DNA from: Bacteroidales bacterium
GTDB lineage: Bacteria; Bacteroidota; Bacteroidia; Bacteroidales; B18-G4
Direction of reading: 5' to 3'
Length of the DNA stretch: 56,497 nt
NCBI GenBank assembly: GCA_029942245.1
Contig: JAOZTN010000004.1
Location: forward strand, 1-56,497
The notes under the pieces: model-generated
The model's input: the letters and a program-made list of their open reading frames with translations, nothing else
Database searches by the model: none
What the model was told of the DNA's origin: nothing
In this document: positions 1 to 56,497 of the stretch, in pieces
How the letters are laid out: every line of letters begins with the position of its first letter
Position numbering within the stretch: the first letter of the stretch is position 1
Made by a program: the position numbers and the translations under genes

Positions 1-480
1 CACACCAAGCTTTGCATCGGGGTGTTTGGCGTTATCGAGGATCTGCATCTCGGGTGCACTTTTCCATACCGGGTCGCCGGGAATTTCCTGGGCAAGGTAG
101 AAAATGCCACTGTTACCGCCTTCTGAGACTTTCCATTCAAGGGATAGCTCAAAATTACTGAACTTCTTATTGTAGAGGACGTCTCCTCCGCCACCGGCTT
201 CTCCTCTTCCGGAGCCGATCACATGCAGGGTTCCGTCAACAACCTCCCAGCCATTTTCGGGAAAAATTTCACCGTTGTGTGAGCGCCACATGTCCGGTGT
301 CAGGCCGTTAAACATAAGGATCCAGCCGTCTTCAAGCTCTGCCTGCGAAAGGGTGTTGGGCTTGGCCACAGCTTCTGAAATAACAGTTTCCTCTGTAGCC
401 TGCTTTTGTTTGGTTTCCTGCATATTGCATCCTGCAAAAAACAATGAAGCGAGTAAAGCAAATATGATTTTATTTCTCAT
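1..480 (-). CDS. DUF1080 / 3-keto-disaccharide hydrolase family lipoprotein (C-terminal part cut by window edge)
   Basis: The minus-strand frame is open to position 1, with ATG at 478-480. My translation is MRNKIIFALLASLFFAGCN (lipobox-type signal), then ...DGWILMFNGLTPDMW...GWEVVDGTLHV...LEWKVSEGGNSGIFY. This is the same hallmark pattern as the 5945-7228 protein. Confidence 0.8.
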   Translation of the reverse strand, partial: MRNKIIFALLASLFFAGCNMQETKQKQATEETVISEAVAKPNTLSQAELEDGWILMFNGLTPDMWRSHNGEIFPENGWEVVDGTLHVIGSGRGEAGGGGDVLYNKKFSNFELSLEWKVSEGGNSGIFYLAQEIPGDPVWKSAPEMQILDNAKHPDAKLGV

Positions 481-503
481 GATAATATGTTTTTTGATTG
501 AAA

Positions 504-1991
504 TTAAAGTTTCCAGCCTTCCCTGTATGTGTGCCTGATATACTCCTCGGCAGCAGGTTTGGCTTTAATGGTTGCATATTGAGTGTCGAAATGTGGATGA
601 CCATTGATCACAGTGAACTTATCGGTGGTTACCACCCTGATCTCATCATCATCACCGATGTTGGTCACCTTCATGTTTTCGCCATCCCACTTAAGTTTGC
701 GTTTCAGATCCTGCAGACGAATGGCCAGGTTGCCCATCACAACTACCTCATTCATAGGACCTGAATACGCGAAGTTTGAGCTGCATTCTACGCGGCTGGC
801 CGGGTCTTCTTTACAAGCCCTGATCCAGTCGGCCTCATGGCCACCACTCATTGCATCCTTGATCCTTCTCAGGCTTGGATCCGGCCGTTTATAGCTTTTG
901 TCGAGCTCTTCAGGCAGGAGTTTTGGGTCACGGCCATAGGCGCCGCAGATCAACTTACCCTTGGTACCGATAAAGAGGCATCCGCCACTCCAATCACCCA
1001 TGATTTCTCCGTCCGGCAATTCAGCAGGCCTGGGAGGCAGTAATCCACCGTCGAACCAGCTTACTTTCACAGGTACCAGTTTAACTTTTTCATATTTTCC
1101 CCTGTCGGGAAATTCATAATGAACCGCCGATCCAATAGGTGCACTTTCTGTATTTACCTGGGTAGAGCTTCCGTACAGGTAGTCCGGATTTCCAAGCCTT
1201 AGTGCTTTGTAAACGGGATCAAAAATATGACATCCCATATCACCCAATGCACCGGTTCCGAAGTCCCACCATGCACGCCAGTTCCACGGATGGTATACGG
1301 GGTTGTAAGGGCGCCATGAGGCTGGCCCTATAAAAAGGTCCCAATCAAGCGTTGGTGGCAGGGATGGAGTTTCTAGTGGACGCTCAAGACCCTGTGGCCA
1401 GATAGGCCTGTTGGTCCAGGCGTATGCTTCCGTTACTTTGCCAATGGCGTCATCCCAGATCCATTCACAGATCTGACGGATGCCATCAGCGGAATTTCCC
1501 TGGTTACCCATTTGCGTGGCAACACCAAATTCTTTTGCAAGCGTACTCATTACCCGCGACTCATACACTGAATGGGTGAGTGGTTTTTGGAGGTAAACGT
1601 GCTTTCCCATTCGCATGGCATGGGCAGCAGTAGTGGCATGGGTGTGGTCAGGGGTTGCAATGACAACGGCGTCGATATCATCACCAAGTTCGTCGAACAT
1701 CTTCCGGTAATCCTTGTACTTTTTGGCATCCGGATATTTTTCGAAAAGCCCCGATGCATAATCCCAGTCGACATCACACAAACCGATAATATTCTGACTA
1801 TTACAGTTATTAATATTGGTTCCGCCTACTCCGCCAACACCAATTCCAACAATATTGAGCTTGTCGCTGGGGGCCAGGTGCCCCAATCCGCCAATTACAT
1901 GGCTGGGAAGAATGGTGACCCCGGCGGTTGCCAGGGAAACATTGCCGATAAATTTCCTTCGGCTCATGCTGGTTTTCTTACTTTTTTCCAT
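504..1991 (-). CDS. Gfo/Idh/MocA family oxidoreductase, TAT-exported (candidate periplasmic glycoside dehydrogenase)
   Basis: 495 aa. It has a twin-arginine motif (SRRKFIGNVSLATAG), a Rossmann motif (NIVGIGVGGVGGTN) and the family motif YLQKPL. Confidence 0.9.
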   Translation of the reverse strand: MEKSKKTSMSRRKFIGNVSLATAGVTILPSHVIGGLGHLAPSDKLNIVGIGVGGVGGTNINNCNSQNIIGLCDVDWDYASGLFEKYPDAKKYKDYRKMFDELGDDIDAVVIATPDHTHATTAAHAMRMGKHVYLQKPLTHSVYESRVMSTLAKEFGVATQMGNQGNSADGIRQICEWIWDDAIGKVTEAYAWTNRPIWPQGLERPLETPSLPPTLDWDLFIGPASWRPYNPVYHPWNWRAWWDFGTGALGDMGCHIFDPVYKALRLGNPDYLYGSSTQVNTESAPIGSAVHYEFPDRGKYEKVKLVPVKVSWFDGGLLPPRPAELPDGEIMGDWSGGCLFIGTKGKLICGAYGRDPKLLPEELDKSYKRPDPSLRRIKDAMSGGHEADWIRACKEDPASRVECSSNFAYSGPMNEVVVMGNLAIRLQDLKRKLKWDGENMKVTNIGDDDEIRVVTTDKFTVINGHPHFDTQYATIKAKPAAEEYIRHTYREGWKL

Positions 1992-2006
1992 AGTGTATGA
2001 GATTTA

Positions 2007-3065
2007 TTATAGCGTTTGTTTGATTTTTATGGTCCGGCCGGTCTTATTGCTTTCAAATGCTTTCTCAATGATAAAGATAACATCTCTGGCTTGCCGGGGC
2101 AGCACTGCCTGTGGTTTGTTTTTGAACATTACTTCGTAAACATTGTCGTAGAAACCCATATAATTTCCCTGCTGCGTAGGTATCCGGATTGATTTCTGCG
2201 GTACTGCCTCTCCGGTGCCCAGGGTACCCCAATTTTTTTGATCATCTGCACCCCACTCATCCCCTCTGGGCATATTTCCTGCTTTTAAACAGGCCTCCTG
2301 CGGATCAAGGCCCCATTTGGAAAAACTTCCCTTGCTGCCATCTAAATTAAAGCGTGGACCTATATTTTTTATCATCATCCCCGCTGTGAGTACGGCAACC
2401 TTATCAGGATAATACAATTCAAGATTGAAATGGTCGTCGACCGGGCTTCCTGCTCTTTCAGATCTGAGGGTTGCTTTTATACTTTCCGGCAGCCCAAACA
2501 AACAAAGTGCCTGGTCGATAAGATGCGATCCCAGGTCAAACAATATACCGCCGCCGGGCAAAACATCATCCCTCCAGGCGCCGGGTTTCATATCCGGGCT
2601 GTACCTGTCGAAATGGGCTTCGTAATATTTGATATCCCCGAGTTTACCCTCCTCCAGGAGTTTTTTAATGGTCAGAAAATCACCATCCCACCTGCGGTTC
2701 TGATAAACGAAAATGTTTTTTCCTGTCCGCCTAGAAATATTGATCAATTCATCTGCTTCGCTGCTTGTCGGAACAAAGGGTTTTTCCACAACAACATGTT
2801 TGCCGGCCTCCAGGCATTCCCTTACCATGGAATAGTGAAATACATTCGGGGTGGCCACAACGATGAGGTCTATGGAATTATCTTTAAGGAGGTATTTATA
2901 ATCCTGAATTACATCTACATAGGGATAAATATCTTTAGATTGATAGTGATGACGTTCAACAATTACCGAAAGATAAAAACCGGGATGTGTATGAATAAAT
3001 GGTGCATGAAACGCCTTGCCCGACAAACCAAAACCTATAATACCGGTATGGATCGTATCGCTCAT
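2007..3065 (-). CDS. Gfo/Idh/MocA family oxidoreductase (no signal peptide)
   Basis: 352 aa with an N-terminal Rossmann motif (GIIGFGLSGKAFHAP) and a VVEKPF motif. Its start overlaps the upstream stop by 1 nt. Confidence 0.9.
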   Translation of the reverse strand: MSDTIHTGIIGFGLSGKAFHAPFIHTHPGFYLSVIVERHHYQSKDIYPYVDVIQDYKYLLKDNSIDLIVVATPNVFHYSMVRECLEAGKHVVVEKPFVPTSSEADELINISRRTGKNIFVYQNRRWDGDFLTIKKLLEEGKLGDIKYYEAHFDRYSPDMKPGAWRDDVLPGGGILFDLGSHLIDQALCLFGLPESIKATLRSERAGSPVDDHFNLELYYPDKVAVLTAGMMIKNIGPRFNLDGSKGSFSKWGLDPQEACLKAGNMPRGDEWGADDQKNWGTLGTGEAVPQKSIRIPTQQGNYMGFYDNVYEVMFKNKPQAVLPRQARDVIFIIEKAFESNKTGRTIKIKQTL

Positions 3066-3910
3066 TAAAGGTGGCTGTTAATAAAGTCGAAACTGCTTTT
3101 CACGCTTTCAAACCCATCACCCTTAATTATATCCTGCTCAACAAAAAATTCTTTAAGTCCGGCCGTGGCGGCATGATCGAAAATTGAAGGATAATCGATA
3201 ATCCCACTGCCCACTTCTATCATTTCCTTTCCTTCTCCTGCTGCCATATCCTTTACATGCCACAATTCAAATCTACCAGGATAGTTTTCAAAATACTGCA
3301 GCGGGTCTTTGCCTGCATAGTTGATCCAGTAAAGATCGATCTCCATGCAAACAAGTTTTGGGTCTGTCGATTCTAGCAGCAGATCATATGGGATTTTATC
3401 ATCAATAGGATAAAATTCGAAATCATGATTGTGATAACCGAACCTCAGCCCATTATCTTCACACATCTTCCCGATGGCATTGAATTTATCCGCCACCTCC
3501 TGATAGCTCTGTATACTTGCCCGCTGCTCATTGTTCAGCCATGGCCATATGATGTAATCAATCCCGACCTCCCGGTGAGCCTGCAATACCGCGGCTACAT
3601 CATCCTTATGGAAGGTAACATGGGATGCGGTCAACCTCATACCAAGGTCTTCAATAAGTGTTTTAAAATCAATTGGATCCATGCCATAGAATTTTCCATC
3701 ACTATAGCCTGCGGCTTCCAGATTTTTATATCCGATATCCGATATTTTTTTCAGGCTCCCTTCCAGGTCTTCTTTAATCTCGTTCCTCAGGCTGTACAAT
3801 TGCAGGCCAATCTTGTTTGAGGGAATCATATTGGCAAGGATATGCCTGGGTGTAAGCATTCCGGCAAGCATTCCGGCGCTGCTAATTTTGATGAAGTTCC
3901 TGCGTTTCAT
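3065..3910 (-). CDS. sugar phosphate isomerase/epimerase (xylose-isomerase-like TIM barrel), TAT-exported
   Basis: 281 aa with the TAT motif MKRRNFIKISSAGMLAG. The body resembles the AP-endonuclease-2/xylose-isomerase-like TIM-barrel family (WPW, HNHDFEF, HVKD patterns). Confidence 0.85.
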   Translation of the reverse strand: MKRRNFIKISSAGMLAGMLTPRHILANMIPSNKIGLQLYSLRNEIKEDLEGSLKKISDIGYKNLEAAGYSDGKFYGMDPIDFKTLIEDLGMRLTASHVTFHKDDVAAVLQAHREVGIDYIIWPWLNNEQRASIQSYQEVADKFNAIGKMCEDNGLRFGYHNHDFEFYPIDDKIPYDLLLESTDPKLVCMEIDLYWINYAGKDPLQYFENYPGRFELWHVKDMAAGEGKEMIEVGSGIIDYPSIFDHAATAGLKEFFVEQDIIKGDGFESVKSSFDFINSHL

Positions 3911-3964
3911 TGTTTTACTGTTTCATTGTTTCATTGTTTCACTGTTTCACTGTTTCATTGTTGA
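3911..3964 (-). repeat. tandem octamer array (TGTTTCAY on + strand; RTGAAACA on coding strand), about 6-7 units, filling the whole intergenic spacer
   Basis: Read directly: tgttttac tgtttcat tgtttcat tgtttcac tgtttcac tgtttcat tgttgat. The array runs from the stop of the 3965-5494 gene to the ATG of the 3065-3910 gene. That gene itself begins ATGAAACG. Confidence 0.9.
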
Positions 3965-5494
3965 TTAGACGATCTTTTCGTTTACGGGATCCCAGAAAAC
4001 CCTGCGATTTTCTTTGTATGCGATGGTACCCATATGCGCTGCCATGGCTTCTTCGAAACCCTGGTCTATATTACAGCTGGGCTGACCTCCGTTCCTGATA
4101 CAATTCAGCCACTCCTTGATGTGAATATGTGTGGGGTCAACTCTCTTTCCACCTCTGTATGTGTATAGCAGGCCTCTTCCGGCAAAATATTGTTCCGTTG
4201 GTGATGTAACAGCATCTACATTTTTCATTCCGGGCGACCATGTAAAGAGCGGAAGATCGGGGTCGATAATGCCATCGGCTATTTTTTGTTTGTAGCGGGT
4301 AGATCTTTTATCTGCCTTTATCAGCAGACCGTGTCCCAGCTCCATGGATGCATCATGTCCCATGATCACTCTTCCCCGTTTGCGACCGCTGGCCAGGGTA
4401 GCGCTGTAAACCATACTCAGGTCTCTGCCCGGATATTCATATACTGTATGAAGCACATCCGGTACTGTGCGCCCATCTTTGAAATAATAAATTCCCCCAC
4501 TTGAAACGGCTGACTCCGGAATGCCCAACCCAAGGATCTGGTTCATGGCATCAAATTCATGTGTGAGCAGATCGCCCGACAGGCCGGTGCTATAATCCCA
4601 CCAACACCGCCACCTGAAAAAACGTTCCAGGCTGAATTCATGTTCAGGGGCCGGTCCAATGAATTGTTTCCAGTCAATCGTATTTTTATTTGCATCTTCG
4701 TGTATAGGGTATACCCAGGCGCCATTGGGATCGTTTCTGTTCGTTGTAATCTCTATCAGGGTGATCTTGCCCAATAATCCTTTTTCAATTGCTTCACGGG
4801 CCTTGAAATAGCTTTCCGTTTGCCTTCCCTGGTGGCCCAGCTGGAATACGATATTGTTATTCCTAACAGCATCCCTGACCTCATACGTTTCTTCTACTGT
4901 CCAGGTCATAGGCTTCTCAACATATACGTGCTTTCCGGCATTGGCGGCAGCTATGGTCATAGGTCCGTGCCAGTGATCGGGGGTAGCAATGATCACCGCA
5001 TCGATATCATCAGCATTGATCAGGTCGAGGTAGCTCTTGTAACGCCTGGGCTGATTACCCATTTTCCCATTCGCACCCTCCCTGTTGATGTTGGAACCGG
5101 CTTCTTGTGCCATAGATCCGTATGTATCGAATACATCACACACACCATTAAGCAACACATTGAGGTCTTCCTGTTCAAGGTATTGCTGATACCTGTCGTC
5201 TGAAGGATTTTCAGAAGCATTTGCTATCCAATTGTCAATAAGACCCGGATGTGCAAAGCCGGCTGCTCTGGCCAGGTGCTTACCACGAATACCATACCCG
5301 ATCAGGCCCAGGCGTATCTGCTTGTCCATGGGGCCGGTTTTCGGAAGTTCCGGCGCGCTTGCCTTGAGCTTGATCTCATCGAGGATATTGCTCTTCAGGT
5401 ATTGATCATAATTACGCTTTTTATACCATGCAAACGCAAAGGCACCCAAAACAGGAACCGCAGCCAGGCCTTTTATCAGATCTCTTCTGTTCAT
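3965..5494 (-). CDS. Gfo/Idh/MocA family oxidoreductase, TAT signal/anchor
   Basis: 509 aa with MNRRDLIKGLAAVPVLGAFA, the Rossmann motif RLGLIGYGIRGKHL and the motif YVEKPM. Confidence 0.9.
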   Translation of the reverse strand: MNRRDLIKGLAAVPVLGAFAFAWYKKRNYDQYLKSNILDEIKLKASAPELPKTGPMDKQIRLGLIGYGIRGKHLARAAGFAHPGLIDNWIANASENPSDDRYQQYLEQEDLNVLLNGVCDVFDTYGSMAQEAGSNINREGANGKMGNQPRRYKSYLDLINADDIDAVIIATPDHWHGPMTIAAANAGKHVYVEKPMTWTVEETYEVRDAVRNNNIVFQLGHQGRQTESYFKAREAIEKGLLGKITLIEITTNRNDPNGAWVYPIHEDANKNTIDWKQFIGPAPEHEFSLERFFRWRCWWDYSTGLSGDLLTHEFDAMNQILGLGIPESAVSSGGIYYFKDGRTVPDVLHTVYEYPGRDLSMVYSATLASGRKRGRVIMGHDASMELGHGLLIKADKRSTRYKQKIADGIIDPDLPLFTWSPGMKNVDAVTSPTEQYFAGRGLLYTYRGGKRVDPTHIHIKEWLNCIRNGGQPSCNIDQGFEEAMAAHMGTIAYKENRRVFWDPVNEKIV

Positions 5495-5958
5495 TTTCTT
5501 TTAAAAATTAGGCGGTCGATACCAATATACCTGCTGCTTGGAAATACAAATAGTACGGCAAGTGCAATAAGCTCGATCAGGTTTTTGTTTACGACCAGGT
5601 AACTTCCTTCATTGGGTACGGCATATCTCAAGCCCGGGAATGGAGGGTGTGATAAAAAATATGTGGCCAGTAGGGCGATGCCAAAGATACAGGCGGGTCG
5701 GGCCAGAAAGCCTAAAATGAGACCCAGGCCGATGAGGATCAGGCCCCAGATATTTAGCTGGTCAATGATATTTACCGTATTGGGGTTTGTGGTAAGTGAG
5801 TGAAAGAAGGATTCCAGGAAACCGTGCGAATCAAGCAGGAAGCCCACGCTGCTCCAGTTAGGGTTCATAAGCTTGACCAGTCCTTCATAAAGAAAGTGCC
5901 ATCCTATGGCCATCCTCAGTATGACGAGCCAGCTAAGTTGTGCATTAGTGTATCTCAT
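5491..5958 (-). CDS. DoxX family membrane protein
   Basis: 155 aa with four predicted hydrophobic helices and a DoxX-like N-terminus (LVILRMAIGWHFLYEGLVKL). It has a 4-nt ATGA overlap with the downstream gene. Confidence 0.8.
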   Translation of the reverse strand: MRYTNAQLSWLVILRMAIGWHFLYEGLVKLMNPNWSSVGFLLDSHGFLESFFHSLTTNPNTVNIIDQLNIWGLILIGLGLILGFLARPACIFGIALLATYFLSHPPFPGLRYAVPNEGSYLVVNKNLIELIALAVLFVFPSSRYIGIDRLIFKRK

Positions 5959-7228
5959 TATCGTTTTTACTTATTTCCCTTAAAAATATGTCTTTCCATC
6001 TTACTTTTATCCCTCCCCCATCATGAATTTGCAGGGCAACGGATCCCGTAGCCTCTCCGATCTTTTCATCAGTGATATCAGCCATCAGCTGCCCGTTGAG
6101 CCAGGTCATAACGCGTGCGCCTTCAACCCGTATGATCATTTCGTTCCAGGTTCCCATATCCAGGATATTTTCTTTTTCATCGGGGATCTCGATCAACCAT
6201 CCGCGACCATACGACTCATAAATACCCCCGCTGTTATGTCCCGGAGGCGCCACTTCTACCTGCCATCCGTTAATACGAGTGCCCTCTATCGATGACCTAA
6301 AAAACACACCGGAGTTTCCATCCGATTCTTGCAGGAACTTCAAACGCAGGACGAAATCCGTATAGCTTTTATCGGTGGCCAGATAGCCGTATTTTGCATC
6401 CTCACCGCTTTCGCAAATAAGCTCACCATCGTTGACATACCACTTTTCGGTGCCATAAACGGTCCAGCCGTCCAGGTCGTTGTTGTTGAAAAGCGGCTCA
6501 CCTGTATCCGTGAGATCTTTGATCTTAATGTTTCTGAAAGAAATTGGGCTGCCATGGTCCTGCAGGCCGATATGACCTTTGATGGCCAATCCGTAGGCTG
6601 AATAGTCTTTCCATTTTGAGGCCTGCCTGCGCAGATTCCAGTCCTCATCCCACAAATAATATTCAATCACCTTTTTCCCATTGAGCCAATGTGTTACATG
6701 CCCATCTTTAATCTCAATTTCTGAGCTGTTCCATTCCCCTGCCGGGAAAACAATCTTCCTGGCCGTATCGGCATTATGCATGGCATAGTTTGCCCCGGTC
6801 ATTTGCCATTCCTCCAGAGGATATTCGAAGCCGATATCGTCGATAAGCTGGTATTCAGGACCGCTGGCATAAACCGCAGGATTATCACCTTCGACCACAT
6901 TAAAAAAGATACCGGAATTACCTCCTTCTGAGATCTTCCATTCGAGCTGCAGGTGAAAATCTTCGAATTGTGCCTTGCTGATGATATCTCCACCAAGGTC
7001 CCCGCCCTCACCGGATGTGATGAGGGTTCCGTCCTTGATACTCCACCCGACAGGAAGAGATTCCTGTTTGAAACCTCTCCACGCATCAGCTGAGGTTCCG
7101 TCAAACAGGATTATCCATTCTTGCTCAACGTCACCCTTATGGTTCAACGAATGAGAGTTGGTGCAGGAAAGAACAAATAATGAGATAAAAAGGGTGAAAA
7201 AAGACGAAATTTTGAAATTGGAGTTCAT
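5945..7228 (-). CDS. tandem-DUF1080 (3-keto-disaccharide hydrolase family) lipoprotein
   Basis: 427 aa with a signal and lipobox (FISLFVLSCTN). The DUF1080 pattern occurs twice: W..LFDG..W.....W.I.DG ... LEWKISEGGNSGIFF, and LFNNNDLDGW...LKFLQESDGNSGVFF. Confidence 0.85.
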   Translation of the reverse strand: MNSNFKISSFFTLFISLFVLSCTNSHSLNHKGDVEQEWIILFDGTSADAWRGFKQESLPVGWSIKDGTLITSGEGGDLGGDIISKAQFEDFHLQLEWKISEGGNSGIFFNVVEGDNPAVYASGPEYQLIDDIGFEYPLEEWQMTGANYAMHNADTARKIVFPAGEWNSSEIEIKDGHVTHWLNGKKVIEYYLWDEDWNLRRQASKWKDYSAYGLAIKGHIGLQDHGSPISFRNIKIKDLTDTGEPLFNNNDLDGWTVYGTEKWYVNDGELICESGEDAKYGYLATDKSYTDFVLRLKFLQESDGNSGVFFRSSIEGTRINGWQVEVAPPGHNSGGIYESYGRGWLIEIPDEKENILDMGTWNEMIIRVEGARVMTWLNGQLMADITDEKIGEATGSVALQIHDGGGIKVRWKDIFLREISKNDNEIH

Positions 7229-7424
7229 GTTTGTATAGCTAAGGAATTGTAAATTTATGAATTTGCCAGCAAAACAAAAGAATTGATTTTGTATTCCTGA
7301 ATTTCATATGCCGGGTACACCCATTGATAGAACGATTGATGCTATTTATATATTTTAAATCTGCATGTTAGGAAAAATTACTTATATTTATGGCAATTGA
7401 AGTATTAACCAAACCCACATTGCT

Positions 7425-8471
7425 ATGAAGAAATTATTACGCTTATTTTTATTGATGCTGGCATCATCCATGTTGATGATCACTCAGCTAAACGCACAAA
7501 CGATCCTGTGTGTCGACCGGGATTTTAGCGACACCGCTATTGGCTTTTCAGATACCTGGGGACCGATCTCACGTGCCCTGGATGCAGGTGGTTACTCCTA
7601 TGATTACTGGGAAGTACTACCTGACGATGAGGATGGGCCACCATATGAAACGATGATTAATTATGATATAATTATCTGGTTTTCAGGTGAATCATGGCAA
7701 GAAAAAATGACCATGTCCGACAACGACGAGACCAACCTTGGTGATTATTTATTCGGTGGGGGAAAACTATTCCTGAATGCACAGGACTACCTCTATGATC
7801 GATATAATGGATTTACCTCCTTTGATCCGGGCGACTTTCCGAGCTATGCCCTGGGTGTTGAAGAAGTGGAGCAGGATGTATATCATATTGAAGTTGGTGA
7901 AGGTATTGGTGATTCGGCTCGTTTTTACGGATTGCCGGGCTCTCTGGCTGAGGGACTCGAATTCCCTACAGTTGACATTTTCACCACCGTTTCTGATGAT
8001 GGATTATATGGCGATAGTATCGGAGTTCATGCCGGGATAAGCATGTTTGGCATTCTGGTACCCTACGTTTCCGTAGGACCTGCAGCCATTCAGTATGAAT
8101 CGGCATTAGGTTTCAGAACAGTATTTTCTACTATTGATGTAGCTGCCATAAGTGATACCGTTGCCCGGGATATTTATATGGACAGGGTGGTTTATTGGCT
8201 GATGTATGGTATAATAGGAACCGAGGAACTGAATGCCGAAAATGCAGGCTTATTGATACGGCCTAATCCGGTCACCAGTACTGTAAATATAGGTATGAAC
8301 CTACCCATGGAGGAGGTTTCTATTTTCAGCAACCAGGGGCAGCTTGTACGTCATGAGATCGTAAAAGGGAGTGCCGTGAAAATTGATATGGAAGATCTTG
8401 CGCCGGGTATATATGTGCTGAAAGCAAAAACAAATAAAGGAATTGTAAGCAGCAAATTAATAAAACAATAA
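7425..8471 (+). CDS. secreted protein of unknown function with T9SS C-terminal sorting domain
   Basis: 348 aa with a Sec signal (LMLASSMLMITQLNAQ). The C-terminus (IRPNPVTSTVNI...GIYVLKAKTNKGIVSSKLIKQ) is typical of Por_Secre_tail. I do not recognise the N-terminal domain. Confidence 0.8.
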   Translation: MKKLLRLFLLMLASSMLMITQLNAQTILCVDRDFSDTAIGFSDTWGPISRALDAGGYSYDYWEVLPDDEDGPPYETMINYDIIIWFSGESWQEKMTMSDNDETNLGDYLFGGGKLFLNAQDYLYDRYNGFTSFDPGDFPSYALGVEEVEQDVYHIEVGEGIGDSARFYGLPGSLAEGLEFPTVDIFTTVSDDGLYGDSIGVHAGISMFGILVPYVSVGPAAIQYESALGFRTVFSTIDVAAISDTVARDIYMDRVVYWLMYGIIGTEELNAENAGLLIRPNPVTSTVNIGMNLPMEEVSIFSNQGQLVRHEIVKGSAVKIDMEDLAPGIYVLKAKTNKGIVSSKLIKQ

Positions 8472-8482
8472 ACTACAAAACT

Positions 8483-8701
8483 ATGTGTATTAAACTTGCA
8501 AAGATTTTTGGGATGATCTTCGGATCAATTGCGGGAATTCTCGCTATCCTTGGGGTCATCGGATTCATTGTCTGGACCTATAAGGAAGGCTCCTTCATAG
8601 GAGTATCCAATTTCTGGAATTTCCTGTATGCATCAGTACCATTTAGTTTGCTGTCGATGTGCTTCACCCTCGTCGCAATTGCTGCGAAAGAGAAGTGCTA
8701 G
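8483..8701 (+). CDS. small two-helix membrane protein, hypothetical
   Basis: 72 aa with two hydrophobic segments. It lies 11 nt after the T9SS gene and is followed by a strong terminator. No family recognised. Confidence 0.45.
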   Translation: MCIKLAKIFGMIFGSIAGILAILGVIGFIVWTYKEGSFIGVSNFWNFLYASVPFSLLSMCFTLVAIAAKEKC

Positions 8702-8744
8702 GCATATGCGTTAAGGGCATCCCTAACATTATTTGTTGGTTAAA

Positions 8745-8779
8745 AACAGCCGGATATTAATTCATCCGGCTGTTTTGTT
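8745..8779 (+). terminator. rho-independent terminator
   Basis: A perfect 11-bp stem (AACAGCCGGAT / ATCCGGCTGTT) with an 8-nt loop, followed by TTTGTT. Confidence 0.8.
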
Positions 8780-8838
8780 AGGGGGCTGCTCAGATAAGAT
8801 TCAAACAGTATTATATTGTCAGACAACCAGGACATGCA

Positions 8839-8846
8839 TACATTTG
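8839..8846 (+). promoter_or_regulatory. candidate Bacteroidota -7 promoter box (TACATTTG = TAnnTTTG)
   Basis: The motif is read directly. It lies 25 nt upstream of the ATG at 8872 and downstream of the 8745-8779 terminator. Confidence 0.45.
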
Positions 8847-8871
8847 TCTGTTCTATAAAAAGATCTCCATT

Positions 8872-11592
8872 ATGATCAGGAAAACCTACCTTCTTTATTC
8901 CGCAATACTGCTATTAGCATTCCTTATTTCAGTTTTAATACTGAACAGGCCAACGAAAAATCCACGAAGTGAATATGAAAAAGAGCTCGTGGCTATGTAC
9001 AAGCAAATCCCGGAAAATGTCATTAAAGAGTCTGAGGGCAAAAATCGCCCCGACAGGCCCGATCTGGCGGCCATGCAGAACTATTTCAGTATTATGGATC
9101 CGGAGCTGAAGGCGGTTCCCGTTGAGCGTCTTATAATGGCATGGGATGAAACCAGCACCATGAAAAATAGCGCCCAGAAACAGGATAATCCTTTATTCTG
9201 GGAGACCGCAGGATCGAATATGGGGGGGCGTACCCGCGCCATTATGTATGACCCCAGCGATGTTACTGGGAATAAGGTGTGGGCCGGTGCCGTGACGGGA
9301 GGATTATGGTATAACAATGATATTACCGACGATGGAAGCAGCTGGGTGCCGGTAAATGATTTTTTGGCAAATCTCTCCATCAGCTGCATTGTGAGCGATC
9401 CCAACAATCCACAGATTTTTTACGCAGGTACAGGCGAAGCCGAAACCGCCAGGGTTATTTACCGCGAATCATCAGGTGTAGGCATGGGCATACTTAAATC
9501 AATGGATGGAGGAGCTAGCTGGGACCGGCTTCTCACAACAAATAACTTTGTGTATGTAACCGATATCCAGATACGGGATGAAACTGGCACCAGTGTGATC
9601 TATGCTGCCGTAGCATCCGGGATATACAAGGGTGCAATACACCAGAGTGGACCATCTAACGGACTTTTCCGATCAGACGATGGCGGACAAGCCTGGGACC
9701 AGGTGTTGCCAAACATACCGGGCACGGATGAACCCTATGCAGTTTCAGATATCAAAATACAGGGTGACGGACGCATCTATGTTGGCAGCATGGAAACCCC
9801 AGAACTTGAAGGCGGAGCCACCATCTTCTATTCTGATGAAGGAACTACTGGCTCATGGACCGTAATTGACACTGTGAGAAACCTTATAGAGGGTCAGACC
9901 TCAGATAATATTGCCGGCAGGGTGGTACTGGTACCTTCTCCCTCAGAGAATACTATCCTTTATGCACTTTTTTCTGTAGGAAATAGTGAAGATTTTGTAC
10001 GATACAGGGGGCGTTTAATTTTCCGTACAATTGACAGTGGAGAGACCTGGCAAGAGGTCTCCCTCCCTGATTGGGATTATGCTACGCTTTCATGGCATGC
10101 GCTTACCGGGGCGATAGATCCGGATGATCCTAATCACCTCTATGTTGGCGGATTGGATGTTTGGTCGAGTAGCAATGCCGGGAACTCCTGGAGCCACCAG
10201 TCTGATTGGTCCGATATGTATTCGGGCGGAGGTGATGATTACGTTCATGCCGACCAGCACGTACAATTGTATAAAGATGGTTCGATAACTGAAATGCTGC
10301 TTGGCAGCGATGGCGGAGTGTTTTATACCTCCAATGCCTCTTCCTCAAATCCTGTGTTTGAAGAAAAGAATAAAGACTACAGCACCCTTCAGTTTTATAC
10401 CTGTGCGATATCACCCATAGCCGGCGATGACCGTTATATTGGAGGTTTACAGGATAACGGTACCCTTTTCTTTCAGGGGGATCCGCTTGATATTAATGAT
10501 ATGATCGATTGGGGTGACGGCGCTTATTGTTTCTGGGATGCCGATGAGCCTGAGATCTTCATTACTTCTTATTATTATAACAGGTATACTGTTTTTGAAA
10601 ATGGCTATCCTGTTGAGCAGGCCGGAGACTACAGCGGCACCTTTATCTGCCCTGCAGATTATGACCATAAACTGAACAAACTATATGCTAATGCATGCAA
10701 CTTCTCGGGTTATAGGGCCGATAAATTAATGAGGGTATCGAATATACCAAACGACCCCTGGCATATATTTGTACCGCTGGGTACAGGTTCTACAACTCCA
10801 TTCACACATGTTAAATACTCTCAACATTCACCGAACGAAACCAGCACCCTATTTGTAGGGGGCCAGACAGGAAGGCTTTTTAAAGTTGAAAATGCTCAGG
10901 CCGTTCCGGATGTGACAGAGATAACCGGACCAGATTTCCCGATAGCCTCTATTTCTTGCGTAGCAATCGGAGGCTCAGAAGACACCCTCATGGTTACCTT
11001 TTCGAATTATGGCGTAAACTCTATCTGGCAAACATATGATGGCGGAGGAACCTGGAGCAGTAAGGAAGCCAACCTCCCCGATCTGCCGGTTCGTTGGGCC
11101 ATTTTCCATCCCGGTGATGCCAAACAAGCAATGCTGGCAACAGAGCTTGGCATATGGACTTGCAATCACCTTCATCTGGCCGAGCCGATATGGTCAACAG
11201 ATATTGAGGGCATGGCTAATGTCAGGATCGACATGCTGCAACTCAGAGAGTCAGACAATACCGTACTGGCGGCAACCCATGGACGCGGACTATACACCAC
11301 CCAATGGATTTCTAATCCATGGGTATCCGTGGGAGAAGCGCCGGAATTACCGGTTGCAGGCATCTGGCCGAACCCTTTCAGTGAAAGGCTAAACCTTCGA
11401 CTGGGCGAACAGATTAATGGCAGGATCGAGCTGAACATCATTGACATGCAGGGACGAATGATTATGCAGGAAAGCCTCGATGGGATGCAAGGAAATTATA
11501 CGATAAATACAGGGCACATTCCTGCCGGAACCTATGTGGTTCGGCTCAACGATGGCCGGCGGTCTTATTCAGAAACAATTATCCATCAATAA
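8872..11592 (+). CDS. BNR/Asp-box repeat (sortilin/VPS10- or GH74-like beta-propeller) protein with T9SS C-terminal sorting domain
   Basis: 906 aa with an N-terminal signal/anchor. It has Asp-box motifs SMDGGASWD, SDDGGQAWD, TIDSGETWQ, SSNAGNSWS and TYDGGGTWS. The C-terminus is IWPNPFSERLNL...GTYVVRLNDGRRSYSETIIHQ. Confidence 0.85.
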   Translation: MIRKTYLLYSAILLLAFLISVLILNRPTKNPRSEYEKELVAMYKQIPENVIKESEGKNRPDRPDLAAMQNYFSIMDPELKAVPVERLIMAWDETSTMKNSAQKQDNPLFWETAGSNMGGRTRAIMYDPSDVTGNKVWAGAVTGGLWYNNDITDDGSSWVPVNDFLANLSISCIVSDPNNPQIFYAGTGEAETARVIYRESSGVGMGILKSMDGGASWDRLLTTNNFVYVTDIQIRDETGTSVIYAAVASGIYKGAIHQSGPSNGLFRSDDGGQAWDQVLPNIPGTDEPYAVSDIKIQGDGRIYVGSMETPELEGGATIFYSDEGTTGSWTVIDTVRNLIEGQTSDNIAGRVVLVPSPSENTILYALFSVGNSEDFVRYRGRLIFRTIDSGETWQEVSLPDWDYATLSWHALTGAIDPDDPNHLYVGGLDVWSSSNAGNSWSHQSDWSDMYSGGGDDYVHADQHVQLYKDGSITEMLLGSDGGVFYTSNASSSNPVFEEKNKDYSTLQFYTCAISPIAGDDRYIGGLQDNGTLFFQGDPLDINDMIDWGDGAYCFWDADEPEIFITSYYYNRYTVFENGYPVEQAGDYSGTFICPADYDHKLNKLYANACNFSGYRADKLMRVSNIPNDPWHIFVPLGTGSTTPFTHVKYSQHSPNETSTLFVGGQTGRLFKVENAQAVPDVTEITGPDFPIASISCVAIGGSEDTLMVTFSNYGVNSIWQTYDGGGTWSSKEANLPDLPVRWAIFHPGDAKQAMLATELGIWTCNHLHLAEPIWSTDIEGMANVRIDMLQLRESDNTVLAATHGRGLYTTQWISNPWVSVGEAPELPVAGIWPNPFSERLNLRLGEQINGRIELNIIDMQGRMIMQESLDGMQGNYTINTGHIPAGTYVVRLNDGRRSYSETIIHQ

Positions 11593-11625
11593 AAAAAAGG
11601 CACCGCTCGGTGCCCTTTTTAATTT
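11591..11625. terminator. bidirectional terminator hairpin between convergent genes
   Basis: AAAAAAAAGGCACCgctcGGTGCCCTTTTTAATTTT. The GC stem is flanked by an A-tract and a T-tract, so it can act on both strands. Confidence 0.75.
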
Positions 11626-11640
11626 TATACCTGCAGTCAG

Positions 11641-13896
11641 TTATTCGACTGACTTCATGCTAACTTTTTTGGTTTCGGCATTCACTGTTTTTACCACCTT
11701 AGGTTTTGGGGTGTCAACAATTGTAAGCTCATCGATCAGGTTCTGGGCTCCCGCCATCTTGTCAATGATGAAAAGCACATACCTGATATCGACATTGATC
11801 GTACGCTGTAAATCTGGCTCAAAAGCAATATCGCCACTCATGGCCTCCCAATTACCGTCAAAGGCAATACCAATCAGCTCGCCTTTTCCGTTGATCACGG
11901 GGCTGCCAGAGTTTCCTCCGGTGATATCATTGGTTGTCAGGAAGCAGACAATCATCTTCTCTTTTCCGTCGACCATTTCACCGTAGCGCCCGAAGTCTTT
12001 GTTTTCAAAAAGCACCTTCAAATCTTCCTCAACAATGAATTCAGCATTTGAAGGATCTTCTTTTTCCATTACGCCGGCCAGGGTGGTATAATAATCATAG
12101 TAAACAGCATCGGCTGCCATATAATCTTCAACCGAACCATAGGTCATCCTCATGGTAGAGTTTGCATCAGGACAATATACCTTGTCGGGATTCATTTCGC
12201 GTAGACCGGCGATGAAGAGCCTGTCGTATTCGCCAATAGTAGCATTGGCTTCGCGATACTGACCCATAACCTGCCCCATCATGTTTGAAAATTCTGTAGA
12301 CAGCTTAAGGGCTGGATCCCTGGCAAGTGTTTTGGCTTTGGGTTTTTCAAGGAAAGCATTGATCTGATCTTCACTTTCAAAGATGGAAGTGTTAAAGACA
12401 TAGTCTGCCAGTGCTTCGAAATTACCGTCCATATCTTCAACCAGCTCAAGAAAATACTCAGGCTGCATGTCGGTAGGAACATTCTTATGATAAACTTCCA
12501 TAAGGGCCTCAAAGGCATCCTTATCGGCAGCTGCGTAATAGTCTTTGAAATGGTCTGCCATTCCGGCTTTCATGCCATCAATGGTTTCGTCAATGATGAT
12601 ATCATTTGCCTTTGATTCGAGTAGCTCAAGCAACTGTCCGTATTGTGCTGCATATCCCAGGATCTCCGGGGAGTTTGCTGCCAGGGCGGTATAGGCCAGG
12701 TTAGGGAACTCTGTAGTGAGTGTAGCATAGCTTTCTTCCAGGTTGTTCAGTACCTCGCCATACTTTTCTTTCCTATCAGGATCGGCGTTGGCCCATGCCT
12801 GAAAAGCCTCTTCTATCTTTTGTTTCTTTTCATATACTTTCAGGCGTTTGAGGCCTCGTATCTGTCCAAGGAAAAGTTTCCATGCGTTGGCCAGTCCGGC
12901 ATATTTGCTGGCATACTGTATCCTGACTGCCTGGTCGACATCCATATGGGTTTTCCATGAGGTGATCTGTGCTTCGAAGATCTCGACCAATACAGGCAGA
13001 AATGCATCAAGCTTATACTGGATACCATACGAGGTGAGATAACGCTCTGTGCCGCCTGGATAACCCCAGATCATGGCAAAGTCACCTTCATCATAACCAT
13101 CGAGGGATACAGGAAGATGATGATCTGGTTTCAGTGGGATGTTTTCTTCGGCAAAGGAAGCAGATTCTCCCTCGGGGCCTGTATATACACGGAAAATAGA
13201 AAAGTCACCGGTATGACGAGGCCACATCCAGTTATCGGTATCACCACCATATTTACCAATCGATGATGGAGGAGCTCCTACGAGGCGAACATCTTTATAT
13301 ACTGTATAAACGAACAGATAATATTCGTTCCCGCCAAAGAAAGAAGATACGCGTGCAGCATATTTTCCATCTTCTTCAGCCTTTTTTGCGAGGCGGGTTC
13401 TGATCTTACGGACCTGAGATCCGCGCTCAGCTTCAGAGAGGGTATCTGAGAGGAACGGAATGATACTGTCGGTCACATCCTCCATCCTTACCAGGAAAGA
13501 AGCAGCCATACCTTCATTGGGAAGCTCTTCTTCGAGGCTCATGGCCCAGAATCCATCCTTGAGGTAATCGTGTTCTATTGTACTATGTGATTGGATCTTG
13601 GCATATCCGCAATGATGGTTGGTGAACAGGAGTCCCTGGTCAGAAACGATCTCCCCGGTACAAAAAAATCCTCCGACACCACCTCCGGAAAGGCCTACAA
13701 TGGCGTCTTTAAGGCTTGAATTGTTGATGCTGTAAATCTCCTCAGCGGTGAGCTGAAGGCCCTTTTCCTGCATATCAACGTAATTCAACCTTTCCACGAA
13801 CATGGGAAGCCACATGCCCTCATCGGGAGGCTCAATGGCCATAGCGGCACTACCAAACAGCAAGGCCGCAAACAATGATAATAATACTCTTTTCAT
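11641..13896 (-). CDS. S46 family dipeptidyl-peptidase (DPP7-type)
   Basis: 751 aa with a signal peptide. The N-terminus EGMWLP...LTAEEIYSINNSSLKDAIV, the FTNHHCGY His motif and the catalytic GGNSGSPV are all present. The residue 18 positions after the catalytic Ser is Gly (FDGNW). Confidence 0.9.
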   Translation of the reverse strand: MKRVLLSLFAALLFGSAAMAIEPPDEGMWLPMFVERLNYVDMQEKGLQLTAEEIYSINNSSLKDAIVGLSGGGVGGFFCTGEIVSDQGLLFTNHHCGYAKIQSHSTIEHDYLKDGFWAMSLEEELPNEGMAASFLVRMEDVTDSIIPFLSDTLSEAERGSQVRKIRTRLAKKAEEDGKYAARVSSFFGGNEYYLFVYTVYKDVRLVGAPPSSIGKYGGDTDNWMWPRHTGDFSIFRVYTGPEGESASFAEENIPLKPDHHLPVSLDGYDEGDFAMIWGYPGGTERYLTSYGIQYKLDAFLPVLVEIFEAQITSWKTHMDVDQAVRIQYASKYAGLANAWKLFLGQIRGLKRLKVYEKKQKIEEAFQAWANADPDRKEKYGEVLNNLEESYATLTTEFPNLAYTALAANSPEILGYAAQYGQLLELLESKANDIIIDETIDGMKAGMADHFKDYYAAADKDAFEALMEVYHKNVPTDMQPEYFLELVEDMDGNFEALADYVFNTSIFESEDQINAFLEKPKAKTLARDPALKLSTEFSNMMGQVMGQYREANATIGEYDRLFIAGLREMNPDKVYCPDANSTMRMTYGSVEDYMAADAVYYDYYTTLAGVMEKEDPSNAEFIVEEDLKVLFENKDFGRYGEMVDGKEKMIVCFLTTNDITGGNSGSPVINGKGELIGIAFDGNWEAMSGDIAFEPDLQRTINVDIRYVLFIIDKMAGAQNLIDELTIVDTPKPKVVKTVNAETKKVSMKSVE

Positions 13897-13924
13897 GTTA
13901 AATGATGATTAAATTTATAAAAGG

Positions 13925-15619
13925 TTATTTCAATCCTACAATAGCGGGGCCCTGTTTAAAGACGATGTCAACAGGGATGTTTGAACTGTTTAGTCTGTCA
14001 AGGTCAGCCTGCAGTACTGGGGGAACCATAGCGGCATCATCCACCCATTTTTTGGCTGCCTTGTAATCGCCATTCCCCTGGATGAAGAGTATTTTCTGCA
14101 TCAGGCTGATCATAGCATCATAAGTTTTGTCGAAATGAACAGTATAGGTTCCATTTTCGTGGCGGGTAAAGGAACCCTGCTCAGCGAAATAATTAAACCT
14201 CATCATATTGGCCTTGCCATGTGAGCTGGCAGCACCAAAACGACTCGAGCGGAAGATACCGGCAAAGAAAGTAACATAATTGTCCATCACCTCACCCTCG
14301 GTGAGTTCCCCCATTTCGTAAAGCCTGGTTACGAGGTAAAGGCCCATGATGTCGGCCTTTCCTTCTTCAATGGCGGAGTACTGTTCTTTCAATACCTCCC
14401 TTACGGTTCCGGTATTATCTATGGTGTTTTTAATTCCCATGGCATGGCCCACTTCGTGGAACATGGTATTTTCGAAGAAAGCAGTAAAGGTGACATATTT
14501 ACGCTGTTCCGGGTCGATCAGTATCTCAGCGATTGGCATGAGGATCTTGTCGAATTTGGCCTGCATGGAGTTTTTAAGTTGTAGCTTCCTTGATCCGTAT
14601 TTCATGTGTACCTCTTCGTCGTTGGGAAGGTTGATGGCGATGGTCTTGCTGGCGGCATTGCAATCACCGGCATAATAGATCACGTCATATGCATTCATAT
14701 CGGCTTTGCTTCCGGGCACGTCTTTTTTAAACTCATCATCCACCGGCAAGCCTTTCTGCAGCTCGGGGAGCATAGCAGAAAACTTTTCGAGTTTCTTACT
14801 CCATTCAATGTCTTTTAAAAGGATAAATGACTCATAGGCAGCCTTGTACCCGTAAAGCGCATCCTCGTAATTCTCGATGGCACCAACAACAAAATCAATC
14901 TTGGTATTTTGCATTTCCATCCAGGCGAAATCACTTGGCTGGTAGTTGTCGGTGATCAGAGCATCTGCCCTGAGTTCAAGATATTTCTTCAGGCCCGGGT
15001 CTTCGGCAAGCTCGGCAGCCTGTTTCAAAAGGTCTGAGGCCTTCAGGAGGTCCTTTGCATACGCCTCATGATACCAAACAGTCATCAATGAACCATTTCC
15101 ATCCCTGCGGATCAATGTATAGAGGTTAGTTTTATTAGGATCATCGAAGGCCTCGAACTCCTCATTCGTCATATCCGGGGGATAAAAGTTTGCACCTTTT
15201 GGCTTCTCCCCGACACCGTAAAACATAGGTTTGTTGTTGTTCAGCCTGTCCCACGGACCATAGTTGATCTTTACAAATCGTTTTACATTTTCATCCGTAA
15301 ACTTTTTGATGAATTTGGTTTTCGGGGAAATGGCTTGTTTCCAAAAAAGGCCGTCCATAATGCGGGCTACCTCGAAAAAGATCCCGACAATCTGCTTTTC
15401 ATTTTCTGACAGATGAGAAAGGTCGGCAGTAAGCTCAAACTGGGCGTAAATGTTGATACGCTCGTTTATGTAGTCTTTTGAGTCCTGATCGATGGTAATG
15501 ACTTCAGGAATGATAGTTTGTTTGTCAACGAATTTTTTGTCTGCCTTTTTCTGCTGGCAGGATACGGCAACTATGGCAAGTACAATAATTGCAGCGAATA
15601 AGGAAATTTTGGTTTTCAT
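13925..15619 (-). CDS. M49-like (dipeptidyl-peptidase III family) zinc metallopeptidase lipoprotein
   Basis: 564 aa with a signal and Cys (AIVAVSCQQ). Zinc motif FHEVGHAMG is followed about 30 aa later by EEGKAD, which resembles the second M49 motif. Confidence 0.65.
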   Translation of the reverse strand: MKTKISLFAAIIVLAIVAVSCQQKKADKKFVDKQTIIPEVITIDQDSKDYINERINIYAQFELTADLSHLSENEKQIVGIFFEVARIMDGLFWKQAISPKTKFIKKFTDENVKRFVKINYGPWDRLNNNKPMFYGVGEKPKGANFYPPDMTNEEFEAFDDPNKTNLYTLIRRDGNGSLMTVWYHEAYAKDLLKASDLLKQAAELAEDPGLKKYLELRADALITDNYQPSDFAWMEMQNTKIDFVVGAIENYEDALYGYKAAYESFILLKDIEWSKKLEKFSAMLPELQKGLPVDDEFKKDVPGSKADMNAYDVIYYAGDCNAASKTIAINLPNDEEVHMKYGSRKLQLKNSMQAKFDKILMPIAEILIDPEQRKYVTFTAFFENTMFHEVGHAMGIKNTIDNTGTVREVLKEQYSAIEEGKADIMGLYLVTRLYEMGELTEGEVMDNYVTFFAGIFRSSRFGAASSHGKANMMRFNYFAEQGSFTRHENGTYTVHFDKTYDAMISLMQKILFIQGNGDYKAAKKWVDDAAMVPPVLQADLDRLNSSNIPVDIVFKQGPAIVGLK

Positions 15620-15726
15620 ACTCAGGTTTTAGTAAGGATTCTTAATGCTGCGAAAATAAGAATATTTATTCACAAGCAATTCGTGGAATCTGACAATAAT
15701 GGGATAGGACTAGTCGGTCATCTGGT

Positions 15727-16812
15727 TTAATTCAGGGGAACCTTAATCTTTTCGTCTTCTGTGATCCCTGAAACAAGCTCTATATTAATACCATCAGAAA
15801 GACCTAGCTCTACAATCCGCTTTTCAAACACCTGGGGCGTGGTTTCCACTTCCACAAATGCAGTGTCGCCATCGAACTGTATTACACTTTCGGGCACTGC
15901 CAGCACGCTGTCGACCCTGGCCAGAACAATATCCGCGTTTGCGCTATACCCCGCCCTTATAAACTGGTCGTTTTGCAGGCTTACATCGGCCTTGATCTCA
16001 AATTGGATGGCACCGTTTTCCTCAACACCCTTAGGGGAGATATGCTCAAGTATGGCATCGAAGCGAATATCTTCGATGGCGCCGATCTGCAGTATCAGTG
16101 GCATTCCCTCATTAATTTTTCCAACCTCGGTTTCATCGATCTTCCCCTCGAAGACCATTTCATTCATGTCGGCAATGGTGGCTATTGTAGTACCGGCATT
16201 AAAGGTGTTGCTTTCTATAACCGAATTTCCCTGTTCGACAGGTACCACGAGCACCATACCAGTAATTGTTGATCGTACCAGGGTGTTCGTTGATTTCCCG
16301 GTAGCCTTAGTCTGGCCCTCCTTGATCAGCTCAAGGTTACTTTGGGCGGAGCCAAGTTCCTCCAGGGCATTTTCATACGCGAGTTCGTATTGCTCAAACT
16401 CTGCTGCGGGGATCACACCATCCTCATACAGTTCCTTCTGGCGGTCATATTTCCGCCTGGCATTTTCAAGCGAGATCTTAGCACGGTTTTGCCTGGACTC
16501 AGCATTGTTCAGGTTAACCATATTGGGGATGATCTTGATCTTTGCAATTACATCGCCCTCCTTTACCATCTGGCCGGGCTCCACGCTGATCTCTTCAATG
16601 ATACCGGAAACCTTGGGCGTGATATCGATCTCTTTCCTTGGATTTACCGAGCCGGTAGCTACTGTTTTCTTGATGATGTTGGGAGCCACGAAGGCATTCG
16701 TCGTTTCATAAATCACCGGAACATCTTGTGATTTTCCGTATAAATAGTAAATCGTAAAGCCGAAAATACCAACAATGACTACAATGATTAGGATTCTGAA
16801 AAAGGCTTTCAT
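15727..16812 (-). CDS. efflux transporter periplasmic adaptor (HlyD/MacA-like membrane fusion protein)
   Basis: 361 aa with an N-terminal anchor, a lipoyl-like motif, a coiled-coil hairpin (ARRKYDRQKELYEDGVIPAAEFEQYE) and beta-barrel segments. Confidence 0.85.
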   Translation of the reverse strand: MKAFFRILIIVVIVGIFGFTIYYLYGKSQDVPVIYETTNAFVAPNIIKKTVATGSVNPRKEIDITPKVSGIIEEISVEPGQMVKEGDVIAKIKIIPNMVNLNNAESRQNRAKISLENARRKYDRQKELYEDGVIPAAEFEQYELAYENALEELGSAQSNLELIKEGQTKATGKSTNTLVRSTITGMVLVVPVEQGNSVIESNTFNAGTTIATIADMNEMVFEGKIDETEVGKINEGMPLILQIGAIEDIRFDAILEHISPKGVEENGAIQFEIKADVSLQNDQFIRAGYSANADIVLARVDSVLAVPESVIQFDGDTAFVEVETTPQVFEKRIVELGLSDGINIELVSGITEDEKIKVPLN

Positions 16813-16837
16813 TTTAATTATGTCTTAAGTTTTACAT

Positions 16838-18103
16838 TTATTCATTTCTAAGCGCATCGATAGGCTTCATGCTAACGGCTTTATATGCCGGTATCACCCC
16901 TGCCAGTATACCGGCAACAACAAGCACTTCAAGGGCCTGTATTGCTGCCGAGAAGTTAACCTCTGGATTTGTAAACATACTGTCCTCCGCTCCGGATGTC
17001 AGCAGCATATAGTTTACTCCCTCAACGACCCCAACACCCAGCACCAGTCCAATATAGCCGGCAATTGTTGTCAGTATCAGTGATTCCATGATCACCTGTG
17101 AGATCACTGTCCATGGAGTGGCCCCAATGGCCCGCTGTATACCAATTTCCCTGGTTCGTTCTTTTACAATAATCAACATGATATTGCTTACCCCGATCAC
17201 CCCGGCAAGCAGCGTACCAATACCCACAATCCATATCAGGCCTCGAATTCCCGCAAACAGGTTTGTCATTTTTTGAAATTCGTTTTCAAGGTTGAAAGAG
17301 CCCACAGCCCTCTCATCGTCGGGGTGTATGGTGTGCCGCTGGCGAAGCAGTGCTTTTGCTTTTTCCTCAACTACTGATACTGGTACATCTTCCTGTGATG
17401 TAATGGAGTAATATCCGACAACATCTCCGTAGTTATAAGTTCTTTGCAGGGTGGTAAAGGGAAGGTATATGACCTGGTTTTCTCGCTCACCACGATGTGG
17501 CTTTGTCGATTTGAATATGCCAACTACTTTAAAATACACCCCCTGTATGCGCAGGTATTGTCCGATGGGGTTTTCGTCCGCTGCAAACATTTCATTTTTG
17601 ACACGGTCGCCGATGACGCAAACCTTGCGGTAATTTGTGATATCGAGCACATTGATAAACCGTCCTTCACTCATCCCAATAGGGTCGATCAGGTTATATG
17701 CGGGATAATCACCCTGAATGGTGAAGGCGCCCGTTCTTTCACCGCGGACCACATTATTATTACCACCACCACCCCAGCCCTGTATTCTTGGGCCAATATG
17801 TTTGATCTCTGAAATGTTTTCAAGAAGCGCCTCGGTATCGCCATTGCGAAAATTATAATGCCTGCCCCTGTCGAAGCCTTTATATGGCATGGTGGTGCGC
17901 TGGGTCCATATAAACACACTGTTGGTGGCCATATCGCCCATATCCCGGCCAACAGCATTTTCCAGGCCGGAACCGGAACCCATCATGATCACCAGCATGA
18001 ATATGCCCCAGAAAACCCCAAAAGCAGTGAAAAAGGTTCTTACCTTATTCTTCTTCAGGGTGCTGAAGATCTCTTGCCAGCGGTCTGCATCAAATACTCT
18101 CAA
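16838..18103 (-). CDS. ABC transporter permease, FtsX/MacB-like
   Basis: 421 aa with the topology TM1, a large periplasmic domain, then 3 TM. It has a conserved FtsX-type C-terminus (IVKERTREIGIQRAIGATPW). Confidence 0.9.
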   Translation of the reverse strand: MRVFDADRWQEIFSTLKKNKVRTFFTAFGVFWGIFMLVIMMGSGSGLENAVGRDMGDMATNSVFIWTQRTTMPYKGFDRGRHYNFRNGDTEALLENISEIKHIGPRIQGWGGGGNNNVVRGERTGAFTIQGDYPAYNLIDPIGMSEGRFINVLDITNYRKVCVIGDRVKNEMFAADENPIGQYLRIQGVYFKVVGIFKSTKPHRGERENQVIYLPFTTLQRTYNYGDVVGYYSITSQEDVPVSVVEEKAKALLRQRHTIHPDDERAVGSFNLENEFQKMTNLFAGIRGLIWIVGIGTLLAGVIGVSNIMLIIVKERTREIGIQRAIGATPWTVISQVIMESLILTTIAGYIGLVLGVGVVEGVNYMLLTSGAEDSMFTNPEVNFSAAIQALEVLVVAGILAGVIPAYKAVSMKPIDALRNE

Positions 18104-18146
18104 TTTCAGTCATTTATTGGTTTTCAAAATAGCCACAAAGGCTTTA

Positions 18147-19376
18147 TTAATCATCTCTGAGCGCCACTACTGGTTTTACCGATGCTGCTTTGCGTGCCGG
18201 CACAAATCCTGCCAGAGCTCCGCAGAAGATCAGGATCAGGGTGGCAGCAATAGCCACCTGCATATTAACTTCCGGGTTGGCGAAATAATCAGTTTCCGGC
18301 AACAGCCCGGAGAGCAGCTCCAGCAATCCTACACCCAGAACAAGCCCTACATATCCGGCGAAAGACGTAATTAAAATCGACTCTTGCAGGATCAGGCTTA
18401 TGATCGACCAGGGTGTCGCCCCCATGGACTTCCTGATGCCGATTTCTTTCGTTCTTTCTTTTACAATGATCATCATAATGTTACTTACGCCTACGATCCC
18501 CGCAATAATGGTCATTATGCCAATTATCCAGATAAAGAAGCGGATGCTTGAAAAAAGTCTCATCAGGTTCTGATAATTTTCAATACTGTTATATACAAAG
18601 AGGGCCCTGGGGTCGGCCGGGTCAAATACCATTGTTTCAGAAAGGTCTTGCTTAATGGCTTCAATCATTTCCAGGCTTTCTTCAACGCTGGCGTCTCCAA
18701 GGTTAAGCAGAATACTGCCCACCCTGTTTTGCATATTAAATACCCTTTGAGCCGTTGATAGTGGAATATACACCCTGCTGAGGTCGCGATCTCCCCCCGG
18801 GTCGTCAAATGTACCGACTACCTTGAATGGAACCCCGCTTACCTTGATATATTTTCCCACCGGATCTTCGTCCTTAAAAAGGGCCTCATCAACAAGCTTT
18901 CCAAGAACCACCACCTTGCGGTAATCATCTTCATCGATCTCATTCAGGTATCTTCCCTGCATAATGATCAGTGATTCGACATATTTATAATCAGGGCTCA
19001 CGGCATAAATGTCGAAGTTCCCAAATTCGTTTCTGTAGGATAGCGTATTGTTGGCCCATACTGCCGTTCTTCCAGAGCTTTTATCTACACCCTCCAGCTT
19101 AGACAGCTGTCCTTTCTCTTCATTGGTAAAACGAAGCCTTCTGCCGGGCTTCATTCCCTTATATGGCATGCTTGTGATACCGGCATTAATCGATAAATAG
19201 TTTACTGCATCGCCCTCAAACTCTCTTTTTACGCCGTTTTCGAGTCCATAGCCCGAGCCCAGCAAAATAATAAGCATGAAGATACCCCATGCAACGCTAA
19301 AGCCCGTTAACAAGGTTCTTAGTTTGTTTTTACGGATGGTGCTGAAAATCTCCTGCCATTTATCAAGATCAAACAT
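18147..19376 (-). CDS. ABC transporter permease, FtsX/MacB-like (paralogue of previous)
   Basis: 409 aa with the same architecture. Motif IVKERTKEIGIRKSMGATPW. Confidence 0.9.
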   Translation of the reverse strand: MFDLDKWQEIFSTIRKNKLRTLLTGFSVAWGIFMLIILLGSGYGLENGVKREFEGDAVNYLSINAGITSMPYKGMKPGRRLRFTNEEKGQLSKLEGVDKSSGRTAVWANNTLSYRNEFGNFDIYAVSPDYKYVESLIIMQGRYLNEIDEDDYRKVVVLGKLVDEALFKDEDPVGKYIKVSGVPFKVVGTFDDPGGDRDLSRVYIPLSTAQRVFNMQNRVGSILLNLGDASVEESLEMIEAIKQDLSETMVFDPADPRALFVYNSIENYQNLMRLFSSIRFFIWIIGIMTIIAGIVGVSNIMMIIVKERTKEIGIRKSMGATPWSIISLILQESILITSFAGYVGLVLGVGLLELLSGLLPETDYFANPEVNMQVAIAATLILIFCGALAGFVPARKAASVKPVVALRDD

Positions 19377-19386
19377 TCCGAATCAC

Positions 19387-20154
19387 TTATGCAGTTTGTA
19401 ATATTTTTGGCTTTTCCGACGGAGGATTTTTGAATCCGTTTTTAATGTTCTTTTCAATATGTCCGTCTTTTAGTCGGATGATCCTATCGGTTTTACGGGA
19501 AATATCGTTTTCGTGGGTTACAATAATCACAGTAATGCCAGCCTCATTGATCTCTTTAAATAGCTCCATTACCTCCATGGAAGTGGCAGAGTCGAGGGCC
19601 CCTGTGGGCTCATCGGCAAGGATCACCTTGGGCTTAGAGATCATTGCCCTGGCAATAGCAATACGTTGTTTTTGTCCTCCCGAAAGCTCACTCGGTAGGT
19701 GTTCGGCCCATTCTTCAAGCCCCATTTTTTCGAGGAATTCCATAGCCATCCTGTTCCGCTTTCTCCTTCCTACGCCCTGGTAATACAGAGGCAGGGCAAC
19801 GTTTTCTTTGGCATTTTTAAAGGAAACAAGGTTGAATGACTGAAAAACGAAGCCAATGGTTTTATTGCGTAGACGGGCGGCCCGTTTTTCATTGAGATCA
19901 CGCATCTTGGAAAGGCTGTAATTTCTGATCAGGTCGTCATCGAGAAATAACTCTCCTTCGTCATAAGTGTCGAGCAGGCCAATGATGTTCAGCAGGGTTG
20001 ACTTACCCGAACCGGACGATCCCATGATAGACACAAGCTCTCCTTTCTCTATAGTAAGGTCGATGCCATTGAGGACGTGAAGCTTATTTTGTCCAACCTC
20101 ATAGGATTTATGCAAGTTTTTGAGGGTTATCATAATTAATTGGTCTTTAAGCAT
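19387..20154 (-). CDS. ABC transporter ATP-binding protein (MacB/LolD-type)
   Basis: Walker A GSSGSGKST, signature LSGGQKQR and Walker B ILADEPT are present. The real start may be the internal ATG at 20133 (MITLKNL...). Confidence 0.9.
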   Translation of the reverse strand: MLKDQLIMITLKNLHKSYEVGQNKLHVLNGIDLTIEKGELVSIMGSSGSGKSTLLNIIGLLDTYDEGELFLDDDLIRNYSLSKMRDLNEKRAARLRNKTIGFVFQSFNLVSFKNAKENVALPLYYQGVGRRKRNRMAMEFLEKMGLEEWAEHLPSELSGGQKQRIAIARAMISKPKVILADEPTGALDSATSMEVMELFKEINEAGITVIIVTHENDISRKTDRIIRLKDGHIEKNIKNGFKNPPSEKPKILQTA

Positions 20155-20224
20155 AGAGTATTCACTAAAAGTGTGCCACTGTTATAAGGAGCAGAAAAAC
20201 AAATAGTTAGTTTGCTGTTAAATT

Positions 20225-20521
20225 CTATACTAAGGGTGAAATGTGTCCGTTTTGGACAAGTGCTGTACGCATACGAACAGCCTTATGTGTGTATTGTATG
20301 GAACGGCCATTTTGGTAATAGTATCGCCATGTTTTGCAGGGCACTCCATAGCAATAATGTCCTTTTGCATTCACTATGGTATTGTCGGCATCCCAGTATT
20401 CACTGTAAGCTAAATGTCTGGGGCATGTTTCACACTCGCGATCCTTCTTTTTAAAGATCTGTGCATTTGTATGACAATTACAGAAGGAAATAAGAAAAAC
20501 GATAAGGAAAAGCTGTTTCAT
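20225..20521 (-). CDS. small secreted Cys-rich protein, hypothetical (MORN/YwqK-like WRYYYQNGR motif)
   Basis: 98 aa with a clear signal peptide (LIVFLISFCNCHTNAQ). The mature part has 5 Cys and one G.W..YY.NG-type motif. Confidence 0.5.
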   Translation of the reverse strand: MKQLFLIVFLISFCNCHTNAQIFKKKDRECETCPRHLAYSEYWDADNTIVNAKGHYCYGVPCKTWRYYYQNGRSIQYTHKAVRMRTALVQNGHISPLV

Positions 20522-20535
20522 GGGAAGCTATAAAA

Positions 20536-20572
20536 GGGGCCGGACATATCAGGAATGCCGGCCCGCGTTTTT
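20536..20572 (-). terminator. hairpin downstream of the blaR1-tonB gene
   Basis: GGGCCGG - 14 nt - CCGGCCC. On the minus strand it is followed by CTTTTAT and on the plus strand by GCGTTTTT. Confidence 0.45.
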
Positions 20573-20581
20573 ATAATGCTG

Positions 20582-21931
20582 TTAATCCTTTTTTTCTTCT
20601 TTTTTGTCCCCGTTTAAGGAGAACTTAATAGGTAAATTATACTGAACCCTGACAGCTTTTCCGTTTTGTTTTCCTGGCGTCCATTTAGGCATCTCCTTTA
20701 TTACGCGTATAGCCTCATTATCAAGGTCTTCACGAACTCCGCGAAGCAGGGTAACATTAGATACTCTGCCGTCTATTTCAACAACATATGAGACGTAAAC
20801 AGTTCCACTGGTACCATCCTTTTTCGCCCCTGCAGGGTAGGTGATATTTTCTCCAAGATATTTATACAGAGCTTCCTTGCCCCCGGGAAATATAGGCATA
20901 TCTTCTACCACCGTAAAGATTGGCGGATCGTCTTGTTGCTCAGGATCCTCAACTATGTTTATTACTGTTACCTGCTTCGGTTGTGGCGGTGGCGGATCTA
21001 CATTCTGGTTAACAACCTCCACCTTTTTTGGTTGAGCTGGTACCTTTTCTTTCTCTTGTGCCAGCATATCCGGGCTAAAGGATATTACAAACATCATTGA
21101 TAATGCCAGCGGCAGGGCAAACAATAGTTTTGCCCGCGCTAAACGGGTTGTTCTCTTTTTGGTCATCATTTTGAACCTCCTTTTTAATAGTGATTTACTG
21201 AAATTATTAGTCAGATCGTTGATCTGTATCCCTGTACCCTGCTCAAAAAGCAGCGCACTGTAGACTTTTGCGTCTACCCCGCTATGTAATACCCCCTCAT
21301 CAGCCAGATACTCATGCAAAGTTTTGATCGCATGACGGTATAGCCAGACAAAAGGATTGAACCACTGTATAATTGTTACGAATTCAAGTAACATCAAGTC
21401 AAGGCTATGCCATTGTCTGATGTGGACCCTTTCATGGGCGATAATTTTTTGTGTTTCGGGGGAATTAATATCCCGGCGGTTTATAAAAACCAGGTTGAAA
21501 AATGAGAAAGGCGCGAAGTTCTTATCGGTAAATACGATTCGCATGCCTTCCTGCCTGCTAATACGGAATCGTCGTATCAGTACGGCGAGCTGAATGAGCT
21601 GATAAAGAAACCTGCTCCCAAAAATGACTATACCTGTGAGATAGATAGCCAGTCCGATTTCATATATGCTTGAGTTTGCCTCAATAGAGGTTTGTATTCC
21701 CTCAGGTGTAATCACTACAGGGTCCAGGATCACCATTAGAACCTGCTCCCTGGCGGGAAGCAAGGTGCTGAAATCAACGAAAGGAATAATGGACGATATC
21801 AGCAGAGAGGCAAGCAAATAATAACGATTTGTTTTAAAGAATGTGTCCCTTCTCAGAAAGACAGCATAAACTACAAATAGGAGTGCAATGCTAAGGGATG
21901 ATTGTATTAATATGGAAATTAAATTATTCAT
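20582..21931 (-). CDS. BlaR1-type M56 metallopeptidase sensor fused to a TonB C-terminal domain
   Basis: 449 aa with N-terminal TM helices and the M56 zinc motif IAHERVHIRQWHSLD. A Pro-rich linker (DPPPPQPKQ) leads into a TonB_C-like end (FPGGKEALYKYL...GTVYVSYVVEIDG...AVRVQYNLPIKF). Confidence 0.85.
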   Translation of the reverse strand: MNNLISILIQSSLSIALLFVVYAVFLRRDTFFKTNRYYLLASLLISSIIPFVDFSTLLPAREQVLMVILDPVVITPEGIQTSIEANSSIYEIGLAIYLTGIVIFGSRFLYQLIQLAVLIRRFRISRQEGMRIVFTDKNFAPFSFFNLVFINRRDINSPETQKIIAHERVHIRQWHSLDLMLLEFVTIIQWFNPFVWLYRHAIKTLHEYLADEGVLHSGVDAKVYSALLFEQGTGIQINDLTNNFSKSLLKRRFKMMTKKRTTRLARAKLLFALPLALSMMFVISFSPDMLAQEKEKVPAQPKKVEVVNQNVDPPPPQPKQVTVINIVEDPEQQDDPPIFTVVEDMPIFPGGKEALYKYLGENITYPAGAKKDGTSGTVYVSYVVEIDGRVSNVTLLRGVREDLDNEAIRVIKEMPKWTPGKQNGKAVRVQYNLPIKFSLNGDKKEEKKD

Positions 21932-22310
21932 CGTCTTCTATTTTCTTGCGTATGATTTCTTCTGCCATAGCCTGCTTTAGCTCTTCCAGCTCCCGAATAT
22001 TTAAATTATCATCGGTAGTAAAGAAGGAGACCATTTCACGATAAGAGTTCCCAAAATAGTTCTTCATGAAGTGTCCGAAATAGGTTTTGGTGTAATCCTT
22101 TTTGCTAACAAGGGGGAAATATTCATGGGCTTTGCCATAGGGCGTATAATCAACAAATCCTTTTTTCTCGAGAATACGAACAATGGTTGATACCGTATTG
22201 TATGCAGGCTTTGGATCGGGTAATTCATCAAGAATGTCATTAATAAATCCCTTTCTTAATTTCCACAATATCTGCATTAATTCCTCTTCGGCTTTTGTCA
22301 GTTCTTTCAT
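21924..22310 (-). CDS. BlaI/MecI/CopY family transcriptional repressor
   Basis: 128 aa with a winged-helix N-terminus (LTKAEEELMQILW...AYNTVSTIVRILEKKGFV). It has an 8-nt overlap with the downstream M56 gene. Confidence 0.9.
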   Translation of the reverse strand: MKELTKAEEELMQILWKLRKGFINDILDELPDPKPAYNTVSTIVRILEKKGFVDYTPYGKAHEYFPLVSKKDYTKTYFGHFMKNYFGNSYREMVSFFTTDDNLNIRELEELKQAMAEEIIRKKIEDDE

Positions 22311-22333
22311 CCTTACTTGTCGGTTGATTTGTA

Positions 22334-22349
22334 AACTAATATCTTAGTT
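22334..22349. promoter_or_regulatory. candidate BlaI operator 1 (AACTAA-N4-TTAGTT, perfect dyad)
   Basis: Read directly. It lies 24-39 nt upstream of the blaI-family ATG at 22310. Confidence 0.45.
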
Positions 22350-22401
22350 AGATAGGTTAAAAAAAATGTTCTCCTATTGTAAATCATTCCATATATCATG
22401 C

Positions 22402-22409
22402 CAAACGTA
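22402..22409 (-). promoter_or_regulatory. candidate -7 promoter box for the blaI-blaR1 operon (minus strand TACGTTTG)
   Basis: The plus strand reads CAAACGTA, so the minus strand matches TAnnTTTG. The box directly abuts operator 2. Confidence 0.4.
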
Positions 22410-22410
22410 C

Positions 22411-22426
22411 AACTAAAAAACTAGTA
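22411..22426. promoter_or_regulatory. candidate BlaI operator 2 (AACTAAaaaaCTAGTA, degenerate dyad)
   Basis: It shares TACAACTAAAAA with operator 3 as a direct repeat (22408-22419 and 22428-22439). Confidence 0.35.
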
Positions 22427-22430
22427 ATAC

Positions 22431-22446
22431 AACTAAAAAGATAGTT
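22431..22446. promoter_or_regulatory. candidate BlaI operator 3 (AACTAAaaagATAGTT, 5/6 dyad)
   Basis: Read directly. It sits where a -33 element of the minus-strand promoter would lie. Confidence 0.4.
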
Positions 22447-22641
22447 TAGATGAAATAAGGCACCTTTTTTAAAATTGAAATAATTTAGTTTTTGCTTGCT
22501 TAACTATGACCTTAGTTGATTTTAGGCAGTGCTGGCGATGTGTTATTTTTAATGGATTGAAAAATGAAAACTGCATCGATTGATTAATTTTATAAATTTA
22601 CATCTGGTCAAATAGAAATAGGTGGAATAAAATCGCGTTTA

Positions 22642-22649
22642 TATTTTTG
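22642..22649 (+). promoter_or_regulatory. candidate -7 promoter box (TATTTTTG)
   Basis: Matches TAnnTTTG and lies 21 nt upstream of the ATG at 22671. It overlaps the TTG start used by the ORF track. Confidence 0.45.
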
Positions 22650-22670
22650 ATAGAAATTTCAATCGCTCCC

Positions 22671-24182
22671 ATGAATATATATACCCGTAAAAAAAGGTGG
22701 AACTGGATTCTTTTCTCTGCAGCAGTATTTATCGTTGTAGGATCACTGTGGTATTCCAATGTATTGGTCAATAAAATTGCACGTTCCGAGCGGAATAATG
22801 TCAGGATATGGGCCAATGCTATTCAGCGAAAGGCTAACCTGGTAGCATATACGGATAATTTCTTTGGTGAAATAAGGGAACTTGAGCGTAACCGGGCTGA
22901 AATACTTGCATTGGCCTGGAAGAATATGAACAGTGAGGTTAATTCGGAAGTACTCGACATATATTATAAGATCATAACCGGCAATAAAAGTATTCCGGTG
23001 ATCATGACCAAGGATAATGACAGCATTATACATGCACGCCATGTGGACGACAGGGTTAACCAGGTAGACATTTTGGGAGGTAGTCTGAAGGAGGAATTCT
23101 CTGTTTATGATCCCATCAGGATAGAATATCTACCGGGTGAGTTTCAAACCCTATATTACAAGGAATCAAATATATATACTGATCTCAGGCAAATGCTGAA
23201 TGATCTTAATGATTCCTTTTTATCTGAGGTTGTGCAAAATGCCGTGGCTGTTCCGGTGATCATTACAGACAGCACAAAGCAGCGAATTATCGTTAGCGGA
23301 AATATTGAGGGTGGCAGCCCCGAAGACTCTACATTGCTGGCCAGGACCCTTGAACAGATGGCATCGGAGAACGCCCCCATAGAAATTACGCTTACCGGGA
23401 ACGAGAAGAGGTATATTTTTTATAAAAGCTCATCTTTACAGATCCAGCTGCGCATCTATCCCTATGTTCAATTCGGGGTTATCGGGGTATTTCTTTTGAT
23501 TGCCTATTTGCTGTTCAGCTCGTCCCGACGTTCTGAGCAGGACCGCGTATGGGTAGGTATGTCGAAGGAAACAGCGCACCAGCTTGGTACACCGCTCTCA
23601 TCTATGATAGCCTGGCTTGAGCTTCTGAAACTCAAGGGGATGGAGGATGATGCCCTTGATGAGATCAAGAAGGATATCGATCGCCTGGAAAATATTACAG
23701 ACCGCTTTTCAAAGATAGGTTCCCCGCCAAGTCTTGACCCGATTAACATTGTGGATGTGGTTTATAATTCTACGGAATACATTAAGAACAGGACTTCTAA
23801 GAAGATTGAATATGATATTAGTGTTCCCGGCGACAAACCCATCATTGTTCCTGTAAACGCACACTTGTTCAGCTGGGTGATAGAAAACCTGATCAAGAAT
23901 GCCATTGATGCCATGGCAGGCCAGGGGAAGGTAAGCATTTCACTCTATGAAGAAAAGGCAAATGTGATCATTGATGTCAGCGATACCGGAAAGGGCATTC
24001 CCAAGACTCACTTCAAAGCCATTTTTAATCCTGGATATACAAGTAAAAAACGCGGCTGGGGCCTCGGACTATCCCTGTCGAGGCGCATTATCAGGGAATA
24101 TCATAAGGGAAGGATTTATGTTAAACACTCATATCCCCACCGGGATACGACCTTTAGGATCGTTCTCAGGAAAAAAGCCTAG
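22671..24182 (+). CDS. sensor histidine kinase (two-TM, orphan)
   Basis: H-box ETAHQLGTPLSSM, N-box NLIKNAIDA, G-boxes DTGKGIP and GWGLGLSL. I prefer the ATG at 22671 (MNIYTRKKRW...) to the track TTG start at 22647. Confidence 0.85.
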   Translation: MNIYTRKKRWNWILFSAAVFIVVGSLWYSNVLVNKIARSERNNVRIWANAIQRKANLVAYTDNFFGEIRELERNRAEILALAWKNMNSEVNSEVLDIYYKIITGNKSIPVIMTKDNDSIIHARHVDDRVNQVDILGGSLKEEFSVYDPIRIEYLPGEFQTLYYKESNIYTDLRQMLNDLNDSFLSEVVQNAVAVPVIITDSTKQRIIVSGNIEGGSPEDSTLLARTLEQMASENAPIEITLTGNEKRYIFYKSSSLQIQLRIYPYVQFGVIGVFLLIAYLLFSSSRRSEQDRVWVGMSKETAHQLGTPLSSMIAWLELLKLKGMEDDALDEIKKDIDRLENITDRFSKIGSPPSLDPINIVDVVYNSTEYIKNRTSKKIEYDISVPGDKPIIVPVNAHLFSWVIENLIKNAIDAMAGQGKVSISLYEEKANVIIDVSDTGKGIPKTHFKAIFNPGYTSKKRGWGLGLSLSRRIIREYHKGRIYVKHSYPHRDTTFRIVLRKKA

Positions 24183-25741
24183 AAAGGAAAGTCTTCATCT
24201 GTATCGGGTTGCTCTAATGCTTCAATAATTGGTTTGTCTGCAGTAAGATGGGTTGGATTACCTTCTACGTAGATGGATTTGGGATCGGTAGGACAGGCGT
24301 ATTCACAGGCACCACATCCAACACAAATATCAGGATTGACCACCGGCAGGAAGAGTTTTCCCTTGTAGGGGCGCATGTTAACGGCTTTGGTCGGGCAATG
24401 CTCTGAGCATGCACCGCAATCAGTACCCTCTGTATGAACAATACAGTTTCTCTTGACAAATACGACCTTTCCGAGCTGCAGCACATGCTTTTCATCTATA
24501 TTCAGCGGACGCAAGGCTCCTGTAGGACAAACTTCTGTGCATATAACACAGTCAAAATTGCAATAATTGGCGTGATAATCAAGACGCGGTTGCATAAATC
24601 CTGCCAGGCCATATTCAAGCAGGGAGGGCTTGATCACGTGTGTAGGGCAGGCGCTTACACACAGGTGGCATGCCGTACATGAGCTTTGAAAATGTTCGTG
24701 GCCGGAAGAACCAGGTGGGGAAACAGGAAATTCCCTGATAATCTTTTTAGGGCCCCTGCCTCTTCCCTGTCCGTGCCAACCCTGGGCGGATAGTGTCAGC
24801 GGAGAAAGGGCTGCTATCGTGAGCACACCCCCTGCAATAAGATTACGCCTGAAAGGGTCAAATTCTTCAACGATCCCTTCCGTATTTTTCCTTTTGTGGC
24901 TGTATAATACACCACTTGAAGGGCAGGAAGTAAGGCAGTTAAAGCAGCCTACACAACGTGAGAAATCAACCTCCTTCTCTTCAACATCAATACAACCCGC
25001 CTTGCACACAGCGGAGCAGCTACCACAGGATGTGCACAAAGCCTTATCGAGGCTGATACGAAAAATGGAAAACCGAGAAACCAGTCCCAAAAGAGTGCCC
25101 ACGGGGCATAAAGTATTGCAAAACAATCGTCCGTACCGGATGGCAAGCCAGCCCACCAGGATAAAAACCGACAAAGAGAATGCAACCGACAACCAATGCG
25201 TAACACCCGGCTCAACCCTGTAGAGTGTATAAATGTCCATGGATTCAAGTCCATTGGTACCGAGATTGTTTAGTAAAAGGTAAACCGGCCTGAATAAATT
25301 GGCAGCAATTCGTCCGTAATTGCTATACGGATCAAGCAGGAGGAGCGGGCTAATCAGTCCAAATGCCAGGAAGCCGGCAGTAAGTGCTAACATGCCATAT
25401 TTTATCCATGGAAAATCTCGTTGCTTCTTAAATCGTTTTGTGCGGCCCAGCTTCCTTTTAAGCCAGATAACAATGTCCTGAAAAGTGCCCAGGGGGCATA
25501 TGCTTGAGCAATATACCCGGCCGAATAGAAAAGTAAACAACAGTATAAAGATAAATCCGGCAGTGGCCAGTGCGGCGATCTTCAGGAAATAGACCAACGA
25601 GGGCACAAATTGTAGATAAAGAATGCCCTGTATAAGCTTAGCGGAAAAGGTATTGGTAAAGTCGATAAAGAGGAAGGTCATCAGCAGAAAAAAGACCAGT
25701 GATATGACCACCCTGGCATGTTTCAAGACGCTGAACCCCAT
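24179..25741 (-). CDS. membrane-bound polyferredoxin (NapH/MauN-like N-terminal domain plus multiple 4Fe-4S domains)
   Basis: 520 aa with N-terminal TM helices carrying CSSICPLGT and CNTLCPVGT. These are followed by CTSCGSCSAVC, CVGCFNCLTSCP, another TM, then CTACHLCVSACP, CNFDCVICTEVCP, CGACSEHCP and CVGCGACEYACP. Confidence 0.85.
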   Translation of the reverse strand: MGFSVLKHARVVISLVFFLLMTFLFIDFTNTFSAKLIQGILYLQFVPSLVYFLKIAALATAGFIFILLFTFLFGRVYCSSICPLGTFQDIVIWLKRKLGRTKRFKKQRDFPWIKYGMLALTAGFLAFGLISPLLLLDPYSNYGRIAANLFRPVYLLLNNLGTNGLESMDIYTLYRVEPGVTHWLSVAFSLSVFILVGWLAIRYGRLFCNTLCPVGTLLGLVSRFSIFRISLDKALCTSCGSCSAVCKAGCIDVEEKEVDFSRCVGCFNCLTSCPSSGVLYSHKRKNTEGIVEEFDPFRRNLIAGGVLTIAALSPLTLSAQGWHGQGRGRGPKKIIREFPVSPPGSSGHEHFQSSCTACHLCVSACPTHVIKPSLLEYGLAGFMQPRLDYHANYCNFDCVICTEVCPTGALRPLNIDEKHVLQLGKVVFVKRNCIVHTEGTDCGACSEHCPTKAVNMRPYKGKLFLPVVNPDICVGCGACEYACPTDPKSIYVEGNPTHLTADKPIIEALEQPDTDEDFPF

Positions 25742-25742
25742 A

Positions 25743-26669
25743 TTATCCCATTTTAATCCTGTTGATATTCAGGGAAGAAAGGTCCATACTACCAATCCCC
25801 ATTTCATCTGCAATGGCGATATAGGGAATATCTTCCGGCTCAAGGCCAAAGATCTTGGTTGCAGCAGCATCTGCAGCTACAATATCAGCAGATATGATCA
25901 GAGAATCCAGCGTAATAACATCTTCAACTGAAACACCACGCGGACCATTACGCTTCATCACCCTGTAAGCATCAATGATGTTCAGATCGGGCTTTCTGAA
26001 GGTTGTATAATCGGCGATACACTGGTGAAGATCATTCTGATGCCACCAGCGCCTGTCCCACACCACGCCCATAAGGTTTTTCATGGCAATTGTGAGCTTA
26101 GCTGAGCTGTGGTTTTTCAACACAGGCACATTGATAAAAACATCTGAATCCAGGATAAGTGAGTGCACTTTCGTTTCAGTAAGGCTTTTACCCTCAGGCA
26201 CATCTACATCCCGATAATAACTTTCGCTGTTTCCGGGTACAATGCTTCCCCCTGCCTTTGTTACCTCCTCCTCAATGCCACTATTGGCATAGCATTTTTT
26301 CCATTCATCACAGGTGTTGTCGAATACGCTTACCGATTTAGCACCGGCTTCATAACAACGCTTAACAATTCTTCCGATGAGTTCCGGGTTGGTGTTTGCT
26401 GCCCTTTCCGGTACTGCATCCCAGCCGATATTTGGTTTAATCACGACGCTTTGCCCCGGTTTCACAAATTTTGACATCCCGCCAAGGGAATTAATACCTT
26501 CGTCGAACATGGCGGGCGGATCGGTCCCCTTTACTGCAACAAGATCATAATCACCATCCTGGGGGGCGGACGGATTGCCCATCAATCGTGAAAAACCTCC
26601 CAATGTAAGGCTGGAGCCCGCCAGTACCCCGGCACCGAGCCCCTTGAAAATGAAATCTCTTCTTTTCAT
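25743..26669 (-). CDS. DUF362 domain protein, TAT-exported
   Basis: I prefer the ATG at 26669 (MKRRDFIFKGLGAGVLAGSSLTLGG, twin-arginine). The track's 63-codon N-terminal extension runs across the divergent hemW promoter and start. The stop lies 1 nt from the polyferredoxin start. Confidence 0.8.
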   Translation of the reverse strand: MKRRDFIFKGLGAGVLAGSSLTLGGFSRLMGNPSAPQDGDYDLVAVKGTDPPAMFDEGINSLGGMSKFVKPGQSVVIKPNIGWDAVPERAANTNPELIGRIVKRCYEAGAKSVSVFDNTCDEWKKCYANSGIEEEVTKAGGSIVPGNSESYYRDVDVPEGKSLTETKVHSLILDSDVFINVPVLKNHSSAKLTIAMKNLMGVVWDRRWWHQNDLHQCIADYTTFRKPDLNIIDAYRVMKRNGPRGVSVEDVITLDSLIISADIVAADAAATKIFGLEPEDIPYIAIADEMGIGSMDLSSLNINRIKMG

Positions 26670-26751
26670 AAAGTAGGTTTTGGAAAACAGGATAAAAGTA
26701 CGGTAAAATCGCATTTCAGGCAAGTCCCGGCTTACAGTCTGCAGAATTCGG

Positions 26752-26759
26752 TATTTTTG
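26752..26759 (+). promoter_or_regulatory. candidate -7 promoter box (TATTTTTG) for hemW
   Basis: Matches TAnnTTTG and lies 15 nt upstream of the ATG at 26775. It contains the TTG that the ORF track used as a start. Confidence 0.45.
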
Positions 26760-26774
26760 ACGCAATATATTCTT

Positions 26775-27899
26775 ATGGCCGGTATTTATATTCATATCCC
26801 TTTTTGTAAGAAGAAATGCCACTATTGTAATTTCTTTTCGATGGCCTCTTCCAGGCATATGCCCTCTTTTGTGGAAACCATCAGGAAGGAGGTGCTGATT
26901 CAGAAAAACTATCTGAAAGACGAACAGATAAATACGATTTATCTGGGAGGAGGAACGCCGTCCCTGCTGAATGGCAGCATGCTGAATGCAATGTTTGAGG
27001 ACCTATATCTGCATTTTGATGTATCGCCTGCGGCGGAGATCACTATTGAGGCCAACCCTGATGATGTTAAACGGGAATGGATACGGGAGATCGGTGATAC
27101 CAGTATTAACAGGGTCAGCCTGGGTGTGCAATCATTTTTCGATGACGACCTGGCCTATCTAAATCGTGTTCATAGCGCCGAAGATGCTGATAGAGCGATC
27201 AAGAATCTGCAAGACAGCGGGTTAGAAAATATTACCATAGATCTTATTTATGGCATTCCCGGCCTGGATAGTGTGAAGTGGGAGCAAAACCTGAAACGCT
27301 TTTTTGATTATAAGCTTCCCCATCTTTCTGCATATGCCCTTACTGTAGAAGAAAAAACGGCCCTGCATACCCTGATTAAAAAAGGAAAAACCCAATCACC
27401 TGAGGACGCATCCATTGTTGAACAGTTCAAAATGCTTCTTGAACTGACGGAAGAAAACCAGTTTATTCACTATGAGATTTCTAATTTTGCCAGAGAAGGC
27501 CATTATTCACAGCACAACAGCCTCTATTGGACAGGAGGGCATTATCTTGGGCTGGGCCCGTCGGCGCACTCCTATAATGGTTATTCGCGAAGATGGAATA
27601 TGCCATCGATGAAAGCATGGCTTGACCTGGCAGAATATTATGATGAATCTTTTGAGGAGGAGGTGTTAACTGTGGATCAGCGTTATAATGAGTATGTTAT
27701 GACCTCCTTACGAACGATATGGGGTTGTGATATTGCTGTTGTCAGACAGGAATTTGGCGAAAAGCATGCCACACACCTCCTGGAGGGATCAGATCATTAT
27801 ATTGCCGACAATTCCCTTATTTTCAAGGGCAGCCGCTTGTTTCTAACAAATAAGGGCAAGCTTTTTGCTGACGGAATCGCTTCAGATCTTTTTGTATGA
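26775..27899 (+). CDS. hemW: radical SAM heme chaperone HemW (oxygen-independent coproporphyrinogen-III oxidase-like)
   Basis: Begins MAGIYIHIPFCKKKCHYCNF (CxxxCxxC radical-SAM motif). Also has GGGTPS and an HemN_C-like C-terminus. Confidence 0.9.
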   Translation: MAGIYIHIPFCKKKCHYCNFFSMASSRHMPSFVETIRKEVLIQKNYLKDEQINTIYLGGGTPSLLNGSMLNAMFEDLYLHFDVSPAAEITIEANPDDVKREWIREIGDTSINRVSLGVQSFFDDDLAYLNRVHSAEDADRAIKNLQDSGLENITIDLIYGIPGLDSVKWEQNLKRFFDYKLPHLSAYALTVEEKTALHTLIKKGKTQSPEDASIVEQFKMLLELTEENQFIHYEISNFAREGHYSQHNSLYWTGGHYLGLGPSAHSYNGYSRRWNMPSMKAWLDLAEYYDESFEEEVLTVDQRYNEYVMTSLRTIWGCDIAVVRQEFGEKHATHLLEGSDHYIADNSLIFKGSRLFLTNKGKLFADGIASDLFV

Positions 27900-28109
27900 T
27901 CAGCTTTTCTTTACAGCACAGGTATTGCATCCAATAAGCGTATATAATCCGCAGAAACCAAAAATGCTGGTTAAAAGGAATATACCTGCAATAACCCCAA
28001 GCACAATTGCGGCGACCCCACTAAGCGTTCCCATATAGATCAATATACCAACGACAATAGCCAGAATTATTCTGAGCAATCTGTCGAAAATTCCCATATT
28101 CTTTTTCAT
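27900..28109 (-). CDS. DUF2892 (YgaP-like) small membrane protein
   Basis: 69 aa. It has MGIFDRLLRIILAIVVG, two TM helices and a C-terminal CGLYTLIGCNTC. Confidence 0.7.
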   Translation of the reverse strand: MKKNMGIFDRLLRIILAIVVGILIYMGTLSGVAAIVLGVIAGIFLLTSIFGFCGLYTLIGCNTCAVKKS

Positions 28110-28175
28110 AACGATTAAGTTTTAAACCTAACAACCCAAATAAGCAAAGGGTTCATTACCGCAGCATGAAATGGT

Positions 28176-29243
28176 TTAATTCAAACAGAATTGCAGGTAT
28201 ATCGGATGATGGTCGGTGTACTTAAATCCCAGGTACATAGTTTTAATTTCAAGTACCTGTATGTTGGGGGAGCAAACGAAAAAATCGACTATGGTTGTAG
28301 GGGTTTGTCCCCCTGTGTATGATGTAGATACATCGCGATTGGTCGGAAATTCAGGGTCAAAAATCACCTGCCATTCGGAATTCGGGCCTGAAACCACTTG
28401 TTGGCCAGAAAGTTCAAAGGGACTGTCCCCACTAATAAATACCTCATTGGAATAGGTGACGGGATTCAGGTTCCAATCCCCACCGGCTATAACATAATGC
28501 CCCTCCCGGTAAGCGGAATCCATTAGTTTGTAAAGCAGTTCTAGCTGGCTGTTTCGAAGTGAACCATCATCAAATGCTGAGTTATGAGTGTTGATGATGT
28601 ACAGTTTTCCCCCCAGGGAAATATCAAATACATTGATCGAATAGCACCTGTCGGGCATAAAAAGCCCCAATGGCCATGATCGATTTCCATCAAAAGCACC
28701 CCAGGTAGAACCGGAAGGCTTTTTGCTGGTGAAGAAAGAAATGCCCGATACTACCCTCCCCATCGGATCAAAAACAGGCATAGGAACGAAGGAAACGTCG
28801 TAGTTTTTGGTAAACAAGCCGGAATGCGACTTCAAGCCTGTAGCAATTTTTTTATGCTGATTATTGTCATACGACCTGGAGGATGCCGTATCAACCTCCT
28901 GGAGCAATAAGAACTCCACGGAATTAAAAGTTTGTATATATTCCTGAATACCATCCCAGTACGCATTATATTCTGTTTTCCCCGGACGCGACATCTTTCC
29001 TCCGTCGTAAAAGAAATCTGCGTCTTTACCCAATCCGGCATACCCAATATTCCAGGTGATCAGTGACAATGTATCTTGTTTTGTGACCTGGTCATATTTC
29101 TGAAAGTCACCCAATTCATAGACCCCACCTTCAGGCTTATAGTCGTTAATGGTGTTAATAGTCAGAATGCCAAGCAGGTAGATGACAATACCGACAACAA
29201 TAATTATTACCAGCTTAAGGAGGTTAAGTATATGCTTTTTCAT
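28176..29243 (-). CDS. endonuclease/exonuclease/phosphatase (EEP) family protein, membrane-anchored
   Basis: 355 aa with an N-terminal TM. EEP motifs ITWNIGYAG, LLQEVD, GGDWNL and TDHHPIY are present. Confidence 0.85.
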   Translation of the reverse strand: MKKHILNLLKLVIIIVVGIVIYLLGILTINTINDYKPEGGVYELGDFQKYDQVTKQDTLSLITWNIGYAGLGKDADFFYDGGKMSRPGKTEYNAYWDGIQEYIQTFNSVEFLLLQEVDTASSRSYDNNQHKKIATGLKSHSGLFTKNYDVSFVPMPVFDPMGRVVSGISFFTSKKPSGSTWGAFDGNRSWPLGLFMPDRCYSINVFDISLGGKLYIINTHNSAFDDGSLRNSQLELLYKLMDSAYREGHYVIAGGDWNLNPVTYSNEVFISGDSPFELSGQQVVSGPNSEWQVIFDPEFPTNRDVSTSYTGGQTPTTIVDFFVCSPNIQVLEIKTMYLGFKYTDHHPIYLQFCLN

Positions 29244-29317
29244 ATCAGGATTTTACTGTTATAAATATACCTAATTATTTCTTAAATTTATGGCGTTTAA
29301 CCAACCTTCCTTTTTGC

Positions 29318-30859
29318 ATGGCCATACTTGGTACGATTATTAAGCGAGCTTACGAACTGAGAAGTATTCCCATTGAGATAAGGAAGAAGAAAGACTATAA
29401 CAAGGCCCAGGTAAAAGTCTTGCGTAAGCTTCTCACCAAGGCACAGAATACTGCATTTGGTGAGCATTATGAGTTTCATCGCATCCTTGGCAAGGAAGAT
29501 TTTGTGAAGGCATTCCAGGAATCAGTACCTACCTTCAATTATAACTCCATGTTCCGTAAGTGGTGGTACAGAACCATTAACGGAGAAGGATTCGTTAGCT
29601 GGCCGGGCCGGGTTAAATACTTTGCCCTGACCTCCGGAACCTCGGAATCATCCAGCAAGCAAATACCAGTGACCGGGGATATGATACGTGCCATTAGGCG
29701 TGTCAGCATTCGCCAGCTCGTGTCAACAGCCCGATATAAATTCCCTATCGAGTTCTACGAAAAGGGAATCCTTATGATCGGGGGAAGCACACATCTCAAT
29801 TACAACGGAACTTATTATGAGGGAGACCTGTCGGGTATTTCCGCCGGGAATATTCCATTCTGGTTTCAACATTTTTATAAGCCCGGAAAAAGAATTTCCC
29901 GGGAACGGGACTGGGAAACAAAGCTTGAGGAGATCATTCGTTCAGCGCCCAACTGGAATATTGGTATCATAGTAGGCGTGCCTGCATGGATACAGATCAT
30001 TTTAGAACGGATCATTGAACATCACGGGCTGAAGAATATTCATGACATATGGCCCGATCTGGCCGTATATGTTCATAGCGGGGTTTCCTTTGATCCTTAT
30101 GTAAAAAGCTTCGAGAAACTCTTTGGTAAACCCGTGATATATAACGAATCATATCTTGCATCAGAAGGATATATTGCCTACCAAAACAGGCTGGATAAGA
30201 AGATCATGCAGCTGGTCGTTGATAATGGGCTTTTTTATGAATTTGTTCCCTTTAACGACGATAATTTCGATGGTGAAGGGAATATGGTGGATAATCCAGA
30301 GGCAAAAACCCTTGATCAGGTTAAAGAGGGTGAGGAGTACGCGCTCCTATTGTCGAATTGCGCAGGTGCCTGGCGGTACATGATCGGGGATACGATCAAA
30401 TTTGTTTCCAAAGAGAGCTGTGAGATTGTGATCACAGGGCGGACAAAACATTTTCTGAGTCTTTGCGGAGAACACCTTTCACAGGAAAACATGAATATGG
30501 CTGTAAAGATGCTTCAGGATGAATTTAACCTGGAGATCAGGGAGTTTACCGTGGCCGGCTTCAGGCATGATAATATGTTTGCCCACAAGTGGTATCTGGG
30601 GACGGAAGACAAAATAGATATCGGGCTTGCAGTTGAAAAGATCGACGGATACCTGAAGGTGCTGAATGATGATTACAGAGTGGAGCGTATCGCCGCCGTA
30701 ACGGATATTTTTCTGGAAGTGTTGCCACCAAAGGCCTTTTCAAACTGGATGAAAATTCACGGAAAAGAGGGTGGTGCGAACAAATTCCCAAGGGTTCTGA
30801 AAGGTGAAAATTATGAACAGTGGGAAGCATATCTGAAAGATTTTAAAAGCAAATTATAG
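29318..30859 (+). CDS. GH3 (auxin-responsive promoter) family acyl-adenylate-forming enzyme
   Basis: 513 aa with FALTSGTSESSSKQIPVT (P-loop-like GH3 motif), YLASEGYIAYQ and RYMIGDTIKF. Confidence 0.85.
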   Translation: MAILGTIIKRAYELRSIPIEIRKKKDYNKAQVKVLRKLLTKAQNTAFGEHYEFHRILGKEDFVKAFQESVPTFNYNSMFRKWWYRTINGEGFVSWPGRVKYFALTSGTSESSSKQIPVTGDMIRAIRRVSIRQLVSTARYKFPIEFYEKGILMIGGSTHLNYNGTYYEGDLSGISAGNIPFWFQHFYKPGKRISRERDWETKLEEIIRSAPNWNIGIIVGVPAWIQIILERIIEHHGLKNIHDIWPDLAVYVHSGVSFDPYVKSFEKLFGKPVIYNESYLASEGYIAYQNRLDKKIMQLVVDNGLFYEFVPFNDDNFDGEGNMVDNPEAKTLDQVKEGEEYALLLSNCAGAWRYMIGDTIKFVSKESCEIVITGRTKHFLSLCGEHLSQENMNMAVKMLQDEFNLEIREFTVAGFRHDNMFAHKWYLGTEDKIDIGLAVEKIDGYLKVLNDDYRVERIAAVTDIFLEVLPPKAFSNWMKIHGKEGGANKFPRVLKGENYEQWEAYLKDFKSKL

Positions 30860-31498
30860 ATGATTACCCCGATTTGGGAAGGACTGATCCTTGGATTGAC
30901 CCTGGCCTTTTTATTTGGCTTTGGCCCGGCGCTCTTTGCCCTGATACAAACCAGCATACACAGAGGCTTGTGGTCGGGTTTTCAGATGGCTTTCGGTATC
31001 TTTCTGAGTGACGCTGCCCTGGTTACGCTTTGTTTGCTCGGTGCCCTGCAAATTATCAATAAAACCCCTGAAAATCAGCTGGTATTCGGAATTATTACCG
31101 GTGTTATTCTGATTATTTTCGGGGTAGTCACCTTCACACGGAAGGTAAAAATGGCCACTGAAGAGGAGAGTGAAGATAGTAAGCCACCAAACCCGGTAAC
31201 TTTCATCCTGAAAGGCTTTTTCCTCAACTTTACCAATCCCTTCGTATGGCTCTTCTGGATTCTCTGGGTAACCACTATTACTACGAATTACGAGGGGGAG
31301 ACCCATTCAGTGATTGCATTGTTTTCAACCACCTTGCTGGTTATTCTTGCTACAGATATGCTTAAATGTTTTGGAGCATATAAGATCAAGAAGTATGTTA
31401 CCTCCCACCTTATTCAGTGGATAAACTGGGTGGCAGGTGTTGGCCTGGCTGTATTTGGTATCTTTCTGCTGATCAGGGCCTTTATTGAGTTTTATTAA
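30860..31498 (+). CDS. LysE/RhtB family amino-acid (derivative) exporter
   Basis: 212 aa with 5-6 TM helices and an N-terminus like the LysE family (GLTLAFLFGFGPALFALIQTS). Its ATG directly abuts the GH3 stop codon. Confidence 0.8.
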   Translation: MITPIWEGLILGLTLAFLFGFGPALFALIQTSIHRGLWSGFQMAFGIFLSDAALVTLCLLGALQIINKTPENQLVFGIITGVILIIFGVVTFTRKVKMATEEESEDSKPPNPVTFILKGFFLNFTNPFVWLFWILWVTTITTNYEGETHSVIALFSTTLLVILATDMLKCFGAYKIKKYVTSHLIQWINWVAGVGLAVFGIFLLIRAFIEFY

Positions 31499-31515
31499 AC
31501 CCAAAAATTTGAACC

Positions 31516-32064
31516 ATGAACACAAATATTAAGAGAAACTGGTGGGTTTTGTTAATGAATGGCCTGCTGGCCATTTTATTCGGAGGCCTGGCCCTTTTTG
31601 CTACCGAGACACTGATGCTGAGCATTTCAATGTATTTCGGACTGCTGATCCTGATTGGCGGGATATTGCTGCTGATAGGGGCGTATGATAAACATCGCAA
31701 GGATAAGAACTATACGCTTATGCTTACCGAGGGGATTGTGTCTGCAATACTTGGTATTTTAATAATGGTTTTTCCCGGGCAGACACTTAAGCTGTTCTTC
31801 ATTTTTATAGGCATATGGTCCCTGCTTCTCGGGCTTTTCAAGATTTATGTGGGCATTGTTCTTCGTAAGATGACGCAGTACCGTTATATGTTCATTTTAG
31901 GGGGTATCCTCTTGTTTGCAATAGGGCTGGTATTGCTGCTGGACCCGGCATATGTGGCCGGGATGATACTTAAGATCGTCGGTGCCATTTTTGTGGTCCT
32001 GGGTATAATGATGGTATACACTTCATTTGCTGTAAAAAACACAGACAAGGAACTTTCGGAATAA
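31516..32064 (+). CDS. HdeD/DUF308 family membrane protein
   Basis: 182 aa. Begins NWWVLLMNGLLAILFGGLALF and has repeated DUF308 helices. Confidence 0.8.
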   Translation: MNTNIKRNWWVLLMNGLLAILFGGLALFATETLMLSISMYFGLLILIGGILLLIGAYDKHRKDKNYTLMLTEGIVSAILGILIMVFPGQTLKLFFIFIGIWSLLLGLFKIYVGIVLRKMTQYRYMFILGGILLFAIGLVLLLDPAYVAGMILKIVGAIFVVLGIMMVYTSFAVKNTDKELSE

Positions 32065-32093
32065 ACAAAAGATATAAATAATAACAGAATAAG

Positions 32094-32630
32094 ATGGAAA
32101 AACAATCTTTTAAGAACTGGTGGACATATACGGTAAAAGGCGTATTCGCCCTTGCTTTTGGCCTGATCGCGCTTTTTATTCCTAATGCATCTGCCGACTG
32201 GCTGGTGCAGCTGTTTGGAGGGTTTATCATTCTCAGCGGATTGTTCCTGCTATGGGGGGCTGTTGGCAACATGCGGCATCACAGCAAGTGGGGCTTATGG
32301 TTTTTTGAAGGAATTCTTGATATTGTGCTTGGGGTGCTGATCATTGTATATCACCATATCAGGGCCGACCTGGATTTATTTATCATCTTTGTTGCCATCT
32401 GGGCTATTAGTGTGGGTTTTACCCAGCTGTTCGCTGCAATGAGCGCCAACAAGGGCGTGCGTACCAGGTGGCTTTTATGGATGAACGCCATTTATGTAAT
32501 AGCAGCATCTATAGTGCTGTTCATCAACCCATACGAAACAGCCTCGCAGGCTCTTAATCAGATAGGAATCCTGGCACTGGTATTCGGAATATTCATTACG
32601 GTATATTCTTTCGGATTGAAAGAAAGCTAG
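32094..32630 (+). CDS. HdeD/DUF308 family membrane protein (tandem paralogue)
   Basis: 178 aa. Begins NWWTYTVKGVFALAFGLIALF, with the same architecture. Confidence 0.8.
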   Translation: MEKQSFKNWWTYTVKGVFALAFGLIALFIPNASADWLVQLFGGFIILSGLFLLWGAVGNMRHHSKWGLWFFEGILDIVLGVLIIVYHHIRADLDLFIIFVAIWAISVGFTQLFAAMSANKGVRTRWLLWMNAIYVIAASIVLFINPYETASQALNQIGILALVFGIFITVYSFGLKES

Positions 32631-32655
32631 TCAGGAATTTCTGAGGGAAGCGGCG

Positions 32656-34401
32656 CTATTCTTCGAATTTCATGTCTTTGATGTTTAGCTGTATAGACTT
32701 CACCCCGTTCCATTCATTTTCTTCGATATGGTAGCAGGCACTGAATTGCTTGCCCTCTCTAATGTTTTCATAATGATGCCCTTGTTGAAAGGCGATGGCT
32801 GAAAATGGGAAACCGGAAATATCAGGATGTACTACTTCCAGCTTAAGATGGTTTTTTCCTACCACCCTGGCCTTGCCGGTATCGACGAGGCCGTTGGTTG
32901 TAAAGAGAGGAGAAAGGTTGCCGGGGCCAAAGGGGGCAAACTGCCTGAGGATCCGGAAGAAGCGTGAGTTGATATCACGCAGTATGATCTCAGAATCTAT
33001 TTCAACCTCAGGTACAAGCAATTCTTTGGTAATGTGTGCATCCACATAATCCTTGAAACAATTCCTAAAATTCTCTAAATTTTCCTCCTTAAGGGACAGC
33101 CCGGCAGCATATTTATGCCCGCCGAAATGCTCAAGAAAATGGCTGCAGGCATCTACAGCGTCATAAATGTCGAAGTCTTTGACTGAACGGGCCGATCCGG
33201 TGATCAGTCCGTTGGAATAGGTGAGAACGATGGTAGGCCTGTAATAGGTCTCTGTAAGCCTTGAGGCTACGATCCCAATCACACCTTTGTGCCATTCAGG
33301 GTTATACACCACGGTGAAGTTGGCCTCACGGAGTTCTTGACTTTCCCTTATGATCCGGAGCGCATCGGTAGTAGCATGCAGGTCGAGGCTCTTGCGCTCA
33401 TCATTGAGGAGGTTGATCTTTCGGGCGATCTCCATGGCTTCCTTTTGGTCTTCTTCCACTAGCAACCTGACAGAATTCTTCGCGCTTTCGATGCGCCCTG
33501 CCGCATTGATACGGGGACCGACCATAAATACCAGGTCGCTTATAGTTAGCTCCTTGTTGAAAATGTAGTCATTTTCTACCTGATTCGTACGCTTTACATT
33601 TCCAACCAGCAGGATGGTCTCAATACCCTTCCTGGGTCCTTTGTTTATTAGTTCAAGTCCGTAATGAGCCAGTATCCTGTTTTCTCCGTTAATGGGAACA
33701 ATGTCCGCTGCAATGCTCACCACAACAAGGTCAAGAAGTGGCAATAAATCCTCCTGGGGGATATTGTGTTTCAAGGCGTATGCCTGAGCCAGCTTGAAGC
33801 CTACACCGCATCCTGAGAGTTCTTTAAAAGGGTAGGGGCAGTCGCTTCTTTTTGCATCAAGTACAGCACAAGCCGACGGGATCTCGTCACCTGGCCGGTG
33901 ATGATCGCATATGATGAAATCGAGATTAAGTTCTTTTGCGTAAATGGTTTTCTCAATGGCTTTAATGCCGCAGTCCAGAATGATCATAAGGGAATAGCCA
34001 TTTTCGCTGGCAAAGTCGATACCCTGATATGAGATACCATATCCTTCTGTGTCCCTGTCGGGGATGTAAAAGTCGACATTGGCGTAGAAACGCTTAAGGA
34101 ATGTATATACTAAGGCGACAGCTGTGGTACCATCAACGTCATAATCTCCATACACAAGGATCTTTTCGCTGCCCTTAATGGCTTTGTGTATTCGGTCAAT
34201 GGCCAGGTCCATATCCTTCATGATGAAGGGGTCGTGAAGATCATCCAACTGGGGGCGGAAATAGGAGCGGGCCTGGTCGAAAGTATGTGTTCCCCGCTGT
34301 ACCAAAAGATTAGAGAGGTTTAGGTCAATGCTCAGCTCCTCAGCCAGTTGACGTACTATTTTTTCATCCCCCTGATCCTTATATACCCAGCGTTTTTCCA
34401 T
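32656..34401 (-). CDS. recJ: single-stranded-DNA-specific exonuclease RecJ
   Basis: DHH motifs (VYGDYDVDGTT, ILDCG, ICDHHRP) and a DHHA1-type GGHKYAAG are present. I prefer the ATG at 34401 (MEKRWVYKD...). The track extension overlaps the rodA 3' end. Confidence 0.9.
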   Translation of the reverse strand: MEKRWVYKDQGDEKIVRQLAEELSIDLNLSNLLVQRGTHTFDQARSYFRPQLDDLHDPFIMKDMDLAIDRIHKAIKGSEKILVYGDYDVDGTTAVALVYTFLKRFYANVDFYIPDRDTEGYGISYQGIDFASENGYSLMIILDCGIKAIEKTIYAKELNLDFIICDHHRPGDEIPSACAVLDAKRSDCPYPFKELSGCGVGFKLAQAYALKHNIPQEDLLPLLDLVVVSIAADIVPINGENRILAHYGLELINKGPRKGIETILLVGNVKRTNQVENDYIFNKELTISDLVFMVGPRINAAGRIESAKNSVRLLVEEDQKEAMEIARKINLLNDERKSLDLHATTDALRIIRESQELREANFTVVYNPEWHKGVIGIVASRLTETYYRPTIVLTYSNGLITGSARSVKDFDIYDAVDACSHFLEHFGGHKYAAGLSLKEENLENFRNCFKDYVDAHITKELLVPEVEIDSEIILRDINSRFFRILRQFAPFGPGNLSPLFTTNGLVDTGKARVVGKNHLKLEVVHPDISGFPFSAIAFQQGHHYENIREGKQFSACYHIEENEWNGVKSIQLNIKDMKFEE

Positions 34402-34456
34402 GTATTTACTTTGATGTGTAAATATACGGATTATATCAGCTGATGTTCTAAAAGGA

Positions 34457-35716
34457 CTATAATAACTCCTTGCGGCTGGCGTCCTGCCTGATAAAAATAA
34501 AGAGAAGAATGGTAAATGCCCACAAGGAGGAACCACCATAACTGATAAATGGAAGCGGGATACCAATTACCGGCAACAGGCCTATGGTCATGCCGATATT
34601 TACCATAAAATGGAAGAATATTATGGAGGCTACGCCATAGCCGTAAATCCGGCTGAAGTTGGATCGCTGTCGTTCGGCAAGCTTGATCAGGCGGAGCAAT
34701 AATGTGAGGAATAATATGATAAGGGCCATAGACCCCAGGTAGCCCCATTCCTCGCCTATGGTACAAAAAATAAAGTCTGTGTCTTGCTCGGGAACGAAGT
34801 CATATTTTGTTTGTGTTCCTTGCAAAAATCCTTTTCCTGCGATCCCCCCGGAGCCAATCGCAATTTTGGACTGGTGCACATTATAGCCTGCACCCCTAAG
34901 GTCCAGTTCTTTTCCCAGCAGAACATTAATTCGCTTTTTTTGATGTGGCTCCAGCACATTATCAAACGCATAGTCAACGGAGAACACAAAAGCTGAGGAG
35001 ACAAGCAGAATTACAATCAGGGAAATAATGTTGGTGCTGGAGCGCCTCATGAAGTAAAAGATCACAACTGCAATGAATACGAGGAAAGCGATGATGTATA
35101 TTTTTTGTATCAGCAGCGCGACCACGAACAGCACCGTAACAGCGAGGCCAATAAGCAGAATATTTCCCGTCAGGCCTTCACGGAAAAGCACCAGGATAAA
35201 TACAACATATACGAGGGCAGAACCAGCGTCGTTTTGCAATAAAACCAGGGCCGCAGGCAGAAAAATAATGAATGATGCTATGATCTTGGTCCGCAGGCGT
35301 GAAAGGCTGACATTAAAGGTACTCAGGTATTTTGCCAGGGCCAAACTGGTGGCAAATTTGGCAAATTCAGCTGGCTGAATGGCAATACCGCCTATCTGGA
35401 ACCAGGATTTGGAGCCGGCGATCTCCGTGCCGGCAACCAGCACCGCCATCAAGGACACTATACTAATGCCGTATATGAGATATGCGAAGGTGATAAAAAA
35501 TGAGGCATCGATAATCACAATGATGAGTGCAATTCCCATGGCTGCAAAGATCCAGATCAGTTGCTTCCCGTAGCGTTGAGAGAAGTCGAATATGCTGCTG
35601 TGATCTTCGTTATATACAGCTGAATATATGTTAATCCAGCCGACAAATGCAAGCATAAGGAACAGCAATACTGTGATCCAGTCAATATTATTTAGTATGC
35701 CCTGTCGTTCCCTCAT
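34457..35716 (-). CDS. rodA: rod shape-determining protein RodA (SEDS family peptidoglycan polymerase)
   Basis: 419 aa, polytopic, with FtsW/RodA/SpoVE motifs (QPAEFAK, TDFIF, IGLLPVIGIPLPFISYGGSS). It has an ATGA overlap with mrdA. Confidence 0.9.
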   Translation of the reverse strand: MRERQGILNNIDWITVLLFLMLAFVGWINIYSAVYNEDHSSIFDFSQRYGKQLIWIFAAMGIALIIVIIDASFFITFAYLIYGISIVSLMAVLVAGTEIAGSKSWFQIGGIAIQPAEFAKFATSLALAKYLSTFNVSLSRLRTKIIASFIIFLPAALVLLQNDAGSALVYVVFILVLFREGLTGNILLIGLAVTVLFVVALLIQKIYIIAFLVFIAVVIFYFMRRSSTNIISLIVILLVSSAFVFSVDYAFDNVLEPHQKKRINVLLGKELDLRGAGYNVHQSKIAIGSGGIAGKGFLQGTQTKYDFVPEQDTDFIFCTIGEEWGYLGSMALIILFLTLLLRLIKLAERQRSNFSRIYGYGVASIIFFHFMVNIGMTIGLLPVIGIPLPFISYGGSSLWAFTILLFIFIRQDASRKELL

Positions 35717-37533
35717 TCCTTTTCAATCAGGTTTCCATTGATCATACGTTCTTCCAGCCACGGACGTATGGTTTCGCCCCTAAGGTATTTTTCAATCAGC
35801 AAGGTGGCAATAGGTGCGGCCCAGGTTGTTCCATAGCCGGAGTTTTCAACGATGACCGATAAAGCAATTTGCGGATTATCATAAGGAGCAAATGCAATGA
35901 ACATGGAATGGTCTTTCCCATGAGGATTTTCTACAGTACCGGTTTTACCACACATTAGCAGTGAGTCGACTTTGAACCACCTGGCTGTACCATTTTCCCC
36001 TTCAAATACATCAAGCATCGCGTTTCGGATAAAGTCAAAGTGCTCAGAAGAGACACTTGTATATTGTTTTTCAGTATAGGCTGCAATGGGATTTTCTTGC
36101 CCCCCAACAGCTTTTAAAATATGTGGGCGGTAGTAATATCCAGTATTGGCGATGATAGCCGATAAATTGGCAAGCTGTAAAGGTGTAATCAGGATCTCCC
36201 CCTGTCCGATACCCAGTGACCGAATGGTTAATGCCCGCCAATGGTTTTTGCTATAAATCTTATCGTAATACGATTGGGTTGGTATATTTCCTTTGAGCTC
36301 AAAGGGGATATCGGTATCGAATCGCTGCCCGAAACCAAAGCTCATTACATGATCACGCCAATGCTGGAAACCAACTGAATCGTGACCGTAAGCGGGATTA
36401 CTTATGATTGAGCGAAATACCTTCCAGAAATACGGGTTGCAGCTATGTTGTATGGCGGCATTCAGCCGGAGCGGTGTTTCATGATAATGTGAACATCTGA
36501 TGGGGCGGCTTTCAGGGCCGTCGCAACTATACTGGCTGGAAGGGAAAAGAACAGATTCCTGCAATCCTACCAGGGCATTCACCATTTTGAATGTCGAGCC
36601 CGGGGAATAGGTCCCCATAATTGCACGGTTTATTAAGGGCTTCAGGGTATCATTGTTCAGTTTTTTATAGTTTTCGCTCCTGATACGCCCAACCAGCAGG
36701 TTAGGATCATAGGCGGGAGCTGTTACCAGCGCCAGTATCTCTCCGCTCGAGGGCTCAAGCACCACAATGCTACCGATCTTATTCTGCATCAACAGCTCAC
36801 CATAGGCCTGTAGCTGAGCATCTATAGATATCTGGAGGTTCAGGCCTGATACAGAAGAAGTGTCGTACTGGCCATCAGAAAAAGAGCCTTTTTCACGATT
36901 GAATACATCCACCATCACCACACGGAGGCCCTTCTCACCCCGAAGCTCTTCCTCATAGCCCTTTTCAAGGCCGCTCTTGCCAATATAGTCACCCTGTGTA
37001 TAATATTCATCTTTGTTCAGGTCGTTGTTGTTCACCTCCCCTATATAGCCGAGAAGATGTGCTGCCACGGGTATTGGATATTTTCTAAGGGTTCGTGCCT
37101 GTACGTAGAAACCGGGATACTTGTATAACTTTTCCTCCAGGTAGCCATAATCTTCACGAGAGATTTGCTCCAGAAAAAGCGAAGGCTTGCGATAAGAATA
37201 TGCTTTTGCTTTCTGAAGTCGCTTATCAAAGGCTTCGCGTTCGAGATGCAGAAGAGCACATAACTCCGTAGTATCAAAAGCCTTAAGCTGACGAGGAACG
37301 ACCATGAGGTCATATGCTGCTTCATTATAGACCAGTAGTTCGCCATTCCTGTCATAAATAAGCCCCCTGGAAGGATATTCTGTGATATATCGAAGCACAT
37401 TGTTTTCGGCAGACAACTTATACTCGTTGCTTAATACCTGAAGCATGAAAAGGCGAATGGAAAAGAGGATACCGACCAGCAGAAAAACTGCGATAATTAT
37501 ATACTTACGGTTTTGATAGTCGGTAGATATCAT
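35713..37533 (-). CDS. mrdA: penicillin-binding protein 2 (elongasome transpeptidase)
   Basis: 606 aa with an N-terminal anchor, a PBP dimerisation domain, and the motifs SxxK (GSTFKM) and KTG (GKTGTV). Confidence 0.9.
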   Translation of the reverse strand: MISTDYQNRKYIIIAVFLLVGILFSIRLFMLQVLSNEYKLSAENNVLRYITEYPSRGLIYDRNGELLVYNEAAYDLMVVPRQLKAFDTTELCALLHLEREAFDKRLQKAKAYSYRKPSLFLEQISREDYGYLEEKLYKYPGFYVQARTLRKYPIPVAAHLLGYIGEVNNNDLNKDEYYTQGDYIGKSGLEKGYEEELRGEKGLRVVMVDVFNREKGSFSDGQYDTSSVSGLNLQISIDAQLQAYGELLMQNKIGSIVVLEPSSGEILALVTAPAYDPNLLVGRIRSENYKKLNNDTLKPLINRAIMGTYSPGSTFKMVNALVGLQESVLFPSSQYSCDGPESRPIRCSHYHETPLRLNAAIQHSCNPYFWKVFRSIISNPAYGHDSVGFQHWRDHVMSFGFGQRFDTDIPFELKGNIPTQSYYDKIYSKNHWRALTIRSLGIGQGEILITPLQLANLSAIIANTGYYYRPHILKAVGGQENPIAAYTEKQYTSVSSEHFDFIRNAMLDVFEGENGTARWFKVDSLLMCGKTGTVENPHGKDHSMFIAFAPYDNPQIALSVIVENSGYGTTWAAPIATLLIEKYLRGETIRPWLEERMINGNLIEKE

Positions 37534-37565
37534 AGGGTTTTCTCTATCTACAAAATTAGGAGAAA

Positions 37566-38000
37566 TTATTTTGTACCGCTATGACCAAAGCCACCGGCTC
37601 CGCGGGAGGTTTCATTTAGCTCATCAACCTGGCTCCATTCTGCGTTTTCGTGGCGGGAAATAATCATCTGCGCAATTCGCTCTCCATCCTCGATCAGGAA
37701 ATCTTCACGGGAAAGATTGATCATGATGATCTTAATCTCCCCCCTGTAGTCGGCATCGATCGTGCCCGGGGTATTTACCAGACTGATTCCCTTTTTAATG
37801 GCCAGGCCGCTGCGTGGCCTGATCTGAGCCTCAAAACCTTCAGGGAGTTCAATGAAAAGCCCTGTAGGGACAAGTATCCTATCCATAGGCTTCAGAAGGA
37901 TGGGCTCATCGATATTAGCCCGGAGGTCCATACCGGCCGATAAGGCAGTTTCGTATGAAGGAAGAGGATGCTTGGAGTTGCTCACGATGTTTATTTTCAT
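37566..38000 (-). CDS. dut: dUTP diphosphatase
   Basis: 144 aa with [22 protein letters not shown] and a C-terminal GGFGHSG. Confidence 0.95.
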
Positions 38001-38017
38001 TGGGATATAATTTTATT

Positions 38018-39511
38018 TTATTTGAATTCTGCCTTGTATTTATTTTTTTCAAGAAGCACTGCCATGATGAGGAAAATAATCATGTAAAGCAGGTGAACAG
38101 CATATTTGACCATTCCCTCTTCGAGTGGAAAATAAACGGACAAAAAGTAAAGCCCGAAAGCAATCATAAAGTAGAAAAATATATTACGCAGATCATAATT
38201 GATCTTATAAAATTTCCTGCTTCCGACAAACGACAGCACCACCATGGTAAAGTAACATGCCAGGTGTGCCCAGGCTGCACCGGTATATCCATATTTAGGA
38301 ACGAGTAATACATTCAGTACAATCGTAATGATTGCACCCAAAAAGGCAATCATGGCCCCGAATTTTGTCTTGTCGGTCAGCTTATACCAAACCGAAAGAT
38401 TGTAAAAGATCCCCAGCAATAAGTTTGCCATCAGGACGATAGGAACGATCGCCAGTCCGGATCTGAAATCAGGTCCGATAAAATATTTAAAGATGTCGAT
38501 GTAGAGGGTTACCAGGAGGAAGATCAGCAGGCAGAAAATGATGAAATATTTCATCACCGAGGCGTATAGCCTTTTAGCATTTTCTTCCCTGGCGTGAGAA
38601 AAGAAAAATGGTTCGGCTGCATAGCGAAACATCTGTATAAAGAGCGTCATCAACACCGCGAGACGATAGTTTGCTCCATAGATTCCCAGTTGGCTTAAAA
38701 TGTAGTTATCCCGATTTATTACATTTTCCGGCACGCTTATCAGGAATTTGAAAAGGACCTTATCAGACACCTCGTTAACCATACCAAATAAACCAAGGAG
38801 AAGAAGTGGATATGCATACGCCAGCATTCTTTTCAAAAGTGAGGGATCGAAGGAATACTTGATCTTGAAAATATCGGGTAAGAGGATGAGAAGCGTTAGC
38901 AGGCTGGCGATCAGGATGGAAATAAAAGCATAACCAATGCCAATATCTGCACTGTAGATAACATTAAGGATGGATTCAGGATTGTCTTTCAGGAACCATG
39001 GACAGAACAGGAGGAAAAAGAAATTGAAAAAGATGTTAGTAGCCACATTGAAGACCTTGATCCATGCAAAACGGAACGCTTTATTTTGTTGTCGCAGCCG
39101 GGCAAAAGGAATGGAAGCAAAGGCATCTGCTCCAACAATAATCGCGAAATATATGATATATTCGGGATGGCTGGGGTAGCGTATCAGTGCAGCGATCTCA
39201 GCTGAGAACATCAAGGCCAGCAGGATAAAAAGGGCCGAGGTGACAAAGAGAGAACTCAATGCTGTTGTAAAGACACTGTCCTTATTCTTTTCCGATTGTG
39301 CAAACCTGAAATATGAGGTTTCCATCCCGTAGGTCAGCAGTACAAGCAGGAAGGCAACATAGGCATATAACTCGGTAAGTACTCCGTATTGTCCTTCAAG
39401 AAAAATGCGTGTGTAGAATGGTGTTAAAAGGAGATAATTAAGCAGGCGGGGAACGATGGTACCCATGCCATATACTACTGTCTGACCGGCTAATTTCTTT
39501 AAGGGTTTCAA
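38018..39511 (-). CDS. MOP-superfamily polysaccharide/oligosaccharide flippase (Wzx-like)
   Basis: 497 aa with about 12-14 TM helices and an N-terminus LKKLAGQTVVYGMGTIVPRLLNYLL typical of the family. The start codon is TTG. Confidence 0.8.
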   Translation of the reverse strand: MKPLKKLAGQTVVYGMGTIVPRLLNYLLLTPFYTRIFLEGQYGVLTELYAYVAFLLVLLTYGMETSYFRFAQSEKNKDSVFTTALSSLFVTSALFILLALMFSAEIAALIRYPSHPEYIIYFAIIVGADAFASIPFARLRQQNKAFRFAWIKVFNVATNIFFNFFFLLFCPWFLKDNPESILNVIYSADIGIGYAFISILIASLLTLLILLPDIFKIKYSFDPSLLKRMLAYAYPLLLLGLFGMVNEVSDKVLFKFLISVPENVINRDNYILSQLGIYGANYRLAVLMTLFIQMFRYAAEPFFFSHAREENAKRLYASVMKYFIIFCLLIFLLVTLYIDIFKYFIGPDFRSGLAIVPIVLMANLLLGIFYNLSVWYKLTDKTKFGAMIAFLGAIITIVLNVLLVPKYGYTGAAWAHLACYFTMVVLSFVGSRKFYKINYDLRNIFFYFMIAFGLYFLSVYFPLEEGMVKYAVHLLYMIIFLIMAVLLEKNKYKAEFK

Positions 39512-39621
39512 TGCAGGAAATCGTCTTTAGATGCAAATGTAAAAATGAAAATCAAACGACAGCTTTATTCATGTCAGAAGTTAATAACAGGACAACAAAT
39601 GGTAGAACGAAAAAAACGGCC

Positions 39622-42600
39622 TTAGCGATATACCGGAAGATGGATAATAAATACAGCACCGGTATCCGGTGATGACTCAAAGTTAATCTCTCCACCAGCT
39701 TCCTCGATAATACTACGGACCAGTGCAAGACCAAGGCCCATCCCGCTGGATTTTGTAGTGAAGCTTGGAGAAAATATCTTATCCATCATCTCCGCTGGTA
39801 TGCCCGGACCATTGTCTGCGACACGGATAAGGTAGTTATTTTGCTCCCTGTCAAGGGTAATTTGTATAACTCCTTTTTTGTCCTGTCCAATTGCCTGTAC
39901 AGAATTTTGGATCAGGTTGTTGAACACCCTGATCAGCTGTGTTTTGTCTGCCAGCACATGATATGGGGGCTCGGGAATGGATTTAAAGGAGAACTGAATG
40001 TTTTCCATATCAGAGAATAGATCAAGGGACTTTTTTATTGCCCCTGAAAGATCAATCCGCTCCTCTTTCTTTTGTGGCATTTTGGCAAAATCAGAGAACT
40101 CTGATGCTATAGCAGAGAGCGTGTCGATATGCTCTATGATGGTCTGAGTAAAGCGATGCAGGCGTTCCTCCCAGTCTTCTGATTTTTCATCCCATGCCTT
40201 TTGAAGGTATTGCACGCTGAGCTTCATCGGGGTAAGGGGGTTTTTGATTTCGTGGGCAACCTGTTTAGCCATTTCACGCCAGGCACTTTCACGTTCGGAC
40301 TTAGCCAGGAGATCGGCAGAGCGGGACAGCTCATCAATCATTCTGTTATATTCGGCTACAAGGGTGCCGATCTCATCTTTTCTCGACCACTTGATCTTTT
40401 CGTTGCTCCCACTGAGCGAGAGGCTGCCCATTTTATCGCGTATCAACTGAAGGGGCCTGGTAATGTACCTTGAGATCAGGACAGCCAGGAAGATGGCCAC
40501 AGCTATCAATAGAACATATACATTCAGAAAGGCATTCAAAAAGACTGATATTTCATTTTGGAGCTCCGTTTGCCGGGCAAAATATGGTAGGTTCAGGTAG
40601 GCCACAACCTTGTTTTCTGCATTTCTGAAGGGTACGTAAGCAGAAAAATAATCCTGATCACCAATCGTTTCGGTATGTATGAATAAGAGCTTCTTGTCCA
40701 GGGTAAGGATACGGTAAGCAACCGAATTCATTTTTTTGGAAATAAGCTGCTTTTGAAAGATCTCAGGTCGGGATGATGCCAACAGATTACCCTGGAGGTC
40801 GTATAGGTTAATATCAGAGAAAAAGACCTTAGAAAACTTGATCAAAAGGCTTGTAAGGTATTCTTCCATCTCCCCGGTGAGCTGCTCCTCTTCGGAAAGC
40901 TTATGTTCCAGTTCAATTAATACAGAATGTGTTTTCTCCTGCAGGATATCTTTGTTTTTATCGGTATTAAGATTGATAACATAGCGTACGGAAATGATAC
41001 CAACAATGACGAAAGATATAATGATGAGGGAAATGATATATAGCTGTAACTGGTTGCGGAAATTTATTTCAAATCCCATGCGGGAGAATGGAACTTTCAC
41101 AATAATGTATACCAGCAATACAAAGACCGTAAAAAAGATAAGGAGGTATGAGAAGGGTGCGAGAAATTCAAGGAATCCTGCTGTGTCCCTGCTTATGATC
41201 AGATATTCATCCTCGTCGATCCTCGACACATAATGGTATGCGTTATTATGGATGAAGAATTCTCCGCTGATAAGATCACCGTATTTACTGATGTTGGTCC
41301 TGTAGGTGTAGTCACCATATTTAAACAGGAGTTCATCATTGGCATAGCGGGCATATGAATAGTTTTCGAGCCCGGTGAAAGTTTTTATCTGTTCATCGAT
41401 AAGGAGCTCCGGATATCCCAGGCCTCCTTCCGGGATAAAGAAGGAGAAGAGTTCAATGAATACCCTGACCGTATCATACCCATCGCCAAATATATAATCC
41501 TGCGCAGAGATATAGTTACTCATGCCGGCCGCATTATTATAGCGAAACTGTCCATTGCCGAGGGCGGGCTTTCCTATACGTCCGACAATATCTTCGAAAT
41601 AGTCATAGCAGTTCACAACATATTCTTCCGGCTGAAGGATCAGGTCCCTGCCGGGGGTGCAAATGGTCACCATCCATTCATATTTTCTTAGCCTGTCGGA
41701 GAGATAATTGTCTTCAATATATGTAATGGCCTGGTCTTCCCTGTCAAGGTCATATGGAGAGACTGAGAGCAGGGAAAGCAACTGAGAGTCTGCTTTCATT
41801 TCGTCCACTACTGTGAGCAGCATATATTCTGTTAGTGGATCTTCACCGCTTGCCAGGTCGATGGCCAGCAGCTTACGTTGCTCAGCCTCTTTATGTCCAT
41901 TATATGTTGATAGTACGGCAGTACTCAATATGGCAAAAAGAAAAAGGTATAAAAGTACGCTTGAGAAACCGACCTTATTAAGGTCAGGTAGTGACTGGAC
42001 CTGGAAAAAGAATGCGATCACATAAACAAGCAGTGGGATGAAGAGCACAAGTTCGCAGTCATGAATGAAAACACAAAGCAATGTGTATATGGCACTGGTC
42101 AATATGAAGAAAACAAAATATACGACAAAATGATGCCTGGAGTATTGAAAAGCGAGGCCAAGAATACGATAAGAGACCAGGAAAAAGCTGAACAGGAGAA
42201 GGGTGAGTACAAAAAATGCAAGGAAAGAGTCAGCATTCAGAAAAAAGATCTGGTTCAGGTTCATGGAGTATGATGCATCCATGATCAGGCTGTTGACAGC
42301 CCACAGGAACAAACGGTAGAAAATGAATATATGCAGGAAGAGCGAAAAGATCAGGAAATATCGCCTGAAAAGGGAAATCTTACTTTTAAGCCTGATGTAT
42401 CTGTAGGTTATAAAGAGAGCATAGGCAATGACCATGATGGCAAGCGCGTTGAAAACGAAGTCACCTATGGACGGGATCCAGTCAGATGCTGCAAAGGATC
42501 CCGGCTTAAACAGGTATGAATCGTGTAGGTTACGCGGTACATTAAAAATAAACATGAGCAAGCGCAGAAGTACTACATCAACACTGAATGCAAGTACCAA

Positions 42601-43332
42601 TAACAGTTTTGAACGCAGTATACCCCCCAGTCGCAGGTATAACTGAAATAAGGAAGCACACAATGATACAAAGGCAAGCGCATAGAGGGCAAGAAGTATC
42701 AAACTCGGTACTTTTTCCGGTGTTGTTTTGAGGGGCGGCTCAATAGAAAACAAAAATCCATGGCTGTTTTTGACATTATATGTACCGGGCTGGAATGAAA
42801 TTGTGGTTGATGATGGAGCGCGGAAAGGGGGATGAAAACGGTTATCCAAATATATATTCTGATAAGGGTAATTGTGTTTGATCAGAAACAGGCCTGAAAA
42901 TCGGGTATTCGCAACCAGGGTGTCCTTGTAGAAATAAATGCCATTGGCCAGTTCCAGAACACTGGTTTCTCTACCAATCATTGCATCAAGATGTGTGAGC
43001 GGCACAGAATTATCCGACCAGTATACCAAGGAGTCATTCAGGAATTTGAAAAAATAGAAATCTGATGGGTGATTCAATGATTCCCGGATAAAAGTATCCG
43101 CGGCCATGCTATTGGATATATATTTTTCTCCGGCAAGGGAATTCAAATAATCTGACAGTTGCTTTTCCGTATTTTCAAAATCTCGTTGAAAATTTTGAAA
43201 AATCTTTTCCGGATAATTTCTGTGGACGACACGCATTTCATATATAACAGATGTTAATATAAAAATAAGTCCAACTGTCAGATAGAAGAGGACTCTTTGT
43301 GTCAACTGCCTGTTTTTTGTCTTTCTTTCCAC
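39622..43332 (-). CDS. very large polytopic sensor histidine kinase (HAMP-HisKA-HATPase C-terminus, orphan)
   Basis: 1236 aa with a GTG start and many TM helices in the first roughly 500 aa plus further TM pairs. The C-terminus has H-box VAHEIKNPLTPM, N-box NLIQNSVQA, and DNGPGIP and GMGLGLA. Confidence 0.85.
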   Translation of the reverse strand: MERKTKNRQLTQRVLFYLTVGLIFILTSVIYEMRVVHRNYPEKIFQNFQRDFENTEKQLSDYLNSLAGEKYISNSMAADTFIRESLNHPSDFYFFKFLNDSLVYWSDNSVPLTHLDAMIGRETSVLELANGIYFYKDTLVANTRFSGLFLIKHNYPYQNIYLDNRFHPPFRAPSSTTISFQPGTYNVKNSHGFLFSIEPPLKTTPEKVPSLILLALYALAFVSLCASLFQLYLRLGGILRSKLLLVLAFSVDVVLLRLLMFIFNVPRNLHDSYLFKPGSFAASDWIPSIGDFVFNALAIMVIAYALFITYRYIRLKSKISLFRRYFLIFSLFLHIFIFYRLFLWAVNSLIMDASYSMNLNQIFFLNADSFLAFFVLTLLLFSFFLVSYRILGLAFQYSRHHFVVYFVFFILTSAIYTLLCVFIHDCELVLFIPLLVYVIAFFFQVQSLPDLNKVGFSSVLLYLFLFAILSTAVLSTYNGHKEAEQRKLLAIDLASGEDPLTEYMLLTVVDEMKADSQLLSLLSVSPYDLDREDQAITYIEDNYLSDRLRKYEWMVTICTPGRDLILQPEEYVVNCYDYFEDIVGRIGKPALGNGQFRYNNAAGMSNYISAQDYIFGDGYDTVRVFIELFSFFIPEGGLGYPELLIDEQIKTFTGLENYSYARYANDELLFKYGDYTYRTNISKYGDLISGEFFIHNNAYHYVSRIDEDEYLIISRDTAGFLEFLAPFSYLLIFFTVFVLLVYIIVKVPFSRMGFEINFRNQLQLYIISLIIISFVIVGIISVRYVINLNTDKNKDILQEKTHSVLIELEHKLSEEEQLTGEMEEYLTSLLIKFSKVFFSDINLYDLQGNLLASSRPEIFQKQLISKKMNSVAYRILTLDKKLLFIHTETIGDQDYFSAYVPFRNAENKVVAYLNLPYFARQTELQNEISVFLNAFLNVYVLLIAVAIFLAVLISRYITRPLQLIRDKMGSLSLSGSNEKIKWSRKDEIGTLVAEYNRMIDELSRSADLLAKSERESAWREMAKQVAHEIKNPLTPMKLSVQYLQKAWDEKSEDWEERLHRFTQTIIEHIDTLSAIASEFSDFAKMPQKKEERIDLSGAIKKSLDLFSDMENIQFSFKSIPEPPYHVLADKTQLIRVFNNLIQNSVQAIGQDKKGVIQITLDREQNNYLIRVADNGPGIPAEMMDKIFSPSFTTKSSGMGLGLALVRSIIEEAGGEINFESSPDTGAVFIIHLPVYR

Positions 43333-43458
43333 CTAAATATCAGTAAATCAGTTAATTAGATGCCGGGTTAAAATTAGCCTCCCTGAGGCGTGATTTCCTT
43401 TCCTGAGGGTCATTGTCCCATTCAAGGGTTATCGTTTGCCAGGAGGGCTGAAAATGCC

Positions 43459-44352
43459 TTATTTCGACTTTTTAAAGATATAGATTAAACTTGAATAATT
43501 TCTTTTACCCCCCAATGCTGCCAGGTTAGAAATTAACCCCAAAATCATCGCGCTAAAAAATTTGTTGGATCCATGTTTATATTTTTCGCTGAGCAAGGAA
43601 ATATAGAATGAATCAAAAATCATTGCTTTTGTTTTTATATGTTCAAATCCATGTTTGGACATTAGCGCCTTAATCGTTTTCGGGTTAAAATGATAAATGT
43701 GTCTGGGTACATCATAGGCTGCCCAATATGGGCCATATCTTTTTGCGTCGTACGAATTCATGTTGGGCAGTGCTACAATTAGCGTGCCGTTGGCATCGAG
43801 CTTATCATGGAATGCAGCAATGCGGTCTTCCAGCGGATATACATGTTCAAGCACATGCCACAGGCTGATACAGTCGAGACTCGAGTGGTCAATCCCATGA
43901 AGCCCTGCCTCATCATGAATTTTTAATCCGTGCGTATTAATGGCTTCTGTTCTTGCAAGTTCATTTGGCTCAATTCCGATAACCGACCATCCGGAAATTT
44001 TCATGGTCCCCAGGAAATCCCCGGTTCCGCAGCCATAATCGAGAAGCCGTTTGCCTGAAACATATTTATTAAGGATCCTTCTTTTTGATTTGAGGGTATA
44101 GGATCGGGCAAAATGAAAAAGACGGTTTACTAAACCCCTGGAGGTTTTGGAATGCGATATGTAAGCGTTAGAATCATAGTATTTTAATGATTCTCCGACA
44201 TCGGGTCTCGGGTTGGTAAAGCAAAATCCACAATCATTACAGCTTGAAATGCTAAAGCTTGTTTGTGTTACAAAATGATCTTTGCAATCCAAAAATGTAG
44301 AAATAGATTTGGAATTGCATATAATACAGCTGTTTATGTTTTCCTGGGCCAT
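43459..44352 (-). CDS. class I SAM-dependent methyltransferase with N-terminal Cys4 zinc-ribbon
   Basis: 297 aa with CIICNS...CNDCGF and SAM motif I LLDYGCGTGDFL. Confidence 0.85.
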   Translation of the reverse strand: MAQENINSCIICNSKSISTFLDCKDHFVTQTSFSISSCNDCGFCFTNPRPDVGESLKYYDSNAYISHSKTSRGLVNRLFHFARSYTLKSKRRILNKYVSGKRLLDYGCGTGDFLGTMKISGWSVIGIEPNELARTEAINTHGLKIHDEAGLHGIDHSSLDCISLWHVLEHVYPLEDRIAAFHDKLDANGTLIVALPNMNSYDAKRYGPYWAAYDVPRHIYHFNPKTIKALMSKHGFEHIKTKAMIFDSFYISLLSEKYKHGSNKFFSAMILGLISNLAALGGKRNYSSLIYIFKKSK

Positions 44353-44368
44353 AGTTTCACGTGGAACA
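44352..44368. repeat. 17-bp direct repeat copy 1 (TAGTTTCACGTGGAACA), near-palindrome centred on CACGTG
   Basis: Identical to 44480-44496. It starts at the first base of the methyltransferase ATG. Confidence 0.9.
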
Positions 44369-44385
44369 AAGGGTCAAAGATAAGA

Positions 44386-44420
44386 GATTATGGATTATTA
44401 ATTATGGATTATGGATGAGG
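44386..44420. repeat. degenerate heptamer array GATTATG GATTATT AATTATG GATTATG GATGAGG
   Basis: Read directly: 5 units, period 7. Confidence 0.85.
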
Positions 44421-44449
44421 AATCGAGAGGTATAGGTTGCCACCCAAAG

Positions 44450-44477
44450 CCTAATGCCTATCGCTCAATGCCTAACT
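44450..44477. repeat. degenerate heptamer array CCTAATG CCTATCG CTCAATG CCTAACT
   Basis: Read directly: 4 units, period 7. Confidence 0.8.
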
Positions 44478-44479
44478 TG

Positions 44480-44496
44480 TAGTTTCACGTGGAACA
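44480..44496. repeat. 17-bp direct repeat copy 2 (TAGTTTCACGTGGAACA)
   Basis: Identical to 44352-44368. It lies 8 nt after the mnmG stop codon. Confidence 0.9.
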
Positions 44497-44504
44497 TTAC
44501 TGGG

Positions 44505-46376
44505 TTAACTACCCAGGTAAATGGCCAGAACAGAAATATCAGCAGGAGAGACTCCACTGATACGTGCTGCCTGCCCAATGGTTCTTGGGCGGATCTTGTT
44601 GAGTTTTTCGCGGGCCTCGAATGAGAGGGAGGTCAGCTGTTGGTAGTCGATATCGTCTTTGATCACGAGATTTTCAAGTTTTCCAAGTCGGTTCGCCAGG
44701 TCTCTTTCCTTGTCTATATAACCCTGGTATTTAATCCGGATCTCTGCTTGTTCAATAATCTCATCGTTGATACCATCCAATGATCCGATAAAGCCTGACA
44801 AGCTTTCAATACCCCTTATCAGGTCTCTGAAGTGAAGTTGTGGTCGCAGTAGAAGGGAGCCGACCTTCACTTTTTGTTTTAAAGCATCTGTCCCCTTCTC
44901 GGCAAGGATGTGATTCACCTCTTCCGGTGAAGCGCTTTCCTTTTTGCAAAAGCGGATGATCTGCGTTAGCAGCTCTTCTTTGTGAAGCACCTTGTCGAGC
45001 CTGGATTGATCTGCAAGTCCTATTTCGTGTCCCCTTGGAGTAAGACGCAGATCTGCATTGTCCTGCCTGAGAAGGATACGATATTCAGCACGGGAAGTGA
45101 ACATGCGGTAGGGCTCATCTACACCTTTTGTTATAAGGTCGTCGACCAACACTCCTATATAGGCTTCAGCGCGGCCAAGAATGAAATCTTCATCCTTGTT
45201 CAGTTTACGGTGAGCATTGATACCGGCAATTAAGCCCTGGGCCGCTGCCTCCTCATATCCCGTGGTGCCATTGATCTGCCCGGCAAAGTACAGGTGTTCC
45301 ACGAGTTTTGTTTCCAGTGAATATTTAAGCTGCTCCGGTGGGAAATAATCATATTCGATGGCATAACCCGGACGAAAGACCCTGGCCTGTTCGAATCCAG
45401 GAATCAGGCGGAGCGCCTTATATTGTACTTCTTCCGGCAGGGAGGATGAAAAGCCATTCAGGTAATACTCGATGGTGGTCCATCCCTCCGGCTCTACAAA
45501 GAGCTGATGCTTATCCTTGCCGGCAAAGCGATCGATCTTATCCTCGATCGATGGACAATATCTTGGGCCAACTCCCTCTATCCTTCCGGTGAACATGGGA
45601 GAAAACTGAAAACCCGTGCGCAATGCATCATGCACTTTTTTGTTTGTATAGGCAAGATAGCAGCTGCGCTGCTTCTTTAATACAGGTGTATCAGTAAAAG
45701 AAAACTTCGAGGGTGTTTCATCGCCGGGCTGTTCTTCCAGCTTTGTAAAATCAATGGTCCGCCCGTCAATTCTTACAGGGGTACCTGTTTTCATGCGATC
45801 GGCTGAAAAGCCCAGGTCCACCAAACTTTCTGTGATCCCCATGGAGGCAATCTCACCCATCCTTCCTCCTGAGATCTTTTTCTCACCTATATGGATGATC
45901 CCATTCAGGAATGTTCCGTTGGTGAGGATGACGGCCCTGGCATCAATACGATGATCCATGGCTGTTTTAACGCCAACTACTTTTCCGTTTTCAATAATGA
46001 GAGAGGCTACCATGTCCTGCAAAAAATCCAGTCCAGGAATTTGCTCCAGCTGATTTCTCCATTCCATAGAAAAGAGCATGCGATCGCTCTGCGCACGTGG
46101 GCTCCACATGGCCGGACCTTTAGATTTGTTCAACATTCTGAACTGTATCATGGTCTTATCGGTGACGATACCTGAAAGTCCTCCAAGAGCATCTATCTCT
46201 CTGACAATCTGTCCCTTAGCAATTCCGCCCATGGCCGGATTACAGGACATCTGTGCCATATTCGACATGTTCATGGTTATCAGGAGCACGGAAGACCCGA
46301 GCCTGGCAGCGGCGGCAGCAGCTTCACAACCGGAATGACCGGCACCAACCACGATCACATCATACTGACCGAACAT
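44505..46376 (-). CDS. mnmG: tRNA uridine-5-carboxymethylaminomethyl(34) synthesis enzyme MnmG (GidA)
   Basis: 623 aa with the FAD motif [15 protein letters not shown], and with [11 protein letters not shown] and [18 protein letters not shown]. Confidence 0.97.
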
Positions 46377-46403
46377 AAGAATTTAGTTGAATTAGCAAAG
46401 TTT

Positions 46404-46832
46404 TCAGAGCGAAAGCAAAGATAGGTATTTATCTTCTTTGGCAGTCATGGCGGCCTTTTCATCGGGACTTTTATCAGCATAACCACATAAATGAAGGATA
46501 CCATGTATGATCACCCGCCTTACCTCATTTTCTACTGATTGCTGATGCATAGTGGCATTTTCATGCACACGTTCAATACTGATGAAAATATCACCGGATA
46601 CATCCTTTTCATCTTCCCGGTAATCGAAGGCAATTACATCAGTAAGGGTTTCACGCTCCAGAAAGCGTTGATTCAGGTCGAGTAAATAGTCGTCACTGCA
46701 GAAAATGATATTGATCAATCCTGCATTTAATTTCTCTGTCCCGATAACCTCAAGAATCCAATCAAGCACAACAGCCTCATCGTCAAGACGGAAATCAATC
46801 TCTTCAGAAAAGAATTGTATCAGGGTTTCCAT
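46404..46832 (-). CDS. ybeY: rRNA maturation endoribonuclease YbeY
   Basis: 142 aa with the UPF0054 motif HGILHLCGY. Confidence 0.9.
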   Translation of the reverse strand: METLIQFFSEEIDFRLDDEAVVLDWILEVIGTEKLNAGLINIIFCSDDYLLDLNQRFLERETLTDVIAFDYREDEKDVSGDIFISIERVHENATMHQQSVENEVRRVIIHGILHLCGYADKSPDEKAAMTAKEDKYLSLLSL

Positions 46833-46856
46833 GTGAGGGGAGATGGCAAATGGTAT

Positions 46857-47339
46857 TTAAACCTTTTGCTTCTTGGTTTGGAAATATTCATTGAAATGTC
46901 CAATCCTCTTTTTCATGGCTTCATGGCCAATACCTGAAATACGGAAGAACATTTCTACACTGCTACCCTCCTTATTAAATTCGACCTTATCAGACAGGGA
47001 GCGAATCAGGAATAAGCCACGGCTTGTTTGGCTGTTGAAATCAATATCGAGATCCAGCGGATCAGGCACCTCATCAGGGTTATAACCTGTACCTTCATCT
47101 GATACGGTGAATGACAAACCCTTGGGTTTCGATTCAAAAATTATCTGGATCTTTCTGGAGGCATCGCTATTGTTGCCATGAATAAGGGCGTTATTAAATG
47201 CTTCTGTAAGGGCTATCAGGATGTTTCCAAAATAGGTATCGTTGATATTATAGTAATCACAAATCTCTTCGACAAATCTTTCTACGGAACTGATATTTTC
47301 AGGCCTGGAGTCTAATGTTAGTTTTTCCTTCCTACCCAT
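46857..47339 (-). CDS. RsbW/SpoIIAB-like anti-sigma-factor-type serine kinase (HATPase_c_2), orphan
   Basis: 160 aa with N-box-like EAFNNALIHGN and G1-like DEGTGYNP. No STAS or sigma-factor partner is present in the window. Confidence 0.7.
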   Translation of the reverse strand: MGRKEKLTLDSRPENISSVERFVEEICDYYNINDTYFGNILIALTEAFNNALIHGNNSDASRKIQIIFESKPKGLSFTVSDEGTGYNPDEVPDPLDLDIDFNSQTSRGLFLIRSLSDKVEFNKEGSSVEMFFRISGIGHEAMKKRIGHFNEYFQTKKQKV

Positions 47340-47350
47340 GATGGATACAT

Positions 47351-50300
47351 TTAATTACCAAAGTTATAAAAATATTCATTCACTTTGCGTTTATAATATG
47401 GTTTTAAACTGGGTGGAACTGTTTTTAATAGTTCAACTTCTTTAGATAATATTCTTTTATACTCTAAAAAGTTATCAGGGTTACTATATTCCTGGCTTTT
47501 TGCTTCTTTTGATTCCCGGCGCTCTTCTTTTTCACGCTCACGCACTGCTTTTTCATGTTTCAGCAAGCGTGTATATATCTCTTCCTGCCGCTGCATGGTT
47601 TCATTTGTAATCCTTTTATTTACAAGATCTTCCTCGGTTTTTTCCATGTCTTCCATCAGCTCGCTCATGCCACCTTCGCCAGTCTCTCCGGCAGCCTTAA
47701 GTTCATCGAGGTATTCCTGCATCTGCTGACGTAACATTTCCTGTTCTGCTGCCATCCTGGCAAATTCTTCGCTGGGCGACATCCCCCCGGCTTTCCCCTG
47801 TTCACCCTTTTCACCCTCTTCGCCTTTGCTTTTCTGGCCATCTTTCATGCGCTGCATTTGCTGATTTAACTGCTTTTGCATTTCACCCATATTTTGAGGC
47901 ATCGGACTTGGGTTACCCGACCCCGGATTATCACAGCTTCCTGTGCCCTGCATATTCATGTTTTGCTGCTGCAGCATCTGGTTCATTACCTCAGAAAGAA
48001 ACAGTGCAAGGTTGTTCATGGAGGTCATGGCATATTGTTGCGACATGGCAGCATTTCCCTTTTTACGGTCTTGCAGATGGGTGTTGGCATCATCGATGTT
48101 TTCCTTGATCTTGTCAAGCTCTTTATAAACGAAAGGCTTGATCAGGGCTTGTCGTTTGCTTAAAGCATAGAGAGAATCTTCAACAATCTTCATATTCTCT
48201 TCCAGCTCAAACTGGCGCTCCACTATTTTCAGGTACCTGGGGTCGGCATAATTGGTATTGTTCAGGTCGGCAATGATCTCTTCCTGGTCGAAGGACATGA
48301 TGAGCAGGTTTTCCAGTATCTCGCGCAGAACGGAAATGTCTTCTGAGTTTTTTTTAGCTCGCATTTGCGATTGCATCTTAAACAGCATCTGCGCCATCTC
48401 CTTCATTTCTTCTGCAGACTTTTCTTGTGACTCCCCTGCCTTTTTCATTTTGCCCTCATCCAGCTTTTCCAGGCTGTTCTCCATCTCCTCCTGTATACCC
48501 TCCTCCATTTCTTCTGTTTCTTCCATGGGGCGGGATTTTTCCAGTTCCTCGTTCAATTGCTTCAACTCATCAAGTTCTTCGCGCAGCTCTTCAAAATCCT
48601 CGTTCAACGACTCCTGTTCCTCTGACAGCTCCTCGCTATTGTTTTCCTGGTCGCCGGTTTTTTCGGCCAGCTCTTCCTGTTCTTTTGCAAGCTCATTTAG
48701 CTTTTCTATGGCCTCGGTGAGTTTCTTGTCAAACTCCAATTGTTTGAAAAGCTCCAGGTTACGGTCGAGCTCCATTTCAATGTCTTCAGCACTCATTTCC
48801 ATCTTTTCAAGCATCTTCTGAACATCCTCTTTCTGTATATCGTCAAGCATTTTCTGAAGTTCTTCAAACAGCTCCTTCATCTCATCGCTCATGATTTCTT
48901 CAAACAACTCCTGTAGTTCCTGCTGTTTTTGAAGGATGCTCTCGTTCTGCTCTTTGTATTGCTGCTCACGCGTGATGTTTTCATCATTTTTTTTCTGAAG
49001 CAGATCCATTCTTTCCTGCAGCTCCTCCTGTTGCTCAAGGAGGGAACTGATTTGTTCTTTATCCTGCCAGCTAAGCGCTTCCTTGTTGATCAGTTGTTTG
49101 TTAAGTTTTTCAATCTGTTGCTGAAGTATTTGTGATTCGCGGATAATATCCTCCATCTCATCTTTGATCTGGGTATTTTCCGTGTCGGTTTGCTCACTTA
49201 TCTCCTCCAGGCTCGGTGCGCGAAATATCATTTTATGTGAGCGGCTGCTTTTGTATCCGTTTACCTCGTCATTATCCCAGATCTCAAAGTAATACTGTAT
49301 CTCGTCGCCGGGCCCAATGTCGACATTCTCCAGGTTGAAATGATGAAAAACAAGCTGCTTGGAATTTCCTGATGATATAGGAACGGCTTCAGGATAGATG
49401 CGCCCCTCTGTTCTTGTCGAATCGAAATTATTCAGGAATTCATAATTGAAGGTCAGGGAGGTGAAGCCATAATCGTCACTGATCTGGCCACGAAAATATA
49501 GACGCTTATCGTATACTGAATCTTGAAATTCCTCAAAAATAGCAGTGGGGTAAATATCTTTGATCACCGTGATGGCATAAGAAAGGCTGTCGGGATTCAC
49601 CAGGTGTTCGTTGGCTGCTGAAATAGTATAGGCCATGCTCTCCATCAGGCGCTTTTTGTATGAAAATGCATTTGAACCCTGCTCTTCTAAAACAATGCAA
49701 TTGCCCGGAAAATGAAACTCTATCGAACGGGTATCCCTCGTGATTACTTTCCATTCGGCAAAGCTTCCTTCGGGAACCACAAAATCGCCTGTATTTTCAA
49801 ATACTTCATTTTTCTTAGCGGTGTAGCGCGGGTAGGTGAGAAACACCTCATAGTTGGTAATGACAGGACGCGGCAGCACCCTAATGCTGTAAGGACCGAA
49901 ACTATAATCTTCAGCTACGATGCTGAAATGCATATCGTGCTGCAGCTTGTTCATGGTATACGAAAATACCCCGGAGGCTTCTTTACGGAAAGGAATCAGA
50001 TTGGTATTGGCGGACAAATACATCCCGGCAGGCATTTGTTCACCAACAACTTCTACTCTCAAGGTATAATCATCATATTGTACAGCTTCCATTCTGTCGT
50101 TCAGGATATGGAGGGTAAACGGGAGCGGGCGTTCAAATTCAGCCCTGTGCCTGATCAGTCTTTTAGAAGGTGCCGTGATCATGGATGGGGATGCAAGCAG
50201 CAGTATGATCAAAAGCAGCAGGGGAGGGATGGCGTATTTCAGATACTTCCTGTTTTTGCGGTAGTCGACTGCCCTGACGAAGGGAACCGGGTGAAGGCTT

Positions 50301-50710
50301 TTTGTTTTTTGGTCGATACTGGCCTCAAGTAGTTCCAGCGCAATGTTTTCTTTACTGAGCTTTTTCAGCTGCAGGGTGTTGATCAGCTTATCCCGGACTT
50401 CAGGAAAGTGCTCGCCAATGATAGATGCCGCCTCCTCTTCCCCCATGGTTTTTCCAATCCTGAAAAGCTTAAATAATGGAATGATGATCAGCCTGATCAG
50501 GATAAGGATGTTCAGTCCAACGTATGCGTAAAACAAGGCCGTTCGTACCCGTGGACTGCTCCAGGTATAGTATTCGAAGGCTGTGATCAGGAGAAAAAAG
50601 AAAACAAATACTGCCACAAACCATATCACACCACGAAACAGCCGGCTCATGTAATATTTACGAATGAAGCGGTCGAGCTTACGGATCAGTATGTTGTAAT
50701 TTTCCTGCAT
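47351..50710 (-). CDS. DUF4175-like giant membrane-anchored protein with E/K/Q/M-rich coiled-coil region
   Basis: 1119 aa with two N-terminal TM helices and a third around aa 165. A beta-rich middle part (..YYFEIWDNDEVNGYKSS..) is followed by several hundred residues of acidic, low-complexity coiled coil. Confidence 0.7.
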   Translation of the reverse strand: MQENYNILIRKLDRFIRKYYMSRLFRGVIWFVAVFVFFFLLITAFEYYTWSSPRVRTALFYAYVGLNILILIRLIIIPLFKLFRIGKTMGEEEAASIIGEHFPEVRDKLINTLQLKKLSKENIALELLEASIDQKTKSLHPVPFVRAVDYRKNRKYLKYAIPPLLLLIILLLASPSMITAPSKRLIRHRAEFERPLPFTLHILNDRMEAVQYDDYTLRVEVVGEQMPAGMYLSANTNLIPFRKEASGVFSYTMNKLQHDMHFSIVAEDYSFGPYSIRVLPRPVITNYEVFLTYPRYTAKKNEVFENTGDFVVPEGSFAEWKVITRDTRSIEFHFPGNCIVLEEQGSNAFSYKKRLMESMAYTISAANEHLVNPDSLSYAITVIKDIYPTAIFEEFQDSVYDKRLYFRGQISDDYGFTSLTFNYEFLNNFDSTRTEGRIYPEAVPISSGNSKQLVFHHFNLENVDIGPGDEIQYYFEIWDNDEVNGYKSSRSHKMIFRAPSLEEISEQTDTENTQIKDEMEDIIRESQILQQQIEKLNKQLINKEALSWQDKEQISSLLEQQEELQERMDLLQKKNDENITREQQYKEQNESILQKQQELQELFEEIMSDEMKELFEELQKMLDDIQKEDVQKMLEKMEMSAEDIEMELDRNLELFKQLEFDKKLTEAIEKLNELAKEQEELAEKTGDQENNSEELSEEQESLNEDFEELREELDELKQLNEELEKSRPMEETEEMEEGIQEEMENSLEKLDEGKMKKAGESQEKSAEEMKEMAQMLFKMQSQMRAKKNSEDISVLREILENLLIMSFDQEEIIADLNNTNYADPRYLKIVERQFELEENMKIVEDSLYALSKRQALIKPFVYKELDKIKENIDDANTHLQDRKKGNAAMSQQYAMTSMNNLALFLSEVMNQMLQQQNMNMQGTGSCDNPGSGNPSPMPQNMGEMQKQLNQQMQRMKDGQKSKGEEGEKGEQGKAGGMSPSEEFARMAAEQEMLRQQMQEYLDELKAAGETGEGGMSELMEDMEKTEEDLVNKRITNETMQRQEEIYTRLLKHEKAVREREKEERRESKEAKSQEYSNPDNFLEYKRILSKEVELLKTVPPSLKPYYKRKVNEYFYNFGN

Positions 50711-50932
50711 TACGCTTTAAGGCTATTGTATGTGAACGAAGTCACAAAAGCAATTATTTCAGCCTAGCATACAAAGGTATGTATTCAGCCACGATTTCAT
50801 ATCAAATCATCAATTTGTGCTGTAAAACTGTATAGAAATGATACAAGAGCCAATAGATTAAACAAAAATCATCCCAATATGTTAAGTAATTGACTAATAT
50901 TGAGCCCTCAAATAAACAAACAAAACACAAAA

Positions 50933-52897
50933 ATGAAAAAACTGACCCTCTTATCTGCCATTTTACTAATTTCTGCTGTTGTATTTGGACAGTGGAACGA
51001 ATCTGAGGATGCCCATTTCGGCTGTAATCATGCCAAGGGACAACACCACAAAGGAGCTGATGCCATGTTTTATTTTCAGGAAGACCTGATGTGGGATTAT
51101 GATGTAACGTTTTACTTTCTCGACATAGAAGTTAGCCCAACCAGCATTGCTGTTGGCGGCAACGTCAGCATCCATGCGGAGGTGGTTTCCCCAAGTATGG
51201 ACACACTGGTCCTTGAATATACGGATGGTATGTTTGTTGATTCGGCCTTTGTTGACGGGATCATGGTAACGCCTTACCATACCAACAACCATATTTATAT
51301 GCTCCTGCCATCAACCCTGAACCAGGGAGATAATTTCGTTGCGCAGGTTTATTATCACGGTGTTCCACCCACCGGAGGCTTCTTTTCGGGTGTGTCAAAC
51401 GCGTATTCCAATTTCTGGGGCAAGCATGTAACGTGGACTCTTTCGGAGCCCTACGGTGCCCGCGATTGGTTTCCGGTAAAACAGGTATTGCCCGACAAGG
51501 CTGATTCCTGCTGGGTATTTCTTACTACAGACGCAGAATATACTGCTGGTTCACAGGGTATGCTTACTGCTGTTACCCCCATGCCCGACAACAAGCTCAG
51601 GTATGAATGGAAGTCGCAATACCCTATTGCGTATTACCTGATTTCTTTTGCAGTGGCTGATTATTTAGAGTATGATGTTTATGCACATCCGGAGGAGATG
51701 GGAACAGATTCTCTGCTTATCCAGAACTTTCTTTATGATCATCCCGACATGCTTAATGCCGTGAAGGATGATGTAGATGAAACCGTTAATTTTATTGAAC
51801 TCTTTTCCGATCTTTATATTCTCTATCCTTTCCATGAAGAAAAGTATGGCCATTGCCTTACACAGCTGGGAGGTGGTATGGAGCACCAGACCATGACCAC
51901 CATCGGTGGGTTTAACTATGACCTGGTATCTCACGAGCTCGGCCATATGTGGTTTGGCGACAACGTGACCTGTGCCACCTGGTCTGATATCTGGATCAAC
52001 GAAGGCTTTGCCTCTTATGGCGAATACCTCGCAAGAGAGCACCTGCTGAGCCAGTCATCAGCCAGTAGCTGGATGAATTCAACGCACTACAATGTGCTGT
52101 CACAGCCCGATGGAAGTGTATATGTTCCACCGGAAGAGCTGGACAATATCGGAAGGATATTCAACGGCAGGCTTTCTTATGACAAAGGGGCTTCCATCAT
52201 TCATATGATCCGCTTCGAACTTAATAACGACAGTATCTTTTTTGCCATCCTCGATGAGTTTCAGACTCAGTATACCGACAGCACGGCTACCGGTGATGAC
52301 TTTAAAGCCGTTGTTGAAGATCTGAGCGGTATGGATTTCACCGACTTCTTTAACCAATGGTATTATGGAGAGGGATACCCGATCTATAGCATCGTATGGA
52401 ACCAGACCCCTGAAGGGTTGAATATGAATGTTACCCAGACCACATCTTATCCTTCTGTTACGCCATTTTTTAAAATGCACATGGAGTACAGGATTCTAAC
52501 AACTGAAGTGGATACCATGATCAGGCTGTACCAGGATGCCAATTTTAATCAGTACACCATCCCCCTGCCGGGAGAAGTGGCTGCCATTATGATCGATCCC
52601 GATAACTGGGTACTGAATAAGATAGGTTCTGTTGTTGTAGGTGTAGAAGAGGATGAGAACCCGGTGTTCTTCACCTTCGGTCCTAACCCTGCCAGTGAAA
52701 GCATCAATCTTTTTATGGCTAATTCCTCGGATGAAGTTCAGATAAGCATACTGGATATCACAGGGAAGACCATGATAGAAACCCGCGAAACAGGCGGAAC
52801 CATCAAGATCAATACTTCCGACCTTCCCAAAGGCTCCTATCTGATAAGGTTGCAGAATGAGGATGCTGCCTTTACACGTAGGTTTGTGAAAATTTAG
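50933..52897 (+). CDS. M1 family zinc aminopeptidase with T9SS C-terminal sorting domain
   Basis: Motifs HELGHMWFG and WINEGFASY are present, with a signal peptide after the ATG at 50933 (MKKLTLLSAILLISAVVFG). C-terminus FGPNPASESINL...GSYLIRLQNEDAAFTRRFVKI. Confidence 0.9.
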   Translation: MKKLTLLSAILLISAVVFGQWNESEDAHFGCNHAKGQHHKGADAMFYFQEDLMWDYDVTFYFLDIEVSPTSIAVGGNVSIHAEVVSPSMDTLVLEYTDGMFVDSAFVDGIMVTPYHTNNHIYMLLPSTLNQGDNFVAQVYYHGVPPTGGFFSGVSNAYSNFWGKHVTWTLSEPYGARDWFPVKQVLPDKADSCWVFLTTDAEYTAGSQGMLTAVTPMPDNKLRYEWKSQYPIAYYLISFAVADYLEYDVYAHPEEMGTDSLLIQNFLYDHPDMLNAVKDDVDETVNFIELFSDLYILYPFHEEKYGHCLTQLGGGMEHQTMTTIGGFNYDLVSHELGHMWFGDNVTCATWSDIWINEGFASYGEYLAREHLLSQSSASSWMNSTHYNVLSQPDGSVYVPPEELDNIGRIFNGRLSYDKGASIIHMIRFELNNDSIFFAILDEFQTQYTDSTATGDDFKAVVEDLSGMDFTDFFNQWYYGEGYPIYSIVWNQTPEGLNMNVTQTTSYPSVTPFFKMHMEYRILTTEVDTMIRLYQDANFNQYTIPLPGEVAAIMIDPDNWVLNKIGSVVVGVEEDENPVFFTFGPNPASESINLFMANSSDEVQISILDITGKTMIETRETGGTIKINTSDLPKGSYLIRLQNEDAAFTRRFVKI

Positions 52898-52923
52898 GAA
52901 CCGGCATCAGGTAAAGGTTAAAA

Positions 52924-52978
52924 GGCATATGGCACATGGCATAAGTTTCCATGTTTCAAGTCTCGAGTCTTAAGTTTC
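52924..52978. repeat. run of degenerate heptamer arrays (GGCATAT GGCACAT GGCATAA ... CAAGTCT CGAGTCT TAAGTTT)
   Basis: Read directly: period 7 with one phase slip. Confidence 0.7.
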
Positions 52979-53005
52979 TATATAAATTCATTCCAACAGT
53001 ACTTC

Positions 53006-53026
53006 CCTGCACCCTGTACCTTGCAC
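53006..53026. repeat. degenerate heptamer array CCTGCAC CCTGTAC CTTGCAC
   Basis: Read directly: 3 units. Confidence 0.75.
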
Positions 53027-53034
53027 CTTTTATT

Positions 53035-53042
53035 TATCTTTG
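53035..53042 (+). promoter_or_regulatory. candidate -7 promoter box (TATCTTTG) for gltX
   Basis: Matches TAnnTTTG and lies 18 nt upstream of the ATG at 53061. Confidence 0.5.
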
Positions 53043-53060
53043 CCGGCATAAATATTTACT

Positions 53061-54590
53061 ATGACAAAAGAAATTCGTGTCCGTTTTGCACCCAGCCCAA
53101 CCGGCCCGCTACATATCGGGGGTGTAAGGACAGCCTTGTATAATTACCTTTTCGCAAAACACAATAAGGGGAAGATGATCCTCCGAATAGAGGATACCGA
53201 TCAAACCAGGTTTGTACCCGGGGCAGAAGACTATATTGTTGAGTCATTCAAATGGTGTGGCATTAAATTCGACGAGGGTGTAGATGTTGGCGGTGAATAT
53301 GGCCCCTACCGGCAATCGGAGAGAAAATCGATATACCTGGACTATGCTGACAGGCTGGTAAAAAGCGGCCATGCTTATTATGCTTTCGATACACCTGAAG
53401 AACTTGGGGGTATGCGCAAAGAACTTGAGGCTGCCGGTGCCAGGTATACCAGTTATAATGTCGAATCGCGGAAGAAAATGAGTAACTCATTGACCTTATC
53501 GAACGAAGAGGTCATGCGCAGGCTCTCTGTTGGCGAGGCATATGTGATTCGTTTCAAGATGCCGGAAAATGAAATGATCATCCTCCATGACGAGATCAGA
53601 AAAGATGTTGAAGTACATTCTTCTACACTGGACGATAAAGTGCTATATAAGTCCGACGGCATGCCCACCTATCATCTTGCGAACGTGGTAGATGACTACC
53701 TGATGAAGATCAGCCATGTAATTCGTGGGGAAGAGTGGTTACCATCATTGCCCTTGCATGTATTGCTGTATCGCCACCTGGGCTGGGAAGATGTCATGCC
53801 GAAATTTGCACATCTCCCCCTTCTTATGAAGCCTGACGGCAAAGGCAAACTGAGCAAGCGAGATGGAGACCGGATGGGATTCCCGGTATTTCCCCTGGAG
53901 TGGAAAGACCCCAAAAATGATGAGATTTCCCGTGGCTACAGGGAGGATGGTTATTTCCCGGATGCCTTTGTAAATATGCTGGCCCTGCTGGGCTGGAACC
54001 CCGGAACAGAACAGGAAATATTCGATATGGCAGGACTTGCCGAGCAGTTTAGCCTTGAGCGAGTGAATAAGTCGGGGGCGAGGTTTGATCCGGAGAAAGC
54101 AAAGTGGTTCAATCATCAATATCTCATAGAGAAGAGCGATGAAGAACTGGCAGAAGCTTTTGCTTCGATTGTAGAATCCAAAGGGTGCCAGATACCGGGT
54201 ACCGGGTACATGGAGAGAGTTGTTGGGCTGGTGAAGGAAAGGGTAAATTTTGTGCATGAGATCTGGGACCAGGCTTCTTTCTTTTTTGAAGCACCAACAT
54301 TTTATGATGAGAAGACGGTGAAGAAACGCTGGAAAGATAATACCGGGCAGTTGCTGACCGATGTATTAAGTATAATTAGGGCATCAGATCCTTTCGAAAG
54401 GGATGTCATCCACGACAAAGTAGCAGCCTATCTTGAAGAGAAAGAGATCGGTATGGGACAGGTGATGATCGGAATGCGCCTGTGTCTGGTTGGCAGTGGT
54501 ACGGGTCCTGACCTTTTTACCATCATGGAAATGATAGGGATTGAGGAGACGATTGCAAGGATTGAAAAGGGGATTCAAGAGCTCTCATAA
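53061..54590 (+). CDS. gltX: glutamate--tRNA ligase
   Basis: 509 aa with RFAPSPTGPLHIGGVRTALYNY (HIGH motif) and KLSKR (KMSKS motif). Confidence 0.97.
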   Translation: MTKEIRVRFAPSPTGPLHIGGVRTALYNYLFAKHNKGKMILRIEDTDQTRFVPGAEDYIVESFKWCGIKFDEGVDVGGEYGPYRQSERKSIYLDYADRLVKSGHAYYAFDTPEELGGMRKELEAAGARYTSYNVESRKKMSNSLTLSNEEVMRRLSVGEAYVIRFKMPENEMIILHDEIRKDVEVHSSTLDDKVLYKSDGMPTYHLANVVDDYLMKISHVIRGEEWLPSLPLHVLLYRHLGWEDVMPKFAHLPLLMKPDGKGKLSKRDGDRMGFPVFPLEWKDPKNDEISRGYREDGYFPDAFVNMLALLGWNPGTEQEIFDMAGLAEQFSLERVNKSGARFDPEKAKWFNHQYLIEKSDEELAEAFASIVESKGCQIPGTGYMERVVGLVKERVNFVHEIWDQASFFFEAPTFYDEKTVKKRWKDNTGQLLTDVLSIIRASDPFERDVIHDKVAAYLEEKEIGMGQVMIGMRLCLVGSGTGPDLFTIMEMIGIEETIARIEKGIQELS

Positions 54591-54681
54591 TGCCATAAGA
54601 TATCGTAGACAGGTGAACTCTTAGTGGCTGAGTGCGTTACTTTAATAGTATACCGACACTCATCTCACTAACTCACTAGTT

Positions 54682-55236
54682 ATGCCTAACATTCCATCAA
54701 TTAAGAAAAATGAATCACTTTCTAATGTATTTGCAAGGTTTAATACGGGCATTGAAAAGCCACTTATGGAGTTTCATGAGGTATTAATGCGGAGTGAGGA
54801 CTCTCCTTTCTCTGAGGCAGAAAGGGAATTGCTTGCTGCTTATGTTTCCGGAGTCATGAACGATTGCGGATACTGTTTAAACATACATACACTTGTAGCC
54901 GTTGAGTTTGGGGCTGAAGAAGACTTGGTTGAAAGATTATTGAAAGATATAGACAGCTCCGGAGTTGATGAAAAACTGAAGCCTGTATTGCGGTATGTAA
55001 AAAAATTAACACTGACCCCATATAAAATGATTGATGCTGATACAGAGGCAATATTTGAGGCCGGTTGGGATGAAAGGGCCCTGTATGATGCACTTCTGAT
55101 TTGCTGTACCTGGAATTTCATGAATCGGTTTGTTGAGGGCGTGGGAATCGAGCTTAGTCAGGAGCAATATGCAGCCTCGGCAAAGATGCTGGCAAAGGGA
55201 TATGCACCCATCATTGAAAAGTATAATCTGAAGTAA
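54682..55236 (+). CDS. AhpD-like / carboxymuconolactone decarboxylase family peroxidase-related protein
   Basis: 184 aa with a CxxC motif in context (MNDCGYCLNIH), typical of the AhpD core domain. Confidence 0.7.
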   Translation: MPNIPSIKKNESLSNVFARFNTGIEKPLMEFHEVLMRSEDSPFSEAERELLAAYVSGVMNDCGYCLNIHTLVAVEFGAEEDLVERLLKDIDSSGVDEKLKPVLRYVKKLTLTPYKMIDADTEAIFEAGWDERALYDALLICCTWNFMNRFVEGVGIELSQEQYAASAKMLAKGYAPIIEKYNLK

Positions 55237-55317
55237 TATCCTTATTTAGAATAAATTCAGTCGCGGGTATCGTCGTAAATTATTAATATTGTCGGGACAA
55301 AATACGGTTTAAGGCAA

Positions 55318-55671
55318 ATGTCAACGATATCGATAGAACAAATGGAGTTTTATGCCTACCATGGCTGCTTTAAGGAAGAGCAGATCATAGGCACCCGATT
55401 TCTTGTTGATCTTTACCTTGAAACCAATACGGGTAAAGCAGAAAGAACAGACGACCTGATTGACACAGTGAACTATCAGGAAGTTTATTTGTTAGTGAAG
55501 ACAGAAATGGAGATCAAGTCAAAATTACTTGAACATGTAGGAAGGCGGATACTTGATGCAGTAAGAGGAAAATACCCCCAGATTGCATCTGCTGAATTAA
55601 AGATTTCCAAGATGAATCCACCCCTGGGTGGGAAAATGAAAAATGTAAGCCTTACAATGCGCGCAGAATGA
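55318..55671 (+). CDS. folB: dihydroneopterin aldolase
   Basis: 117 aa, FolB-like (FYAYHGCFKEEQIIGTRFLVDL...VNYQEVY...KMNPP). Confidence 0.9.
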   Translation: MSTISIEQMEFYAYHGCFKEEQIIGTRFLVDLYLETNTGKAERTDDLIDTVNYQEVYLLVKTEMEIKSKLLEHVGRRILDAVRGKYPQIASAELKISKMNPPLGGKMKNVSLTMRAE

Positions 55672-55865
55672 AACGTGAAGACAGAAAATACAAGGTAAAA
55701 GAGATTAGTTGTCAGTGTGGCCATAGCTTTGAATGCCTGAGCCCCGATTCCTGCCTTTGCAGCGGCAATGTGGAGCTAAAACGTTCCGGAGTGGATGTTT
55801 CAAAGCTCAAGAGCCCCTGCCTTTGTCCCGAGTGCCTCAAGGTTGCTACGGGGAATGTAAAGTAG
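55668..55865 (+). CDS. cysteine-rich CWC-family small protein
   Basis: 65 aa with 8 Cys in CQCGHSFEC, CLCSG and CLCPEC patterns. It has an ATGA overlap with folB. Confidence 0.6.
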   Translation: MKREDRKYKVKEISCQCGHSFECLSPDSCLCSGNVELKRSGVDVSKLKSPCLCPECLKVATGNVK

Positions 55866-55872
55866 TTTTCCT

Positions 55873-55900
55873 GGTTACTGGTCACTGGCTTCTGGTTACT
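55873..55900. repeat. left arm of 28-bp inverted repeat, itself a heptamer array (GGTTACT GGTCACT GGCTTCT GGTTACT)
   Basis: It is complementary to 56342-56369 at 26 of 28 positions and overlaps the stop codon of the four-helix-bundle gene. Confidence 0.9.
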
Positions 55901-56273
55901 TGTTTAAGCTTCTCTCCAATGTTTGAATAAATACATTCAGTTTTTCCCCCAGCAAAACGACAATCTCTTTGATCTCCTTATAGTTTTTTTGATCTCTAAG
56001 TGAACCCGTCAGGTATAAGGTTTCTAGGTGGTCAAGGGTTTCGTCATTCGAAGCCTGAGCATAAATGAGGAAATGCAAATATTCCTTAACATACCTTCTT
56101 CGTCCATACCCTTCAACAATATTGGATTTAACAGATTTCGAAGACCTGCGAATCTGGGAAGCAGTTTCGTAACGCTCAAAATCAGGCAGGCCCATAGTCA
56201 TTTTATGAATTGCCAAAACTGATTTCAGTGACAACTCCCAGATATGTAGTTTTTTGTAACTCAATTTATACAA
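55896..56273 (-). CDS. four-helix-bundle protein (23S rRNA intervening-sequence protein family, TIGR02436-like)
   Basis: 125 aa. [54 protein letters not shown] is the typical signature of this family. Confidence 0.85.
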
Positions 56274-56341
56274 TCCTTTGTTTACATATTAATACCCAAA
56301 AAGTAAAAATGTCCCACAAGAATTTTCAAATATTTGTAACC

Positions 56342-56369
56342 AGCAACCAGAAGCCAGTGACCAGCAACC
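56342..56369. repeat. right arm of 28-bp inverted repeat (AGCAACC AGAAGCC AGTGACC AGCAACC)
   Basis: Reverse complement of 55873-55900 with 2 differences. Both differences become G-U pairs in the minus-strand (gene-sense) RNA. Confidence 0.9.
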
Positions 56370-56398
56370 AAAAACAACGAATCAGGATACCTTAATTA

Positions 56399-56430
56399 TT
56401 TGTGTTGAAATATCAAAAGCACTATCTTTG
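56399..56430 (+). promoter_or_regulatory. candidate Bacteroidota promoter for tRNA-Cys (TTTG - 20 nt - TATCTTTG)
   Basis: The -33-like TTTG is at 56399-56402 and TAnnTTTG at 56423-56430. The tRNA starts 13 nt downstream. Confidence 0.55.
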
Positions 56431-56442
56431 CCTCGCAAACCT

Positions 56443-56497
56443 GGTCTCGTGGCCGAGCGGCTAGGCAGGGGTCTGCAAAACCTCGTACAGCGGTTCG
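56443..56497 (+). tRNA. tRNA-Cys (GCA), 3' end cut by window edge
   Basis: Hand-folded. The acceptor is GGTCTCG and the D-arm is GCC-GAGCGGCTA-GGC. The anticodon stem GGGGT/ACCTC carries the loop CTGCAAA. A short variable region is followed by the start of the T-arm (AGCGG TTCG...). Confidence 0.75.

What the first reader, a model, noticed from the sequence alone, without database searches (positions are those of the whole stretch)
44352..44496. Perfect 17-bp direct repeats (near-palindromic, CACGTG core) bracket a 111-bp segment that contains two different heptamer arrays
Seen in sequence: TAGTTTCACGTGGAACA occurs identically at 44352-44368 and 44480-44496. The first copy abuts the methyltransferase ATG and the second lies 8 nt past the mnmG stop. 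The inner 14 nt, GTTTCACGTGGAAC, match their own reverse complement at 12 of 14 positions, as expected for a dimeric DNA-binding site. Within the 111 bp between the copies, two blocks of degenerate period-7 repeats stand out: GATTATG-like x5 and CCTAATG-like x4. Inference: one option is a target-site duplication flanking a small non-autonomous insertion or the remnant of an IVS-like cassette (compare 55873-56369). The other is a pair of regulator sites able to loop the methyltransferase promoter.
Basis: seen in the sequence. Interest (0 to 1): 0.6.

Follow-up and report, generated by a model that had tools for sequence, protein, structure and literature searches.

The report
Two parS centromere sites beside mnmG
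The two identical 17-base repeats are the standard bacterial chromosome-segregation sites (parS, bound by ParB); they are the only two in this genome and are conserved next to the mnmG gene in relatives, so this is a real but ordinary feature, not a mobile-element scar.

Summary
TAGTTTCACGTGGAACA occurs exactly twice, at 44352-44368 and 44480-44496. These are the only copies in the 3.05-Mb genome.

On the gene (minus) strand each copy reads TGTTCCACGTGAAACT. That is 15 of 16 matches to the universal chromosomal parS consensus TGTTNCACGTGAAACA.

- **Cognate protein:** the genome has one parA-parB operon, on another contig. Its ParB carries the Arg/Gly pair that defines parS specificity.
- **Conservation in the genus:** in all 14 same-genus spacers recovered intact, both palindromes sit at the same two places, just after the mnmG stop and just before the methyltransferase ATG. 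The DNA between them varies from 72 to 204 bp centre to centre.
- **Conservation in the phylum:** across 80 Bacteroidota species, 70 have exact parS sites beside mnmG.
- **Rejected readings:** a target-site duplication, a dedicated looping repressor and an RNA helix all lack support.
- **Heptamer arrays:** these are a genome-wide intergenic habit of this lineage (424 period-7 arrays), not part of the site.

One local peculiarity remains. The second parS lies between a conserved Bacteroidota -7 promoter box and the methyltransferase start codon, so ParB might also damp that gene. This is untested.

This scan has already reported parS at or in mnmG on other DNA, in at least 37 genomes.

The parts
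44481..44496 (.). parS-A: 16-bp ParB-binding palindrome, reading TGTTCCACGTGAAACT on the minus strand, 8 nt downstream of the mnmG stop codon
   Evidence: Exact repeat. It matches the consensus TGTTNCACGTGAAACA at 15 of 16 positions (Table 1 of PMC7022226). The 14-bp core is conserved at this position in all 14 same-genus spacers.
44353..44368 (.). parS-B: an identical 16-bp parS. It lies 7 nt downstream of the -7 promoter box and ends 1 nt before the methyltransferase ATG; the 17-bp repeat overlaps the A of the ATG.
   Evidence: It is conserved 0-1 nt (two cases 9-10 nt) before the ATG in all 14 same-genus spacers.
44375..44382 (-). TATCTTTG, matching the Bacteroidota -7 promoter consensus TAnnTTTG, for the methyltransferase gene
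   Evidence: TATCTTTG or TATATTTG is present 6-8 nt upstream of parS-B in all 14 same-genus spacers and is invariant in the alignment of the three closest species. The promoter consensus itself comes from established knowledge and was not tested here.
44386..44416 (.). Heptamer array GATTATG x4.4 (CCATAAT on the gene strand). It is filler between the two parS sites and one instance of a genome-wide class of intergenic period-7 arrays.
   Evidence: TRF. Seven arrays of this unit family exist in the genome, and there are dispersed hits in same-genus genomes. Copy number differs among the three closest species.
44450..44477 (.). Degenerate heptamer block (CCTAATG-like x4). It is a decayed counterpart of the G-rich heptamer arrays found at the same place in G013 and G004.
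   Evidence: Read from the sequence and partly detected as direct repeats D3 and D4. It is below the TRF threshold. The orthologous arrays are seen.
44505..46376 (-). mnmG (gidA), the gene to which parS is linked across Bacteroidota
   Evidence: Pfam GIDA, E = 2e-161. Exact parS lies beside mnmG in 70 of 80 Bacteroidota species.
43459..44352 (-). Class I SAM-dependent methyltransferase (Methyltransf_23) whose 5' leader is essentially parS-B
   Evidence: Pfam PF13489, E = 1.5e-23. The mnmG-to-methyltransferase order is conserved in the genus and in two genera of the same family.

Best explanation
The two repeats are the chromosome's parS sites, the centromere-like loading sites of the ParABS segregation system. 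A ParB dimer recognises each 16-bp palindrome through its helix-turn-helix. By analogy with studied ParBs it then binds CTP, closes into a clamp and slides onto flanking DNA, building the partition complex that ParA moves. What is shown here: the sequence identity to parS, the uniqueness in the genome, positional conservation in relatives, and the presence of a cognate parAB operon with parS-specific ParB residues. What is inferred: actual ParB binding, spreading and a segregation role. The 111 bp between the sites is not an insert with a function of its own. It holds the methyltransferase promoter plus fast-evolving heptamer arrays of the type that fill intergenic DNA throughout this genome.
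For: - Sequence: the sites read TGTTCCACGTGAAACT, against the B. subtilis/C. glutamicum consensus TGTTNCACGTGAAACA. The half-sites GTTCCAC and GTTTCAC are the known ParB half-sites (found through the literature hit).
- Uniqueness: GTTYCACGTGRAAC, and even the 12-mer core, occur only at these two places in the 93%-complete genome. The 16-mer consensus gives 2 hits at up to 1 mismatch, against 0 for a reversed control.
- Conservation in the genus: all 14 same-genus spacers have two exact cores at the same two positions, while the middle is unalignable and varies in length. In most same-genus genomes these were the only exact cores found. Exceptions are G015, which holds two such loci, and G007, where none was found. 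The 1-mismatch extras are at the level of the control.
- Conservation beyond the genus: other families of the order have two sites about 1.9-2.1 kb apart, which is the length of mnmG. In G017 and G018 one of the two lies in the mnmG-methyltransferase spacer. Of 80 Bacteroidota species, 70 have exact parS next to mnmG.
- No RNA-type covariation: positions 4 (Y) and 11 (R) vary independently, and all four combinations are seen, including the non-pairing C..A. This fits a protein half-site GTTYCAC, not an RNA helix.
- Cognate proteins: there is one ParB_N gene in the genome, preceded by and overlapping a ParA-family ATPase gene. The ParB scores 182 bits on TIGR00180 (cut-off 58) and is below the cut-off for Noc. 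It aligns to solved ParB/Spo0J structures at E = 1e-44 to 1e-50 and has the GERRxRA box.
- Specificity residues: R164, Y170, K175 and G192 correspond to Caulobacter R173, T179, A184 and G201. This is the RXXG pattern that PMC7383237 reports as invariant in parS-binding ParBs.
- Origin proximity (suggestive): in the near-complete relative G013, the cumulative GC skew of the 1.23-Mb contig reaches its global minimum in the 20-kb bin that begins 10 bp after the start of parS-A and contains the rest of the pair.
Against: - No binding data exist for this organism.
- Origin proximity is not established. The skew minimum in G013 is shallow, a plateau from about 270 to 710 kb. The window has no DnaA-box cluster (15 matches against 16.9 expected).
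- dnaA and parAB lie on other contigs in G000, G004 and G016; in G013 parB is on another contig and dnaA was not found.
- The 16th base is T rather than the consensus A.
- No canonical SMC was detected, so the usual downstream partner of ParB-parS may be missing.
Confidence: 0.93

Rival explanations
1. Target-site duplication flanking a small non-autonomous mobile insertion or cassette remnant.
For: The geometry fits formally. Two family-level relatives (L018, L019) have a 36-45-nt mnmG-methyltransferase spacer with a single copy of the palindrome, like an empty site. Genus members have two copies around extra DNA.
Against: - The 17-mer and the non-array part of the 111-bp segment have no other copy in the genome.
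- The segment has no terminal inverted repeats.
- Both copies keep a 100% conserved 14-bp core in all 28 copies of the 14 same-genus spacers, while the DNA between them has diverged beyond alignment. This indicates selection on the repeats themselves, not neutral scars.
- The repeat is the universal parS sequence.
- Closely spaced parS pairs beside mnmG are common across the phylum without any insert.
- A historical local duplication of parS cannot be excluded, but it is not evidence for mobility.
Confidence: 0.02
2. Paired operators of a dedicated (non-ParB) transcription factor that loops or occludes the methyltransferase promoter.
For: The site is a dyad with only two copies in the genome. 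One copy lies between the conserved -7 box and the ATG, a classic operator position.
Against: - The sequence is the canonical parS, and the genome encodes a ParB with the parS-reading residues.
- The same palindrome follows mnmG across the phylum, whatever the neighbouring gene, often upstream of mnmG or on both sides of it.
- Centre-to-centre spacing varies from 72 to 204 bp with no helical phase.
- No regulator gene is linked to the locus.
Confidence: 0.03
3. An RNA-level element: the two self-complementary copies pair in an mnmG-methyltransferase transcript, or each forms a hairpin, acting as a terminator or processing signal. Alternatively they are recombinase sites of an invertible promoter.
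For: Two copies of a palindrome are complementary to each other, and the minimum-free-energy fold does pair them. The segment between them carries a promoter.
Against: - The fold is no more stable than shuffled sequence: z = +1.03, with 172 of 200 shuffles folding at least as well.
- The commonest variant gives C-A mismatches, and there is no compensatory change.
- The promoter box points toward the methyltransferase in all 14 same-genus spacers, so no inverted state is seen.
Confidence: 0.02

Closest known systems
Chromosomal parS / ParB (Spo0J) of the ParABS system (B. subtilis and C. glutamicum consensus TGTTNCACGTGAAACA; Table 1 of PMC7022226)
   Same: The same 16-bp palindrome (15 of 16 matches), the same half-sites GTTCCAC and GTTTCAC, few copies per chromosome, a clustered arrangement, and a cognate ParB with an RXXG specificity pattern and a GERRxRA box.
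   Different: Here the parAB operon is not next to the sites; it is on another contig, as is parB in near-complete relatives. Origin proximity is only suggested. No canonical SMC was found.
Low-copy parS chromosomes such as Hyphomonas neptunium (2 sites) and Burkholderia cenocepacia chromosome I (2 sites) (PMC7022226, Table 1)
   Same: There are exactly two parS sites per chromosome.
   Different: These are different phyla. In this genus both sites share one 150-nt intergenic spacer that also holds a promoter.
P. aeruginosa intergenic parS3 and parS4 upstream of PA0011 and PA0013, where ParB binding represses the adjacent genes (PMC7022226, section 10)
   Same: A genuine centromere site lies in a promoter region, so ParB could incidentally repress the neighbouring gene.
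   Different: Repression is shown in Pseudomonas and is only a possibility here. The review also reports that B. subtilis Spo0J does not affect genes next to its parS sites.
parS sites flanking or embedded in mnmG, reported earlier in this scan on other genomes (e.g. e1-2623175 in a marine flavobacterium; e1-1356522)
   Same: The same motif and the same linkage to mnmG. My own survey found it in 70 of 80 Bacteroidota species.
   Different: In this genus both sites lie downstream of mnmG instead of flanking it, separated by variable heptamer arrays.
Short tandemly repeated heptamers (STRR) of cyanobacteria (from memory, not tested here)
   Same: Many different 7-bp units form short tandem arrays, concentrated in intergenic DNA.
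   Different: The phylum and the units differ. This comparison concerns only the filler between the parS sites, not the sites themselves.

Membership tests
Chromosomal parS (ParABS centromere) | A 16-bp inverted repeat matching TGTTNCACGTGAAACA | tested here: met
   Both copies match at 15 of 16 positions, and the 14-bp core GTTYCACGTGRAAC is exact.
Chromosomal parS (ParABS centromere) | A cognate chromosomal ParB with parS-reading residues (R173 and G201 in Caulobacter numbering) encoded in the genome | tested here: met
   There is a single ParB_N gene on contig C34. It scores 182 bits on TIGR00180, above the cut-off of 58. R164 and G192 fall at the aligned positions.
Chromosomal parS (ParABS centromere) | A ParA (Soj) Walker ATPase partner | tested here: met
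   L023:552-1403 is a ParA/MinD-superfamily ATPase directly upstream of parB, overlapping it by 11 nt. Its scores are below the curated cut-offs of every NCBIfam model it hit, so the assignment rests on superfamily plus gene order.
Chromosomal parS (ParABS centromere) | Few copies, far above chance, conserved at orthologous positions in relatives | tested here: met
   The genome has two copies against about 0 expected. Pairs are conserved in all 14 same-genus spacers and lie next to mnmG in 70 of 80 Bacteroidota species.
Chromosomal parS (ParABS centromere) | Location in the origin-proximal domain | tested here: inconclusive
   The cumulative GC-skew minimum of G013 contig C2 falls in the bin 691.8-711.8 kb, and the parS pair is at 691.79-691.94 kb, straddling the lower edge of that bin. 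The minimum is a shallow plateau. There is no DnaA-box cluster in the window. dnaA is on other contigs.
Chromosomal parS (ParABS centromere) | Specific ParB binding and CTP-dependent spreading from the site | not testable with these tools
   This needs EMSA or bio-layer interferometry, or ChIP-seq.
Target-site duplication of a MITE or IS-type insertion | The element is present in several genomic copies | tested here: not met
   Only the heptamer array has dispersed matches. The rest of the 111 bp, and the 17-mer itself, are unique.
Target-site duplication of a MITE or IS-type insertion | Terminal inverted repeats just inside the duplicated target | tested here: not met
   None were found. The only inverted repeats are the palindromes themselves and an AT-rich array palindrome.
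Target-site duplication of a MITE or IS-type insertion | Presence/absence polymorphism among close relatives, with flanking repeats decaying neutrally | tested here: not met
   All 14 same-genus spacers carry both repeats with an invariant 14-bp core, while the interior is unalignable. Single-site spacers occur only at family distance (L018, L019).

The most novel reading that the evidence does not exclude
In this genus the centromere has been arranged so that parS-B forms the whole 5' leader of a SAM-methyltransferase gene, between the -7 box and the ATG. parS-A sits at the end of mnmG. ParB loading or clamp traffic could therefore gate both read-through from mnmG and initiation at the methyltransferase promoter. 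That would couple expression of this unknown methyltransferase to the state of the partition complex or the cell cycle. The expandable heptamer arrays would set the distance between the two loading sites.
Probability: 0.2. Interest if true: 0.35.

Novelty: already known. Interest (0 to 1): 0.15.

Why it matters
The main value is as annotation. It marks the chromosome's centromere, and probably the origin-proximal region, in an uncultured Bacteroidota lineage known only from fragmented metagenome bins. It also shows that the 'repeat-flanked insert' is not mobile DNA. The survey made along the way gives a practical landmark: parS is tied to mnmG in 70 of 80 Bacteroidota species, usually as a pair. 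This can help locate partition sites, and possibly origins, in Bacteroidota assemblies where dnaA is not a reliable guide. The placement of a parS site inside a conserved promoter leader is a minor, testable curiosity.

Tried and rejected
- **Recalled regulator motifs:** before the literature hit I compared the dyad from memory with Rex, CRP/FNR, LacI-family, CIRCE, Fur and DnaA-box motifs. None fitted.
- **Mobile-element reading:** rejected after the genome-wide copy count, the similarity search of the spacer and the inverted-repeat search.
- **RNA helix or terminator:** rejected by the fold z-score of +1.03 and the lack of covariation.
- **Invertible promoter:** rejected because the -7 box has the same orientation in all 14 same-genus spacers.
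- **Placing oriC:** this failed. A DnaA-box scan of the window was at chance, GC skew within the 56-kb window is dominated by gene strand, and dnaA and parAB are on other contigs. The skew of a 1.23-Mb contig from a relative was only suggestive.
- **Livny et al. 2007 (PMC2168934):** the paper could not be read because it is not held. Its content is cited only through PMC10197239 and PMC7022226.
- **SMC search:** a search with TIGR02168 found nothing above the cut-off. Other condensin types (MukBEF, MksBEF) were not searched.

Full report
**1. Observation**

The window is a whole contig (C4) of a 3.05-Mb, 198-contig, 93%-complete assembly. In the region of interest all genes run on the minus strand: a DUF4175 protein, an RsbW-like kinase, ybeY, mnmG (44505-46376), a Methyltransf_23 SAM-methyltransferase (43459-44352) and a large histidine kinase.

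The 17-mer TAGTTTCACGTGGAACA is present at 44352-44368 and 44480-44496 with no mismatch. No further copy exists with up to 3 mismatches in the window, and shuffles give a mean of 0.08. No further copy exists with up to 2 mismatches in the genome.

The upstream copy ends 8 nt after the mnmG stop. The downstream copy overlaps the A of the methyltransferase ATG. The inner 14-mer is self-complementary at 12 of 14 positions.

The GATTATG array is detected by TRF at 44386-44416, with 4.4 copies. The CCTAATG-like block is four degenerate units below the TRF threshold.

**2. What the repeat is**

Read on the gene strand, each copy is TGTTCCACGTGAAACT. A full-text search for the 12-nt cores returned almost only papers on ParB/parS.

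Table 1 of the review PMC7022226 gives the chromosomal parS consensus of B. subtilis and C. glutamicum as TGTTNCACGTGAAACA. It lists GTTCCAC and GTTTCAC as the ParB half-sites. The window copies match that consensus at 15 of 16 positions.

In the whole genome the degenerate core GTTYCACGTGRAAC, and even the 12-mer TTYCACGTGRAA, occur only at these two places. The 16-mer consensus gives 2 hits at up to 1 mismatch, against 0 for a reversed control. At up to 2 mismatches it is no better than the control, 6 against 9. The genome therefore has exactly two recognisable parS sites.

**3. Cognate proteins**

The assembly has one ParB_N gene, on contig C34. It is a 294-aa protein that scores 182 bits on TIGR00180 (cut-off 58) and stays below the cut-off of the Noc model. 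A ParA/MinD-family ATPase gene precedes it and overlaps it.

The ParB aligns to solved ParB, Spo0J and Noc structures at E = 1e-44 to 1e-50 and contains the GERRxRA motif.

Jalal et al. (PMC7383237) showed that four positions decide between parS and the Noc site. These are Caulobacter R173, T179, A184 and G201. They report R173 and G201 as invariant in extant ParBs, and note that about 28% of ParBs have K or R at position 184.

In the alignment the corresponding residues here are R164, Y170, K175 and G192. This is the parS-specific RXXG pattern.

**4. Relatives**

The order mnmG then methyltransferase is conserved in the genus and in two other genera of the family.

In all 14 same-genus spacers recovered intact there are exactly two exact cores. 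One lies 1-16 nt after the mnmG stop in 12 of them; in the other two, L007 and L012, which have longer spacers, it lies 156 and 64 nt after the stop. The other ends 0-1 nt before the methyltransferase ATG, or 9-10 nt in two cases.

A TAnnTTTG box always lies 6-8 nt upstream of the second site. This is the Bacteroidota -7 promoter consensus, from established knowledge.

Between the sites, length and sequence vary freely. Centre-to-centre distance is 72-204 bp, with fractional helical turns scattered over the whole range. In the alignment of the three closest species, both sites and the -7 box are invariant, while the rest differs by gain and loss of heptamer units.

Positions 4 (Y) and 11 (R) of the core vary independently within and between copies. 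This is what a protein half-site GTTYCAC predicts, and the opposite of RNA-type covariation.

In most same-genus genomes the spacer pair holds the only exact cores found. The exceptions are G015, which holds two such loci, and G007, in which none was found. The 1-mismatch extras are as frequent as for the reversed control.

In other families of the order, the two exact or near-exact sites lie about 1.9-2.1 kb apart, the length of mnmG. In G017 and G018 one of the two lies in the mnmG-methyltransferase spacer, so the pair there most likely flanks the gene.

A phylum-wide sample of 80 species, taken as mnmG plus or minus 3 kb, gave these counts:

| Position of exact parS relative to mnmG | Species |
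|---|---|
| Any exact parS adjacent to mnmG | 70 |
| Both sides | 34 |
| Upstream only, mostly as pairs 35-50 bp apart | 28 |
| Downstream only | 8 |

The nearest MnmG sequences come from uncultured Bacteroidales and Lentimicrobiaceae-type MAGs.

**5. Rivals**

*Target-site duplication.* The family-level relatives with a single site in a 36-45-nt spacer look superficially like empty sites. Several facts speak against mobility:
- The segment has no second genomic copy apart from its heptamer array.
- It has no terminal inverted repeats.
- The repeats are under far stronger constraint than the DNA they enclose.
- The repeats are a universal functional motif.

A local duplication of parS in the genus ancestor may well be how the second downstream site arose. 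That is centromere evolution, not mobility.

*Dedicated looping repressor.* This is not supported. The motif is parS and the cognate ParB is present. The motif follows mnmG rather than the methyltransferase across the phylum. Spacing is unphased.

*RNA structure.* The transcript of the spacer folds no better than shuffles, z = +1.03.

*Invertible promoter.* The promoter box has one orientation in all 14 same-genus spacers.

**6. Origin proximity**

This could not be settled. The window has no DnaA-box cluster. dnaA and parAB are on other contigs in G000, G004 and G016; in G013 parB is on another contig and dnaA was not found.

For the near-complete relative G013 I fetched nearly all of the 1.23-Mb contig that carries the parS pair, leaving a 32-kb gap at 60-92 kb. 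The cumulative G-C excess falls, plateaus between about 270 and 710 kb, and reaches its global minimum in the bin 691.8-711.8 kb. It then rises steadily to the contig end.

The parS pair is at 691,790-691,937, straddling the lower edge of that bin. This fits an origin-proximal centromere, but the minimum is shallow.

PMC10197239 also reports that parS clusters, rather than dnaA, mark the origin region in the gut bacteria it studied, one Bacteroidota species among them, and that two Bacteroidota species lack recognisable condensins. I found no SMC_prok_B match above the cut-off in this genome.

**7. The heptamer arrays**

These are not specific to this locus. TRF finds 424 non-overlapping period-7 arrays in the genome. 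That is by far the commonest period; period 9 has 189, and periods 8 and 14 about 119 each. The arrays use 183 distinct units.

About 69% of the period-7 rows lie outside long open frames, although such space is only about 9% of the genome. The GATTATG unit family has 7 arrays in this genome and many hits in same-genus genomes.

Earlier notes on this window describe the same habit elsewhere on the contig. Between the parS sites, the arrays simply make the spacer length labile.

**8. Mechanism and verdict**

The best explanation, at about 0.93, is that these are the two chromosomal parS sites.

Shown here:
- the motif identity
- uniqueness in the genome
- positional conservation in relatives
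- a cognate ParAB with parS-reading residues

Inferred from studied systems (PMC7022226, PMC7383237):
- ParB dimers nucleate on each palindrome
- they close as CTP-bound clamps and spread
- the complex is segregated by ParA

The one local oddity is that parS-B fills the gap between a conserved -7 box and the start codon of the methyltransferase. PMC7022226 reports that P. aeruginosa ParB represses genes downstream of intergenic parS3 and parS4. The same review reports that B. subtilis Spo0J does not affect genes beside its sites. A regulatory side effect here is therefore possible, at about 0.2, but unproven.

The feature is real, canonical and already known in kind. This scan has already reported parS at or in mnmG on other DNA, with 38 notes in at least 37 genomes.

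Noticed in passing
Whole genome G000; in the window e.g. 52924-52943, 53008-53029, 54193-54209, 56338-56370: Period-7 tandem arrays are by far the commonest tandem-repeat class: 424 non-overlapping arrays with 183 distinct units. About 69% lie outside long open frames, which leave only about 9% of the genome uncovered. This is an STRR-like intergenic habit in a Bacteroidota lineage.
   Followed up: partly
Loci L025-L104 (mnmG plus or minus 3 kb in 80 Bacteroidota species): Exact parS (GTTNCACGTGNAAC) lies within tens of bp of mnmG in 70 of 80 species: 34 on both sides, 28 upstream only (mostly pairs 35-50 bp apart), 8 downstream only. The linkage of the centromere to mnmG is phylum-wide, even though parAB is elsewhere in the relatives checked.
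   Followed up: partly
L063 (Terrimonas ferruginea), 35-930 bp upstream of mnmG: Nine exact parS cores lie within about 900 bp upstream of mnmG, far more than the usual pair.
   Followed up: no
L059 (Tenacibaculum halocynthiae) downstream of mnmG; L098 (Chitinophagales MAG) upstream of mnmG: Beside one canonical parS, each locus has four copies of a core variant GTTYCATGTGGAAC (CATGTG instead of CACGTG) at roughly 60-430-bp intervals. This may be a lineage-specific degenerate or variant parS array.
   Followed up: no
L027, L061, L065 (about 1.47-1.49 kb into mnmG) and L100 (about 1.85 kb into mnmG): An exact parS core lies inside the mnmG coding sequence in four Bacteroidota species, at a similar position in three of them. 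This recalls the in-gene parS arrays that this scan reported in other phyla.
   Followed up: no
G000 whole genome: No SMC_prok_B (TIGR02168) match above the cut-off; the best is 18.6 bits. This agrees with the statement in PMC10197239 that two Bacteroidota species lack recognisable condensins. The assembly is 93% complete, and other condensin types were not searched.
   Followed up: partly
G015: C7:13430-13558 and C300:1006-1211: This same-genus bin holds two different mnmG-parS-methyltransferase loci and has about 6% contamination. It is probably a mixture of two strains or species rather than a true duplication.
   Followed up: no
L023:1393-2277 (ParB of G000, contig C34): The ParB has lysine (K175) at the position equivalent to Caulobacter A184. 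PMC7383237 calls this substitution 'permissive' and reports K or R there in about 28% of ParBs. It has tyrosine at the position equivalent to T179.
   Followed up: partly
L006 and L009 (G001, G006) compared with the window: Within a genome the two parS copies often share the same Y4/R11 variant and the same flanking base: both T..G in G001 and G006, both C..A in G000, G013, G004, G009 and G005. This hints at concerted evolution (gene conversion) between the two sites. In seven other species the copies differ.
   Followed up: no

Follow-up and report, generated by a model that had tools for sequence, protein, structure and literature searches.

What is a gene of the 23S rRNA intervening-sequence (IVS) protein family doing outside rRNA, enclosed by a long inverted repeat and next to a tRNA-Cys gene? 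This question is raised by one end of the 56,497-nt stretch of Bacteroidales DNA analyzed here (contig JAOZTN010000004.1; hereafter the window). ORF-carrying rRNA IVSs have been termed possibly mobile for thirty years, without a mechanism, and the literature already suspects rRNA IVSs of being selfish or mobile. On balance, we favor the view that the window element is one copy of a widespread, discrete cassette, the functional ends of which are the paired heptamer arrays on either side of the gene. The initial annotation had proposed a mobile or once-mobile IVS-like cassette outside rRNA, a proposal that is strengthened by the existence of array-flanked homologues and by turnover among relatives.

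Organization of the window locus

The element lies between folB and tRNA-Cys, with the following features:

55668..55865, plus strand: Cys-rich ORF of 65 aa, the left boundary; overlaps the folB stop codon and is kept in near relatives
55872..55904, no strand assigned: left arm, at the 3' end of the gene; ~4.7 degenerate heptamers (GGTTACT, GGTCACT, GGCTTCT, GGTTACT, TGTT)
55896..56264, minus strand: PF05635/TIGR02436 four-helix-bundle (4HB) gene; 122 aa, TTG start at 56264 (MSYKK...)
56288..56313, minus strand: conserved, cassette-specific, promoter-like motif GACATTTTTACTTTTTGGGTATTAAT (GGGACA ... TGGTATTAAT), between the 5' arm and the start codon
56338..56370, no strand assigned: right arm, upstream of the gene; on the sense strand GGTTGCT, GGTCACT, GGCTTCT, GGTTGCT, GGTT, i.e., (CTGGNTN)n
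~56425-56432: Bacteroidetes-type TAtcTTTG box, read from the sequence
56443..56497, plus strand: tRNA-Cys(GCA), the right boundary; Rfam tRNA, with its 3' end cut by the contig end

In the sense of the gene, the layout is a CTGGNTN array, a promoter-like motif, the PF05635 4HB gene, and the same heptamer family inverted. The Cys-rich ORF, for which there was no Pfam match, marks one edge of the insertion hot spot described below. The tRNA-Cys neighbor at the other edge had been claimed from the outset and is real, though truncated; the near-identical contig L082 carries a complete tRNA-Cys(GCA) at the matching place.

The arms comprise 33 nt each and are 91% complementary, making them slightly longer than the 28-bp inverted repeat first described, and they form the best inverted repeat with arms no more than 1 kb apart in the entire 56.5-kb window (runners-up, 71-83%). 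Smith-Waterman comparison of the upstream and downstream flanks yielded a score of 52, against a shuffled-flank maximum of 23. Each arm is a degenerate period-7 array of about 4.7 units, in keeping with the claimed construction from 7-bp units; Tandem Repeats Finder (TRF) called the right arm at period 7, with 4.7 copies and 73% matches, and at the left arm the period-7 segment spans 55867-55904. On the sense strand of the gene the left arm reads (NNNCCAG)n. It begins 7 nt past the stop of the Cys-rich ORF and overlaps the stop codon of the 4HB gene (55896-55898); with the gene present, the two arms lie 433 nt apart. The 28-nt core contains two mismatches, both A/G, that would pair as G.U in RNA of the minus strand but stand as A.C in that of the plus strand, as had been read directly from the sequence. 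RNA folding likewise bears out the uninterrupted sense-strand helix, with the minus strand predicted to close in a terminal helix of >33 bp (z -4.5) and the plus strand in a long terminal helix of its own (z -5.7).

Motif GACATTTTTACTTTTTGGGTATTAAT has a single match in the window, versus 0.01 expected. Among the loci fetched it was found only directly upstream of 4HB genes, and a variant precedes GIY-YIG genes. We infer a promoter role for it. A generic host promoter was rejected as an explanation, since the pattern GACATTT-N-TATTAAT is confined to cassettes. Since the motif lies downstream of the 5' arm, transcripts of the gene itself may lack that arm.

An Avd-like four-helix-bundle protein

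Although the first start called by the ORF finder lies at 56273, homologue alignment favors the second TTG, at 56264. Assignment of the gene to the 23S-IVS-protein family was upheld by profile scores above both curated cutoffs, i.e., 83.4 bits against 33.8 for PF05635 (E 1.6e-23) and 89.4 bits against 24 for TIGR02436 (E 1.7e-25). An AlphaFold model of the protein displays four long helices (pLDDT 95.2), for which the top PDB matches in Foldseek were 2GSC (TM 0.89), 2RLD (TM 0.79), and the diversity-generating-retroelement (DGR) protein Avd (4DWL; TM 0.76); Avd within the RT-RNA complex 8UB8 also matched. Based on this model, we are confident in predicting an up-down four-helix bundle like those of 2GSC and 2RLD, each of which comprises five chains (A-E) per deposition. 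The protein shares with Avd a common fold and superfamily, being a small basic four-helix bundle with relatives deposited with five chains, but sequence identity to Avd is only ~12%. The encoded Avd-like protein is likely to be pentameric and to bind nucleic acid.

With the window protein as a single query, more than 5,800 relatives were retrieved. To our knowledge, the very large PF05635 family, for which structures have been solved, has a known function only within DGRs. A DGR context was rejected here: no reverse transcriptase occurs among the called neighbors in the window, L001, or L168, and there are neither template or variable repeats near the gene nor long direct repeats around it. 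An origin in anti-phage defense or phage was also rejected, as PADLOC and PHROG models gave no match for the gene and IMG/VR viral contigs gave one weak match only.

Convergent heptamer arrays around PF05635 genes in many phyla

Arrays of this kind are a property of the gene family. In homologous loci sampled from many phyla (75 in all), arrays of period 7 occupy 25-45% of the 100 nt nearest the gene on its upstream side and 22-35% on its downstream side. At 300-1400 nt from the gene their share is at most 1.6%, and other periods are at ~0; the signal is concentrated within ~150 nt of the gene. The flanking inverted repeat on which the cassette proposal was built recurs in other family members, the flank-to-flank score exceeding every shuffled control (Smith-Waterman) in 56 of 69 homologous loci; in the remaining 13 it was not detectable. 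Upstream, CTNGNTN units number 284 in sense orientation and 10 in antisense, and downstream 0 and 241, respectively, over a background of 38 units in 239 kb. The resulting polarity, (CTNGNTN)n, gene, (NANCNAG)n, is almost invariant; one copy, from Pseudanabaena, has direct arrays. Cyanobacterial plasmid copies (33-47% identical) display the same layout with other units (GGGTGTR, AGGGAAC, and GGCAGRA).

Unit type follows the protein and not the host. A protein and its nearest neighbor share the unit type at 49 of 56 loci (permutation p 0.0005). Nostoc 7120 and Stanieria have proteins 79% identical and one common heptamer unit, as do N. punctiforme and Calothrix (81%). Common descent of gene and arrays could account for this co-variation as an alternative to recognition. 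The conserved C and T positions in the heptamers speak for sequence-specific recognition. Several other identities for the units were set aside. Despite the likeness of GCTGGTT to E. coli Chi, the units differ too strongly from clade to clade to be Chi-like sites; G-quadruplexes, though plausible where units are of the GGG type, are a weak explanation for the GG type of this cassette. Rho-utilization sites were considered for the C-rich outgoing arrays and dropped because cyanobacteria, as far as we know, are without Rho.

Two aspects of the initial annotation did not carry over to the family. The arms had been taken for copy-specific repeats, yet they are usually arrays of one family. For CTGGATN loci, an arm pairs with its true partner no better than with same-class arms taken from other loci, leading us to reject copy-specific complementarity; ranks are mixed among CTGGTTN loci, where the window's own arms come first of six. 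Nor does the G-U argument for the sense strand generalize. Over 56 loci, arm mismatches comprise 76 sense-type versus 82 antisense-type transitions (p 0.69) and 184 transversions, i.e., without bias between G.U-type and A.C-type mismatches, and selection on sense-strand RNA was rejected. Conservation extends to the period, to the unit family, and to the polarity, but to no particular helix; the conserved cis element is a pair of convergent arrays instead of a unique 28-bp repeat. The distance from the 5' array to the start codon can be as short as 0-9 nt (L005, L018, L020, L027, L043, L046, and L049), and an array that abuts the start codon in this way must be transcribed.

Turnover at the folB-to-tRNA-Cys site

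Gain, loss, and replacement among relatives, through which a mobile element would be recognized, were all found at the folB-to-tRNA-Cys interval, in metagenome contigs in which repeats can be misassembled. A filled site (L089) and an empty one (L088) have flanks 99.1% identical over 1167 nt. In L088, the gene and the motif are absent and both arrays are kept, abutting one another, such that the empty site folds in silico as a hairpin (z -3.4 and -4.9). Junction k-mers of L088 are not present in L089, and the copy number and unit order of the heptamers differ between these two loci as well as among relatives. The flanks of L083 and of the window's near-twin L082 are 94% (folB/CWC) and 100% (tRNA) identical, whereas the cassettes between them have no detectable DNA homology and encode proteins 58-62% identical. 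In L093, the gene lies in the opposite orientation, and in L086 the site holds a GIY-YIG gene with the same promoter-like motif. L087 and L093 carry a second cassette upstream of folB; in more distant relatives, tRNA-Cys directly follows folB, without arrays. Thus, in close relatives the unit has been gained, lost, replaced, and flipped at this hot spot, and arrays remain where the gene is absent.

Cassettes at the site also fall into two protein clades that differ in heptamer type: CTGGTTN in the window, L002, L085, L092, and L095, and CTGGATN in L083, L089, L091, and L168. At one site in one host lineage, the two types go with separate protein clades, i.e., unit type changes together with protein clade.

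Gene-less arrays

Two further array sites occur in the window:

44376..44477, no strand assigned: gene-less array pair, (GATTATG)n ... (CCTAATG)n, with G-strand to C-strand polarity as in the cassette
52912..53033, no strand assigned: gene-less intergenic block of three heptamer arrays (GGCAYAT, AGTYTCN, and CCYTGYA)

These had been put forward as related arrays and possible footprints of the same element class. They are indeed period-7 arrays, with the period-7 signal of the first site at 44376-44428, but the footprint link does not follow, as the units are unlike those of the cassette and the halves at both sites (44.4 kb and 52.9 kb) are not complementary, with fold z of ~0. Gene-less arrays are labile between relatives; the 52912..53033 site there holds other arrays or a plain palindrome. 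By analogy with the empty site in L088 and with L168, in which a gene-less (ATCCAGY)12 array lies 3 kb away from a cassette with matching units, the footprint idea is plausible for gene-less arrays. We regard the arrays at 44376..44477 as a related phenomenon. A 17-bp direct repeat around them, TAGTTTCACGTGGAACA (44355/44481), was rejected as a target-site duplication; it is kept in three relatives with or without arrays and is therefore a paired regulatory box.

Relation to known systems

The nearest counterparts are the 23S IVSs of Leptospira and Coxiella burnetii (S23p), likewise composed of a ~28-bp terminal stem around an ORF for a PF05635 protein. Published data on the Coxiella IVS give a terminal stem of 28 bp that holds GACAGAT heptamers at the 5' end of the element, with RNase III cutting at the first repeat (PMC4990558); tandem heptamers in the 5' part of the element are thus common to this IVS and the window cassette. 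Of the hallmarks of such IVSs, the cassette has the long terminal stem around a PF05635 ORF but not the insertion in an rRNA helix. It differs in lying at an intergenic hot spot beside a tRNA gene with its own promoter-like motif, and RNase III excision is a trait shown for the IVSs of Coxiella and other rRNA genes. No rRNA is present in the window and no Rfam family reached the gathering score anywhere in it; identity with a known RNA family was rejected, with none found in Rfam searches.

Heptamer arrays have been described repeatedly in Bacteria, i.e., as STRR in Cyanobacteria, as TAACTGA arrays in Beggiatoaceae, Cyanobacteria, and Bacteroidetes, and as GGGAATC arrays in Xanthomonas. Such arrays are tandem, intergenic, and variable in copy number, frequently with ~4 of the 7-mer units and frequently in convergent pairs with the G-rich strand inward. 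The window arrays share their defining traits, being tandem 7-nt repeats that are intergenic and vary in copy number between relatives. The published work differs in seeing the arrays as regulatory or G-quadruplex elements, and arrays near start codons in Beggiatoaceae and Nostoc were proposed as binding sites of an unidentified factor. In Xanthomonas, 70 of 186 arrays are paired; arrays there are reported to be conserved in position between species, with increased local stability, which fits resident elements better than active mobile ones. A 4-unit GGGAATC array overlaps the start codon of the Xanthomonas PF05635 gene XCC0516 (PMC4692102), whose structure, PDB 2GSC, is the best match of the window protein. 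The heptamer-array literature searched held no link to PF05635 genes or to a cassette, and this link appears to be unreported.

[quoted passage not shown] The cassette is unlike them in that its ends are short tandem-unit arrays persisting at the empty site, the 4HB gene being its sole ORF; no transposase, recombinase, or target-site duplication was found, and no direct repeat flanks the arms. Such ends resemble those of eukaryotic Foldback elements. Free-standing GIY-YIG homing-endonuclease genes are comparable as small selfish ORFs in intergenic sites, and PF05635 and GIY-YIG families both occur in rRNA insertions of CPR bacteria; the PF05635 protein, unlike GIY-YIG proteins, has no recognized nuclease motif.

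Weighing the alternatives

Instead of mobility, the arms could serve RNase III-controlled expression, with an mRNA carrying both arms, its 5' leader paired to its stop region, and cleavage setting stability or translation. The window copy alone would suit this, its sense RNA being predicted to form an uninterrupted helix with both mismatches as G.U, as would the RNase III cleavage of the equivalent Coxiella stem and the 5' arrays that abut start codons in some homologues. However, the family is without a sense-strand G.U excess, more than half of its arm mismatches are transversions, and arms are not copy-specific in the largest class; moreover, the plus strand folds equally well, and with the promoter-like motif of this clade gene-side of the 5' arm the transcript may start downstream of that arm. 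Such control is unlikely in our estimation, and less likely than a mobile cassette. A somewhat better case, though still a rather doubtful one, can be made for the PF05635 protein as a genome-wide regulator that binds heptamer arrays, with its own flanking arrays as autoregulatory operators. The co-variation of protein clade and unit type independently of host, the fold of the RNA-binding scaffold Avd, the start-codon arrays of Beggiatoaceae and Nostoc, and the gene-less array near a same-type cassette in L168 are all consistent with it; yet regulation alone does not account for a unit rapidly gained, lost, replaced, and flipped at a single site, leaves the convergent pairing of arrays around the gene unexplained, and has to contend with other arrays in the window whose units are unlike those of the cassette.

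The arrays might also belong to the host as insulators or terminators that stop or process transcription, e.g., shielding the tRNA-Cys promoter, with the gene as cargo. The left arm does begin just past the stop of the upstream ORF, where no other terminator is predicted, and the empty L088 site folds as a hairpin; but with the gene present the arms, being so far apart, do not form a local hairpin of the terminator type, folB is followed directly by tRNA-Cys without arrays in more distant relatives, and the gene-less arrays of the window do not fold, making this reading very unlikely. Coincidence is more improbable again and already disfavored, i.e., that slippage-prone or G-quadruplex-type repeats fill intergenic DNA, where small dispensable genes tend to lie. 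Gene-less arrays and convergent pairs are common, as at the two window sites and in Xanthomonas, and arrays are labile between relatives; against this, the enrichment peaks sharply at the gene, shows fixed polarity on either side of it, and recurs with different units in many phyla, arrays are all but lacking farther out in the same loci, and unit type tracks protein clade within one host lineage.

A probable mobile cassette and its possible mechanism

In the reading that we favor, the arrays would be what is acted on when a cassette is gained, lost, exchanged, or inverted, probably through recombination inside them, and they would probably be recognized by the encoded Avd-like protein. As the arrays are inverted, any transcript crossing the whole cassette would pair its ends as a long duplex. 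This would be the structure that RNase III removes from ORF-carrying 23S IVSs; rRNA IVSs would thus be the same type of cassette landed in an rRNA helix. The role of the duplex would be to let transcribed DNA tolerate the insert and not to control expression of the gene itself. A more specific version is possible but tentative, namely, that PF05635 clades each recognize their own 7-mer and that gene plus arrays form a Foldback-like mobile cassette, which seeds arrays and becomes an IVS when in an rRNA helix. If true, this version would bring together in one system the STRR-type heptamer repeats (1990), the 23S IVS ORF (1993), and Avd-like proteins outside DGRs.

Ultimately, these findings point to a largely undescribed class of cassette related to the inserts of rRNA genes, one whose parts annotation pipelines now record separately, as a "four helix bundle protein" and as repeats without annotation. 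The tight, polar, cross-phylum association of gene and arrays makes binding of the protein to its own array a concrete and cheap question, and would explain how this ORF family comes to live inside rRNA helices.

An inverted pair of heptamer arrays around the 4HB gene

An inverted-repeat search located two arms, 91% complementary and 433 nt apart, flanking the minus-strand four-helix-bundle (4HB) gene, in agreement with the inverted repeat that the initial annotation had proposed there.

55872-55904, left arm, 33 nt (inverted-repeat search)
56338-56370, right arm, 33 nt (inverted-repeat search)

Among inverted repeats whose arms lie no more than 1 kb apart, this pair is the best in the entire window (the remainder range from 71 to 83%), and its flank-versus-flank alignment scores 52, where shuffled flanks reach 23 at most. 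Each arm is a degenerate period-7 array according to TRF, as the initial annotation had noted. As RNA, the two mismatches of the 28-nt core are A.C for the plus strand and G.U for the minus strand. The minus-strand RNA folds with an unbroken terminal helix; plus-strand RNA forms the helix too. Profile matches identify the enclosed ORF as a clear PF05635/TIGR02436 member; alignment with relatives has translation begin at the second TTG (56264), yielding a protein of 122 aa (MSYKK...), the model of which is a confident four-helix bundle with 2GSC, 2RLD, and the diversity-generating-retroelement protein Avd as nearest structures. The window spans one whole contig, and the tRNA-Cys at its end is truncated. 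On the other side of the cassette, a Cys-rich ORF of 65 aa (55668-55865) overlaps the folB stop codon (ATGA) and has no match in Pfam or NCBIfam; it is kept in near relatives only, with folB followed directly by tRNA-Cys in farther ones.

Cassette layout across the protein family

The 4HB gene and its convergent heptamer arrays form a discrete cassette that recurs across phyla, with period and polarity conserved. We retrieved 80 loci encoding relatives 52-75% identical to the window 4HB protein, which their record titles assign to Bacteroidota, Ignavibacteriota, Neomarinimicrobiota, Desulfobacterota, Verrucomicrobiota/Kiritimatiellia, Calditrichia, and others. Almost all carry runs like CTGGATACTGGATGCTGG upstream and their reverse complement downstream; bracketing of other family members, raised as a question by the initial annotation, is widespread, the upstream/downstream inverted repeat beating every shuffled control in 56 of 69 usable loci. 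Period 7 is centred on the gene (75 homologous loci), with coverage at 0-50, 50-100, and 100-150 nt of 25%, 45%, and 16% upstream and 35%, 22%, and 11% downstream, compared to at most 1.6% at 300-1400 nt; periods 5, 6, 8, and 9 are essentially absent from the same loci. Units follow the consensus C-T-G-G-(A/T/G)-T-(A/G/T), at a median copy number of 5. Polarity is almost invariant in the fetched loci: upstream, CTNGNTN units number 284 in sense and 10 in antisense orientation, and downstream none is sense and 241 are antisense, over a background of 38 units in 239 kb. Among six cyanobacterial plasmid copies inspected, with proteins only 33-47% identical to that of the window, four (N. punctiforme, Calothrix, N. 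edaphicum, and Stanieria) have an array on either side of the gene, in inverted orientation, with units quite unlike those of the window (GGGTGTR, AGGGAAC, GGCAGRA).

Individual plasmid copies display further peculiarities. In Nostoc sp. PCC 7120 plasmid gamma (L162, 15088-15438), the 4HB gene directly follows an ISL3 transposase gene and has a downstream array (CTTCTGC/CCTCTGC) but no clear upstream array, perhaps because that arm was disrupted. In Pseudanabaena galeata plasmid pPg_01 (L164, 46268-46627), the gene lies between cas6 and cas4, and its arrays are direct, not inverted, with about 15 copies of AAAGCTA upstream and about 10 of AAAGCCA downstream. The annotated protein of Nostoc punctiforme pNPUN01 (L163, 159762-160184; 140 aa) has a Gly/Val-rich C-terminal extension that the related Calothrix protein (125 aa, 81% identical) lacks; as annotated, the ORF may continue into sequence derived from the repeats.

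Constraint on the arms and expression of the gene

The initial annotation had argued from the G-U pairs that the arms are matched in the sense transcript of the gene. This holds for the window copy but is no family property, given that inverted-repeat mismatches across 56 loci comprise 76 sense-strand G.U, 82 antisense-strand G.U, and 184 transversions. Nor are arms usually copy-specific, a point that the initial annotation had put forward for checking: for CTGGATN loci, pairing with the true partner arm is no stronger than with same-class arms from other loci, and ranks are uniform. Within the CTGGTTN class, the arms of the window come first among six, and contain the unusual units GTCACTG and GCTTCTG in mirrored order; other loci of the class are unremarkable. 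With neither strand bias nor, in general, copy-specific arms, the constraint is therefore on period, unit family, and convergent polarity, and not on a particular helix. In the window copy, RNase III could control expression by acting on the mRNA of the gene itself, but this is not the model favoured by the family-wide data.

In the window clade, alignment reveals a conserved motif, GGGGACATTTT-N10-GGTATTAATA, downstream of the 5' array and ahead of the start codon, which looks like a -35 element with an extended -10 promoter; were it a promoter, the gene's own mRNA would be without the 5' arm. The pattern GACATTT-N8-13-TATTAAT has 1 match in the window versus 0.01 expected, and in the fetched loci occurs only directly upstream of 4HB genes; a variant of the motif is present upstream of GIY-YIG genes. 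In other 4HB clades, the array extends to the start codon, and is therefore transcribed there.

Unit type and protein clade

Unit type co-varies with protein clade: for 49 of 56 loci, the unit class agrees with that of the nearest protein neighbour (permutation p 0.0005). This match could stem from host relatedness, but two natural experiments speak against that. Within one host lineage, at the folB-to-tRNA-Cys hot spot, CTGGTTN cassettes (window, L002, L085, L092, L095, L003, and L004) encode proteins 64-85% identical to each other, and CTGGATN cassettes (L083, L089, L091, and L168) encode a second clade, 69-82% identical within and 56-68% identical to the first; a third array type, upstream of folB, accompanies a third protein clade. 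Among cyanobacteria, Nostoc 7120 and Stanieria (protein 79% identical) use one heptamer unit, and N. punctiforme and Calothrix (81%) likewise agree in theirs; across the three Nostoc proteins, with mutual identities of 45-53%, the unit differs each time.

Turnover at the folB-to-tRNA-Cys site

Cassettes are gained, lost, replaced, and flipped at this one site. A metagenome scan with FolB returned 80 related loci, in which FolB, the Cys-rich ORF, 4HB genes, and tRNAs were mapped and intergenic sequences read; the presence/absence comparison proposed by the initial annotation indeed recovered filled, empty, replaced, and flipped states. Relatives with FolB about 60-66% identical often have tRNA-Cys directly after folB. 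In near relatives sharing the Cys-rich ORF, the stretch from this ORF to the tRNA contains either a minus-strand 4HB gene of one or the other clade or, in its place, (i) a plus-strand, partly deleted 4HB copy in L093 and L094, (ii) a GIY-YIG gene in L086 (2986-3342; PF01541, E 5.8e-15), or (iii) arrays alone in L088. The filled locus L089 and the empty L088 are 99.1% identical across 1167 nt of flank; L088 is without the 4HB gene and motif; there a short array of (CTGGATN) directly meets a long one of (NATCCAG), at a junction that folds as a hairpin. While the turnover loci are metagenome contigs, simple assembly collapse is unlikely for L088 since its junction sequence is not present in L089. 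Between L083 and L082, the near-identical contig to the window, folB and the Cys-rich ORF are 94% identical and the tRNA 100%, yet the 4HB protein is 58-62% identical and no DNA homology extends across the cassette; L083 is a case of cassette replacement. L087 and L093 have a second cassette upstream of folB. In L083 and L168, CTGGTTN-type units are mixed into or lie outside CTGGATN arrays, which suggests array replacement or recombination.

The L086 GIY-YIG gene is preceded by a GGGAC...GGTATTAAT motif, as in 4HB cassettes. A second GIY-YIG copy, at another position in L093 and L094 (about 60-370), has the motif, with heptamer arrays not clear.

Arrays without a 4HB gene

Period-7 segments without a 4HB gene are also present in the window.

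44376-44428, period-7 segment
52912-52941, period-7 segment
52947-52977, period-7 segment
53002-53033, period-7 segment

The initial annotation had considered such arrays related to the cassette. They are real and, like those of the cassette, run from G-strand to C-strand, but they consist of unrelated units and their halves do not pair (fold z about 0). Both sites vary among relatives. At the 44.4-kb site, the left array is conserved in L168 and the right one differs, and L169 (DUF4175-family marker protein 77% identical to the window's) is without arrays; at the 52.9-kb site, L168 (marker protein 81% identical) has (GTTRGGC)6 and (ATCCAGY)12, and L169 (4033-4149, equivalent to window 52897-53061, peptidase/gltX intergenic) has a GC-rich palindrome, CCTCACCCCCT...AGGGGGTGAGG, and no heptamer arrays. 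The gene-less arrays are therefore labile members of a general heptamer-array phenomenon; by analogy with L088, they may be cassette footprints.

A near-palindromic box, TAGTTTCACGTGGAACA, occurs twice (44355-44371 and 44481-44497), bracketing gene-less arrays. Both boxes are conserved in L168, L169, and L170, which makes them a probable paired site for a regulator and not a target-site duplication. At 3904-3962, seven copies of GTTTCAYT form a period-8 array, located between two ORFs of the minus strand and extending into the ATG of ORF 3065..3910, its period unlike that of the heptamer arrays.

Discussion

The finding of the initial annotation is real and wider than was visible from the window alone. 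The Coxiella 23S rRNA intervening sequence (IVS) has a 28-bp terminal stem with 3 or 4 GACAGAT heptamers at its 5' end, the copy number of which differs between strains; RNase III cuts at the first heptamer repeat, and the IVS is considered selfish by its authors (PMC4990558). Earlier work described heptamer arrays from Beggiatoaceae, Cyanobacteria, and Bacteroidetes (PMC4679880). For those of Nostoc, the literature speaks of an "as yet unidentified interacting partner". Those of Xanthomonas and Nostoc were described as G-quadruplex-forming repeats, with 70 of 186 arrays in convergent pairs in Xanthomonas campestris (PMC4692102); there, a 4-unit GGGAATC array overlaps the start codon of XCC0516 (PMC4692102 supplement), the PF05635 protein of PDB 2GSC and best structural match to the window protein. 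S23 is not mentioned in PMC4679880 and PMC4692102, and a full-text literature search found no paper tying heptamer arrays to non-rRNA PF05635 genes.

We infer that the arrays would be the functional ends of the cassette, probably recognised by the Avd-like protein encoded inside. Cassettes may be exchanged by recombination within the arrays, which would explain the retained arrays, variable copy number, absent target duplications, and flipped copies. A transcript across the cassette would fold its ends into an RNase III substrate, which would render the cassette tolerable in transcribed DNA and account for its presence in rRNA helices. The window cassette is a form of IVS-type selfish element, one that unites two poorly understood features of bacterial genomes.
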